From NCBI GenBank assembly GCA_028826165.1, contig JAPDFW010000123.1, forward strand, positions 1 through 64,000: DNA of 64,000 bases, in the 5' to 3' direction. A model generated the notes under the pieces. That model was not told the origin of the DNA. It saw nothing but the letters and a program-made list of their open reading frames with translations, and made no database searches. The position numbers and the translations under genes are program-made. Below are positions 1-64,000 of this stretch, in pieces (position 1 is the first letter of the stretch; the number at the start of each line of letters is the position of its first letter). This DNA comes from Anaeramoeba ignava BMAN (taxonomy: Eukaryota > Protista > Anaeramoebae).

Positions 1-860
1 ATAAAAATGTGGAATAAAAATATTATATTAATAAATATTTAAATTTATTAATAAAATATTAATTAATAAAATATTAATAAAAATGGAATAAAAATAAAAA
101 TTTAATAAATTTAATTATTTATTAATAAATTAATTAATAAAATATTAATAAAAAGTGGAATAAAAATATTATATTAATAAATATAAATTTATTAATAAAT
201 TAATTAATAAAATATTAATAAAAAGTGGAATAAAAATATTATATAAATAAATATAAATTTATTAATAAATTAATTAATAAATTATTAATAAAAAGTGGAA
301 TAAAAATATTATATTAAATAAATATAAATTTATTAATAAATTAATTAATAAAATATTAATAAAAAAAGTGGAATAAAAATATTATATTAATAAATATAAA
401 TTTATTAATAAATTAATTAATAAATTATTAATAAAAAATGTGGAATAAAAATATTATATTAATAAATATAAATTTATTAATAAATTAATTAATAAAATAT
501 TAATAAAAAGTGGAATAAAAATATTATATTAATAAATATAAATTTATTAATAAATTAATTAATAAAATATTAATAAAAATGTGGAATAAAAATATTATAT
601 TAATAAATTATTAATAAAAATGTGGAATAAAAATATTATATTAATAAATATAAATTTATTAATAAATTAATAATAAATTATTTATAAAAATGTGGAATAA
701 AAATATTATATTAATAAATATAAATTTATTAATAAATTAATTAATAAATTATTTATAAAAAATGTGGAATAAAAATATTATATTAATAAATATAAATTTA
801 TTAATAAATTAATTAATAAAATATTAATAAAAAATGTGGAATAAAAATATTATATTAAAA
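1..860. repeat. AT-rich minisatellite, ~58-bp unit containing GTGGAATAAAAATATTATATT
   Basis: About 15 recurrences of (a/t)gtggaataaaaatattata at roughly 55-60 bp spacing; no coding potential. Confidence 0.9.
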
Positions 861-1107
861 ATAAATTATAATAAAAATTTTTCTAAATATGGAAACTTTT
901 ATATTTTAATAATAAAATAAATATATAAAAAATATTTAATAAATTTTGATTTTTATTACTCATCATTATAAAAATAAATAAATTATAAAAATTTTTCAAT
1001 TTTTCATTTTTCATTTTAAAATTTTTCAATTTTTCTTTTTAAAATTCCAATTAAAAAAAAAAGCAAAAAAACAACAACAACAAAGCAAAACAAAACAGAA
1101 AAAAATT

Positions 1108-1584
1108 ATGCAAAATTTAACATTAAAAATTTTAACTTCAAAACCAAAAGAAGCAAGATTAATAACAAAAAGTGTGTTTTCAATAGCTCAAAGATTTTTA
1201 ACAACGTATTACACAAAAGCACACGAATACATCAAGATTGATGAAGGAAAAGACAGTGGAAAATGCGGAATTTCAGATCATGCACAACAAGAATTAGGTG
1301 ACGTTGTATTTGTAGATTTGCCGGAAAAGGGAAGAAAAATTTCAAAAGGTGAACTTTCTGGAGCCGTTGAAAGTGTTAAAGCAGTTGGCAATTTTTATGC
1401 CCCCGTTTCCGGCAAAATTATTTCTGTTAATTCTGAACTTGAATCTACTCCTTCTTTGATTAATTCTCAACCTGAGGATAATGGTTGGATTATTGAGGTT
1501 CAATTGGATGATAAATCAGAAATTAATCAACTTATGAATCCTGAACAATACAAGAAATTTTTAGCTGAAGAATCTCATAAATAA
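1108..1584 (+). CDS. GCSH: Glycine cleavage system H protein with N-terminal organellar (mitochondrion-related organelle) presequence
   Basis: Motifs YTKAHEYI, GISDHAQQELGDVVFVDLP, lipoyl-lysine VESVKA and LINSQPEDNGWI; basic/hydroxylated ~30-aa N-terminal extension; single exon. Confidence 0.96.
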   Translation: MQNLTLKILTSKPKEARLITKSVFSIAQRFLTTYYTKAHEYIKIDEGKDSGKCGISDHAQQELGDVVFVDLPEKGRKISKGELSGAVESVKAVGNFYAPVSGKIISVNSELESTPSLINSQPEDNGWIIEVQLDDKSEINQLMNPEQYKKFLAEESHK

Positions 1585-1787
1585 GTTTTTTTTTTTTTTT
1601 TTACTTTTTTTTTTTCTTTTCATCAACTTTTTTTTTTTCTTTTCATCAACAAATTTTTTTTTTACTTTTGAGAAAAAATAAAAAAAAGTGGAACAAACAA
1701 ATCTTATTTAAAAATCTTATTTAAAAATTTAATTTAAAAATTTAATTTAAAAATTTAATTTAAATTCTTATTTTATTTTATTTAAAA

Positions 1788-4700
1788 TTAGAAAAATTTT
1801 CCAAATAATAATTCTCCACTTTCTAATCCTGCAAGTAAATTTTTTTCATTTCCTAAAAATGATAAAAATCTAATTGAATTTTTAACTTCAAAATGAGAAA
1901 CTAATTTCAAATCAATAATTTGTCTAATTTGAATAACACCTTGTTGACTTCCTGTAAATAAATATTGGGAATTATTAGAAGTAATCCAAGAATGAATAAT
2001 TTGGGAAGTGTCAACAATCTTTAGCAATTTTGCATTAATACTAAATAAATATATAGACAAGTCCTTATTGGAATAAATCAAGATATATCCATTATTTATA
2101 ATTTTAATCATTGAAGGAGAAATTCGTTTTGATTCATGAAGAAAAAATGAACGGACATAACTTCCGAGTTGAGCGGTTTGAATATTGCAAGTTCCATCAA
2201 GAGAGCCACTTACAACAACATCCAGTTGATAGTTCACATCAACACATGAAACTTCATCGTTATGTCCGTATAAAATATGCATTGGTTTTTCTAATACTTT
2301 TCCTTTTGTGACCTGAAGCTTCCAAACAATAACTGTTGTGTCTCTTGATCCAGTGACCAAGAGATCATCATCCAACGCCAAACAAGTCACTATGTCTTTG
2401 TGATGGGAAATTGACTGTTTTAGTTTGAATGTCTCTGTATTGTAAATTTTAAAACTGTTGTCCCAATATCCGCAAATAATAATATTTTTTTCATTTTTTG
2501 TAACTGCAAAACAAATGCTAAATTGCGTGATTCCAAAAGCAAAAGAAACGCCAATTCTTTGCGTTGATTTTTTGATCGATGTTTCCATCGATATTTGTGA
2601 ATAATATTGATCGTCTTTGCTTTCTGTTGTTGGATTGATCAAATCCAGTGTTTTTCTTTTTAATTGTGGAGTTTGTGATGAAAATCCACTTTCCAATTTT
2701 TCATTTGAATTTGTTTGAGAAAATGTTCTTGATGGGAAATATGATGATTTGCTTATTGCCAATGAGGGAGAATGTTTGGCTTTTGTTTGGTTTATTCCTG
2801 GTTGATTCATGAAATTTCTTATAAAATGCAAATATCGATTTTTATCAAACACAATCAATTTTGTTTTAAAATTCACAAACAAAATTTTTGATTTTGTCAA
2901 CGTAATACAACTTGATCTGAACTTTGTTTTCGCATCAATTTCCCAATAAAAAGGCGATGCATTTACTTCTGATAAGGATAATCTTTTTGGATGAGGTTTT
3001 TTAAATATTTGAGTTGGTGTTTGACCAAAATAACGAACTTGTTCTTCAATTGATTGTTTTTGATGTTCGTTTTGGATTGAATCAATTTCAATTGAATTTT
3101 CATATGTTAAATAGTGGAAAACATTATAAGCTTTGACTGCTTCTTCTCCTTGTTGTTTGTATCCAAAAATCAAGTCAATCCATTCATTCAAATGTTGAGA
3201 AACATATTCACTTTCTAAAGCTTTTCTATTCATCCATATATATTCATCTGGGGTTTTTGCCCATGGAGGCAATATAACATTTCCAATTAATTCCCCCGTT
3301 TGTTTTTTTCCCAAGTTAAAGTTATTTGAGTTTTCTAGAAATTCAGGGAAAAAATAAAATTCTGGTATTAATTCTTTAACATCTGATTGACTTGTTAAAC
3401 AACTTTCCCAAGTTGTTGGAAGTGAATGGAAAACTCTATCAGCAATATCGAATTTTCCACCTTGCATTTCTATAAATAATGAAGTGAATGGTTCGATACG
3501 TATTAAGTAGAATAAAACGCCACCTAAAATAAAATACATTTTAAATTAATAATTTAATAAATTTTGAATTAAATCAATAAATCAAATATTTAAATCTTGA
3601 ATTAAATCAAATAAATTCATTTTAAATCTTTAATTCAAATAAATTAAATTCCAAATCTTTAATTCAATTAAAATAAATTCCAAATCTTTAATTAAATAAA
3701 TTAAATTCATTTTAAATCTTTAATTCAAATTAAATTAAATTCATTTCAAATCTTTAAATTAATTAAATTAATTAAATTCATTTCAAATCTTTAATTAAAT
3801 TAAATTCATTTTAAATCTTTAATTCAAATTAAATTAATTAAATTCATTTTAAATCTTTAATTGAATTAAATTAATTAAATTCATTCCAAATCTTTAATTG
3901 AATTAAATTAAATTAAATTCATTCCAAATCTTGAATTAAATTAAAATAATTAAATTCATTTTAAATCTTTAATTAAATTAAATTCATTTTCAAATCTTCA
4001 AATCAATTAAATTCATTTCAAATCTTAAATTAAATTAAATTAATTAAATTCATTTTAAATCTTTAATTAAAATAAATTGATTAAATTCATTTTAAATCTT
4101 TAATTAAATTAAATTCAAATTAAATTCATTTTTAAATCTTGAATAAATTAAAATAAATTCATTCCAAATCTTTTAATTAAATTTAATTAAAATTTCCAAA
4201 TCTTAAATTAATTAAATTCATTTCAAATCTTTAATTGAATTAAATTGAATTAAATTCATTTTCAAATCTTTAAATTTAAATTAATTAAATTCATTTCAAA
4301 TAATTAAATAAATCTTCAAATAAATTAAATTAAATTGATTAAATTCTTTTTAAATCTTCAAATTAATTAAATTCATTTCAAATCTTTAATTAAAATAAAT
4401 TAATTAAATTCATTTTAAATCTCCAAATAAATAAATTCATTTTAAATCTTCAAATCAATTAAATTGATTAAATTCATTTTAAATCTTTAATTGAATTAAA
4501 TTAAATTAATTCATTTCAAATCTTTAATTGAATTAAATTAATTAAATTCATTTCAAATCTTTAATTGAATTAAATTAATTAAATTCATTTCAAATAATTG
4601 AATTAAATTAATTAAATTCATTTCAAATAATTGAATTAAATTGATTAAATTCATTTCAAATAATAAAATTAAATAAATCTTTAATTGAATTAAATTAAAT

Positions 4701-7700
4701 TAAATTAAATTAAATAAATATAAATTTATTAATTAATTTATACCTTGATTCGAATAATGTGACCCATAATGAAAAGGTGGAATAGAATCATCAATCCGAG
4801 AAAGATCATGATACCTCTGAATAAAATCCTTTAATCTCTTCTCATTTAAAGCTCCAATAGGCTTAGATAAATCTCGATAAACAGAAATATCATCCAAATC
4901 AATTTTTTCAGATGAAAAATCAACAAGAATCCATGGAAATACTGGATATTGAGATATATCATTAAATGTCCTTCCTGAAATAATATTCAATTCCATCAAA
5001 TATTCAAAATTTGTCATTTCATAATGTTGCCATTTTTTTGTAATTTTGGATTTCTTCAAAATCTCAGAAAAACTTCCAGTTTCATATCTAATTAAATTCG
5101 GAAGTTTCATACTTGATATCTCATTATAAACTTGATCCGCAATCTTTGCATTTGGAAAATTAATCAAAAAACTCTTCTTATTAATCAAGAAAAACTCTAT
5201 TGCACATCTCCGCAAATTGAATCTTCTTTTCATCATTTCTTTCATTTCATTCAAATTCCATGAAATGTACTTTGTCATCTCAATCATTTTCTCATCTTCT
5301 TTCAATTTCTCATTCAAATCTCCCTTTTTCAAATAGGGATTGTATTTCCCATAAAAATCCAAAGAAACCGTTGTAATTTCAAGCATCCCAGAAATAGATC
5401 CTGTTAAAGAAACCAATTCACAGGATGTTCGATAAATAATTGTTTTCGAATTGTTTTCTTTCAATGATTCTTTGATCATCATCATATCATCAAACTCAAT
5501 CTTGGTTTCATTCAATCTTTCTTTTCCGTTCACATTATCAATGAGACTTTTCATTTCCAAAATTTTCAAAGTTGTTTCACTTCTTAATTTCTCCATCTCA
5601 GTTCTATCATAATTCTGTAAAATTGTTGTTAGATATTCTTTGGATCCTTCATCTCTTCTCACACAAGCTCTCATATGCATATCGAATTTATAATTCCGTT
5701 TGAGTTTTCTTCTTTGGTTCGAAAATCCAGATGTTTTATCAACTTTCCAATGCGCTTCCTCATGATTTTTTTCTTGTCGCCAAGCTCCACGTTCAGAAGT
5801 CAAATTTCTGAACATTAATCGCCATTTTCTTCTTGCATTGATTTTTGTTTTGTTCTTTTCATCGATATATTTCTTCAAATTTAACTCTGATTCCTTCACC
5901 AATGTTGATAATAATTGATTCAATATTTCATCGCTTTTTTGTTGCTTTTGTTTTTCTTGATTTTCTTGAATCACTTGATATTCTTGTTTAACACCTTCTG
6001 TTTTGGCTATTCTTTCTTGTGCTATTATTGTCCAATGAATTTCCAATTCCTTTCTGAACTTTTCCTCAACCGAATTAAAATGTTGTTGAACTGCATTTTT
6101 CCATTTTTCAGTCTGGAAAAGCTCCATAAAATCTTCATACTCTTTGTTTTTCTGAAACAATAAAAAAGAAGAAGGTTCGCTATTTAAAATACTATTTCCA
6201 TTTGGATCTGTAAATTTCTTTTGAATCAATGAATAATATTTGTAGAAAATTAATTTCAAAACTTCAATAATAATTTTTCTTTTTGTTAGACGAATTTTCT
6301 GTAACTTAATTTGCTCTTGTTTTTCTTCGTTTTTCTTTTCATCCTTTTGTAAATATTCTTCAACTTCATATAATAATGTAAACAATAACGAAAGTATCAC
6401 ATATAATAATTCTGTTTTTCGAGAATGTGAAACTTCAATTTCAATCGATTCAACTAATGATTGCAAATATTGTGAAAATTGCATCAATTCTTCAACTACA
6501 TTCATATCCAGATTCTCTATTCTTCCAAAAAGGAAGTGGATTATATTCTGAATTCCACTTCTAAATACATTTTGATCATAAGTACAATATTTTCCAAATA
6601 ATAAGAAAAACTTAAAATTTGAAAATAAATTCATTAACAAAATGATTTGTTTCATATTTTCTGAATTTTCATCTGGAATTCCAATACTAAATTGAACAAC
6701 TTCATTTCCATATTTTCTTCTTTCACTAACAAAATCTTTATCAATCCAATTTCGAAATGATCCAAATTTTCTTTTTTTTGTTGATTTTTCTAACATTTTT
6801 TTAATAATATTTTGATTTTGAATTTCAATTTTGATTTTCATTATTTTCATTTTCATTTCTATCTTCATAATTTTCATTTTCATCATCTTCATCATTTTCA
6901 TTAATAAATTGTGTTCTTATATTCAAAAATGAAATTATACATAAAATTGTATGACAAAAATTATCAAAAAAAATATTCACTTCTTTCCAATTAGATGTAT
7001 TAATATTAGATGAAGTAACCATAATTTCATTATATTGTTTAAAAATTGTATTACAAATTTCAATCGAATTTTTGAAAATTCTATTCATCAATTTGTTTTC
7101 ATCATCAAAAGAATCGAAAGGTAAAGTTCTTATAGAAAATATAACCTTTTCAAAAGTTTTCCATCCATCAGATTGAAACTGCATATAATAACCAAATAAA
7201 AAAGAGAAAAATTTATGCACAAGTTTTTCAATGAGTTTCAAATGCTTTTCTTCTTCAGCTTTTTTCTCTTTCTTTTTTTCATTCATTTTTATCAATAAAT
7301 CCAATAACCAAATTTGCCATCCTTTTTTATTAAGAAAAACCTTCTGATTTTGTTCATTTTTTGTCAAAAGAATAAATATACTTTTTAAATTTTGGTAATT
7401 TTCATCGAGCATAATATTATTTGCAATATCTTCAAATATTGTTTGCAAAACTCCATCTGCTCGAATAAACAAATATCCAGCTTTCAATTCATTTTGAGAT
7501 AAAACAAGAATGGAAAACAATGTTTTGCGTATTTGATTTGTAAATGTATATTTCATCAAAATATCATGAATAAGAATATAAACATCATCAAATTGTGATT
7601 TATATTTATTTTCAAGCTTGAAATAACTATAATGCAATAAATCATAAATAATATGCAGAGATATTTCTCGAATCTCATTTTGGTTTGTATCCAATAAAAT

Positions 7701-10700
7701 TATGAAAGGATTGAAATATCCAACTGTTTCCAAACTCTCAATAATTTTTTGTTTATTATCCAATTCAACATCCCGAATTGAACGGGTTTTTTCCTTTCTT
7801 GTTTGAACAATGCAAGAATTAATATTCAAAAAATTATCTTCAATATCTGAATCCCAATCAATATCATCATCATCATCTTCATCTTCATCATTTTCATTTT
7901 CATTTTTAATTATATTTAATGGAATTTCATTCTTTTCATCTTTTTTCTTTTTCTTCTTTTTGTTTTTGTTTTTGTTTTTATTTTTATTCTTTGAATCTTC
8001 CAAGTTATAATCAAATGAAAATTCTTCTGAATTAAAAGGTGAAAATTCCTCATCATATTTTCGACACTCTTGGTTTGTTGCGATAATTTTGTGGATTATA
8101 AATAAAACATCTTTAATTTCCTCTAAATGAGATATATTCTTCATTTCAACACAATATAAAATCAATTGAATTATATTTTTCTTTGTGAAATTTCTAAGTG
8201 AAATGTATTCCAAAATTTTCAAAATTTTAAATCTTAATTTTTGGATTTGCTCTTTTGAAGGTCTGAACCCAAGCAATTTTTCAGTAATAAGATGGTGTTT
8301 TTCATCATATCCTCTTGAATATGTTTCTTGTGAAAACCAATAATAGCATCTTAGAATATTGTAGAGATCAGAAAAATCAACTCCTGTTCGATTGTTTTCG
8401 TTATGAATTAATAATCTCCAAATTATTTTTTCGATAATTTTGTTCTGTACTGCAAAATCAGTCAGAATCCAGTTATCAAATTCAAGAATAAAATCTTTGA
8501 TAAATGATTCTAGTAATTCTTTTCTCTTAATATTAAGAAGGAATTTTTTTGTAATTTTCAGTATTTGAGTTGTCATATGAGTTGGAGAAATGCTTTGAAA
8601 TAAATAGCTTATAATGGAAAAACCATTTGAACGAATCATATCATCTTGATTTGTTGTGCTTCTTATCAATAAATCAATAATCAACTCAAATATTTGGGCA
8701 GAAGCATCTGTATCGACTGAAAAATTCAATTTTTGATATAATTTTTTTGTTTCATTTTCAATTTCATTGTAATTTCCATTTTGAATTTCTGTTGAATTGA
8801 ATTGTGGTTTCAATTCTTCAATCATCTTTTTGGGTCGAAGAATCTTTTCGTAATTTAAAGATGATTTCAAATCATTAATATTCTGTAAATCTTCAATTTT
8901 TTTATAAATTTTCAGGTTTTCTTGCGATGAAATTGGTTGATCTAATTGAACAAAAAGAGGGAAAAGTATTTCAATTCCTCCTAAACAATGAATAATATCC
9001 TCAAAATCAAGTAAAACAGTTTTGAGCATTCCAAAATATCTTGCCTTCACAATTAAAGAATTGGGACTTTGATCAAAACAATAGTTTAAATTACAAGCTT
9101 TACTATTAAAATTCAGGAAAATTTTTTCTGAAAGCGATCCATGCAAAATATTTGAAGAAAATGGGATATAATTCTGTATATTTTGTTGATTTTGCTCGTT
9201 TGCTGTGTTTTTTATTGTTGAAATGACTTGATTTGAACTAGTTCTACGAAGTGAATTGTTTTCAGGATTTGATTGAAGAGTTGTTTGTTCTTCAAAAGAG
9301 GATAAATAATCAGGTCCTAATTTAAATATTTTTTCTATTTGATATGCAGATAAAGTATCGTTGAAAAAATAAATTGCACCCATTTGTCCATAGAAATGAT
9401 TTTCTCTCAATATTCCTGATTTGGGAATTGCAAAATTAGAACCTATTCTATTGTGAGTGAGTTCAGAATTGAATGTAGGGAATTTCATTGGAAGTTTCCC
9501 TATTAATTTCCCATCAATATAAACTTTGCATTCTTGTCCCAAAGAGTTTTTTGATGAAGAATGAACAACTGAAATGAAGATCCATTTCTTCATTTCCATT
9601 TTTAATTCATTAAAGCAAGCCATGTCCTTGGCCACAGTTGACGATGTTTTAAATACTAAATTCATTGATATTGTTTTAGATGAAGAATGAATAGATTTTT
9701 GGCTCAAATTTTGTTTTTGTAAAGCATTTCCTTTTGGGATTCCAAGTTGAGAAGATTGTGTTACTTCCCAATTTTCATCATCCAATTTTTCATTTGATTG
9801 TAAATATAATTCAAGACCTTCTGAATTTTCATTCATAAAACTAAATAATCGCGGTTCATAATTTGGCTTTTTTAGTGGATCTTGTAAACTTTCAATTCTC
9901 ATCCAAGTCAGAAAAGCAAATCCTCTAATTGCTGGCCAACTTTGAATTTTTGGTAATTCAAGAAAAGTTGTTCTGCCATCAAAATTGAAGAAAGTATGAG
10001 GATTCATTTCGTTTTCTGAATATTTGAGTTTGAACATGATTTGCAATGCATGAAGAATTTGGGAAACATTTTGAGAACGGAATTTGTCTTCAACACTCCG
10101 CAATAATCCAACATAAGATTTCAGTTCACTCACAGTGATGCTATGTGAACCAATCAATCCAAGTAATTCAATCATATATTTTTCAATATTTTGATTGTCT
10201 TGTGTTTTTCCATTTACAATTTCCTGATTTTCAAAAATAACAGGAAGTAATTTTATAATTTGTGAAAGAAGACCAACTTCTGAACAACAAGAAACATTGT
10301 GAATTGAATTTGAACACATTTCAGTGAATTTTTTCAAAAATTCTTGGAATACTTTTGTCGATGTAATTCCTGGTGAAAAAATATCAAAAATAACAGGAAC
10401 AGCTTGTGGACATTGAATAGAAAACTCATTTTTGGTATTTTTTTGGAGATTTGCAAAGAATTTTTCGTGAGTGAAATTACTGGATAAATTTTTGAATGTG
10501 AAATATTCATCCTTTTGCTGGGAAATTTCCTTCTGAAAGTTTGGATTGATTGGATTGCTTCCCACAATCATTTCAAATATCAAATCAAATGTTTTTTGAC
10601 TTGTTTTTTCTGTGTGATCTTGCTTTATAAATCTTGCAAGTGTTTCGAATCCAATTTCAGTTTCAAATTTGATCACGTTTTCTCTGTTTCCTCTAAATAA

Positions 10701-13700
10701 TTCAATCAGAATTTGCAAAACAATGTCTATAAAAGAATACTCATTTTTGGAAAAGCTCAACACTGTGGCGAGCATTTGAAAAAATCCTGTGTTTGCAAAT
10801 AATGTTTGTAGAATTTGCTGATTGTTTATGATCCATAAAATCCCACTAAAAATAAGAGACTTGATAATTTTGTAATATCTTTCGCACTTCCCCATATTTT
10901 GACTATTTTCCTGATTAATTGAATATGTTTTTTGCAATTTTTGAAAGCTTTGGATCACAAACTCAATAAAAGAATTCAAAATCATTATGCAAACTGACAA
11001 ATCTCCATTTTCAGGAATTGATAGCATAATTTTATTCAATTGAAACAAGCAATAATCCTCAGATTTTTCACTGAGTAATAATCCATACAATAACGATTTG
11101 ATGAAACAAGTGGGATTTGCTCGATCCATAAAGATTGCCTTTCTGGATGATTCCTCTGAAAAATACAAATCCAGCAATTCAAACAATTTATCAAGAATTT
11201 GGAGTGTGTTTTCTTTTCCTTTTATTTTTTGATATTGCTCTTCCAAAACGTTTAAATTCGGTAAATTTTTTTCTTCTTGATTTTTTTGTTGCCAATTCTT
11301 GAAATTTTGGTATGATTGATACTGGAATATTTCAAGTATCATATGCGAAAATATTGTATATGAATGAGTATTTTGCAAAGATTTCAATGTTGCTTGAAAA
11401 TTATTTTGGAAAATTTCATAAAGTGTTTCTAAAGATTGCCAAACAACATTGAAATTGAATTTGTTCTTTTGTATCAAATTCAATAAAACTGTGCATTCTT
11501 CTTGATTAGGTTTTGAATCTTTAATTGCAGAATAGCAAATGAATTGAAATGATAATTTTGTAATTTCATTGAGTTTTAATCGTGTTTCTTCAAATCCAAT
11601 AAAAGCATTGTTCAATTCAATATAGAAATAATCAGAAAAAACTAAATCCCAACAATTTTGATTAATCAAATGAATTGTGTGTCTGTGCAAATGAATTAAA
11701 AATTCCAAAACTTCAAACTAAATATTATCATCATTTTTGTTTTCAAAAAAATAAATTTCAAATGAATATTTTCTTTTTTTTTCTATTTTTTTGTTTAAAA
11801 TATATAAAATTCATTATAATACCTGAAGATCAGGTGAAATTGATTTGAGAAGAAATCTAATTTGAGAATTGATTTTAGATTTGTGGAAATTCATATCAAA
11901 AAGATCGAGAACAACTCGAAATAGATGATGATGAATTGATTCTGAATTTTGGATATTATTTTGAGGATTAACTTCTTCATTTCCTTGATTTTTTGGAGTA
12001 TTTGATTTGTCTCCTGAAATTGCATTACTGAGACTAATTTCAAGAATATTTTGCAAAACTATAAAAATTTCATGAATATAATTGTTTGAATTATCTCGAA
12101 TTTTGGATTCAATTTGTATGTATTTTTTCTTTTGATTTTGATCCAATTTTCTTCCAAATGATAATTGATCTTGAAAAAATTCCTTTTCTAAAATATTAAA
12201 AAAAAAAAACCATATCATATTTTTAATATCTTCTTCAATGAATAAATAAATAAATAAATTTGTTTTTGTTTTTAAACCAATACGTTTGTTATTAATTATA
12301 AATTCTATATCATTAATTAAATTTGTTCTGAAAACCTCATTTTTATATGAATTTGAAACTTGTTCAAATAGTTTTTGTTTTTCCAATTTTGTGTTTTCAA
12401 TTTTTAAATTTTGGATTTTTTCTGAATTTTGATCAATAAAATATTGAATTTCTTTTGGACGAAAAGAATCAACAATCCATAAAATAAAATCGCATAATTT
12501 TGCTGTATGAATATTTTTGGAAATCAATTTTTCCATAAAGGGATATTCCTTGATGATATATGCAATATAAAATAAAATCAAGTATCGAAGAGAAAATTCA
12601 AAATGTTTTGCAATTTTATCATAAGTAGTTTCCAAATATTGAGAAATGAGCAAATCTTCGTTTGTTTTTGAAGAAGATGAATAAGATGACAATATCGAAT
12701 AATTTGTTTTTTGAATGAAATTATATGCATTTTCATCATTTTGTTTGTTATTTTGTGAAATGGGAAGTTGAAGAATTTTGATTTGAGGACAATTAAAAAT
12801 TGGAGGAGAAAAAGAATTTAAAACCAATTCAAAAACTCTAAGTAAATTCTCTCTTGATAAATTTGGATATTGAATGATATTGAGTATAAAATTCATTAAA
12901 TTGAAAAAGATGTGATATTGAAGGTTATTGAAAAGAAATCTTTTTCGCAGTTTTCGGATGTTATCAAAAAAACCTAAAATTTTTTTGAAAATTTTTTGAA
13001 AATTTAATTGAATTGAATTGAATTAAATTTGTTTTTCAAGAAATACTGAGAATAATATCAATTAAACCCATTTCAAAAATCCATGAAATATTCCCAATTT
13101 GTAAATTTAGTTTTGGAAACTTATTCATATCATTAATATTATTCATAATTGGAATTCCAAAAAAATTTGAAATGATTTCCAAAAAAGTTGAAACAAGATA
13201 TTGAACAAGAAATATATTTTGAGTTGATTGAAACGATAATTCTAAAACTCCTGAATCTTGGTCTTTTCCTGAATCAAGAAAGAATATATTCTTTATAAAT
13301 GAAATAATTCAAATAAATAAATTTTGAATTTTGAATTTTGAATTCTAAAATTAAAATTATTACTGAATGAACAATATGTGAAAATAATGTATTTATAATT
13401 GTTCCAATTTCCAAAATTTCTTCTGCAAATCCAATTTTTAACAAACAAATTCTGTTGATTTCAGAACGAGAAAGAATTGTAAGCATTTCAAGTGAAGGAA
13501 GTTCAAGAAAATCAAGTAAATTGATGTTTTCGATATTTTTTGTTGAGTTTTCTTATTAAATTAAAATGATAAAATAAATAATTGCAATTGATTTCTTTGA
13601 TTTAATTAAAATATTCACTTTTATCCATTAATTGAAATATTTTATGCATATTTGAAACTAATTTGTTTTTTAAAGATGTCAATGTTTTTAAAACTTCTGT

Positions 13701-14269
13701 AATTAATTCAGGTGGATGAGCATAATCCTTTTCAATTGCATAATGAAATAAATCGGAATCAATTGGAAATTTACTCTCTTGATTTTTTGCAAATTCTTTC
13801 ATTTTTATATTTGAATTTTTATTTTTTTGAATTTGTTGATTTTTCGGTTTTTTTTTATTTAAATTTTTTTCCATTTCATTTTGAATTTCCGTTAATTTAA
13901 AAATAGATTCCCAATTTTGATAACTGTTTAAAAAAAGAATAGAGAATTGAAAAAGCCAATTTAAATGAGCTTCCTTTTTTTGTTATTGTTTAAAAAATAG
14001 AAATGAAGAAAAAATTTTTTCATTTTAAAAAAAAATGTTGATTTTTCTTTTTCCTTTTCCTTTTTTTTTGATTCTTTTACTTCATCTGATATTTCAAGTT
14101 TTTTTTGCCATAATTCTTCTAGTTTTTCTCCATTTGGTGAATGATTTATAAATCCTGTTTTAATTTTTTCTGTAAATTTAATTTGTAAATTTTTTGAATT
14201 TTCATTTTGATTTTGATTTTGATTTTGATTTTTTTTTGTTTTTGAAAATAGATTTTTTAAAAAAGACAT
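1788..14269 (-). CDS. Large BEACH-domain protein (neurobeachin/LvsA-like: ARM region, ConA-like, PH-BEACH, WD40), multi-exon
   Basis: ORFs 13961-14269, 13602-13874, 13274-13486, 11814-12896, 6825-11708, 4733-6901 and 1788-3539 join through GT-AG introns (e.g. 14080..13974; 4743..3524 gives HYGSHYSNQG|GVLFYLIRIEPF). BEACH motifs GRTFNDISQYPVFPW, DVKELIPEF, LESEYVS and FGQTP; C-terminal WD40. One +1 frameshift near 6830. Confidence 0.93.
3524..4743 (-). repeat. 1220-nt intron filled with a degenerate tandem repeat (AAATTCATTTYAAATCTTTAATT-like units)
   Basis: Minus-strand GT at 4743 and AG at 3524 join the BEACH domain in frame; interior is a ~30-45 bp degenerate repeat. Confidence 0.88.
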
Positions 14270-14390
14270 TTATAATCAAAAATATAAAAAAAAGTTTAAA
14301 AAAAAAAGAAAGGAAGAAAAAAAATGAAATTTTATTAAAAGAAATTTAAATTTTTTTTTTTCATTTTTTTTCTTTTCTAAATTAAATTTT
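14270..14390. promoter_or_regulatory. Compact bidirectional promoter (BEACH / CDF genes)
   Basis: 121 bp between divergent ATGs with back-to-back AAAATGA (14321) and TCATTTT (14361) elements. Confidence 0.65.
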
Positions 14391-15530
14391 ATGAAATTTT
14401 TTAATAAAGATTTTATTATTCAAAAATTATCAATTTCCTTAATTTTTCATTTGATTACTTTTCTTTCTTATATTTATTACTTATTTTTTTATTCAAAAGG
14501 TTTAATTTTAATTTTAATTTTAATTAAAAACAAAAATTAATTTTTTTAAAAAAAATTTTTTTTTTTATTTAGATATTTTTCCAGATTTATATTTTATATC
14601 TTTTTTGGGAATTATTTTAATTTTAAATTTAATTGGAAGTTTAATATCCAAAAAAAGAATAAATCATTTATATGCAATTTCGTAATTAAAATTATTTAAA
14701 ATTAAAATTTAAAAATTAAAAATATTCTTTGTTTTGATAATAGATTTGAAAAAATTAATGTTATTCTTGGTTTAAGTAATTCAATTGCTTGCTATTTTAC
14801 AACTTTTTATTTCTTTACTGATGGAATTCGTTCATCTTCATGTTTTGATTCAAGAAATTTTCTTGTGTTTGAATTTCAAAAAAAAAAAATTTATGATTAT
14901 AAATTTAAATTTTTTAAATAAATTTTTCAATTTAGATTATCAATCACTCAATTCTTATTTTGGATTCGTATTTCTTCAGATATTTTAATAATGATAATTT
15001 TCTATAATTATTCAATAATTGATTTGCAAAAAGAAAAAAACCAAAAACTAAATTTAACAGGACTTTTTAATCTTTTTCTTGTTGATTTTTTATTTGGATT
15101 TGGATTTTTTCTTTCCTTTTATATTGAAACTTTTTTCAAAATCAAAATTAATAGAATGATTATTGTTCTTAATTTATTAATCATTTTATATTCAACAAAT
15201 CCTTTATTAAAACACTCAATTTCCATTTTAATGTTTTCAAGACCAGAATCAAAAGCAAATGAAATTGATTTATTAATATCAAAAATTTATTCAATTGATG
15301 GAGTTATTGATATTATTTTGAAAAAATTTTGGATTGTTCATTCTGGTTTTTATGCTGGAAAAATTCATTTAAAAATTTCACAAAATTCAAATTCAGATTT
15401 AATTCTTCAACAAGTTCATTCTTTATTTAAATATTTAATCAATTATCTTACAATACAAATTGAGATTGAAGAAGAAAATGGAAATAATTTTGATTTAGAA
15501 AATAAAGAAATGAATTTAGATTTAAATTAA
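14391..15530 (+). CDS. Divergent cation diffusion facilitator (ZnT/CDF-like) transporter, multi-exon
   Basis: ATG at 14391 after a TCATTTT element; hydrophobic segments; FEKINVILGLSN resembles the CDF TM3 region; C-terminal IYSIDGVIDI...FW...GKIHLKI...YLTIQIE matches the CDF cytosolic domain pattern. Confidence 0.65.
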
Positions 15531-15613
15531 AAAAAAAATGTGAATATTAATTAAAATTAGAATTTCAAAATAAAAATCAAAATTAAAAATGAAAAGATTA
15601 TATTGCGAATTTC

Positions 15614-18373
15614 CTATTTCTTTAATAATTTAGCAATCTGTTTTTGAAAAGTTGAATAATGAGAAAATTGATAAAAATCATCAGCATCTTTTAATTCTTC
15701 AATAACTGATTTAGGTGTTGATTCATTAATTTCATCAGTATATAAAAATTCAACAAGACATTTAAGTGCATAAATTGTTTTTCCACGATAATCAGAAACA
15801 GAATTTGAATCATCATTAACATTCAAAAACATTCCTCGAAATAAATCACTTCTTGCTGCCAAAACTAACTTATGAACCTTAATTTCTTTATTTCCTGCTT
15901 TCAATAAAAAATCCTTTGTTGATTCATCTTCATAAAGTTTCTTCAAATCTTCCAAAAACCCTTTTTTTCTACCTTTTCTTCCAATCCATTTTTCAATATC
16001 TTTTGGATTTTCTAAAATTTCATTTAGAATTTGTTTGATTTTTTCTTGTGAAGTTGAATCAATTTGTCCTGAATATAAAAATTTTAAAAATGGAAGAATT
16101 TCTTCTTTTTTCTTATTTTGTGAAATTTCAATTAATTTAGTAATTTTTTCATAATTTTTATCTTCAAGTCTTTTTTCAACAATTAATTTATGAGCTTTTA
16201 ATTCTCCATCTAAACATTTAATTTGAATATCTGTAAATTCTTCTCTTTTTAAAAAATTTTTCCAATCACTACAAATATTAATTTGAAAAAATTCTAATAT
16301 TTCTTCATTTTTAACTTCTTCTTCTGGTTTTTTTCCCTTATTTTATTTTATTATTTTTGAAACAAACCAAACCAAACAAAGAATATTTCAATCTTTTTTT
16401 AATAAGAAAAATGAATGAATGAATAAATAATTTTTGTTTTACATTCTAATTATTTAAATCAATTATTTAAAATTATTATTATTGAAAAAAATTTATTTAA
16501 TTTACATTCTTTTTATAAATAAAAATACAAATTAATTTTAATTATTTCTTGATACTTTTTCTTTTTAAAATTTAAAAAAAAAACATTTTTCAATTCAACA
16601 TCTGCTCCAAATAATATTAATAAAGAAATAATTTCATAATTAAATGTATTTTGACGAACTAAATAATGAAGAGCTGAATCATTCTTGAAAATTAAATGAA
16701 AAATTAAATTAATTTTCAATCTAAAAAAAATAATAAAAGAAATAATTTTACAGACTAAATCCAAAATTAAAATTAAAATTCAAACAAAAATAAAATTAAT
16801 TTACATTCTAAAATAATTTAAAATTTAAAATTTAAAATTAAAATTTAAAATTTAAAATTTAAAATTAAAATTTAAAATTTAAAATTAGTTTTTTTTACAG
16901 AAACACAATTAACATCTGCATTTCCTTCTAATAAATATTCAAAAATTTCTATTGGAGAAGGTTTTTGAGCAGCATAAAGTAAAGGTGAATAATTCTTTAT
17001 TTTTATATTTTTTTAATTTTTAAATTTTTTAAATTTGATTTTGATTTTGATTTTTATTATTTTTACTCCCTTTTTTTTTTGTTTGAAAATTTCAAATTAA
17101 ATTTTATAAATTCTTTTGTTTTTGTTTTGTGTAAATAATTTTTAATAAAAAAAATAATACAAACTAAATTTGAAATTTTAATTTTATTTAAATTTTTTTT
17201 AACAAAAAATTGTGTTTTTTTTACACCCTTTTATATTTTTTTTTTCAATAATAAAATATAAAATATAAAATATAAATTTACGGACTTAAAATATTATAAT
17301 AATTATTATTATAAGAAAATATTATAATTATTATTAAAAGAAAATAAAATAATTATTATTAAAAGAAAATATTATAATTATTATTAAAAGAAAATATTAT
17401 AATTATTATTAAAAGGAAATATTATAATTATTATTATAAGAAAATATAATAATTATTATTAAAAGAAAATATTATAATTATTATTAAAAGAAAATATTAT
17501 AATTATTATTAAAAGAAAATATAATTATTATTATAAGGAAATATTATAATTATTATTAAAAGAAAATATTATAATTATTATTAAAAGAAAATATTATAAT
17601 TATTATTAAAAGAAAATATTGATAATATACAGTTGTATGATTAATATTTGCTCCATTATCAATTAAAAATTTTACAGAAAGAGGATCTCCTCCATACCAA
17701 ATTAAATAAAATATTGGTGTTTCCCTCTAAAAATTTGATTAAAAAAAAATTAATTAATGAATTAAGAAAAAAAAATTATAATAAAAATAAACCCACTAAT
17801 TAATTAAAATGAAATTAAATACAATAAAAACAATGAATAAAAAACTTTCTTGGTTAATTTATAAATAAATTCAAATAAGTTTTTTTTACTCTCTAAAATT
17901 AAAAAAATGAGAAGAAAATTTTTGATATTTTATTTTTTTAAGAAAATTTGTAAAAAAAATATAAACATTAGGTTGATTAATATCAATTCCAAAATCAATT
18001 AATAATTTAAGTAATTCATTTGTAGGTTGATTTCTACAAGCTAAATGTAGTAAATTTTCATTCTATTAAAGAAATTAAAAAAACAAGAAAAAATTTTTAA
18101 TTAAAAAATAAAATATTTACATCCTTTTAAAAATGAATAATAAATTTAAAAAGAAGAAATCAATAAATTTTAAATTATAAATATTTTATTATTGAAAAAT
18201 TTGATTACATTCTAAATTTAAAAAATTTAATAAAATTAAAATTTAAAAATTAAAATTTATATATTTTTTTTTACAAGAGGAAAAGTAGTTGAATTTTTAA
18301 GTAATTTTTGGATTTCTTGAAGATGTTTATTTTCTTTTCCATTTCCTTTTATTAAACTATCAATATTACTCAT
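15614..18373 (-). CDS. Ankyrin-repeat + tandem BTB protein (~414 aa) built from 6 ordinary exons and 12 single-codon micro-exons
   Basis: Ordinary exons are 18373-18275 (33 codons), 18062-17967, 17726-17631, 16994-16899 (32 codons each), 16683-16585 (33 codons) and 16336-15614, all phase 0 with GT-AG. The four middle exons are each one ankyrin repeat (e.g. NENLLHLACRNQPTNELLKLLIDFGIDINQPN). The last exon has two BTB-like units (FTDIQI...AHKLIV; TKDFLL...VHKLVLAARSDLFRGMF). Confidence 0.9.
16443..16508 (-). other. 3-nt micro-exon pair 5: AAT (Asn, 16508-16506) and AAT (Asn, 16445-16443)
   Basis: aaaAG-AAT-GTaaat and attAG-AAT-GTaaaa; flanking introns 76, 60 and 106 nt. Inclusion gives GADVELKN-N-N-GKKP, the canonical ankyrin N-x-x-G-x-x-P hairpin. 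Confidence 0.85.
16752..16807 (-). other. 3-nt micro-exon pair 4: AAT (Asn, 16807-16805) and TCT (Ser, 16754-16752)
   Basis: tttAG-AAT-GTaaat and tttAG-TCT-GTaaaa; flanking introns 91, 50 and 68 nt. Confidence 0.82.
17067..17284 (-). other. 3-nt micro-exon quartet: TCC (Ser, 17284-17282), GGT (Gly, 17227-17225), TTT (Phe, 17163-17161), GGA (Gly, 17069-17067)
   Basis: ttaAG-TCC-GTaaat, aaaAG-GGT-GTaaaa, tttAG-TTT-GTatta and aaaAG-GGA-GTaaaa; flanking introns 346, 54, 61, 91 and 72 nt. Confidence 0.82.
17290..17620. repeat. ~23-bp tandem repeat (AAAGAAAATATTATAATTATTATTA-like) inside intron 7 of the ankyrin-BTB gene
   Basis: Directly visible tandem copies that expand one intron to 346 nt. Confidence 0.85.
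17793..17892 (-). other. 3-nt micro-exon pair 2: AGA (Arg, 17892-17890) and TGG (Trp, 17795-17793); possible third, AAA (Lys, 17848-17846)
   Basis: tttAG-AGA-GTaaaa and attAG-TGG-GTttat; flanking introns 74, 94 and 66 nt. ccaAG-AAA-GTtttt would split the 94-nt intron into 41+50 nt and is less certain. Confidence 0.82.
18121..18211 (-). other. 3-nt micro-exon pair 1: AAT (Asn, 18211-18209) and GAT (Asp, 18123-18121)
   Basis: Minus strand reads tttAG-AAT-GTaatc and aaaAG-GAT-GTaaat; flanking introns 63, 85 and 58 nt. Confidence 0.82.
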
Positions 18374-18473
18374 TGAAATAAATTTTAAAAATGAAAAAAA
18401 TGAATTTTATTTTTTTCATTTTTTTCATTTTTTTCATTTTTTTCATTTTCAAAATTTTTTTTTAATTAATTAA
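18374..18473. promoter_or_regulatory. Compact bidirectional promoter (ankyrin-BTB / RasGAP genes)
   Basis: 100 bp between divergent ATGs; two AAAATGA followed by four TCATTTT copies. Confidence 0.65.
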
Positions 18474-21400
18474 ATGCAACATCGATTTCGTTTTGAACGT
18501 ATTTTTAGTACTCCTAAACATCTTTTAAAAGATAAGTATCAAAAATCAAATCTTTCTTTTTCACAAGAAAATTTAGACTTTGAAACTGAAGGAGAAAGTT
18601 TACAACTTTTACAAGAAATACTTGAAGAGCAAAAAAAAAAACAGGAAGAATTAAAACTAAAATTAAAAAAAAAACAAGAAGAAATTCAACAAAATAGTTT
18701 TCAGTTTAAAAAGAATCAAAAAAAAACTTTAAATTGTTTTGATTTTACTTCTTTAAGTCATAAAATGTCAAATGAATTTAGAAAAAATACAAAGAAATTT
18801 TTGTTCAGTTATTCAATTTATAGATAATGAATTTTTAAATGAAAAACAAGACAAAAGATAAAATTATTCCCAAAATATGTCCAAATATAGATTTAAGACC
18901 AAATATTGTTTCTGTAAAAAAATTCGAAAAAAAATGAAATGAATTTTAATTGAAAATTTTTTAATTAGAATTTTTCTTTGTTTTTTTGCTAAAAAAAAAA
19001 TAAGAATTTTATAACAAGAATTGATCAAAACAATTATTTTTGAATCTTTCAAAAATTGTCTTATTCAAAATGAAGTTTCTTTTAATGACAAATTATCTCA
19101 TTCACTAATTCATTTTATCAAAATTTCTTTTAATGAAAAAGAACAAAAACCACCTTTAATTATTCATAAAGAAATTATTCAAAAAATATCTGAAATCAAT
19201 AATATTCAAATTCAAGAAAAATCAACTTTAGATTTGGAATTATTATCAATTATCCTATTTTTTCATTTTTCTTATAATTTCTATCTTGATTTGACTTCAG
19301 AAATTATTGAATCTTTGAAAAATGATTCACTTGATAATGGTTTGTTTTTATTTTAAAATGAATCATTTTTTTTAAATTTGAACTGAATTAAGAAAAACAA
19401 AAACAAAAACAAAAACAAAAATTTAGAAGGATATGATAATTTGCATTTAATTTTAAAAGATTTCTTTATGGAAAATTTCAAAGGCATTTTTCAATTTGCA
19501 AATATTGAAGATTTATTATTAGAATATTTATATCGAATTGGAGTAGAAAATGCAGAAAATGTTTGAATATTTTAATTTGATTTTTTTCTATCCAAAAAAA
19601 AAAAAACAAAATAATTTATAAATTTAAAACAAATTTAGAAAACGGAGGAAATATTATCAAAAGTAATGAAGAAAAATTTGGGGAATTCAATAAAAGCTAT
19701 AATTGAATATTTATTTGAAGAAGAAGAAAAGAAACTTATAAGTAAATTTTATGAAACAAAAATGGAAGAATTCCCAGATGGAGATGCAAATTTAATAAGA
19801 GAAGATAAAGATCGGTTTTATTTTTTGAAAAGTCTTTCAAAAGCGAAAAAAATACTTAAAAAATATTTAACTGAAGAAGATATATGCTATTTTACATCAG
19901 CAACAAATCAAAATGTGTCAAGAAATTCAATGGAGCCTTTATCAACTTTGCTATGCAATTTAATACAATCTTTGGGAATAACTCTTCCATTTATCAAAGC
20001 AATAATTTTTGCAGAATCAGAATCAACAATTTTAAAAGGAAGTTTATTTAGATCAAATAATTTTTGCTCAAAAGTTTTGTCAAAAATCACATTTCGATAT
20101 GGAAAAAAATGGATATACACAACTTTATATTCTGTTGTTAAGGAAATTACACAATCAGAAGGATCTTTTGAAATTGATGAGTTTGAAGTTGTTAATGAAG
20201 ATGATTTGAAGGAAAATGTCCAAAATTTAACGTTGTTTTCTCAAAAAGTGATGGATTCAATCATCCAAAATCTTCAAAAAGTTCCAGAAATTTTGAAAAT
20301 TATTTGCTATTATTTAAAATTGGCAACTGAATCAAAATTTCCTGAACTTGTTTTGAATGTGTTAAGCGGCTTTTTCTTTTTGAGATTTATTTGTTCTGCT
20401 CTTGCAACTCCTTTACGTTATGAAATTGTGAATTGTATTTTGAAAAATCAATATAAAAATTTATATAAAAATTTATCAAAAAACAACAACAAAAAAAAAA
20501 CATAAATAATTTGATCAGCAAAATTAAATGAAGAATCAAATGAAGCTCTTTTAGCAATTTCTTCTGTAGTTCAATCTTGGTCAAGTGGAATAAATTTTCA
20601 TTCAGATAATCAATATTTAGTAGATTTAAATAATTTACTTAAAACTAAATATTCGAACAGAGAAGAATTATTACTTCAACTTTCAGTAATAAATTCAAAT
20701 ATCATCAACGAAAAAAAAAAGAAACAAAAAAAAAATATATTCATAATCCAATTATTTTCTATGTTTCTTATTTAATTAGGATATCAAAGAAATTGATAAG
20801 AAAAAACTTAAAAAAAATGCAGATTATGGCATTGTTTATATTTCTTCACATCATGCTAATAAAATACCTAAATTGGCAAGTAAATTAAGAAAGCAAACAT
20901 ATAATTATCTTTTTGATAAGAAATTTTTTTTCCCAGAAAATTCAAGAAAGGAAATTGAAGAAGTTCAATTAAAAATGCAAAATATTATTCAAAATTTTGA
21001 AGGATTTTCAGAAAAAATTACAGAAAATATTATATCAATTCCTGATATTTATCAAAATGTGATTGAAAGTGGGAAATATTATTATATTCCTAAAGAAAAT
21101 GAAGAAAATCAAGAAAATCAAATTAAAGAAAATCAAGAAAATCAAATTAAAGAAAATCAAGAAAATCAAATTAAAGAAAATCAAGAAAATCAAGAAAATG
21201 AAGAAATTAATGAAAATCAAATTCAAGAAAATCAAATTCAAGAAATTAATTTATCATTGTTAAATTTTTGGCAACAACTTCAATTACTTCCTTTATCATT
21301 TCAAATGGATTGTTTTTTTAAAAAAATTGAGGATATTGAATGGAACAAAGGATTAATTCAATTAAGATTAAATTTTTTAATGGTTTTTAGTGAAAATTGT

Positions 21401-21595
21401 TTAAAACAACCAAATGAAATTTTTCTAATTGATGTTTTACTTCAAATTTTAAAAGATGAAAATGAAACAAATAAGATCATTTTGGAAAAAAACTTAAACA
21501 AATATCTTGCATTATTATTTGATTCAGAAAAAGAAGCAATTATATTTTTGAATGAAGTTAAAAATTTAAAAGAACAATTTACAAAAATTCAATGA
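18474..21595 (+). CDS. RasGAP-domain protein, multi-exon
   Basis: Arginine-finger LFRSN and FFFLRFICSALATP motifs; exons joined by short GT-AG introns; two apparent +1 homopolymer frameshifts near 18781 and 18842; C-terminal ENQ repeats. Confidence 0.85.
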
Positions 21596-21690
21596 AAGAA
21601 TAAAAAAAGATTAAAAAAAATAATTTTTTTCCGATTTTCATTTTTTTCATTTTTTTCATTTTTTTCATTTTTTTTCATTTTAAAAAAATA

Positions 21691-23079
21691 ATGTCAATTA
21701 GAATTAAAAAAAGACAAAAAAATCCTCAAATTAAAACAAGAGAAATTGAAAAAACTGAAGAAAAAACAGAAAATATAAAAGAAAAACAAGAATCGTTAGA
21801 AAATTTAAAAGAAATTAAGAAAAAACAAAGAATAAGAAAAAGAAAAAAAGGAATTGATACTGGAATACTTACTTCAGAAGATGCAAAAAAATTAGGACTT
21901 GTTCCTCATAAAATTGAAAAGGAAAACTCTAAATATGGTTTAAAAAAAAGGGAACCAATTAATTTAGATACTCAATTTACAGCACAAACTGATCAAGTTG
22001 ATATGATTCATGCAGAAATGTTAAAAATATTAAAATTATTAAAATTATTTAAAATATTTATCTTTTATTATTTATTTCAAATATTTAGGATGAAATTTGT
22101 TGATAATGAAATGAAAAAAGATTTAAATGTTTTAGATTCTAATTCGAAGAAAGATGAAATTAAAAATAATAAAAATAATAAAAATACAGATGATTTATCA
22201 AATGAAATTTATAATTATCTTCCAAAATATTTGATGACTGAAGTATTTTGAATAATTTGAATTTAAAATAATTTGAATTTAAAATAATTTGAATTTAAAA
22301 TAATTTGAATAATTTGAATTTAAAATAATTTAAATATTTTGAATTTAAAATAATTAAAATAATTTGAATAATTTGAATTTAAAATAATTTGAATTTAGAA
22401 TAATTTTAATTTAAAATAATTTGAATAATTTGAATAATTTGAATAATTTGAATTTAAAATAATTTGAATTTAAAATAATTTGAATATTTTAATTGAAAAT
22501 AATTAGAGTTTCTTAGTTCAACAAAATGATGATCTTGGTTTAACTGGAATTCAAGAAGTTGAAATGCCAGAGTAAAATTAAAATTATATTTTCAAAAAAT
22601 ATATTAATTCAAAAATTAAATTTAAAATAGTGTCAAAATCCAAAATATAGAACAAACTGAAAAGGCAAAAAGAAAATTAATGGAATTACAAAAAAAGTAA
22701 ATTCAAATTTTTAAATTTTTTAAATCTAAAAAAAAAGTGGAACAAAAACAAAAAATTTTTTATTATTATTATTATTATTATTATTCTTTCTTTTTTTTTC
22801 AAAATAAATTAATTTAGAAAAAAAAACAAAGGATCAAGAGATTATGTTCCAGTAAATTATCATTCTTTTATTCTTTCAAGTTTACAAAAAAAGAAAAAAG
22901 AAAAAAAAGAAGAAGATGAATCTAAAAATGAAGAAAGAAAAACAGAAAAAAATCAATTTTTAAAAAAAGAAAAAGAAAAAGAAATTAATTTAAATAAAGA
23001 TTCAAATACTAAAAGAGAAATATCAACAGATGGATTAGCAGTTAGTAGATTTAAGAAAAAAATGGGATTTTATAAATAA
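21691..23079 (+). CDS. C9orf78/Tls1 (Hep_59 family) splicing-associated factor, 5 exons
   Basis: Spliced product contains KQRIRKRKKGID, LDTQFTAQT, LTGIQEVEMP, KIQNIEQTEKAKRKL and STDGLAVSRFKK, which match the family. Confidence 0.8.
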
Positions 23080-23174
23080 AAATCAAAATAAAAATCCAAA
23101 ATAAAAATCCAAAAAAAAAAACGGAAAAATTTTTTTTTCATTTTTTTCATTTTTCATTTTTTTCATTTTTTAAA

Positions 23175-24284
23175 ATGAGTGGTTTTATTGAATTTGAATT
23201 ACAATGCAATCCTTTTCTTAATGAATTAAGATCAAAACCCAAATTTAAGAAAATATTAATGTTATTAAAAGGAACAAGAATAATAATTTTATCACCACAA
23301 ACAGTTCAAATTGAAAATATTCCAATTACAATTCAATTTGTTAAGAATCATCTTGGAATTATTAATCCTAACAATGAAAATCAAATTATAAAACTAAATG
23401 GATTGCCGTTAATTATAAAATCATTTTCAAAAGACGATATTTTTTTTGAACATTTAAATTCAATTTCAGTTACAAATCAACAAAGAAAACAATTTGAAAA
23501 ATTAATTAATAAACAAGAATCTACTTTAGCTTTTCAAAATTTGCAAAAAATTGTTTCTGATTTAGAAATTAATGAAATTTCCCAAATTTTAATTTTAAGA
23601 AGAGGAAATTTTTTTACAAATTCTCAAGATTTATCATTTCCTCTTTTAATTTTATCAAATGTTCTTCCATTTTCAATTGAAAAACGAAAATCCATTTCAA
23701 AACAAAAAGAGAAAGAAAATCAAAATCAAAAAGAAAATCAAAATCAAAATCAAAAAGAAAATCAAAATCAAAATCAAAATCAAAATCAAATTCAAAATCA
23801 AATTCAAAATCAAAATCAAAATCAAAATCAAATTCAAATTCAAAATCAAAATCAAAATCAAAATCAAATTCAAAATCAAAAAGAAAAAAAGAAAATTTAT
23901 TTGAAAAAGAAAAAAAAAGAAACACAAAATTTATTTGAAATTTCTTCTCCATTTCAAAATCAAAATCAAAATCAAATCCAAATTCAAAATCAAAATCAAA
24001 TTCAAAATCAAAATCAAATTCAAAATCAAAATCAAAATCAAAATCAAAATCAAAATCAAAATCAAATCCAAATTCAAAATCAAAATCAAATTCAAAACCA
24101 AAATCAAAATCAAAATCAAAATCAAATTCAAATTTTTTCTTTTTATAAAACTGATTTGAAAAATATTCAAATTGGTAATTTATCAAATCTTCTTTATGAA
24201 TATCAAGAACTTGTTAAAAAAAATCTAGAATTAAGAAGTATTTTAAAAGAAACACTTGCAAAACAAAGACAATTAATAAATTAA
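23175..24284 (+). CDS. Hypothetical protein with two Asn/Gln tracts and a C-terminal coiled coil
   Basis: 369-aa ORF preceded by CGGAAAA and TCATTTT elements; codon usage typical of the window. Confidence 0.75.
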   Translation: MSGFIEFELQCNPFLNELRSKPKFKKILMLLKGTRIIILSPQTVQIENIPITIQFVKNHLGIINPNNENQIIKLNGLPLIIKSFSKDDIFFEHLNSISVTNQQRKQFEKLINKQESTLAFQNLQKIVSDLEINEISQILILRRGNFFTNSQDLSFPLLILSNVLPFSIEKRKSISKQKEKENQNQKENQNQNQKENQNQNQNQNQIQNQIQNQNQNQNQIQIQNQNQNQNQIQNQKEKKKIYLKKKKKETQNLFEISSPFQNQNQNQIQIQNQNQIQNQNQIQNQNQNQNQNQNQNQIQIQNQNQIQNQNQNQNQNQIQIFSFYKTDLKNIQIGNLSNLLYEYQELVKKNLELRSILKETLAKQRQLIN

Positions 24285-24319
24285 AATTAAAATTAAAATT
24301 TAAATTAAATTAAATTAAA

Positions 24320-24440
24320 ATCGGAAAAAAATATTTTTTAATTAAATTTTTTTTTTTTTAACGATTAAATAACGGTTTAAAAAAAAAATAATTTAATTAA
24401 AAAAAAAAACAATTTGAATTAAATAAAAATCATTTTTTCT
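24320..24440 (+). promoter_or_regulatory. CDC20 promoter with TCGGAAAA, two Myb-type TAACG(A/G) sites, CHR-like TTTGAA and initiator
   Basis: TAACGA at 24359, TAACGG at 24370, TTTGAA at 24413 and TCATTTT at 24430. Confidence 0.45.
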
Positions 24441-24496
24441 TTTTCTTTCTTTAATTTTTTAATTCTTTAATTTGTTAATTTGTTAATTTTTATAAA

Positions 24497-26215
24497 ATGA
24501 ATCAAAAAATTTTTGATGATTTATTTAGATTTGATACTCCTTTAAATCCTAAAAATTTAAGAAGAGTTTCTTCTTTTAATGAAAATAGAAAAAAAACTCC
24601 AATTCAAAATAGAAAAGGAAATTCCAATAAAAATGGTGAACCAAAAACACCAATTTTTTCAAATAAAAAAAATAGAAATGAAAACAAAAACAATCTTAGA
24701 AATTCAAATTCAAGATCAAGATCAAGAACAAAAACAAGATCAACATCAAAATCACGATCCAAATCAAATCAAAAATCAAATTCCAAATCAAATTCAAAAA
24801 AAACTCCTCGTTGTGATCGTTTCATTCCAACAAGAAATGAAGATTTAAACATATCAAACTTCCATTTAACAAATGAGGAAACAATTTCTAATATCCAAGA
24901 AGAAGATACCCCCAAAAAAATACAATATAAAAATGCACTTACAACAAGTTTATTAATGAATGAAAATTTCAATACAAATCAATCAAATTTTTCTCAATCC
25001 AAAAAAAAAGAAGAACAAGATCCACATTTTTCAAATTTGGAGAATTCTAACCAAAAAGATTATAAAATATTGCGTTTCAAAGATAAAGCACCTCCACCAA
25101 GCCCAGGAATTCAACAATCAAATATTCTTTATTCACAAAACAAATTCGACAGTAAGAAAAAAAGCAGAACAAGTCGCGTAATTCCACAGGTCCCAGAAAG
25201 GATACTCGACGCACCAGACTTTGTTGATGATTATTACCTCAATCTTCTCGACTGGGGATCAGATTCAATTCTTGCCGTAGCTCTTGGACCAAGTGTGTAT
25301 TTATGGAACTCAAAGGATGCACAAGTTAGTGAACTATTTGAACCTGATGAAAGTGAAGAAGATGAGACGATAACGGCAGTGTCCTGGATTCAGTCCGGAA
25401 ACGTCATCGCACTGGGCAAGACTGACGGATGCGTTGAATTGTGGGATTGTGAAAAACAGATGAAAATTAGATCAATGGATGGACACTTGGCAAGAGTAGG
25501 TGCACTGAGTTGGAATTCCCATATATTATCAAGTGGCTCTCGCGATACAGCAATATTCCACCATGATGTCAGGATTGCTCAGCACAAAACAGCCGTTTTG
25601 AAAGGTCATTCACAAGAAGTTTGTGGATTGAAATGGTCACCTGATGGAAATCAATTAGCAAGTGGTGGAAATGATAATATTTTGAATATTTGGAATGCTC
25701 ATTCTCATACATCCCCAGAATTCATTTTGAGAGAGCACACCGCAGCAGTAAAAGCAATCGACTGGTGTCCTTGGCAACGATATTTGTTAGCCACTGGAGG
25801 CGGAACAGCAGATGCAAAAATCAAATTTTGGAATACTCAAAATGGTAACTGTTTGAATACAATTGATTCAGGCTCTCAAGTTTGCGCTTTGAAATGGTCA
25901 ACAACTCATCGCGAATTTGTTTCTTCTCACGGTTTTTCTCAATTCCAATTATCCGTTTGGAAATACCCTTCTTTGACTAAAATCACTGATTTAACTGGTC
26001 ATACTTCAAGAGTTCTTCAATTAGCTTTATCTCCTGATGGATCTACTGTTTGTTCTGTTGCTGGTGATGAAACTTTGAGATTTTGGAAGATTTTTTCTTC
26101 AAATGATTCTCTTAAATCAAATTCTCTTATTTCTGAAAAGAAGTTTAAACAAATTTCAAATCAAAATTTATCTAATCATAAAAAAGGAACTATTGAATAT
26201 TTTAATATTCGATAA
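24497..26215 (+). CDS. CDC20: APC/C activator Cdc20/Fizzy
   Basis: C-box DRFIP, KILR MAD2-binding motif, PERILDAP..DDYYLNLLDW, WD40 propeller and C-terminal IR tail. Confidence 0.96.
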   Translation: MNQKIFDDLFRFDTPLNPKNLRRVSSFNENRKKTPIQNRKGNSNKNGEPKTPIFSNKKNRNENKNNLRNSNSRSRSRTKTRSTSKSRSKSNQKSNSKSNSKKTPRCDRFIPTRNEDLNISNFHLTNEETISNIQEEDTPKKIQYKNALTTSLLMNENFNTNQSNFSQSKKKEEQDPHFSNLENSNQKDYKILRFKDKAPPPSPGIQQSNILYSQNKFDSKKKSRTSRVIPQVPERILDAPDFVDDYYLNLLDWGSDSILAVALGPSVYLWNSKDAQVSELFEPDESEEDETITAVSWIQSGNVIALGKTDGCVELWDCEKQMKIRSMDGHLARVGALSWNSHILSSGSRDTAIFHHDVRIAQHKTAVLKGHSQEVCGLKWSPDGNQLASGGNDNILNIWNAHSHTSPEFILREHTAAVKAIDWCPWQRYLLATGGGTADAKIKFWNTQNGNCLNTIDSGSQVCALKWSTTHREFVSSHGFSQFQLSVWKYPSLTKITDLTGHTSRVLQLALSPDGSTVCSVAGDETLRFWKIFSSNDSLKSNSLISEKKFKQISNQNLSNHKKGTIEYFNIR

Positions 26216-26291
26216 ATTTGAATAAAAAAAAAATATTTTAAAATTGAATTTTCATTTTTCATTTTTCATTTTTTTTCTTTATTAAATTTAA

Positions 26292-27163
26292 ATGGAAAAG
26301 AAATTTGATCCATTTTTAATACTTGGAGTTTCAAAAGATTCTTCATTAAATGAAATTAAGAAAAAATATCACAAATTAATACTTGAATATCATCCAGATA
26401 GATTAAATAAATCAAAAACAAATGAAAATTTAAATCAAAATCAAAAATCAAATTCAAAATGAAAATCAAATTGAAATTCAAAATGAAAATCAAATTCAAA
26501 TTCAAAATCAAAATCAAAATCAAAATCAAATTCAAAATCAAAATCAAAATCAAAATCAAATTCAAAATCAAAATCAAAATCAAAATCAAATTCAAAATGA
26601 AAAATCAAATTCAAAATGAAAATCAAATTCAAATTCAAAATGAAAATCAAAATCAAAATCAAAATCAAAATCAAAATCAAATTCAAAATCAAATTCAAAA
26701 TGAAAATGAAAATTTAAATCAAAATCAAAATCAAAATCAAAATCAAATTCAAAATGAAAATAAATTTATTGAAATTCAAAATGAAAATCAAAATGAAAAT
26801 CAAAATGAAAATTTAAATCAAAATCAAAATGAAAATGAAAATAAATTTATTGAAATTCAAAAAGCTTGGGAAATTTTAAGTAATCAAAAACTTAGAGAAG
26901 ATTATGAATTAAAAAATAAATCAAATATTTTGGAAAATGATTCTGAAAATGAATTGGAACAAGATGCACCTTTAATTGGAAGTATTAGTATTGATGATAT
27001 GGATTGGGATGGAATTAAAAATTGTTTTTGGTATCCTTGTCCTTGTGGTGGAAGATTTGAAATTTTAGAACAAGAATTAGATCTTGGAATTGATATTGCA
27101 ATTTGTGATTCTTGTTCTTTAGGAATTCGTGTTTTATTTGAAGTTATTACAGAAGATAAATAA
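26292..27163 (+). CDS. DPH4: Diphthamide biosynthesis J-protein Dph4 (J-domain + CSL zinc finger) with an Asn/Gln/Glu insertion
   Basis: ATG at 26292 gives MEKKFDPFLILGVSKDSSLNEIKKKYHKLILEYHPDR; after the repeat come KFIEIQKAWEILS and YPCPCGG...CDSCSL. Two extra-A frameshifts lie in the repeat (~26441, ~26600). Confidence 0.9.
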
Positions 27164-27189
27164 ACTTTAGAAAGCTTTTTTTTTCTTTC

Positions 27190-29010
27190 AAATTGAAATA
27201 AATTGAAATAAATTGAAATAAATTGAAATAAATTTGGAATAAATTGAAATAAATTGGAAATAAATATGAAATAAATTGAAATAAATTGAAATAAATTGGA
27301 ATAAATTGAAATAAATTGGAATAAATTGAAATAAATTGAAATAAATATGAAATAAATTGAAATAAATTGAAATAAATTGAAATAAATTGAAATAAATTGA
27401 AATAAAATGGAATAAATTGGAATAAATTGAAATAAAATGAAATAAATTGAAATAAAATGAAATAAATTGAAATAAATTGAAATAAATTGAAATAAATTGG
27501 AAATAAATTGAAATAAATTGAAATAAATATGAAATAAATATGAAATAAATTGAAATAAAATGAAATAAATATGAAATAAATTGAAATAAAATGGAATAAA
27601 TTGAAATAAATTGAAATAAATTGGAAATAAATTGAAATAAATTGAAATAAAATGAAATAAATTGAAATAAATTGAAATAAATTGAAATAAATTGAAATAA
27701 ATTGAAATAAATTGAAATAAATTGAAATAAATTGAAATAAATTGGAATAAATTGGAAATAAATTGAAATAAATTGAAATAAAATGAAATAAATTGAAATA
27801 AAAGGAAATAAATTGAAATAAATTGAAATAAATTGAAATAAATTGAAATAAATTGAAATAAATTGAAATAAATTGAAATAAAATGAAATAAAATGAAATA
27901 AATTGAAATAAATTGAAATAAATTGAAATAAATTTGAAATAAATTGAAATAAATTGAAATAAATTGAAATAAATTTGAAATAAATTGAAATAAATATGAA
28001 ATAAATTGAAATAAATTGAAATAAATGGAAATAAATTGAAATAAATATGAAATAAATTGAAATAAATTGAAATAAATTGAAATAAATTGGAATAAATTGA
28101 AATAAATTGAAATAAATTGATAAAAAATTGGAATAAATTGAAATAAATTGAAATAAATTGAAATAAATTGGAATAAATTGAAATAAATTGAAATAAATTG
28201 AAATAAATTGAAAATAAATTGAAATAAATTGAAATAAATTGAAATAAATGGAAATAAATTGAAATAAATTTGAAATAAATTGAAATAAATTGAAATAAAT
28301 TGGAAATAAATTAAAATAAATTGAAATAAATTGAAATAAATGGAAATAAATTGGAATAAATTAAAATAAATTGAAATAAAATTGAAATAAATTGGAATAA
28401 ATTGAAATAAATTGAAATAAATTGAAATAAATTGAAATAAATTGAAATAAATATGAAATAAATTAAAATAAATTGAAATAAATTGGAATAAAATGAAATA
28501 AATTGAAATAAATTGAAATAAATTGAAATAAATTGAAATAAATTGAAATAAAATGAAATAAATATGAAATAAATTGAAATAAATTGAAATAAATTGAAAT
28601 AAAATGAAATAAATTAAAATAAATTGAAATAAATTGAAATAAATTGAAATAAATTGAAATAAATTGAAATAAATTGAAATAAATTGAAATAAATTGAAAT
28701 AAATTGAAATAAATTGAAATAAATTGAAATAAATTGAAATAAATATGAAATAAATTGAAATAAATTGAAATAAATATGAAATAATATGAAATAAATATGA
28801 AATAAATTGAAATAAATTGAAATAAATGGAAATAAATTGAAATAAAATGAAATAAAATGAAATAAAATGAAATAAATTGAAATAAATTGAAATAAATTGA
28901 AATAAATATGAAATAAATTGAAAAAAATTGAAATAAAATGAAATAAAATGAAATAAATTGAAATAAATTGAAATAAATTGAAATAAATTAAAATAAATTA
29001 AAATAAATTA
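27190..29010. repeat. Intergenic satellite, 10-bp unit AAATTGAAAT (~180 copies)
   Basis: Near-perfect tandem decamer over ~1.8 kb. Confidence 0.97.
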
Positions 29011-29054
29011 ATAAAAAATTTTTCATTTTTCATTTTTCTCATTTGTTAAAAAAA

Positions 29055-32000
29055 ATGGCAGCTTTTTTATTATTAAAAGTTTCTTTTCCTTATAAACAAA
29101 CAACAAAAATGATGAAATTTACACCATTAACTTTAGTAGAAGAAGTTAAAGAACAAATATGTACAAGAGAAGGAATTGAAAATCCAGAATCATTTGGACT
29201 TTTTTGTACAACAGGAAATGGTTTTTGGTTAGAAGATAAACAACCAATTTTTGGTTATGAACTTTGGAATGATGTATTTATTAAAGAGAATTTTAAATTG
29301 AAATAAAAAAAGCAAAAAAAATTTTCAATTAAAAATTTCAATTCAAATTTTCCAATTAAAAAGAAAACGGTTGAATTTAAAAAAAATATTTTCAGAAATT
29401 TAAATATTGTTTATTTGGGTGAATTATATACAGTTCCTATTGATGAAATACTTTCAGTTTCAAAACAAATTCCAATTATAACAAGAAATTTGGGAATTAC
29501 AAATTATCTTAATTTTGTTTTTGTTTATCAAGGAAGTAAGAAAATAATTTAATCATTTAAAAAAAATTATTTTTTTTCTTTTTAATATTTTTTCTTCATT
29601 TTTTTTTTAGGATTTTTAAATGAAAATAAGAATTTCTTTGAACAAGAAATTGAAGATATTGATAAAGCAGAAATTATTTTAAAAAAAGATATTCCACTTT
29701 CAGTTAAAAAAATTGAAATTGATGCAAATAAAAAGAAAAAAGTATTTTTGAAAAACAAAATTCATTTGAAAAATTTATTTGGAAAATTTTAAAACAAAAA
29801 AATTAAAGAAAAAAGATGAAATTATTTCAAATCCAATTTTTCAAAAACCTCTTCATGTTGCTTTAACAAGAGGAGAAAAAGTATTAGAAGTGCCAACAAT
29901 TCTTACTAAACCTTTTGAATATGTAGAAAAATTTGGTAAATAAAAAATGAAATTGAAAAAGAAATGATTTAATTTAAATTTTTTAATTGAATTTTTATGA
30001 AAAAAAATTCAGGAATGGATGTTGAAGGAATTTATAGGAAATCAGGAGGAAAAAATACAATTGAAAAATTAAAGGATCTTTTTGATAAAAGTGAATATTT
30101 AAAATAAAATTAAAATTAATTTATAAATTAAAATTAAAATGAAAATTAAAATAATTAAAATTAAAATTCATTTGAAAAGGTGATGATTTTAATTTTCAAG
30201 AATTGGTTTCTTCTCCTCATGATGCAACTGGTGTTTTCAAATTATATCTTCGAGAATTACCAGAACCTCCACTTACTTGGGAACTTTATGATAAATTTAT
30301 TGAAGCTGATGGTGAATATTTAAAAACAAATTTAATTCAAAATGGAAATTTAATTTAAAACAAATTTAATTCAATTTAATTTAAAACAAATTTAATTCAA
30401 TTTAAAAACAAATTTAATTCAAAATGGAAATTTAATTCAAAATGGAAATTTAATTCAAAATGGAAATTTAATTTAATTTAAAACAATTTTAATTCAATTT
30501 AATTTAATTCAAAATGGAAATTTAATTCAAAACAAATTTAATTCAAAATGAAAATTTAATTTAATTTAAAACAATTTTAATTCAATTCAATTTAATTCAA
30601 AACAAATTTAATTTAATTCAATTCAAAACAAATTTAATTTAATTCAATCCAAAACAAATTTAATTTAATTCAATTTAATTTAATTTAATTCAATTTAATT
30701 TAATTTAATTCAATTTAATTTAATTCAATTCAAAACAAATTTAATTTAATTCAATTCAAAACAAATTTAATTTAATTTAATTTAATTTAATTTAATTTAA
30801 TTTAATTTAATTTAATTTAATTTAATTTAATTTAATTTAATTCAAAACAAATTCAATTTAATTTAAAACAAATTCAATTTAATTCAATTTAATTCAATTT
30901 AAAATGGAAATTTAATTTAATTTAAAACAATTTTAATTTAATTCAAAATGGAAATTTAATTTAATTTAAAACAATTTTAATTCAATTTAATTTAATTTAA
31001 AATGGAAATTTAAAGAAATTCCTGAAAATTGGGAAAGAGTCAAACAATTAAGAAGATTAGTTTATTCACTTCCAACTCCAAATTTTAATGCTGTTAAATG
31101 TATTTGTGAACATATGTTTAAAGTTTCTCAATATTCAGCTCAAAATCAAATGGGAATATCCAATTTAGCAATGCTTATGGGACCAAATTTATTAAGAAGT
31201 CCTGATGAATCAATGTCTGCTGTTGTTACTGATACAAGACATCAATATTCAATTTGTGCAACTTTAATTTCTGAATATGAATATATGTTTTATGTATTTT
31301 AGAAAGAATTTTAATTTTAATTTCAATTTTAATTTTAATTTTAATTTTAATTTTAAATTTAATTTTAATTTTAATTTTAATTTTAATTTTAATTTTAATT
31401 TTAATTTTAATTTTGATTTTAATTTTAATTTTAATTATAATATTAAATTTTAATTTTAATTTTAATTTTAATTTTAATTTTAATTTTAATTTTAATTTTA
31501 ATTTTAATTTTAATTTTAATTTTAATTTTAATTTTAATTTTAATTTTAATTTTAATTTTAATTTTAATTTTAATTTTTAATTTTAATTTTAATTTTAATT
31601 TTAATTTTAATTTTAATTTTAATTTTAATTTTAATTTTAATTCTAATTTTAATTTATATTTTAATATTGATTTTAAATTGAAATAGAATAAAGAAAAAAG
31701 TTTTTATCCACCATTTGCAAAAGTAGTATATGAATTTCAAGCAAGTGAAAAAGGAGAATTAACAATCAAAGTAGGAGAAATAATCGAAGTAGTAAAAAGT
31801 GATGATTCAGGATGGTGGGTAGCAAGAGGACCAAATAAAAAACAAGGATTAATACCATCTTCTTATGTGGAAATTGTTCCTGATTATATTCCTCCTCCAA
31901 GAGTTAAAAGAAAACAAGTTCAAGGAAAACAATCCAAAAAACAACATATTCAATCACAAATTCAAATTTTAAAAGATTCTTTAAATGAAGAACTTAAAAT

Positions 32001-32142
32001 TAAAAGTGAATTGCAAACTGAAAAAAAAGAATTGGAATCGATTTTAAAAGAAATTCATGATTCAATTCAACAAGAAATACAACTTACTATTAAAATTGAA
32101 AATCTTATTAAAGCAAAACATGGTGATGATATTTTGAAATGA
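29055..32142 (+). CDS. RhoGAP protein with N-terminal ubiquitin-like (talin/FERM F0-like) region, SH3 domain and C-terminal coiled coil, multi-exon
   Basis: Spliced exons give GMDVEGIYRKSG, HDATGVFKLYLRELPEPPLT and NQMGISNLAMLMGPNL (RhoGAP); AKVVYEFQASEKGELTI...SGWW...GLIPSSYVEI (SH3); N-terminal TTKMMKFTP...FGLF...GFWLE. Confidence 0.9.
30312..31015 (+). repeat. Repeat-expanded intron (TTTAA / TTCAAAAC units) in the RhoGAP gene
   Basis: GT at 30312 and AG at 31015 restore the frame (ADE-IPENW). Confidence 0.85.
31294..31686 (+). repeat. Repeat-expanded intron (TTTTAA)n in the RhoGAP gene
   Basis: GT at 31294 and AG at 31686, phase 0, joining RhoGAP to SH3. Confidence 0.85.
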
Positions 32143-32217
32143 AATCAAATAATTTTTTTCATTTTTCATTTTCATTTTTCATTTTTTTAAAAAAATAATA
32201 AATTTAATAAAAGAAAA

Positions 32218-35105
32218 ATGAATGATATTTTATTTTTTGGAAGAAATTTATTCCCAAATCTTTTACAAAAAGAATCAAAAAATATAACAAAATCAGTTAA
32301 AATTAAAATTCAATTTGAAAATCAAAATGAAAATGAAAATCAAAATGAAATTGAAAATGAAAATCAAAATGAAAATGAAAATCAAAATGAAAATGAAAAT
32401 GAAAATCAAAATCAAAATGAAAATAAAAATGAAAATCAAAATCGAAAATAAAAATGAAAATGAAAATCAAAATCAAAATGAAAATGAAAATGAAAATGAA
32501 AATCAAAATGAAAATCAAAATGAAAATGAAAATCAAAATGAAAATGAAAATCAAAATCAAAATGAAAATGAAAATCAAAATGAAAATGAAAATGAAAATG
32601 AAAATGAAAATCAAAATCAAAATGAAAATGAAAATGAAAATGAAAATCAAAATGAAAATGAAAATGAAAATGAAAATGAAAATGAAAATCAAAAATCAAA
32701 TGAAAATGAAAATGAAAAATGAAAAAATCAAAAAAATGAAAATGAAAATGAAAATGAAAATGAAAAAATAAAAAAAATGAAAATGAAAATGAAAAATGAA
32801 AATGAAATCAAAAAATGAAAATGAAAATAAAAATGAAAAAATGAAAATGAAAATGAAAATGAAAATGAAAAATGAAAATGAAAATGAAAATGAAAATGAA
32901 AATGAAAATGAAAAATGAAAATGAAAATGAAAATGAAAATGAAAATGAAAATGAAAATGAAAATGAAAATGAAAATGAAAATGAAAAATGAAAATGAAAA
33001 TGAAAATGAAAAATGAAAACGAAATGAAAATGAAAATGAAAAATGAAAATGAAAATGAAAATGAAATGAAAATGAAAATGAAAATGAAAATGAAAATGAA
33101 AATGAAAATGAAAATGAAAATGAAAAAAAATCAAAATGAAAATGAAAATGAAAATGAAAATGAAAATGAAAATGAAAATGAAAATGAAAATGAAAATGAA
33201 AATGAAAATGAAAATGAAAATCAAAATGAAAATGAAAATGAAAATAAAAATGAAAATCAAAATGAAAATGAAAATGAAAATGAAAATGAAAATGAAAATG
33301 AAAATCAAATTGAAAATCAAATTGAAAATGAAAATGAAAATGAAAATGAAAATGAAAATGAAAATGAAAATGAAAATCAAAATGAAAATGAAAATGAAAA
33401 TGAAAATGAAAATGAAAATGAAAATGAAAATGAAAATGAAAATGAAAATGAAAATGAAAAACAAATTAAACAAATTTCAACAGGAGAATATTCAACAATT
33501 TTCCTTTTTAAAAATGGAAAAGCAATAGAATATTTAAGAGAAAAAGATTCAAATCAAAATCCTGTAAAAATCCAAATTGAAAATATTCAAAAAGTAACTA
33601 TTGGTGATTTAAATGAAGCTATTTTAACAATAGAAAGAAATGTATTTGCCAAAGGAAAAGATATTAATCCAAATAACCCAAATGAATTTATCAATATTTC
33701 ATCATTAATTGAAGATACAAATGATAGAATAATTGAAGATATTGTTTCTGGAGCTCATTCAATTTACTTATTAACTTCAAATCAAAATGCTTATGGAATT
33801 GGTTCAAACAAATATGGTCAACTTGGTTTTGATTCTGAAACACTTGAAAAAACAGAAAAACCAATTTTAATGATGAAAAATGTTTCTAAAATATTTTCAG
33901 GAAATACTTCAAATCATGTTTTTCTTTTAAATTCAAATCAAGAATTATTTGGATGTGGTGATAATAAATATGATAAAGTTGGATTAGGAGAATCAAGCAA
34001 AGAAGAAACAAAAATCCGAAAATTAACCAAAATCCAAAATATTCCAAAAGGCAAAATAATTGATATTCAATGTGGATATTTTCATTCAATAATGTTGATT
34101 GAAAATGAAAATGAAAATCCAAAAAGAAAACTTTATTCATGTGGAAATTGGCAATTAAATGGACTTAGGAAAGATGAAGATACTTGTGAATTTACTGAAA
34201 TTAAATCATCTTTATTTGAAAATGATGATAATATTATTGATTTTTCTGTTGGAAATGTTCATACTTTGATTTTAACTTCTAATTCAAAATTAATTGGATT
34301 TGGTTTAAATAATTTTGATCAATTAGGAAGTAATAATGGATTTTTCTTTTCAATTCCAAATCAAATTGAACTTCCTAAATTAAGATTTAATGAAGATATT
34401 TCCAATTATCATGTTCTTTGTGGAGATTTCAATTCATTTATTTATTATTCTCATCTTTCTTTTTCCAATCTTGAAGAAGATTTGATAAAATTATTTGAAA
34501 GAAAAGAATTTTGTGATATTTCATTTAAAACCAAAAATGAAGAAATAATCAAAGCTCATAAATTAATATTAAAATATAGATTAAATCAAAATCAAAATCA
34601 AATTGGAAAACTTAAAGAAATAATTTCAAAAAAATCAATTAAAGAATCAAATCAAATATTTGAAATGATTTATTCAAATAATTCCAAAATAAATCCAAAA
34701 TTATATTCCGAAATTAAAGAAATTATAAATTTAAATGAAAAAATTGAAGAAACAATTAAAAGAATTTATTTAAATGAAAATGAAAAAGATTTTATAATTG
34801 AAAGAAAAGAAAAACAATATAAATTCCCAAAATTAATATTAATAATGAGAAGTGAATTATATCGAGGAATGTTTTTATCTGTAACAAATGATACTTCTAA
34901 TAAAGTTACAGATTATAGTGAATTAAGTAATAAATCATTTCAAATATTTGAATATTGGATTTATTCAAATCAAATTAAAGAAGAAATTAAAATTACACAA
35001 GAAATAATCGATGAATTTAAAATTGGAATTGATTATTTTCAATTAAATCAAACAAATCCAAATTTATTAGATTTATTAATTAAAAAATTTAATAATCAAA
35101 ATTAA
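32218..35105 (+). CDS. RCC1-like repeat + tandem BTB protein with a ~1.15-kb poly(Glu-Asn) insertion
   Basis: RCC1-like blades (GIGSNKYGQLG, GCGDNKYDKVG, IQCGYFHS, GFGLNNFDQLG); BTB units (EFCDISF...AHKLIL; RSELYRGMF). The N-terminus starts at 32218 and the frame is broken several times inside the (GAAAAT)n tract. Confidence 0.85.
32316..33460 (+). repeat. (GAAAAT/CAAAAT)n hexamer microsatellite within the coding region
   Basis: Directly visible; contains no GT donor, so it is not a canonical intron. Confidence 0.95.
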
Positions 35106-35157
35106 AAAAAAAATTAAAATTAAAAATTAAAATTTAGAAAATTCTTTATTTGTGATT

Positions 35158-35763
35158 TCAAAAATCTCGAATTAAAGAAGATAATATATCTTCTTCTGTT
35201 TTAAGAATATCTCTTCCATTTTCTTCATAAAAAGAACAAAAATCATTATAAGAAAGAGAAGGAAAAATATCTTTAAAAATACCAAAAGCATAAATTTCTT
35301 CAGAAATTGAAGGTTTTTCAAATCCAAATAAATCAACCTCACTTTTAAGTAATTGTTTGAAAAAGGAAATATTTGGACGAATTGCAGTTCTTCTTTCTTT
35401 GACAAAATCAAATGCCTCTTTGAGTGTCTTTTTTTGAGATTTCATTAAATAATAAATAATAATTGTTGGAGATCTTGAAATTCCTGCATCACAATGAACA
35501 TAAACTTTCCCATTGTTTTTAATACTTGAATCAATAAATTCAAATGAAGAATCAAAATAATCAGAAATTTGAACTCCTAAATCATCTTCAATTTTGATTG
35601 TTTTATATGTGAATTGCGATTTATATGGTGTTTCTCCTTCTTTTGTTACATTCAAAATGTGTGTGATTCCAATTTTAATTAAATTTTCAATATTTTTTTC
35701 TGCTACAAATCTTGGTCCTAAAAATAAATTTGGAAGAATTTGATTAAATGATTCAAATTGCAT
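35158..35763 (-). CDS. Atypical dual-specificity protein phosphatase
   Basis: QILPNLFLG, ITHILNVT, catalytic VHCDAGISRS and IRPNISF. Confidence 0.95.
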   Translation of the reverse strand: MQFESFNQILPNLFLGPRFVAEKNIENLIKIGITHILNVTKEGETPYKSQFTYKTIKIEDDLGVQISDYFDSSFEFIDSSIKNNGKVYVHCDAGISRSPTIIIYYLMKSQKKTLKEAFDFVKERRTAIRPNISFFKQLLKSEVDLFGFEKPSISEEIYAFGIFKDIFPSLSYNDFCSFYEENGRDILKTEEDILSSLIRDF

Positions 35764-35918
35764 AAAAGTTGTAAAAATGAGTTAAAATTTTTTCCAAAAA
35801 AAAAGACACGAACGAAAAATAAAGTAAAAAAAAATGAAAAAAAATGAAATGAAAAATTTCATGTAAAAAAAAAAATTTTTTGTTTTTGTTTTAATTTCAA
35901 AAATAAAACATTTCTTTT

Positions 35919-37369
35919 TTATATAAAATAAGTTTCAACTTCATCAACAATCCATGAATCATAAGAACCAGCTAAATAACTTTGAGCTTCATCTGTATCA
36001 TAAGTAATTCCATTTGGTGTATCATAAGCCCAACCAAAATCAGTACAACCAGTTTTTAAATCAGATTTTAAATACAAATCATGACCAAATCCAAAAATTG
36101 GACCAAAATTTGAATGATAATAAATAGCATTTCCTTCTTCTCCTTGTTTAACTGTAAATTTCTGAGATTCTCGATCATTCTTATCATTTCTTAGTGAAAA
36201 AATAAAAGCATCTGAATCGGAAATATATCTTCCATTAGATCCTGAAATCCATCCATTTTTTGTAAATCCTCCAAAAATAAAATTTTGAGTTGTTTTGATA
36301 ATAACTAATGTTTTTCCTTTATCATCAACTGTTGAATGCCATTTTGTACAATCAAATCCATCTTTTTTGGCTGAAAATCCCAGTTTCATTTTAGAAAAAA
36401 AATCATCATCATTTATCCATTCTTTGAGTATCTTGAAATGCTCTTTATCTTGAATTTTGGATAGTTTAAATCTTTTTCTTCTCTTGAAAATTAATGTGTC
36501 ATGATTTTCTTTTTCTTCTTCTTTTTCTTTGTGGATAAATTCTTCTAATTCTTGTTCATCTTCTTGATTTAGAAAAATAAGGAATTTGATTAATTTTTGT
36601 GAAATTTCATTTGGAATTAAATCTTCTTTTCAAAGTTTTAGCAATTTGTTGTTTTGAAAAATCAATAAATCTGATTTTATGAATAATATTTGAAATTTGA
36701 TTTTGTAATTTTTCTTTTTCAATTTCTTTTTCTTCATTAATATTTGATTTATGTTTCCCCCATTTTATTATTAATTCAAATATTTCAAATTCATCTGTTG
36801 CAATTTCATCATTTGATAATATTGAATTTAGATGATTTTCTTCAAGTTCAAGAAAAAATGAAGTTTTGATAAATTCTTCAAAATTTTCTAAAATAAATTG
36901 ATAAGAATAATCTATTAATTGATTTAAGTTTCTTGATTCAGATAATTTAAGAATATCAACAACAGTTTCAATTTGTAAGTTATTTTTGATAAAATTTGAA
37001 CAAGTTTCAATTAATTCATCAATTAAATATTTTGAAGAAAAAATTAAAATTTCTATTGCATTTTCTAAATTAATTTCAATTTTTCCTGAATAAAGATAAT
37101 TCAAAATTGGAAATAGAATTGGACTGGAAACATCTTTTAGAATTAATTTATTTTCTTGGTATTCTTTCATTTTAGAATTAAAAAGAGATTTAAAATAATC
37201 ACTTCTTGAAGAAAGAATTGATTTATGAGTTTTAAATGAAGTTTTATTTTGTTCACAAATTATTTCAAAATCAAAATAACTTTCTTCTTCTTTTTCATTT
37301 TGATTTTGGTTTTGAAATAAATTCTTTAAAATCATTTGAAAGTTTTTCTAAATTTGAATAATTTTCCAT
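35919..37369 (-). CDS. BTB-BACK-TLDc protein (two +1 frameshifts)
   Basis: ATG at 37369 (MENYSNLEKLSND); BTB HKSILSSRSDYF; BACK; TLDc KDGFDCTKWHSTVDDKGKTL...FIFGGFT...VETYFI. Removing one base at ~37330 and one at ~36630 gives one continuous ORF. Confidence 0.88.
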
Positions 37370-37454
37370 TTTAAATAAATTTTTAATAAATTTTTAAAAA
37401 AAATAAAAATGAAAAATAAAAATTCATTTTTTTCAAAACAAAAATAAAAAAAAA
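37370..37454. promoter_or_regulatory. Compact bidirectional promoter (BTB-TLDc / actin genes)
   Basis: 85 bp between divergent ATGs with AAAATGA (~37406) and TCATTTT (~37424). Confidence 0.6.
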
Positions 37455-38567
37455 ATGAGTGAAGAAAATCCAGCAATTGTTATTGATAATGGTTCAGGAA
37501 TTATTAAAGCAGGATTTGCAGGAGAAGAAGAACCAAAAACAATATTTCGAACAGTAATTGGAAGAAAAGAAAATTTTGAAGATGAAAAAAATATATATTT
37601 TGGAGAAGAAATACTAAAAGAAAAAGGAAAATTCTTAATAAATTATCCAATGGAACATGGAATAATAACAAATTGGGATGAAATGGAAAAAATTTGGGAA
37701 CATTTATTTGATCATGAATTAAAAGTGGAAACAAAAGAAAAATCAGTATTAATAACTGAACCTTTTTTGAATCCGAAATCAAATCGGGAAAAAATGACAG
37801 AAATTATGTTTGAAACTTTTCATGTTCCAAATTTTTATATTGCAATCCAAGAAGTTTTATCACTTTATGCATCAGGAAGAATAACAGGAATTGTGGTTCA
37901 ATTAGGAGACGGAATTTGTTCCACTTTTCCCATTTATGAAGGTCTTAGTTTATCTCATGCGGCTTTAAGAATGAATTTTGGAGGAAGAGATATTAATGAT
38001 TATTTAATGAAAATTTTAACCGAAAGGGGATACTTTTTTGAATCAGCAATTTCTTTAGAAATTGTTAATGAAATTAAGGAAAAAAATTGTTTTGTTTCTT
38101 TGGATTTCCAACAAGAAATGGAAAAAGCAAAAAATTCAAATCAATTCGAAAAAAATTTTCAAGCATCTGATGGAAATATTTACACAATCGCAAATGAAAG
38201 ATTTAGAGCTCCTGAAGTTTTATTTCAACCTGATTTAATTGGTTTGGAAAAAAAAGGAATCGATAAAATGATTTCCAATTCAATTTTGAAATGTGATGTT
38301 GATTTGAAAAAGAATCTTTTTGAAAATATCGTTTTGTCTGGTGGATCTGTTTTGTTTCAAGGAATGAAAGAAAGGATTGAAAATGAAGTTATTAAATTTG
38401 CTCCTCAATCAATAAAAGTTAAAGTTGATCAAGATTCTAATCCAAAAATTTCAACTTGGATTGGTGGATCTATTTTGGCTTCTCTTACTTCTTTAAAAAC
38501 TAAATGGATTACTCAAGATGATTATGATGAATTTGGTTTTTCAATTATTCATTCAAAATGTTTTTAA
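37455..38567 (+). CDS. Divergent actin / actin-like protein
   Basis: VIDNGSGIIKAGFAG, YPMEHGIITNWDEMEKIW, ERFRAPEVLFQP, WIGGSILASL and C-terminal KCF; single exon. Confidence 0.95.
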   Translation: MSEENPAIVIDNGSGIIKAGFAGEEEPKTIFRTVIGRKENFEDEKNIYFGEEILKEKGKFLINYPMEHGIITNWDEMEKIWEHLFDHELKVETKEKSVLITEPFLNPKSNREKMTEIMFETFHVPNFYIAIQEVLSLYASGRITGIVVQLGDGICSTFPIYEGLSLSHAALRMNFGGRDINDYLMKILTERGYFFESAISLEIVNEIKEKNCFVSLDFQQEMEKAKNSNQFEKNFQASDGNIYTIANERFRAPEVLFQPDLIGLEKKGIDKMISNSILKCDVDLKKNLFENIVLSGGSVLFQGMKERIENEVIKFAPQSIKVKVDQDSNPKISTWIGGSILASLTSLKTKWITQDDYDEFGFSIIHSKCF

Positions 38568-38939
38568 TCGGAAAAAAAACCAATAACAATAATAATAATT
38601 TCTATTTTTAAATTTTTTAATTCCAATTCGAAATAATTTTTTTTTTGCTTTTTTTCCAAAAATTTTTTCAATTAAAAAAAAAAAATCTAATTTAAAAAAA
38701 GTTTTTATTTTAATTTGATCAAGATTTTTTTCCTATATTATTTTTTTATTCTTTTTAAAAAGAAAAATTTTTTTTTTCCTGTTTTGTTTTTGAATTAAAA
38801 TTTAATTAAAATTAAAAACCGGAAAAAAAAAATTTTAATTAAAAACAAATTTTTTGCTTTTTTTTTAAATCATTTTTTTCTTTTTAAAAAGAATTTTTTA
38901 TTTTCTTAAAGGAATTAATTTTTTTTTATCAATTAAACA

Positions 38940-39415
38940 GTAACAAAAAAAAACACACACATCTATTTAAAACTTATTTAAAATTTATTTATAATTTATT
39001 TATAATTTATATATAATTTATTTATAATTTATATATAATTTATAATTTATTTATAATTTATATATAATTTATAATTTATTTATAATTTATATATAATTTA
39101 TAATTTATTTATAATTTATACATAATTTATTTATAATTTATTTATAATTTATTTATAATTTATTTATAATTTATAATTTATTTATAATTTATTTATAATT
39201 TATTTATAATCCATAATCTATATATAATTTATTTATAATTTATACATAATTTATATTTTATTCAAAATTTATTTAAAATTTATATATAATCTATATATAA
39301 TTTATTTATAATTTATTTATAATTTATTTATAATTTATTTATTTATAATTTATTTATAATTTATTCATAATTTATTCAAAATTTATTTATAATTTAAAAA
39401 ATAAAAACAAAAAAG
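38940..39415 (+). other. Putative 5'-UTR intron containing a (TATAATTTATT)n repeat, acceptor abutting the start codon
   Basis: CCGGAAAA at 38819 and TCATTTT at 38870 lie upstream; GTAACA donor at 38940; AAAAG|ATG at 39415/39416; no initiator element next to the ATG. Confidence 0.6.
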
Positions 39416-42400
39416 ATGAATGAAAATGAAAAACAAAAACAAAAAGAAAAAGAAAAAGAACACAAAAGAGAAGTTGAAAAACAAAAAGAAATAACAGAAG
39501 AAGATAACGCCATACTGAAATTTGTCGTAAAATCTTCAAAAAGCAATAGAGATAAGCAAATTAGTAAAATGTTTGGAGACGAAGAAACTTCTGATTTTAA
39601 AATTTATTGTAGAAATGATGAAAAACCAATTATTTGTCATAAATTTATTTTACAAGCTTGTTCAAAATATTTTAAAGAAAAAATCAAAGAAAATCAAAAC
39701 ACAAATGAAATTCATTTGAATAATTTTAGTTTTGAAATTGTTAAACAATTTATTAAATTTTTTTATTATGGAACATTTCAATTTGATAAAGAAAAATTTG
39801 ATGAATATTTTAAATTTGCAGAAGAAATCAATTTGGAAGATATCGAAAAGCAAATTAAATGGGAAATTAAAGCTCATCTTGATTCTTCAAATATTTTTGT
39901 TTTATATTTCAAAGCTTTATCATTTGAATCAAATCAACCAAATGAATTAAATCAAACAAATGAATTGAACCAATTAAATCGATTAAAAGAACTCAAAATT
40001 TTTCAAATTTGTGAAGAATTCATTTCTAATAATATTCGATCTATTATTTTCAATACTAATTTTTACAGAGATTTGTCAAACAAGCAATATGACCATTTTA
40101 TTAATTTAATTTCTTCAAATAGAAAGTTTTCATCAAAAAGAGATGAATATATTGAAGACATTCAGACAAAACGTAAAAAAATTAAAATTAAAATTCAAAT
40201 TCAAATTCATTTATAAAATTAAAATTAAAATTAAAATTAAAATTAATTTATAAAAGGTGAAAAAGATAACATAGAAGATCAACATCAAAATGTAAGCAAA
40301 AAAAAGTTTTGTTTGATTTTGTTTATTGAATTTAAATTATTTTAATTTAAAACAAAAGGAAATAGAAGCTCATTTTTTTCAATTATTTCAACAAAATTCA
40401 AATTCAGATTCTCCAAATGAAAAAACACTCCTTTCAATTTGGCAAGAAATTAAACAAAAAAAAGTTTTTGAAGTAATTTTAACAAAAGAAAAAGAAAAAA
40501 AAAGAAAAACAAATTTAGAAAAATTATATAATTAAAATATTTTTAGTTTAATGAAAAATTTATAGAATTTGCTTTATTATTCCAAGTTTTGTTCCGATTT
40601 TGGGGTCCAAAACAAACGAATCCAAATGAAAATGAAAATCAAAATCAAAATCAAAATCAAAATCAAAATCAAAATCAAAATCAAAATCAAAATCAAAAAG
40701 AATATGAAAAATATTTTATAAATAAAAATGAAAATGAAAATAAAAATAAAAATGAAAATGAAATGGAAATTGATTTTGATAAAGAAGTTTCTGAGAATCA
40801 AGCTCATCCAAAAAAATTTCTTGATTTTATTCTTAGCAAATTGAAATATTTCAAATATCTTCAAGAAGGTTTTTATTATTTTTTTATATATTTAAGAAAA
40901 TCAAAAAAAAAATTGATAATAATTATTTATCAATAATAGAAAGGAATATAAGTTCAAAAGAAAAAGAACAAGCTCAAGATCATCGATATCTGATTTCTTT
41001 ATCCATTATTGCAATTGTTTCCAAATCAAAATTTAATCGACAAACTTTATTTGAAAAAGGAATTTTTGGAATTATTGAATATTTCTTAAAGTTTGTAAAC
41101 AAGCTTTTCAAATCTTTTGAAAACTTAAAAGTAAAATAATTATTTTTTCAAATTCCAATTTTTTTATTATTAATCAAAAAAAACCAAAAAATCAAAACAA
41201 AAAGAAAACAAATCCTTCTCGTTCAATTTATAATTTAATTGAAATTCAATTTATTTTTTCAGAAATTACGAAAATTTTAGACCAATTTTTCAGAGATATA
41301 TATGTTTTACCAAATAAAAAAATTTTAGAAGGATTTCAAAGAACACAAATAATTTCAAGATTGATTAGTAAATAATTTTGCTTATCATTTGTTTTTTCCA
41401 ATTTCCAAAAAAATCTAAAATTATGATTTTTTTTTCCATTTTATCTTTCTTAAAAAACAAATAGAATGTTTTAAAATTAATTTAGATCTCAAAAAGTCAT
41501 TTATTTTTACAAAAAACCAATTTGAAATTCATTTAAATATGCTCCAAAATTTTAAAAACTTTTACCAATTAAATTTATTAAAAGAAAACCAAAAAATTGA
41601 ATTACTTTCTCTTATTTTACCATCTTTTAAACCTCCAGATTTAGCTTTGTCTCTTTCAAATATTGGATTTTCAAATCAAGAAAATGAAAATGAAAATGAA
41701 AATGAAATTGAAATTGAAGACTTTTTTCAAACAAATTTCTTTATATTTGATCCAAAAATCAAAAAAACAGAAAATCCTTTCATTTTAGAAAATTTCAAAA
41801 CTTTAAAAGGAAATTTAATTCATTATGAATCTCATTTTCGTTCAAATGTTTTTGAGTTTCTTGTTAAAATAATTCAAAAAGAAAATATTATTCAAGAAAT
41901 TGCAAATAATAACAATGTTTCTTATTTGGGTGATCTTATTCTTTGGCTTGTTTATTATGCTAAAGGAACATTACCAAAAATTCCCAAACAATTTATGGAA
42001 GAAATTCAAGAAAAAGAAATTAAAGAAAAAGAAATTCAAGAAATCAAATTATATAACACTTATTTGGATACATTTTTTAATAATTTTCGGGAATTATCTT
42101 ATATTGAAGAAGAAGAAAGTGTAAAAAAAGAACAAATTAATTTAAAACAAAAATTAGATAAATTTACAAATGAAACTAAAAGAAAAGTCAATAACTTCAC
42201 AGAAAGATTAATTTTAACTTATGTTAATTTATTCAAAACTCCAGAAGAAGAAGAAACTTCAAATTCATCTCTAAATCATATTTTATCAAATGAAAAAATT
42301 AATAAAATTCATAAATTCACTAAAGAATATTATCCTCAACTTCAAATGTATCTTTTATTTGATTTCAGGAAAATGATATCAGAAAATGATAAAAAAATTT

Positions 42401-45400
42401 TTCAATTTTTCCAAATAAATAATGGATGGGAATTTCTCTTTACAGATTTTTTTATTAGAAGCAATTTCATCAATATTAAGGTAAAAAAAATTGATTAGAA
42501 CAAAAACAAAAATCAATATTTATTCTTTTCATTTTATTCTTTTCATTAGATTGCTGGAAACAAAATCAATTTCAATGAAATGAATACAAATTTGCAAACA
42601 TTATTAATCGGTTTCATAAAGGATACTCTTTTAAAATATCCAGAAGATTTTGATTATAAATTTTTATTCAATCAATTTTCTGAAAATGAAAACATAAAAT
42701 CAAATTTAACATTATTCAACAAATTTTTAAAAATGATAATTGAAATTATTCAAACAAATCATCAAGCTTCATCAAACAAAATTATTAAAAATAAGCTATA
42801 TAAAAACATACAAAAAATTTTAATACAATCAACTCAAGAAAATCAAAATGAAAATCAAAATGAAAATCAAAATGAAATTAAAAATCAAAATGAAACTACA
42901 AAATTATGCTTAGATCTTTTGAATGAATTACTTGAAAATGCAGATATTGAAATTATTTTTGAAGATGGAGAAATTACACATTCTTTGATTGATTTATTTA
43001 AAAATCCAAATACAATAGAAATTCCTTTAATTCATATACCAAAAATTCTTGAAAAAACCAGAAAAATAGAACAAAAAAAGAAAAAAGAATTATTTATGTA
43101 CTTCATTCAAGAAGTTCTTTTTTTATGTGAAAGATTAGATGAATTTGAATTTGAGGATGTTCAAAAACTTTTTTTAAAATGTTCAGAATCCATTTCAAAA
43201 AATCGAGAAGTTATTCAAGAAATTTTTTTAGAAACAGAATTCTTAAAAATTTTCAAAACATTATTTGATGCAACAGAAGAAAAATCAACTTATTTAGTTT
43301 TATCAATTTGGAAAGAACTTATGAGAAATAATGAAAAAATGATTTTTGAATTTTTCCATAAAATAATTCCAATACCAAAATTTGTTGAATTACTTTATGA
43401 AAAAGAAAAAGGGAAATCTAAAAGAAAAATATTTGATCTTTTCTTAGATTTGATGATTGAAAATGGGAAATTTTCAAAAGAAAACAATTTTATTATCACA
43501 AATACAAATATGATAAATATTATTTTGGAATTTTATACTAAAAATTTAAATGAAAATGAAAATGAAAATCAAAATCAAAATCAAAATCAAAATCAAAATC
43601 AAAATCAAAATCAAAATCAAAATCAAAATCAAAATCAAAATCAAAATCAAAATCAAAATCAAAATCAAAATCAAAATCAAAATCAAAATCAAAATCAAAA
43701 TCAAAATCAAAATGAAAATCAAAATGAAATTGAAGATCAAGAAGTTTCTTTTATTGAAGTTATCGGAATATTTAATCAAATTTGTGAAAAATCAATTCAT
43801 AATATTAATTGTTGTTATGAAAAGGGAATTATTTCTTTTTTATTTGAATTAATCTCAAATATTAAAAATTCAACACTATTTGAAAAAATTATTCAATTTA
43901 TTGGAACAATTATGTCACATAAAATTGATGTTTCTGAAATGAAAAAATATTTTTCAATTTTAAAAGATAAATTAAAACAAAATAATCAATTTGCAGATAT
44001 AATGATAAATGAATTAGAACAAATCATAAATCAAAATGAAAATGAAGAAAATCCTATTAATTTCTTTGATTTTTATGAAGAAAATTCAAATATTCAATTT
44101 CCAATTTTGGGAAATAATTTAATTTCAAAAAAATTCAGTTTTGTTACTTGGATAAGATTTGAAGATTTTGAAAACTATTTTTATTCATCAGAAGAAAATC
44201 AAAATGTTGAAGAATATTACCAAACAAAAATATTTAGCTTTTTAACAGAAAATTCAAAAGGAATTGGACTATTTTTAGAATTTAACAAAGAAACCAAAAA
44301 ACCAGAATCATTTCTTTATCAAATTTATCCAAATCAAGAAAATGAAATAATTGAAAAAAGAATTCCATTTGAAATTGAAATTAAGAAATGGTATTTTTTC
44401 GTTTTCACACAAAAATTCAACAAATCAAATTCACAATTTGAAATATCAATTCATCTTAATGAGAAACAAAAAACAACAAAAATTACAACAAAAAACTTTG
44501 AAAAGAAGAATCCTTTTATCAAAAATGAAATTGGATCAAATTTCTCGTTTTCTCTTCAACAAAAACAAATGAATCGAAAATCATTTTTTGGACAAATGGG
44601 AATAATTTATCTTTTTCAAGAATTTCTTAATGAAAGTCAAGTTAAATCAATATATTCACTTGGACCAAATTACAATTCATTTTTTGATAAAAATGAAATT
44701 TCTCAATATTCAAATTCAAAAAATGAAAAAGAATTAAAAGAAATTTTTAATGAAAAATTAAACCAAAAAATAATAATTTATCATAACCCAAAAGAAATGA
44801 AAGAGAATTTATGTTTAAATGAAAGTCCAAACAATATTATTAAAGAAAATTCCAAAACAAAAAGAATTTTCTCATTTACAGCAAATCAATTTGAAGATAT
44901 TCTTATTTTTTCAGGAGGAATAAAACCATTTTTATATTTAATTCTTGAACATGATGAAATATTTAATAATGAAAATCAAAATGAAAATAATGAAAATAAT
45001 GAAAATAATGAAAATAATGAAAATGAAAATCAAATTGAAAATGAAAATCAAATTGAAAATGAAAATCAAATTGAAAAAATATTAAAAATGATTCAAAATA
45101 TTTTATTAAAAAATTCTAAATTTCAACAAGAAATTATCCAAAAACAAGAATTGAGAACAATTTCTAATTTACTCAAATCAATGAATCAAAAATTTTTCTC
45201 AAATAAAATTTATAATTTCATCAAGAAATTGAAACAAATCTCAAATGAAGAATTTAAAAATCAAATTAAAAAACATTTAATTTTGGATATTGATATTTAC
45301 AAAAATTTCAGTTTTGATATTCAAAAAGAATTTATTTTTGAAAATGAAAATGAAAATGAAAATATTCAAGAAAATATTATTTCACCAAGAAAAAGTTTAG

Positions 45401-48400
45401 CAGAAATTAATGAAATTGAAGAAATTCAAGCAATTATTTTAAATTCAAAAAAAATTGAATATACAAAACAAAAAAAAATATCACAAGTTACAATTTTTGA
45501 TTTATTGAGTTTATTACATTCTTATGATCAATCTCTAAACAAAATCGAAGAATCAATTTCAGATATTCAAAATTTATTTTCAATTATTGAAACATTTTTG
45601 GAAAAAACGAAGGAAAATCTCATTTTACAATCAAAATACATTCAATATTTGATTGGAACATGTTTCTTTTTCGAAAATCAAGAATTTATTGAAATAACAC
45701 TTAAATTTATTTACAAATTTATCAAAGAAAAGCCCAAAACAAAATTGGAAACAATTATTTTCAGTTCATTTATTCAGCTCATTCATTCAATTAATGAAAG
45801 AAAAGAAAAACTCAAAAATATTTGAATTATGTCTTGAATTTATTTATTTTATTGATATTTCTCTTAATGAAAATGAAAAAATAATTGAAGATTTGAAAAA
45901 GAAAAATCAAGAAATTGATAATTTGGAAGATATTTATCCTGTAATTCACAAAACATTGATTGATAATTTAGAAGAAGTTTCCAAAGAAATTATTGATATT
46001 CTTTTTAAAATGATGATTTATGAAAAAGAAAATGATAATTTACAATCTTCAATTATTCGAAATTCATTCATTTTAGAAACAATTTGTGAAATTTTTAAAT
46101 CTTCTCCAAATTTATTTGATGATCAAAATTTGTACAAAGTTTACAAATTAACCAAAGAAAATAATATTATTAAAAAGGAAATCATATCAAGAAATGGATG
46201 GGAAAAATGGTTCATTTCTTTAATAAATTTAAATTTAAATGAAAATAAAGAAAATGAAAACGAAAATCAAAATAAAAATGAAAATGAAATTCAAAATGAA
46301 ATTCAAAAACAAATGAATGAAGCTAGTTTCAGATTTTTGAAAGTATTACTTCTTTACTGTTTCTATGAAACAGGATTCCATTATTTTTCAGAAATATTCG
46401 AACCGTTTCTTTCAACCATTTATTTAGTTCATTTATCATCAAATCAAAAAACAGCTTTTGGAATAATTGAAAGGATATTAAATGAAATTGTTGAAGATAT
46501 TAGTATAAATTCAGAATATAAAAATTACGATACAGATTATACATTAACATCAACATCATTAAAAGATTCAGGAATTTCAGGAAAAGATTTCTTTCCAAAC
46601 TTTTTTTATTTAATTCAAGTAGTAAATTCAATATGTTTTAATTTATCAACAAATGAATTTAAATTAACAAAGCCAGAAAACCAAGAACTAAAAGATATTA
46701 TTCCAACAAAAGTCTCAGAACATTTTATCATTCACAAAAAAAATAAAATCAAAATCAAAAAAAATAAAAAGAAAAGCAATTCAAAAAAAGAAAACAATTT
46801 AATCAATAATTTAGAAACTCAATCTGATTTCTTTAAAAACGGAGAAATTTTACAAAATTTAATACACATTTTGGAAAAAGTTTCATTTTTTGAAGAAAAA
46901 GAATCTCAAAAAAAAAATAAAGAAGAGCAATCAAAAGAAAAAGAAAAAGAAAAAAAGGAAAAAAAAAGAATAATTTACAAAATTATTATTCTCTTGGTTA
47001 CTAAAATAATTCCAAAAGCAGATATTAAATTAGTTGATTCCCTATTTTTGAAATTAAAAGAAATTATTAACAAACAATTAAATCCCAAAATTTCTTCAAT
47101 AGAAAATCCAGAAGAATTACTCAATTTTTATTTCTCATTCTTATTTCATTATATTCATCAAGATGAAAAAGATAAAAAAGAAAAAACAAAACCTTTATTA
47201 CCAAATTTACAAATTTTAATGCAAGAAAATTACGATTTCTTATCGAAATTATTTTCAAAAGAAAGCAATTTATTACCCACGAAAAAAAAAAATAATTCAT
47301 TTGTATTTTCAAGTAAAAATATTGAAGAATTTGAAAAAGAAATAATGAAAGAAAAATGGAAAGAAGCATCAAAAAATATTTTCTTATCAGTAAATAAAAT
47401 AATTTCAGAAAATATTCAAGAAAATCAAAAAGAATTTGTTGAAATTCAATCAAACAATTACTTTTTTCTAAAAATAAAATTTAATGAAACACAAAATGCA
47501 GAGCAAAACAAATTTAATACCATCTCAGAAAAAATTGAAAAACAAAAAATAAATGTTATTTTATTCGAAGAAATCAGAATTGTGGAATTGGGAACAGAAG
47601 AAGAAATTGAACATTTACAAAAATTCAGCCAAATGATTGAAAATACAATTTCAGGAAATTATTTATGGAATTCAAATACAGAAAATATTTTGGATCAAGA
47701 AGTTGAAAAACAAAATGATTTGAAACTTTCAGAAAATGAAGAGAAAAAGAATTTAATAAAACTAAATAAGAAAATTCAACAAAAAATAATTGAAATTTCA
47801 AAAAAATTATCAAAAAATGCAAAATTTCAACTTCAGAATCAATTCTTTTCAAAAAAATGTCAAATAATTTCAAAAACCAAAAGAATACCAGGAATATTTA
47901 AAATTACAACTAATTCAATTAATTTTTTTGTTGATTTTAATTTGAAAAAAGTAGAAAAAGAAAAACCAAAAAATTATTTTTGGGAAATTGGAATGATTCA
48001 ATCAATTTATAAAAGAAAATTTGGATCTGTAGATTCAGCAATAGAAATATTTTTTAAGAATCAAAAATCTGTATTTTTCAAATTCGAAACAGAGGAAGAA
48101 AGAAAAGAAGTTGATGAAAAAATTCAAAATCTTTTACCAAAAGATATTAAATCAAAAATTAATGATTCAGTAGATAAAATGACAAAAAAATGGCGAGAAA
48201 GAAAAATTACAAATTTTGAATATCTTATGTATTTAAACATGAAATCAGGAAGAACATATAAAGATCTATCACAATACCCAATTTTCCCTTGGGTTATTTC
48301 TAATTATCAAGTTCAAGAATTAGATCTTAATAGCCCAGGATCATTCAGAGATTTATCACAACGTATTGGAGAAATAAAAGATGATTCACAATCAAAAAAT

Positions 48401-49951
48401 CGTCAAAGATCACGTACTGTTGTTCCTCTAGAAAGATTCCAATCAAATTCAAATGAAAATGAAAATAAAGTTTATAATCTAAAGCATTATTCAAATAGGG
48501 AAATTGTTTCATCTTATTTAAGCAGAATAGAACCATTTACATCAATTTGTTTAAAAGAAAAATATCCAATTTTCGAATCAATTCCAAAAACATTCAAAAT
48601 AATCAAAGAATCTCCTAATGATTTTAGAGAACTTACTCCAGAATTTTTCCATTTACCAGATTTTTTAAAAGCACCTAAAATATTTAAATATGAAAATGAT
48701 TCAAATTTAAAGAAAGATGTAGAACTTCCAAACTGGGCTAAAACACCAGAAGAATTTATTCAAAAACACCAAGAGGCACTTGAATCAGAACATGTTTCAG
48801 GACATCTTGATGAATGGATTGATTTTATTTTTGGAAGTATTCAAAAAGTACCAGAAAGAAATGAAAAACTTCCAAAACAATTATTTATACAAAATCATCC
48901 AAAAAGATCAACAAAGCAAGAAATCCAAAAAAAATATCCATCAATTTTTCATTTTTTTGAATGGAAAGATATTTTATTATCAAAACAAAATGTTGAATTC
49001 AAAGGTCCATCCCTCAAAACAAGTTCAAATCCAATTATATTTATCAAGTATATCAAGATGAAAAAGAATGAATTGGAAAAAGTTTTTGATAAGATTATTA
49101 CAATTGATCAAAAAAGAATAATATCAAGGCATCATTTATTTTTAAACCAAAATAAAAGATTGCAAATTAAAAAAAAAGAAGAAAAACAAATTGGAATTCC
49201 ATTTTCACAAGATTTTCATAATTTCCAAGGATATTTTGCAATTGATCAAAATTCCAATTTATTATTTTCTTGTGGATTTAGCGATAATAGTTTCAAAATA
49301 TTTGATATTGAAAATTACAGAATGATTCAAAGTATTTCCAAAAATTTAGATGTTGTGAATTGTTTAGGAATTGATTGGAAATATATTGTTACAGGATCAA
49401 AAGATACAACAGTAATGATTTGGGAATTTGATTTGAAAGAAAAGAAAGTTAAAGATATTCCAAAACATATTTTTTTTGAACATGAAAAAGAAGTGAAAAG
49501 TGTTGCAATATCAGTTGAACATGATATTATTTTAAGTGGATCTATTGATGGGAAATTAATAATTCATTCATTAACGAAAGGAAAACTTATTAAAATAATA
49601 AAATTATCAGATGAAAAACCAATTTCAATTATTAAAATTTCAAAAGAAGGAAATATTATTACATTTTCAGAAAATTCCAATATTTTAAGATTATTTGCAA
49701 TTAATGGAGATTTGATCAAAGAATTTAAATGTTCACAGAATATTAATTCAATTTCAATTACTCAAGATTCAAATTTCTTGATTTTAGGAGGAGAAGAAGG
49801 AATTCTTGAAATTTTGAATTTACTTGATTTAAATCCAATTCGAACATTTAAATTCGAGAAACAAAAGATTTATTCAACTTTAGTTACTGCAAATGGATTT
49901 ATAATTATTGGATTAGGAAATGGAGAATTAAGAATTGGAAACTTAAATTGA
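39416..49951 (+). CDS. BTB-fused BEACH/WD40 protein (~3300 aa), multi-exon
   Basis: BTB exon (SDFKIYC...CHKFILQACSKYF) ends at the GT at 40173. In-frame GT-AG introns 40173-40256, 40292-40358, 40473-40546, 40869-40939, 41131-41203, 41368-41464 and 42481-42549 link it to ORFs 41539, 42580 and 45794. BEACH motifs SGRTYKDLSQYPIFPW, RELTPEFF and ALESEHVS; WD40. One +1 frameshift at ~45805. Confidence 0.82.
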
Positions 49952-50057
49952 ATCAAAAACAAAAACAAAACCAATTTTTTTTTTTTTGAAATCCAAAAAA
50001 ATAAAAAATTAATCAAAAAAATTTTTTTCATTTTTTTTCTTTTTTTAAATAAAAATT

Positions 50058-50399
50058 ATGCTTTATTTAGTTGAAGGACCTTCAAAAGAAAAACCAACAG
50101 ATTTTGAATCAGAAATTAAAAAACATGGATTAGAAGAAAAATATCAAAATATTCTTCAAGATACAGAAAACAAAGAATTTTGGGATTATATTCAAGATCT
50201 TCCAGAAATTGATATGAAATCAAAAGATGTAAAAGAAATATCTTTATTAGAACTTGTTGAAAATTCTCAAAGACAACAAGATAGAGTTATTAAGAAATTT
50301 AGTGAACAAGAATTAGAAGAAGCTTTTTCTCTTGAAAATACAGGAATTAGAAGAGAAAAACAATCTCTTCGTTTTAAAAAAAATCGAAAAGAAAATTAA
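50058..50399 (+). CDS. Hypothetical 113-aa acidic protein
   Basis: Clean ORF preceded by a TCATTTT element; no recognised domain. Confidence 0.7.
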   Translation: MLYLVEGPSKEKPTDFESEIKKHGLEEKYQNILQDTENKEFWDYIQDLPEIDMKSKDVKEISLLELVENSQRQQDRVIKKFSEQELEEAFSLENTGIRREKQSLRFKKNRKEN

Positions 50400-51545
50400 T
50401 AAATTAATAAATAAATTAATAAATAATTTAATAAATAAATTTATAAATAAATTAATAAATAAATTAATAAATAATTTAATAAATAATTTAATAAATAATT
50501 TAATAAATAATTTAATAAATAAATTAATAAATAAATTAATTAATAAATTAATAAATAAATTAATAAATAAATTAATAAATAAATTAATAAATAAATTAAT
50601 AAATAAATTAATAATAATTTAATAAGTAAATTAATAAATAAATTAATAAATAAATTAATAAATTAATTAATAAATAATTTAATAAATAAATTAATAAATA
50701 AATTAATAAATAATTTAATAAATAATTTAATAAATAATTTAATAAATAAATTAATAAATAAATTAATAAATTAATAAATAATTTAATAAATAAATAAATA
50801 AATAATAAATAAATTAATAAATTAAATAAATAATAAAATTAATAAATAAATTTAATAAATAAATAAAAATTAATAAATAAATTTTAATTTAATAAATATT
50901 TAATAAATAAATAAATAAATTAATAAATAATTTTAATAAATAAATTAATAAATAAATTAATAATAAATTTAATAAATAATAAATAAATTAATAAATAATT
51001 TTAATAAATAAATTAATTTAATAAATTAATAAATAAATTAATAAATAAATTAATAAATATTTAATAAATTAATAAAAATAAATTAATAAATAAATAAAAT
51101 AAATAAATTAATAAATAAATTTAATAAATAAATTAATAAATAAATTAATAAATAAATTAATAAATAAATTAATAAATAAATTAATAAATAAATTAATAAA
51201 TAAATTAATAAATAAATTAATAAATAAATTTAATAAATAAATTAATAAATAATTTAATAAATAAATTAATTAATAAATTAATAAATAAATTAAATAATTT
51301 AATAAATAAATTAATAAATAAATTAATAAATAATTTAATAAATAAATTAATAAATAAATTAATAAATAATTTAATAAATAAATAAATTAATAAATAAATT
51401 AATAAATAAATTAATAAATAATTTAATAAATAAATTAATAAATAATTTAATAAATAAATTAATAAATAAATTAATAAATAAATTAATAAATAAATTAATA
51501 AATAATTTAATAAATAAATTAATAAGTAAATTAATAAATAATTTA
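50400..51545. repeat. Intergenic satellite, 12-bp unit AAATTAATAAAT
   Basis: Tandem array of ~1.15 kb, almost entirely A/T. Confidence 0.95.
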
Positions 51546-51648
51546 AATAAAAATCGGAAAAAATTTGTTTTTAAAAAATTGAAAATCATTTTTTTCTTTT
51601 CTTTTTCCTTTTTAAAGTTTTAGTTTTTTTTTTCAAAAACAAAAACAA

Positions 51649-53260
51649 ATGGAAAAATTTCAAAAAATTAAAAATATTGTTTTAGTTCTTTCTGGAAAAG
51701 GAGGAGTTGGAAAAAGTACAGTTTCTTCCTTTTTAGCAGTTTATTTAAGAAAATTAAATTTTACAGTAAAAAAAAACATTTAAATTTAAATTTGAATTTG
51801 AATTTAAATTTGAATTAAAAATTCACTTTTAATTTTTAAAGGTTGGATTATTAGATATTGATATAACAGGTCCAAATATTCCTCGTATTCTTGGAATTGA
51901 TTCTAATGCTCAAGTTGTTCAAAATGAAAATGAAGAGTATTTTATATTTTTAATTTTTATTTTTATTTTTATATTTTATATTTTTTATTTTTATTTTTAA
52001 AGATGGTTGCCAATTATTGTTGATTCTGAACAGAAATTCAAAGTTATGTCTATTGGGTTTTTAATTGGAAGAACAGATGCTGTTATTTGGAGAGGTTTGT
52101 TACTTCAATTTTTTAACTAATAAATAATTAAATAAATTAAATTTATTTTTTTTTTTGAATTTTAGGACCAAGAAAACATGGTATTTTTTGCAATTCCAAA
52201 TTTAAAATCAAAATCAAAATTAAAATTAAAATCAAAATTAAAATTAAAATTAAAATCAAAATCAAAATCAAATTCAAAATCAAAATCAAAATCAAAATTA
52301 AAATCAAAATTAAAATTAAAATTAAAATTAAAATTCAAATTCAAAATCAAAATCAAAATGAAAATCAAAATTAAAATCAAAATTAAAATCAAAATCAAAA
52401 TCAAAATCAAATTCAAAATTAAAATCAAAATTAAAATCAAAATTAAAATTTAAAATCAAAATCAAATTCAAATTCAAATTTAAAATCAAAATTAAAATTA
52501 AAATTAAAATTAGAATTAAAATCAAAATCAAAATCAAATTTAAAATTAAAATGAAAATCAAAATAAAATCAAAATCAAATTTAAAATTAAAATTAAAATT
52601 AAAATTAAATCAAAATTAAATTTAAAATGAAAATCAAAATTAAAATTAAAATCAAAATTAAAATTAAAATCAAAATCAGCAATGATTAAACAATTTATTC
52701 TCGGAGTTGAATGGGGAGAATTAGATTGGTTAATAATAGATACACCACCAGGAACATCAGACGAACACATTTCATTAGTTGAATTACTTCACCAAGTTGT
52801 ACCTAAAGCAGAATTATTAAAAGGAATAGAAAAAATAGGAGAAATGCAACTTAATCTTGAAGAAAAAGAAGAAGAAAAACAAAAAACAAAAATAGGAGCA
52901 ATTATGGTATCAACACCACAACAAATTTCTGTGATTGATGTGCGCAAAGAAGTGAATTTTTGCGTTAATGTTGATCTTCCAATTATTGGATTAATTGAAA
53001 ATATGTCAGGATTTGTTTGTCCAAATTGTGATAAGATTCACTATATTTTTTCAAGTGATGGTGGCGCAGATCTTGCTAAATCTTCTTTGATTAATTTTTT
53101 GGGTAAAGTTCCCCTTGATCCAAGAGTTTCTGAAATTTGTGATTTAGATGGTGCTTTAGTTCTTTTAGATGATAGTTCTGATAAAAATAATTTATCTAAA
53201 ATAGTTTCTGATGCTTATAATTCAATTATTAAGTTTTTAGTGGACTGGTCCAAGAAATGA
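51649..53260 (+). CDS. CFD1: Cytosolic Fe-S cluster assembly P-loop NTPase Cfd1/NUBP2, 5 exons
   Basis: VLSGKGGVGKSTV, LLDIDITGP, AVIWRG|PRKHA|MIKQF (15-nt exon 52166-52180), IIDTPPGTSDEH and ENMSGFVCPNC; lacks the N-terminal 4-Cys extension of Nbp35. Confidence 0.88.
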
Positions 53261-53261
53261 A

Positions 53262-54050
53262 TTAAAATTCAATTCAAAAATTAAAATTCAAATTCAATTC
53301 AAAATTAAAATTAAAATTAATAATCAAATTAAAATAAAATTAAAATACAATTCAAATTCAAAATTAAAATTAAAATTAAAATTAAAATTAAAATTAAAAT
53401 TCAAATTAAAATCAAAATCAAAATTAAAATTAAAATTAAAATCAAAATTAATAATCAAAAATTAAAATCAAAATTAAAATCAAAATTAAAATTAAATTCA
53501 ATTCAATTCAATTCAATTCAATTCAAAATTAAATTCAATTCAATTCAATTCAATTCATTTCAAAAATTAAAATTAAAATTAAAATTAAAATTCAAATTAA
53601 AATTAAAATTAAAATTAAATTCAATTCAATTCAATTCAATTCAAATTAAAATTAATTTAAAAATTAAAAATAATTAAAAATTAAAATTATAATTAAAATT
53701 CAATTCAAAATTAAAAATTCAAATTAATTTAAAAATTAAAATTAAAATTAAAATTAAAATTAAAATTAAAATTAAAATTAATTCAATTCAATTCAAAATT
53801 AAAATTAAAATTTGAATTAAAATTCAATTCAAAAAATAAAATTCAAATTAAAATTAAAATCAAAATTAAAATTAAATTCAATTCAATTCAATTCAATTCA
53901 ATTCAATTCAAAATTAAATTCAATTCAATTCAATTCAATTCATTTCAAAAATTAAAATTAAAATTAAAATTCAAATTAATTTAAAAATTAAAATTAAAAT
54001 TAAAATTAATTCAATTCAATTCAAATTATAATTAAAATTAATTTAAAAAT
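53262..54050. repeat. Intergenic (AAAATT)n / (AATTC)n simple-repeat block
   Basis: Directly visible. Confidence 0.9.
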
Positions 54051-54119
54051 AAAATCGGAAAAATTTTTTTTTTCATTTTTCATTTTTCATTTTTCATTTT
54101 TCTTCAATTTAAAAATAAA

Positions 54120-57100
54120 ATGCAAAATTTACAAGAAATACAAATAGAATTTGAAAAGGGAGTATTTGGTTCACCATATAATATAAAAGCATGGATGTTA
54201 TATTTAAAACAAAAAAGTGAATCAAGTTTTGAAGAAAGAGGAGAAATTTATAGAAGAGCAGTTTCATATTTATCTGGTTCATATAAATTATGGAGAGCTT
54301 ATTTAATTGAATTAAGATTACAAACAGATGGAAAAAGACCTGATGATAATATCTTTGATTTTGTGAATCAAGAACATGAAAGAGCTTTATCTCATCTTAA
54401 AAAAGTAAAAAATAAAAATTTCAATTAAAAATTTCAATTAAAAATTTCAATTAAAAATTTCAATTAAAAATTTCATTTAAAAAAAAGATGCCAAGAATTT
54501 GGATTGATTATTGTAAGTTTTTAATCTCTCAAAGACTTATTACAAAAACTAGAAGAGTTTTTGATCAAGCTCTTCGTTCTCTTCCTATTTCTCAACATGA
54601 AAGAATTTGGCCTCTTTATATTAAATTTGCAAAATTTTGTGGAGTTATTCAAACTTCTAAACATATTTTTAAAAGATATTTAATGGTTTGTTGAAAATAA
54701 TTAGAATTAAAATTAAAATTAAAATTAAAATTAAAATTAAAATTAAAATTAAAATTAAAATTAAAATTAAATTCATTTCAAAAATTAAAATTAAAATTAA
54801 AATCAATTCAAAAATTAAAATCAATTCAAAAATTAAAATTAAAATTAAAATTCAAATTAAAATTAAAATTAAAATTAAAATTAAAATTAAAATTAAAATT
54901 AAAATTAAAATTAAAATTAAAATTAAAATCAATTCAAAAATTAAAATCAATTCAAAAATCAATTCAAAAATCAATTCAAAAATTAAATTTAAAATCAATT
55001 CAAAAATTAAATTTAAAATCAATTCAAAAATTAAAATTAAAAATTAAAATTAAAATTAAAATTAAAATTAATTCAAAAATCAATTCAAAAATTAAATTTA
55101 AAATCAATTCAAAAATTAAAATTAAATAGCTTTTTCCACAAAGAATTGAAGAATATATCAATTTTTTATTAGATCAAAAATTATATAATTTAGCAGCATT
55201 AAAACTATCAGAAATAATAAACCAAGAACACTTCATTTCCAAAGAAGGAAAAAGTAAATTTGAATTATGGGAAGAATTATGTGATATTTGTTTATCTCAC
55301 GCAAAAGAAATAACAAAAGTTGATATTTATGGAATTATTAAAAGTGGATTCCAATTTTTCTCAAATGATTCAGGAGAAATGTGGAATACTCTTGCAGAAT
55401 ATCATATAAGATTAGGACTTTTTGAAAAAGCAAGAGATATTTTTGAAGAAGGAATTCGAACAGTTAATTCTGTTCGTGATTTTTCTCAAGTTTTTGATGC
55501 TTATATTCAATTTACTGAAAGTTTAATTACTGCTCAAATTGATTTGGAAGAAGATCAATTGGATGAAGTTAATCAAGATTTAAATTCAGATATTTCTCAA
55601 TCTTTACAAATGAAATTATCAAGATTAGATGATTTATTGAAAAGACGACCTGTTTTATTAAATAGTGTTTTATTACGTCAAAATCCTAATAATGTTAATG
55701 AATGGTTACATAGAGTAGAATTATTTTCAAGTGAACCAGAAAAGGTGATTAAATCAAAAAATATTTCAATTCAAATTCAGATTAAATCAAAAAATATTTC
55801 AATTCAAATTAAATTCAAAAATATTTCAATTCAAATTAAAATTAAATTCAAAAATATTTCAATTTAAATTAAATTCAAAAATATTTCAATTCAAATTAAA
55901 ATTAAATTAAAAAATATTTCAATTCAAATTAAATTCAAAAATATTTCAATTCAAAATAAAATTAAAATTAAAAAAAATATTTAAATTAAAATTAAATTAA
56001 AAAATATTTAAATTCAAATTCAAATTAAAATTCAAAAATATTTCAATTTAAAATTAAAATTAAAATTAAAAATATTTCAATTCAAATTAAAATTAAATTA
56101 AAAAATATTTCAATTTAAAATTAAAATTAAATTCAAAAATATTTCAATCCAAAATTCAAATTAAATTAAAAAATATTTCAATTCAAATTAAATTTAAATT
56201 AAAAAATATATTTTTAAAAAAAAAAATAGGTTATCCAAATTTATTCAGACGCTTTAAAAACAATTGACCCTTTAAAATCAGACGGATTTTTATTCCAAAT
56301 TTGGACAAACTTTGCAAACTTTTATGAAAAAAATAATAATAAAAATACAAATGAAGGTTTAAATAATTCACGAGCAATTTTCGAAAAAGGAATCCAATCA
56401 GAATTCCGTTCAGTTCGTGAATTATCATCATTATGGTGTGAATACATCGAATTTGAATTAAGAAATGGATACTTTTCAAACGCACACAATTTAATTCAAA
56501 GAGCAGTTCATCAACCACAAAGCATCCCATCAAAAGAAAAAATGGTCAAAATCCAGACTTTAAATCTCAAATCAGAATCACAAAAACCACAACATAAACT
56601 TTATAAATCAATCAAAATGTGGAGTCTCTATCTCGATCTTGAAGAATCATTTGGAACAATTGAATCAACAAGAGCAATTTACGATCGAGTAATTGAATTG
56701 AAAATTTCAACACCTCAAATTATTATCAATTATGCTCAATTTTTGGAGGAAAACCACTTTTTTGAGGATAGCTTCAAAATATTCGAAAAGGGAATCAGAA
56801 TATTTCATTTCCCTCATTCTTATGACATTTGGGTGACTTATTTAATGAAATTTATTGAGCGCTATGGACCCAAAAAAATTGAACGCGCTCGTGATTTGTT
56901 TGAAGAGGTTTTGGAGGAAGTGCCAATAGAACAGTCAAAAATATTCTTTATTTTAAGTGCCAAATTTGAGGAGGAATTTGGAATGATTCGGCACGCCATG
57001 AATATTTACGACAGAGCAATGAAAACTGTTCCAGACAAAGATAAATATGATATATTTTTAATATTCATTTTGAAAACAACTCAATATTTCGGTGTTACTC

Positions 57101-57738
57101 AATCCAGAGAAATATTCGAACGCGCAATCAAAACTCTTCCAGACGAAAATATCAAGGATATTTGCATTCAATATGCAGGCATGGAAAGGCGTCTGGGAGA
57201 AATAGATAGAGCGCGAGCAATCTATCTTCATGCTGCTCAATTTTGTGATCCAAAAACGGATCAAAATTTCTGGGAAATTTGGAAAGAATTTGAAATCCAA
57301 CACGGAAATGAATTCACATTTAAGGAAATGCTCAGAACTAGAAGAACAATCGAAGCCAAATTTAGTCTTGCTTTGAATTTTGATGCAACAACAAAGAAAT
57401 TTCAAGAACAGGTTTTGATGGATGAAGTTGATGAAAATGAAGAAAATTCAAGTGAGGATGAAATGGATATTCTTGAAAAAGAAACAAATCAAAAACATTC
57501 AAAAAAATCAAATTTTCCAAATCAAAGTGATTCAATGGATGAAGATGAAGATGAAGATGAAGATGAAAATGAAAATGAAAATGAAAATGAAAATGAAAAT
57601 GAAAATGAAATTCAAATGGAAAATGAAATGGATTTTGTTGTAGAACAAAAAGAAGTTCCAAAATCTTTATTTGGTAAATTTAATGTTAATGATGAAACTC
57701 CTTTGGGAGCATTAGAACGTTTTAAGAGGAGAAAATAA
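54120..57738 (+). CDS. SYF1: Pre-mRNA splicing factor SYF1/XAB2 (HAT repeats), 4 exons
   Basis: GSYKLWRAYL, KMPRIWIDY, RRVFDQALRSLP, LLNSVLLRQNPNNVNEW, YLDLEESFG, GEIDRARAIY and HGNEFTFKEMLR; introns include 54686-55129 and 55745-56229, both repeat-filled. Confidence 0.96.
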
Positions 57739-57894
57739 AATAGAATTAAAATTTAAAATTTAAAATTAAAATTAAAATTAAAATTAAAAAAAAATCAGGA
57801 CATTTTTCTTGAACTGGCAAAAAATAATACATAAAAAAAGGAAAATAATTTTTTCAAATTGAAAATTTTCATTTTTTTTTTTTGTAGTTTTGAA

Positions 57895-59374
57895 ATGTTT
57901 CTTAATTATTCAAATACAGAAAAACTATCTCAAAATTTATCAAATTTATTCAAAGAACAAGAATCAAGTCAAAATCCATATGATTTTGAGATTATTTGTA
58001 AAACAAATGAAACAAACACAATTTTCAAGTGTCATAAAACAATTCTTTATGCTAGATTATATGTTTTTGAGAATTTTTTAAATGAGAATCCAAATGAGAA
58101 AAGAATCATTTTAGAAGATGTTTCAAAAGAAACGATTGAAACAGTATTAAGTTATTTATATACAGGAAAAATGCAAATCAATTTAGAAAATTTAGTTCAA
58201 CTTTCTGTTTTTTCATCAAATTATGGATTTCCAGATTTAACGGAAATAGCAACTAGTTTTCTTCAAGAAAATTGTCAAATTGAAAATGTAGTTGAATTAC
58301 TTAAATTATGTGAACTTTCTCAATTAAGTAATTTTGCAAGTATTTGTTATGAATTTCTTTCCGTTAACTTCCTAACGTTTATTGAATCACCTTTTGTCCA
58401 AGAACTCAATGAAAATCAATGGGAAAGAATTCTTTCCAACGATAAACTTATTGCTGATGAATTCCAGATTTTCCAATCATTGATTAAATGGGCAAAATTC
58501 AAATCAAATATTTTGAATCCAACTGAAAAACTTACTGAAAAAGAAAAAGAAAAAATTCATGATACGTTAATAAATATTGTTTCCGAAATTCGGTTTATTG
58601 AGTTTCAACAGAACCAATTAGATTATGTTTTGCAAGCAAGTCTTGTTCCATATTCCCTTGAAAAAACACTTTCTGATTTCAGATCATGGAGCTCTTTCAT
58701 AATTCATGATCGATACTTTGATTTCATTGATGGTTATGAAAAACAATTTATTCAACAAAATCAAAAAAACTCCATTTTTCGTTCAAGAATAAACAGTGTT
58801 TTGTTTGATTCGCTGATTCTGGAAAAGCATTCACATATGAGACTTATAAAAAGTTGGATTTCCGATCATAAATTTTTCCATTCAATGAAATTGGGATTTT
58901 CAACAAGAAAAGATGGATTTTCCTGTCAAAAATGGCATGATTTATGCGATAATCAAGGAAAAACATTAATTCTCATCAAAACAAGTGATAATTTTATTTT
59001 TGGAGGATTTACTTCAGTTGGTTGGGTTTCACATAAAACAAAATTTTCCAAAATTGATCACAAAAATCGAACAGGATTTATTAAAGATTCAAATGCATTT
59101 ATTTTTTCTCTTACAAAACCCAAGAAATGATCCTCCTCAAAGATTTCTTGTTAGAGAAAAGAGTTATGCTCTTGAATATGATTATTCGGAATCAGGTCCT
59201 GATTTCGTTGATTTTGGTCTTTCTCAAGATATGCATCAAGGCCATTCAGAAAGTTTTGGTGCTTCTTATGTAATTCCAAAAGAAATTGATTTTGATATGG
59301 AAAAATCTTGGGATTATTTAGGTGGTTCATTTGGTGAATGGGAAGTTCAAGAGTTGGAAACTTATTTCATTTAA
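57895..59374 (+). CDS. BTB-BACK-TLDc protein (one +1 frameshift)
   Basis: Paralogous to 35919-37369 along its length (NYSNTEKLS, DFEIIC, DEFQIFQSLIKW, KDGFSCQKWH, ETYFI); removing one A at ~59115 gives FSLTNPRND, matching the paralog's FSLRNDKND. Confidence 0.88.
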
Positions 59375-59524
59375 AAAGAAGAAAAAAAATTTTTTATTTT
59401 TCGGGACAATTTTTTATTAAATAAATTTTATTTTATTTTATTTTTAAATTATTTTTTTTTCAAAAAACAAAATTCATTTTTTTCTTTTTTATTTTATTAA
59501 TTTACAATTTTTAAAATTTAAAAA

Positions 59525-61484
59525 ATGAATTCAGTTGATATTTTTGCTATAATTTCAAGTGTTTTTGGAATAATTGGCTCGTTATTAACTATTATAATTT
59601 TTTTACATTTTAAAGAACAAAAATTATTTTATCGAAAATTAATTTTAGTTCTTTCATTTTATGATCTTTTACAATCCATTTCATATATTCTACCTGGAAA
59701 AATAAACATATATGTTTGTCATGTGCAAATGTTTGCTATTGGAATAACTGGAATCACTTCTCAATGTTGGTCTGGTGCTATTTCTTTTGTTTCCTATTTG
59801 AAAGTTGTTAGAAATAAACCTGATGAATATCTTGAAAAAGTTTATAAATATTTTCATATTGCAATGGGTATTTTGGTTTTAATTATTACATTAATTATTA
59901 CTGTTTTTGGAACTCCTACAAAAAAAGATACTTATTGGTAACTTTAATTATAAATATAAATATAAATATAAATATAAATATAATTTCAAATATAAATATG
60001 AATATAAATATAATTTTAAATTTAAATATAATATTAAATATAAATATAAATATAATATTAAATATAAATATAAATATAATATAAATATAAATATAATTAT
60101 AAATATAAATATAATTATAAATATAAATATAAATATAAAATATAAATATAATATTAAATATAATTTTAAAATAAATATAAATATAAAATAAAATAATATT
60201 AAATAAAATAAATATAAATATAAATATAAATATAAATATAAATTTAAATAATATTAAATAAATATAAAATATAAAATATTAAATATAAATATATAAATAT
60301 AAATATAAATACAAATATAAAATATAAATATAAATTTAAATATAAATATAAATATAAATATAAATATAATTATAAATATAATATTAAATATAAATATAAA
60401 TATAATATTAAATATAATTTCAAATATAATATTAATATAAATATAAATATAATTATAAATATAAATATAAATATAATTATAAATATAAATATAAATATAA
60501 TATTAAATATATTAAATATAATTTTAAATTTAATTTAGGTGTTGGTGTTCACAAATGAGAATCACAATGGTTCATTTTTAATAGATTATTTTTAAATAAA
60601 AAAACCAATTAATTTAAATTTTTAATAAATTTTTTATCAAATATGAATTTTAGATGATGTATATCTTTTATTGGATTTTGATGATTTCTTGTTTAATCTT
60701 TTATATTTTAACAGTTATAGAATTAAGAAAAGTTTTTAAAAAAATATTAAAAATTCAATTTAAAGTTTCAAAAGAAAAACAAATGACACAATTTAGAATT
60801 CAATTAAGAATGTCAATGATACCTTTAATTTATATTATTACACTTATTCCAGCAACAATTAAAGTTAATATTTAAAAATTGATTTAAATATTTATTTCAA
60901 AAATTGATTTAAATATTTATTTCAAATATTTATTTCAAAAATTGATTTAAATATTTATTTCAAATATTTATTTAAAAATTGATTTAAAAATTGATTTAAA
61001 TATTTATTTAAATTAATTTAATAATTTATTTAAATATTTATTTAAAAAATTGATTTAAAAATTGGTTTAAAAATTTATTTAAATATTTATTTAAATATTT
61101 ATTTAAATAGAGATTTAAAAATTGATTTCAAAATTTATTTAAAAAATTGATTTAAAAATTGGTTTAAAAATTGATTTAAAAATTGATTTAAAAAATTTAT
61201 TTAAATATTTATTTAAATAGAGATTTAAAGAAGAATTTGATAGTAACTCAAAATCTTCAACAGCAATTAATATTTTACAAGCAATTGGTACAACAACTCA
61301 TGGATTTTGGGATTTCTTAATTTTTGTAGTTTTTGTTGGAGAAATGAGAAGAAAAATAACTAGATGTTATAAAAAAGAACATATTATAGAAGATGATCCA
61401 AAAGTTTCAACAATTCAAGAAATTCCTTTATCAAATGATTCTGGTGGAGAACTGGAACCATTAATGGAACAAATAATAAAATAA
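59525..61484 (+). CDS. cAMP-receptor-like (Dictyostelium Crl/GCR1-type) 7TM receptor, 4 exons
   Basis: Exons 59525-59937, 60539-60569, 60654-60863 and 61221-61484 give hydrophobic helices with YRKLILVLSFYDL, a YWCW extracellular loop, IPLIYII..IPATIKR and HGFWDFLIF. Confidence 0.8.
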
Positions 61485-61605
61485 TATAAAAATAATTAAT
61501 CCAAAAACAAAAATTATTAATTGAAATATTTTTTGATTGAAATAATAAAAAAATTATTCAAAAAAAATTTTTTTTTCATTTTTTTTCTTTTCAAAAAAAT
61601 TTATT

Positions 61606-62677
61606 ATGAAAGCTGTTTGTGTTCAAAATCAAAACGCAAAAAAAGTTTTAGATTTTTTAAAACCTAAATTCCTCCTTAAAAATTTCTTAATAATTAAACA
61701 AGATTCAAAAATGTTTATTCCAGTTATTGATTCATTTGATATTTCAAATACAATTATTCAAAATATTGCTTTTGTTGTCGAAAATATTGAATTCAAAGAA
61801 AAACCCAAAAAATCACAAAACCCAAAAAACTTCAAAAAAGAAATTATGAAAATTCTAACGGAAAAAGAAAAAAAATCAATTAAACCAACTTATGAATTAC
61901 TTGGCAAAATTGCAATTCTTGAAATTGATGAAGTTTTGAATCCAAAAATGTTTGAAATTGGGAAAATTTTATTAGAATGCAATCCAAAAGTGAACACAGT
62001 TGTAAAGAAAAGAGGAAGTCATGAAGGTGAATTCAGAATTCAAAAATATGATTATATTTGTGGAGAAGAAACGATGATCACAAAACACAAAGAAAATAAC
62101 TGTGTGATCAATATTGAAATTGATAAAATGTATTTTTCTTCAAAATCAGCAAGTGAAAGAAAAAGGATTTTTAGTCAGATAAAAACAAATGAAAAAGTTC
62201 TCGTCATGTTTAGTGGATGTGGTCCTTTTGTTTGTACAATTGCTAAGAATTCACCTGCTCAAAAGGTGGTCGGAATTGAACTCAATCCTGATGCTCATCA
62301 ATATTCATTATTGAATATAAAAGAAAATCAAATTGAAAATATTGTTGATCTTTATTTGGGTGATGTCAGACAAATTTGTCCCGAATTGAAAGAAAATGAT
62401 CAATATTTCGATAGAATTGTTATGCCTCTTCCAAAAACTGCAGAAGAATTTTTACCAGATGCTTTTATTGTTGCTAAAAATTCAACTATTATTCATTTAT
62501 ATGATTTTGTTGAACTGGCAAATTTTCCTCAAAATGTTATTCAAAAAATTGAATTTTTTTGTTCTAAATTTGGTTCGGAAATTTGAAATTCTTTGTTCAA
62601 CTAAATGTGGTCAGTTTTCTCCAACTATGTTTAGGGTTTGTGTAGATTTTAGATTGATAAATGAAAATATAAAATGA
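61606..62677 (+). CDS. Trm5/Met10+-family tRNA (guanine-N1) methyltransferase, archaeal-like architecture (one +1 frameshift)
   Basis: YELLGKIAILEI, GEFRIQKY, TKHKEN, YFS...ERKRI, SAM motif VLVMFSGCGPF, GIELNP and FDRIVMPLP; C-terminal CGQFSP...VCVDF lies in the +1 frame after ~62575. Confidence 0.85.
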
Positions 62678-62803
62678 AAAATATAATTAAAAAAAAAGTG
62701 GAATAAAAATAAATAAAAAAGGAGAAAAAATAAAAGGAGAAAAAAAAGCAAAAAAAAAAGCAAAAATTTTTTTTTTTTTTCATTTTTTTTTAAATTAAAA
62801 AAA

Positions 62804-64000
62804 ATGTCTTCAACAAAAAGAAGTCAATTTTTAATTTGGTTATTTTTGAATGAGATTGAAACAAACAAAATAGAAGAAATTAAAATTCAAATAATAACAC
62901 AAAAACCAAAAAAACATTATGAACTTGCAAAATCAAAAAAACAAAAAGAAGTTTGGTTTATTGGAATTCCAAAAATAAATTGGGATAAAAAAAAATATTT
63001 TGAAACTTCTTTTCAATTTGCAATGCATGGATTATTAGAAGGTCAAACAAAAATAAATATGTCAGATCCGTTCCTAATCCAACAATACAAACCAAATCCT
63101 TTGAATATTCAATTTATAAAATTGAATTATGAATCTGATAAATTAATTCCATATAAAGTTGATGATAATTTAATTAAATTTAAAATTCTTGATGCTCTTA
63201 TTTTTCAAACTGAAGGAATTGAATTTCAAAAGCAAATCAAAATCAAATTCCAAGTAATTGATGCCTTATTATTAGGAGAAAAAGAAGAAGAATCAAAAAA
63301 AGAAGAAGAAGAAAAAAAAGAAAAAGTTATTTCATGGATAAAAGAAAATTTTGATTCAAATTTATCTCTTGATAAGAAACTTATTTTTTTCTACTTATCA
63401 TCTTTTGGTTTTCATATTATAAATATGGATCTTATTCTGTTTCCTCAACAAAATGATTCTTTGGATTTTGCTATTGATTTTACAAAATTTGTTATTGATT
63501 TTTTTACAAAAGAAATTGGAGCAAGCACCTTTAAAAAAACTCTTGGTTCAAATCTTTCTAAATTTTTTCAAAAAAATAATCAAAAACAAAATGATCAAGA
63601 AAAATCTTTTAAAATTTTCTCTTATTTCCCATTGGCTTGGTATTTGGAATCTACTAAAGAATTTGAAACTTTTATAAAAGAACTTGAAGTTAAATCTCTT
63701 GATCAAATTTTACCTCTTTTCAATATTATTCTATCTGATTCAACATTCCACAAAATTTTATCTGAAAAATTATTTCAAGAAAAATTCCTTACAGAATGCA
63801 TTCCAAAATATTGGGAAAAATTCCTTTTTGATTTTTTTTCTTCTCAGAATATTGAAAACGTTAACAAAATTTTTGATTCTCCAATTTATAAGGATATCTT
63901 TTCTACACTTTCCCAAATCAATTTAAATTTTGATAAGAAAATTCAATTTTGGATTTCTTTTTATTCTCTTTTAAAGGAGCATCCATTCCAAACAAATGAA
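62804..64000 (+). CDS. Hypothetical protein, 5' part (open to the end of the window, 399 codons)
   Basis: ATG at 62804 after a TCATTTT element; MSSTKRSQFLIWLFLNEIE... No in-frame stop was seen before 64000, which would explain its absence from the ORF track. Confidence 0.75.
   Translation, partial: MSSTKRSQFLIWLFLNEIETNKIEEIKIQIITQKPKKHYELAKSKKQKEVWFIGIPKINWDKKKYFETSFQFAMHGLLEGQTKINMSDPFLIQQYKPNPLNIQFIKLNYESDKLIPYKVDDNLIKFKILDALIFQTEGIEFQKQIKIKFQVIDALLLGEKEEESKKEEEEKKEKVISWIKENFDSNLSLDKKLIFFYLSSFGFHIINMDLILFPQQNDSLDFAIDFTKFVIDFFTKEIGASTFKKTLGSNLSKFFQKNNQKQNDQEKSFKIFSYFPLAWYLESTKEFETFIKELEVKSLDQILPLFNIILSDSTFHKILSEKLFQEKFLTECIPKYWEKFLFDFFSSQNIENVNKIFDSPIYKDIFSTLSQINLNFDKKIQFWISFYSLLKEHPFQTNE

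What the first reader, a model, noticed from the sequence alone, without database searches (positions are those of the whole stretch)
15614..18373. Tandem single-codon (3-nt) micro-exons encode the variable beta-hairpin tips of an ankyrin-BTB protein
Seen in sequence: on the minus strand each ankyrin repeat is one 96-99-nt phase-0 exon. The apparently long introns between them are divided into mostly 50-106-nt introns by exact AG-NNN-GT islands. There are 12: N,D | R,W | S,G,F,G | N,S | N,N, at 18211, 18123, 17892, 17795, 17284, 17227, 17163, 17069, 16807, 16754, 16508 and 16445. G is very rare in these introns, so repeated AG-NNN-GT with exactly 3 nt, never a stop codon, and normal intron spacing is hard to explain by chance. 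The spliced product reads ...INQPN-R-W-RETPIFY...INHTT-S-G-F-G-NYSPLLY...VNCVS-N-S-NDSALHY...VELKN-N-N-GKKP. Established knowledge: the ankyrin consensus is D/N-x-x-G-x-T-P-L-H, and the two x residues at the hairpin tip are main target-contact positions, among those randomised in DARPin libraries. The large exons lack those two residues and the micro-exons supply them one codon at a time. BTB domains recruit Cullin-3. Inference: every unit is phase 0, so any inclusion or skipping pattern keeps the frame. The gene could therefore generate or rapidly evolve a combinatorial set of binding surfaces, like a natural splice-encoded DARPin library, on a ubiquitin-ligase adaptor, for example for symbiont, virus or substrate recognition. 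Isolated 3-nt exons are known, but I know of no description of serial one-codon exon arrays mapped onto binding residues.
Basis: partly seen in the sequence, partly recalled or inferred. Interest (0 to 1): 0.97.

Follow-up and report, generated by a model that had tools for sequence, protein, structure and literature searches.

The report
One-codon exons encode ankyrin hairpin tips
In the anaerobic amoeba Anaeramoeba ignava this ankyrin-BTB gene hides twelve three-base exons, two or four between each pair of ankyrin repeats, that supply loop-tip residues missing from the published gene model; transcripts of two sister genes show that such exons are really spliced in.

Summary
The gene (window 15614-18373, minus strand) is Anaeramoeba ignava KAJ5067926.1, whose 402-aa model joins six large exons directly. 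Its five "introns" hold 13 AG-NNN-GT islands; dinucleotide shuffles give 0.55. Twelve have family-typical splice sites, none is a stop, and they cut the introns into 50-106-nt pieces (one of 346 nt is swollen by a tandem repeat); the genome's intron mode is 76 nt. In 43 paralogues (window gene included), about 70% of 119 inter-ankyrin introns hold exactly two islands (232 three-base islands against 8-24 for other spacings). Direct evidence comes from two paralogues. Their transcriptome-derived ORFs equal the genome models except for 2-residue inserts at five junctions. Eight of those residues match the genomic islands codon for codon; the locus of the second paralogue was not read. Intronless paralogues carry two extra residues at the same places. 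With them the loop has canonical ankyrin spacing, and the residues sit at the hairpin tips.

Combinatorial splicing has no support so far: all five observed junctions are fully included. No RNA run was listed for the window gene itself. Other first-stage notes flag the same architecture elsewhere in this genome. I found no published description of it.

The parts
18275..18373 (-). Exon 1 (99 nt, 33 codons, ATG at 18373), N-terminal cap; donor GTAAAA at 18274
   Evidence: equals residues 1-33 of annotated P0001
18209..18211 (-). Micro-exon 1, AAT (N); tttag|AAT|gtaatc
   Evidence: acceptor 7.4, donor 5.9 bits; sub-introns 63 and 85 nt
18121..18123 (-). Micro-exon 2, GAT (D); aaaag|GAT|gtaaat
   Evidence: acceptor 5.9, donor 8.1 bits; next sub-intron 58 nt
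17967..18062 (-). Exon 2 (96 nt), ankyrin repeat NENLLHLA...DINQPN
   Evidence: Ank_3 1.2e-6, Ank 1.5e-4
17890..17892 (-). Micro-exon 3, AGA (R)
   Evidence: acceptor 7.4, donor 6.7 bits; upstream sub-intron 74 nt
17846..17848 (-). Extra AG-AAA-GT island, probably chance and not an exon
   Evidence: acceptor 2.4 and donor 2.4 bits, both below the family's 5th percentile; would give 41- and 50-nt introns
17793..17795 (-). Micro-exon 4, TGG (W); donor GTTTAT is the weakest of the twelve
   Evidence: acceptor 6.8, donor 3.6 bits; sub-introns 94 and 66 nt
17631..17726 (-). Exon 3 (96 nt), ankyrin repeat RETPIFY...NINHTT
   Evidence: Ank 2.9e-3
17295..17626 (-). 25-nt x 13.4 tandem repeat that inflates the first sub-intron of intron 3 to 346 nt
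17282..17284 (-). Micro-exon 5, TCC (S)
   Evidence: acceptor 5.6, donor 8.0 bits
17225..17227 (-). Micro-exon 6, GGT (G)
   Evidence: acceptor 3.7, donor 6.7 bits; sub-intron 54 nt
17161..17163 (-). Micro-exon 7, TTT (F)
   Evidence: acceptor 6.7, donor 5.5 bits; sub-intron 61 nt
17067..17069 (-). Micro-exon 8, GGA (G). This loop has four islands; whether all four or only two are used is open
   Evidence: acceptor 4.4, donor 7.2 bits; sub-introns 91 and 72 nt
16899..16994 (-). Exon 4 (96 nt), ankyrin repeat NYSPLLY...DVNCVS
   Evidence: Ank 1.2e-4
16805..16807 (-). Micro-exon 9, AAT (N)
   Evidence: acceptor 6.3, donor 7.4 bits; sub-intron 91 nt
16752..16754 (-). Micro-exon 10, TCT (S)
   Evidence: acceptor 5.4, donor 7.4 bits; sub-introns 50 and 68 nt
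16585..16683 (-). Exon 5 (99 nt), ankyrin repeat NDSALHY...DVELKN
   Evidence: Ank 9.9e-4
16506..16508 (-). Micro-exon 11, AAT (N)
   Evidence: acceptor 5.3, donor 7.4 bits; sub-intron 76 nt
16443..16445 (-). Micro-exon 12, AAT (N). Same junction (last ankyrin to BTB linker) as the KS insert seen in transcript ORF P0286
   Evidence: sub-introns 60 and 106 nt
15614..16336 (-). Exon 6 (723 nt with TAG stop): linker GKKPEEE..., a degenerate first BTB-like domain and a clear second BTB/POZ domain
   Evidence: BTB 4.2e-20; KLHL26, KBTBD2/4, SPOP BTB at E 3e-5 to 8e-3; two BTB-like folds in the paralogue model

Best explanation
The gene encodes an ankyrin-repeat plus double-BTB protein of Anaeramoeba ignava. 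It belongs to a family of more than 150 paralogues. Each ankyrin repeat is one 96-99-nt exon that ends just after the D/N of the loop and resumes at the G-x-T-P-L-H position. The two residues at the tip of each beta-hairpin are each encoded by a separate 3-nt phase-0 exon, flanked by ordinary short introns of about 50-100 nt with GTAAA donors and TTTAG or AAAAG acceptors. In one loop of this gene there are four such exons.

Shown: the architecture, its conservation, and the inclusion of such exons in mRNA of two paralogues. The published 402-aa model skips all of them. The real product is most likely 412-414 aa; I counted this but did not build the sequence.

Inferred: this genome's introns are short and recognised as units (intron definition), so exon size is not limiting. 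A 3-nt exon cannot carry a 3' splice-site complex and a U1-bound donor at the same time, so the flanking introns are probably removed one after another, as in recursive splicing, except that the three bases stay in the mRNA.

Also inferred: the exons are constitutive, and the protein is an ABTB-like substrate adaptor whose ankyrin groove binds a target. The architecture is old and spread by duplication of whole repeat modules and genes, not by recent local intron triplication.
For: Window gene:
- 13 islands against 0.55 expected.
- 12 have family-typical splice scores, none is a stop, and sub-introns match the genome's intron mode of 76 nt.

Family (43 genes, window gene included, 119 inter-ankyrin introns, 34,264 nt):
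- 83 introns hold exactly two islands, and about 74% do once five overlap artefacts are removed.
- AG-N3-GT occurs 232 times against 8-24 for other spacings.
- 16 of 24 last-ankyrin-to-BTB introns also hold two.
- 166 micro-exon codons contain 0 stops against 18 expected (P 5e-9). Their G+C is 18% against 10.6% in introns. K/N/D come first and Y/N/K/D second, as in the ankyrin consensus.

Transcripts:
- EukProt ORF P0016 (374 aa, TransDecoder header) equals NCBI model P0006 (366 aa) except for inserts QE, KV, YM and MF at the four junctions. The genome (L026) has CAA, GAA | AAA, GTT | TAT, ATG | ATG, TTT as AG-NNN-GT islands in exactly those introns and in that order.
- P0286 (616 aa) equals P0093 (614 aa) plus KS at the last-ankyrin/BTB junction.

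Other:
- An intronless paralogue (L008) has two extra residues at each junction of P0001 and P0002.
- Ank_2 scores 71.6 bits with the residues and 60.9 without.
- In the AlphaFold model (pLDDT 92.9) the residues lie at the hairpin tips, and the model overlays DARPins at 1.1-1.5 A.
- Genome-wide, paired islands 40-70 nt apart number 935 for 3 nt, against 121 for 2 nt and 93 for 4 nt.
- Sub-introns at the same position of other repeats in one gene share more 9-mers (0.051) than sub-introns within one intron (0.032) or across genes (0.028).
- One junction of an A. flamelloides homologue has the same pair of islands.
Against: - There is no RNA evidence for the window gene itself. No RNA run was listed, and its 90% cluster holds no transcriptome ORF.
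- AlphaFold folds the paralogue equally well without the residues (pLDDT 92.3 against 92.9), so structure does not demand inclusion.
- Intron 3 has four islands, which would give a loop two residues longer than canonical.
- The TGG island has a weak donor (3.6 bits).
- Only two assembled transcripts, five junctions in all, were seen. An assembled ORF shows a dominant form, not the absence of others.
- Sequential splicing and intron definition are inferred, not observed.
Confidence: 0.85

Rival explanations
1. One reading: the one-codon exons are cassette exons used in varying combinations. Each gene would then make many isoforms with different hairpin tips, a splice-encoded diversity library on a ubiquitin-ligase adaptor.
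For: - Every unit is phase 0, so any subset keeps the frame.
- AlphaFold folds the paralogue with or without the residues.
- Some loops hold more islands than the canonical two: four in intron 3 here, and 10, 10 and 4 in the kinase-ankyrin gene on L003.
- In the BTB-TLDc arrays (L002, L004) nearly identical introns separate variable triplets that are almost all N-T-N. In phase 1 this gives only NNT codons, which stay stop-free whatever is joined.
Against: - All five junctions seen in transcript-derived ORFs include both codons.
- Most loops hold exactly two islands, which is the canonical loop length.
- The residues follow the ordinary ankyrin consensus, K/N/D then N/Y/K/D.
- Intronless paralogues hard-wire two residues at the same place.
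- No isoform data exist.
Confidence: 0.1
2. In this particular gene the islands are leftovers of the family architecture that are no longer used. The annotated 402-aa direct-join product would be the real one, or the gene is silent or decaying.
For: - No transcript of this gene was found.
- The nearest paralogue is only 44% identical, so conservation of these exact codons cannot be tested.
- The direct-join model folds in silico for the paralogue.
Against: - All 12 islands keep intact AG and GT, exact 3-nt spacing, good splice scores and no stop codon, in introns of 7.5-11.7% G+C where unused sites should decay.
- All large exons and the BTB exon are intact open frames.
Confidence: 0.04
3. The islands are chance matches, or recursive-splicing ratchet sites that help remove long introns without leaving anything in the mRNA.
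For: The introns are AT-rich and low in complexity. Recursive sites (AG|GT) are known in Drosophila long introns (own knowledge).
Against: - 13 islands were observed against 0.55 expected, with a maximum of 4 in 2,000 shuffles.
- Zero-length AG|GT sites are not enriched: 2 in the gene and 8 in the family introns, against 232 three-base islands.
- The three bases are retained in two paralogue transcripts.
Confidence: 0.01

Closest known systems
Ultra-short micro-exons of animals and plants, for example the 3-bp exon of Drosophila homothorax (PMC7392893), the 3-nt exon of cytohesin-1 (PMC6314551), RPS24 with 3-, 18- and 22-bp micro-exons (PMC12207440), and plant 1-15-nt micro-exons and 'microexon clusters' (PMC8831610)
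   Same: Internal coding exons of a few bases with canonical GT-AG flanks. They are routinely missed by aligners and gene predictors, so annotated proteins lack residues. Plants have adjacent micro-exons (5 + 12 nt in rice), and intronless paralogues carry the same bases inside a large exon.
   Different: Here the exons are always one codon and come in tandem pairs, or in runs of 4 to 10. The pair recurs at the same structural position of every repeat of a repeat protein, across more than 100 paralogous genes, in a protist whose introns have a mode of 76 nt. I found no paper that describes serial one-codon exons, and none on micro-exons in Anaeramoeba.
Recursive splicing (ratchet points, AG|GT) of long introns
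   Same: A composite 'intron' is removed in several steps through internal acceptor-donor sites. A 3-nt exon probably forces the same kind of ordered, stepwise removal (inference).
   Different: Ratchet points leave nothing in the mRNA, whereas here three bases are kept each time. The pieces are ordinary short introns, not segments of very long ones.
ABTB1/BPOZ-type proteins (ankyrin repeats followed by two BTB domains) and BTB Cullin-3 substrate adaptors such as KLHL, KBTBD and SPOP
   Same: The domain order is an ankyrin block followed by two BTB-like folds. The second BTB matches KLHL26, KBTBD2/4, KLHL22, SPOP and KLHL3.
   Different: Similarity is weak (E 3e-5 to 8e-3). No BACK or 3-box was examined and no Cul3 contact was tested. 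The resemblance to ABTB1 is recalled from memory, not tested.
DARPin libraries (designed ankyrin repeat proteins)
   Same: The micro-exon residues correspond to the two positions after the loop D, which are among the positions randomised in DARPins (established knowledge). The paralogue's ankyrin domain overlays DARPins at rmsd 1.1-1.5 A with 33-38% identity.
   Different: There is no evidence that the cell varies these positions within one gene. The diversity seen is between paralogues, as in any ankyrin family.
Arrays of mutually exclusive exons (Dscam1-type), and introner elements (families of near-identical introns)
   Same: Elsewhere in this genome, long arrays of near-identical 72-85-nt intron units are separated by variable triplets. 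These recall both systems.
   Different: In the ankyrin-BTB gene of this window the introns are all different, and the count per loop fits constitutive use. Mutually exclusive use and intron mobility were not tested.

Membership tests
Micro-exon (internal exon of 30 nt or less, spliced into mature mRNA) | Flanked by a functional acceptor (AG) and donor (GT), with introns of viable size on both sides | tested here: met
   12 islands have splice scores within the family range and sub-introns of 50-346 nt. The genome's intron mode is 76 nt and its shortest annotated intron is 35 nt.
Micro-exon (internal exon of 30 nt or less, spliced into mature mRNA) | The bases are present in mature RNA | tested here: inconclusive
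   Met for two paralogues: P0016 against P0006, with 8 codons matched to genomic islands, and P0286 against P0093. Not testable for the window gene, because no RNA run was listed and no transcriptome ORF is in its cluster.
Micro-exon (internal exon of 30 nt or less, spliced into mature mRNA) | Evolutionary conservation of the exon beyond what neutral intron sequence would show | tested here: met
   Exactly two islands in about 70-74% of 119 inter-ankyrin introns of paralogues that are about 40% identical. There are 0 stops in 166 codons against 18 expected. The same pair occurs at one junction in A. flamelloides.
Ankyrin repeat (Pfam PF00023 / PF12796) | Significant match to the repeat profiles, and a 33-residue-type helix-loop-helix-hairpin fold | tested here: met
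   E2-E5 each hit Ank or Ank_3. P0001 scores Ank_2 at 1.2e-18. The paralogue model overlays DARPins.
Ankyrin repeat (Pfam PF00023 / PF12796) | Canonical loop spacing N-x-x-D-x-x-G-x-T-P-L-H (N to T = 8) | tested here: met
   Read from the sequence, spacing is 6 in the annotated direct-join models and 8 when two micro-exon codons are counted. Intron 3 of the window gene would give 10 if all four are used.
BTB/POZ domain (PF00651) | Significant profile match above the gathering score | tested here: met
   72.4 bits against a cut-off of 20.5 for exon 6.
Cullin-3 substrate adaptor | BTB dimer with Cul3-binding surface and 3-box, and physical binding to Cul3 | not tested
   Only weak sequence similarity to the BTB domains of KLHL, KBTBD and SPOP adaptors. 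No complex prediction was run, and the A. ignava Cul3 was not sought.
Alternatively spliced cassette exons or a combinatorial diversifier | Two or more isoforms that differ in inclusion of the exons | not testable with these tools
   Only one assembled ORF per gene is on record. Both show full inclusion at 5 of 5 junctions.

The most novel reading that the evidence does not exclude
The unit 'one codon plus one short intron' may be an evolvable and possibly selectable module in Anaeramoeba. Binding loops of very large BTB-adaptor families would grow, shrink or vary by adding, losing or alternatively using single-codon exons. The families are ankyrin-BTB (more than 150 genes) and BTB-TLDc (more than 250 hits). 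Observed loop sizes are 2, 4 and 10 codons in ankyrin loops, and 7 to dozens of codons between near-identical introns in TLDc loops, where N-T-N triplets in phase 1 stay stop-free in any combination. If alternative use is real, this would be a splice-based diversification system for recognition surfaces in a protist, with no described counterpart.
Probability: 0.15. Interest if true: 0.95.

Novelty: new variant of a known kind. Interest (0 to 1): 0.82.

Why it matters
- It shows that a spliceosome can routinely handle tandem exons of a single codon, two to ten in a row and hundreds of times in one genome. This tests current ideas on minimal exon size, intron definition and the order of intron removal.
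- More than a hundred published Anaeramoeba gene models are wrong in a systematic way, each lacking two residues per ankyrin repeat. At least one A. flamelloides model is mis-spliced at such a site.
- Standard pipelines such as HISAT2 plus ab initio predictors cannot see these exons, so the same thing may be hidden in other AT-rich protists with short introns.
- It gives a concrete system for asking how introns come to sit at consecutive codon boundaries.
- It also allows a test of whether one-codon exons are used to vary binding loops.

Tried and rejected
- RNA evidence for the window gene: the look-up of sequencing runs listed no run.
- The look-up of encoding contigs held no record for P0002 or P0003.
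- A profile search with 41 family members found only NCBI models and no transcriptome ORFs.
- A search with the BTB-TLDc ORF of L004 found more than 250 NCBI proteins but no transcriptome ORF, so use of the long arrays stays untested.
- The first and last cluster-member runs each gave one informative pair; the second gave none.
- The transcriptome ORF P0003 starts inside the BTB exon and says nothing about the upstream micro-exons of its gene.
- AlphaFold with and without the residues did not discriminate (pLDDT 92.9 against 92.3). No support either way for obligatory inclusion.
- Local triplication of one intron as the origin is not supported. Sub-introns of one composite intron are no more alike than unrelated ones.
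I did not try to get them another way. For the same reason the genomic islands behind the KS insert of P0286 were not checked.
- I did not build, search or fold the joined spliced model of the window gene with its micro-exons. Exons were searched one by one by reference, and only database proteins were folded.
- My first in-frame reading of the L002 triplets as I/M/L is probably wrong. The NCBI model of the L004 gene shows phase 1 there.
Full report
**What the window is.** The window is about 20% G+C. The last exon of the gene is 100% identical to NCBI KAJ5067926.1, "ankyrin repeat-containing protein [Anaeramoeba ignava]" (P0001, 402 aa). That model is exactly the direct join of six large minus-strand exons, 33+32+32+32+33+240 codons. 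A. ignava BMAN has 80.65% A+T overall. Its annotated introns have 8.14% G+C, a mode of 76 nt and a median of 102 nt (PMC11550330 and its supplement).

**Checking the observation.**
A thirteenth, AAA at 17848, has poor sites.
- Within the gene, 3-nt islands occur 16 times against 0-4 for every other spacing from 0 to 9.
- In the five introns there are 13 islands, against 0.55 +/- 0.73 (maximum 4) in 2,000 dinucleotide shuffles.
- Nothing comparable occurs elsewhere in the 64 kb.
- The islands carry strong contexts (TTTAG or AAAAG, then NNN, then GTAAA). They divide the 212-636-nt "introns" into pieces of 50-106 nt. One piece of 346 nt is inflated by a 25-nt tandem repeat.

**Paralogues.**
- The ankyrin plus double-BTB family has more than 150 members in this genome.
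- In the genes of P0002 and P0003, every complete inter-ankyrin intron read holds exactly two islands.
- I fetched 40 further loci and found ankyrin exons with an iterated HMM. Across the 43 genes thus held (window gene included), 119 inter-ankyrin introns were scored. Of these, 83 hold exactly two islands. The share is about 74% after removing five cases where a GTTTGT-type donor makes an overlapping false third island.
- In those 34,264 nt, AG-N3-GT occurs 232 times, against 8-24 for other spacings.
- The sub-intron median is 70 nt, and the large exon is mostly 96 nt.
- The intron between the last ankyrin and the BTB exon holds two islands in 16 of 24 genes.
- The 166 codons from two-island introns include no stop (18 expected, P 5e-9). 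They are richer in G+C than the introns (18% against 10.6%). They favour K/N/D at the first position and Y/N/K/D at the second, as in the ankyrin consensus DKNG.
- Genome-wide, island pairs 40-70 nt apart with GTAA donors number 935 for 3 nt, 121 for 2 nt and 93 for 4 nt.

**Direct transcript evidence.**
- The 90% cluster of NCBI model P0006 (366 aa) also holds P0016 (374 aa). P0016 is a EukProt entry whose TransDecoder-style header marks it as an ORF from an assembled transcript.
- The two are identical except for four 2-residue inserts, QE, KV, YM and MF, exactly at the ankyrin exon junctions.
- In the genome (L026) those four introns contain AG-CAA-GT and AG-GAA-GT; AAA and GTT; TAT and ATG; ATG and TTT. 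The order matches, and the sub-introns are 58-127 nt. All eight residues are predicted by the islands.
- A second pair, P0093 (614 aa) and P0286 (616 aa, EukProt), differs only by KS inserted at DLNYRD|KS|LKRP. This is the last-ankyrin/BTB junction, the same position as intron 5 of the window gene.
- So tandem one-codon exons are spliced into mRNA in this family, and at all five junctions seen both codons are present.

**Independent support.**
- An intronless paralogue (865-aa ORF in L008), aligned to the annotated P0002 and P0001, shows 2-residue gaps in the models at or next to most exon junctions.
- Counted on the sequences, the distance from the loop N to the T of TPLH is 6 in the annotated models and 8, the canonical value, once two codons are added.
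- The three-repeat Pfam model Ank_2 scores 71.6 bits on P0016 against 60.9 on P0006.
- AlphaFold gives pLDDT 92.9 for P0016. K66-V67 and Y102-M103 lie between the paired strand residues of the hairpins (E64/E70 and E99/E104). The ankyrin part overlays DARPins at 1.1-1.5 A.
- P0006 folds just as confidently with shorter hairpins (92.3). The fold therefore tolerates both forms, and modelling cannot decide inclusion.

**Beyond this species.** In the A. flamelloides homologue P0005 (L015), two junctions have a single intron with the tip residues inside the large exon. At the third, the genome reads ...GSNVDSRN|gtagcc...ag|AAA|gtaatt...ag|GGA|gtaagt...ag|EYTPLIY, with sub-introns of about 96-130 nt. 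This restores canonical spacing. The annotated model is mis-spliced there.

**Origin.** Sub-introns of one composite intron share no more 9-mers (0.032) than unrelated ones (0.028). Sub-introns at the same position in other repeats of the same gene share more (0.051). This fits an old architecture copied with whole repeat modules and genes. It does not fit recent local triplication. How three introns came to lie at consecutive codon boundaries is unexplained.

**Mechanism (inference).** With introns near the genome's mode, each sub-intron can be recognised as a unit, so exon length is not limiting. A 3-nt exon lies entirely within the exon part of the donor site that pairs with U1, and it abuts the upstream AG. 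Neighbouring introns are therefore probably removed in sequence.

- The position mapping to DARPin-randomised residues is correct.
- Combinatorial use has no support in the data available, and the count of exactly two per loop argues for constitutive exons.
- It is not excluded. Intron 3 here has four good islands. A kinase-ankyrin gene has runs of 10, 10 and 4. BTB-TLDc genes carry arrays of near-identical introns with variable triplets.
- Other first-stage notes on this genome describe the same kinds of arrays. They are unchecked leads and I did not use them as evidence.

**Limits.**
- No RNA run could be listed for the window gene.
- I did not build or search the joined spliced model of the window gene. 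Exons were searched by reference, one by one.

**Literature.** Single 3-nt exons, plant 1-nt exons and pairs of adjacent micro-exons are known (PMC7392893, PMC6314551, PMC8831610). No paper in the searched library describes serial one-codon exons, or micro-exons in Anaeramoeba.

Noticed in passing
L003 = G000:C2:5000-11000, minus strand (locus nt about 1400-3900 on that strand): A gene with a protein-kinase domain followed by ankyrin-like repeats. Its inter-repeat regions hold 10, 10 and 4 consecutive AG-NNN-GTAA islands (K-T-G-W-D-S-G-F-Y-D; K-D-K-D-S-Y-N-R-T-E; G-E-E-D). The introns between them are dissimilar and 57-94 nt long.
   Followed up: partly
L001 = G000:C1:405000-414999, minus strand; also C87:271-278 kb, C137:610-622 kb, C57:593-597 kb, C71:734-735 and 1204-1205 kb, C35:92-93 kb: More than 30 near-identical 72-80-nt intron-like units (GTAAATAATTAAAT...TTTAATAAATAG), each followed by a variable, stop-free triplet, downstream of a coiled-coil-like ORF. 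The unit is a repeat family with at least 487 matches in long arrays. The introns are about 90% alike while the triplets differ, which simple tandem duplication does not explain.
   Followed up: partly
L002 = G000:C1:1055000-1064999 and L004 = G000:C1:940000-945000, minus strand: BTB-TLDc genes, a family with more than 250 hits, have arrays of similar introns inside the TLDc domain between ...GP(S/T)FG and DIALYS.... The triplets are almost all N-T-N. The NCBI model P0165 splices GGA A|gt...ag|AT GAT, which is phase 1, so included triplets would yield NNT codons, never stops. No transcript was found.
   Followed up: partly
L015:3191-3640 (A. flamelloides JANTQA010000023.1, gene of P0005): The annotated model joins GSN directly to EYTPLIY. 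It drops VDSRN and two one-codon islands, AAA and GGA. This is a likely mis-annotation caused by micro-exons in a second species.
   Followed up: partly
L011:1380-1460 (G000:C2, gene of P0003/P0015): NCBI model P0015 starts an exon at the second micro-exon (GAT) and reads through the last 66-nt sub-intron in frame (DVKIKKEKYIISRKLIYISKTK). This is another way these loci are mis-modelled.
   Followed up: no
L016, L043, L047 inter-ankyrin introns: A few introns have a single 6-nt island (TCAAAA, ATTAAT, GAAGAT) instead of two 3-nt islands, as if the middle intron were absent. A few short introns have one island.
   Followed up: no
window 18405-18461: A 9-nt tandem repeat (TTTCATTTT x 5) lies in the 100 nt between this gene's ATG (18373) and the divergently oriented ORF that starts at 18474.
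   Followed up: no
NCBI product names of family members (P0008, P0110, P0113, P0166-P0284): Names such as 'cyclin-dependent kinase inhibitor 2c', 'molting protein mlt-4' and 'pep-cterm sorting domain-containing protein' are attached to ankyrin-BTB and BTB-TLDc proteins. They look like transferred misnomers.
   Followed up: no
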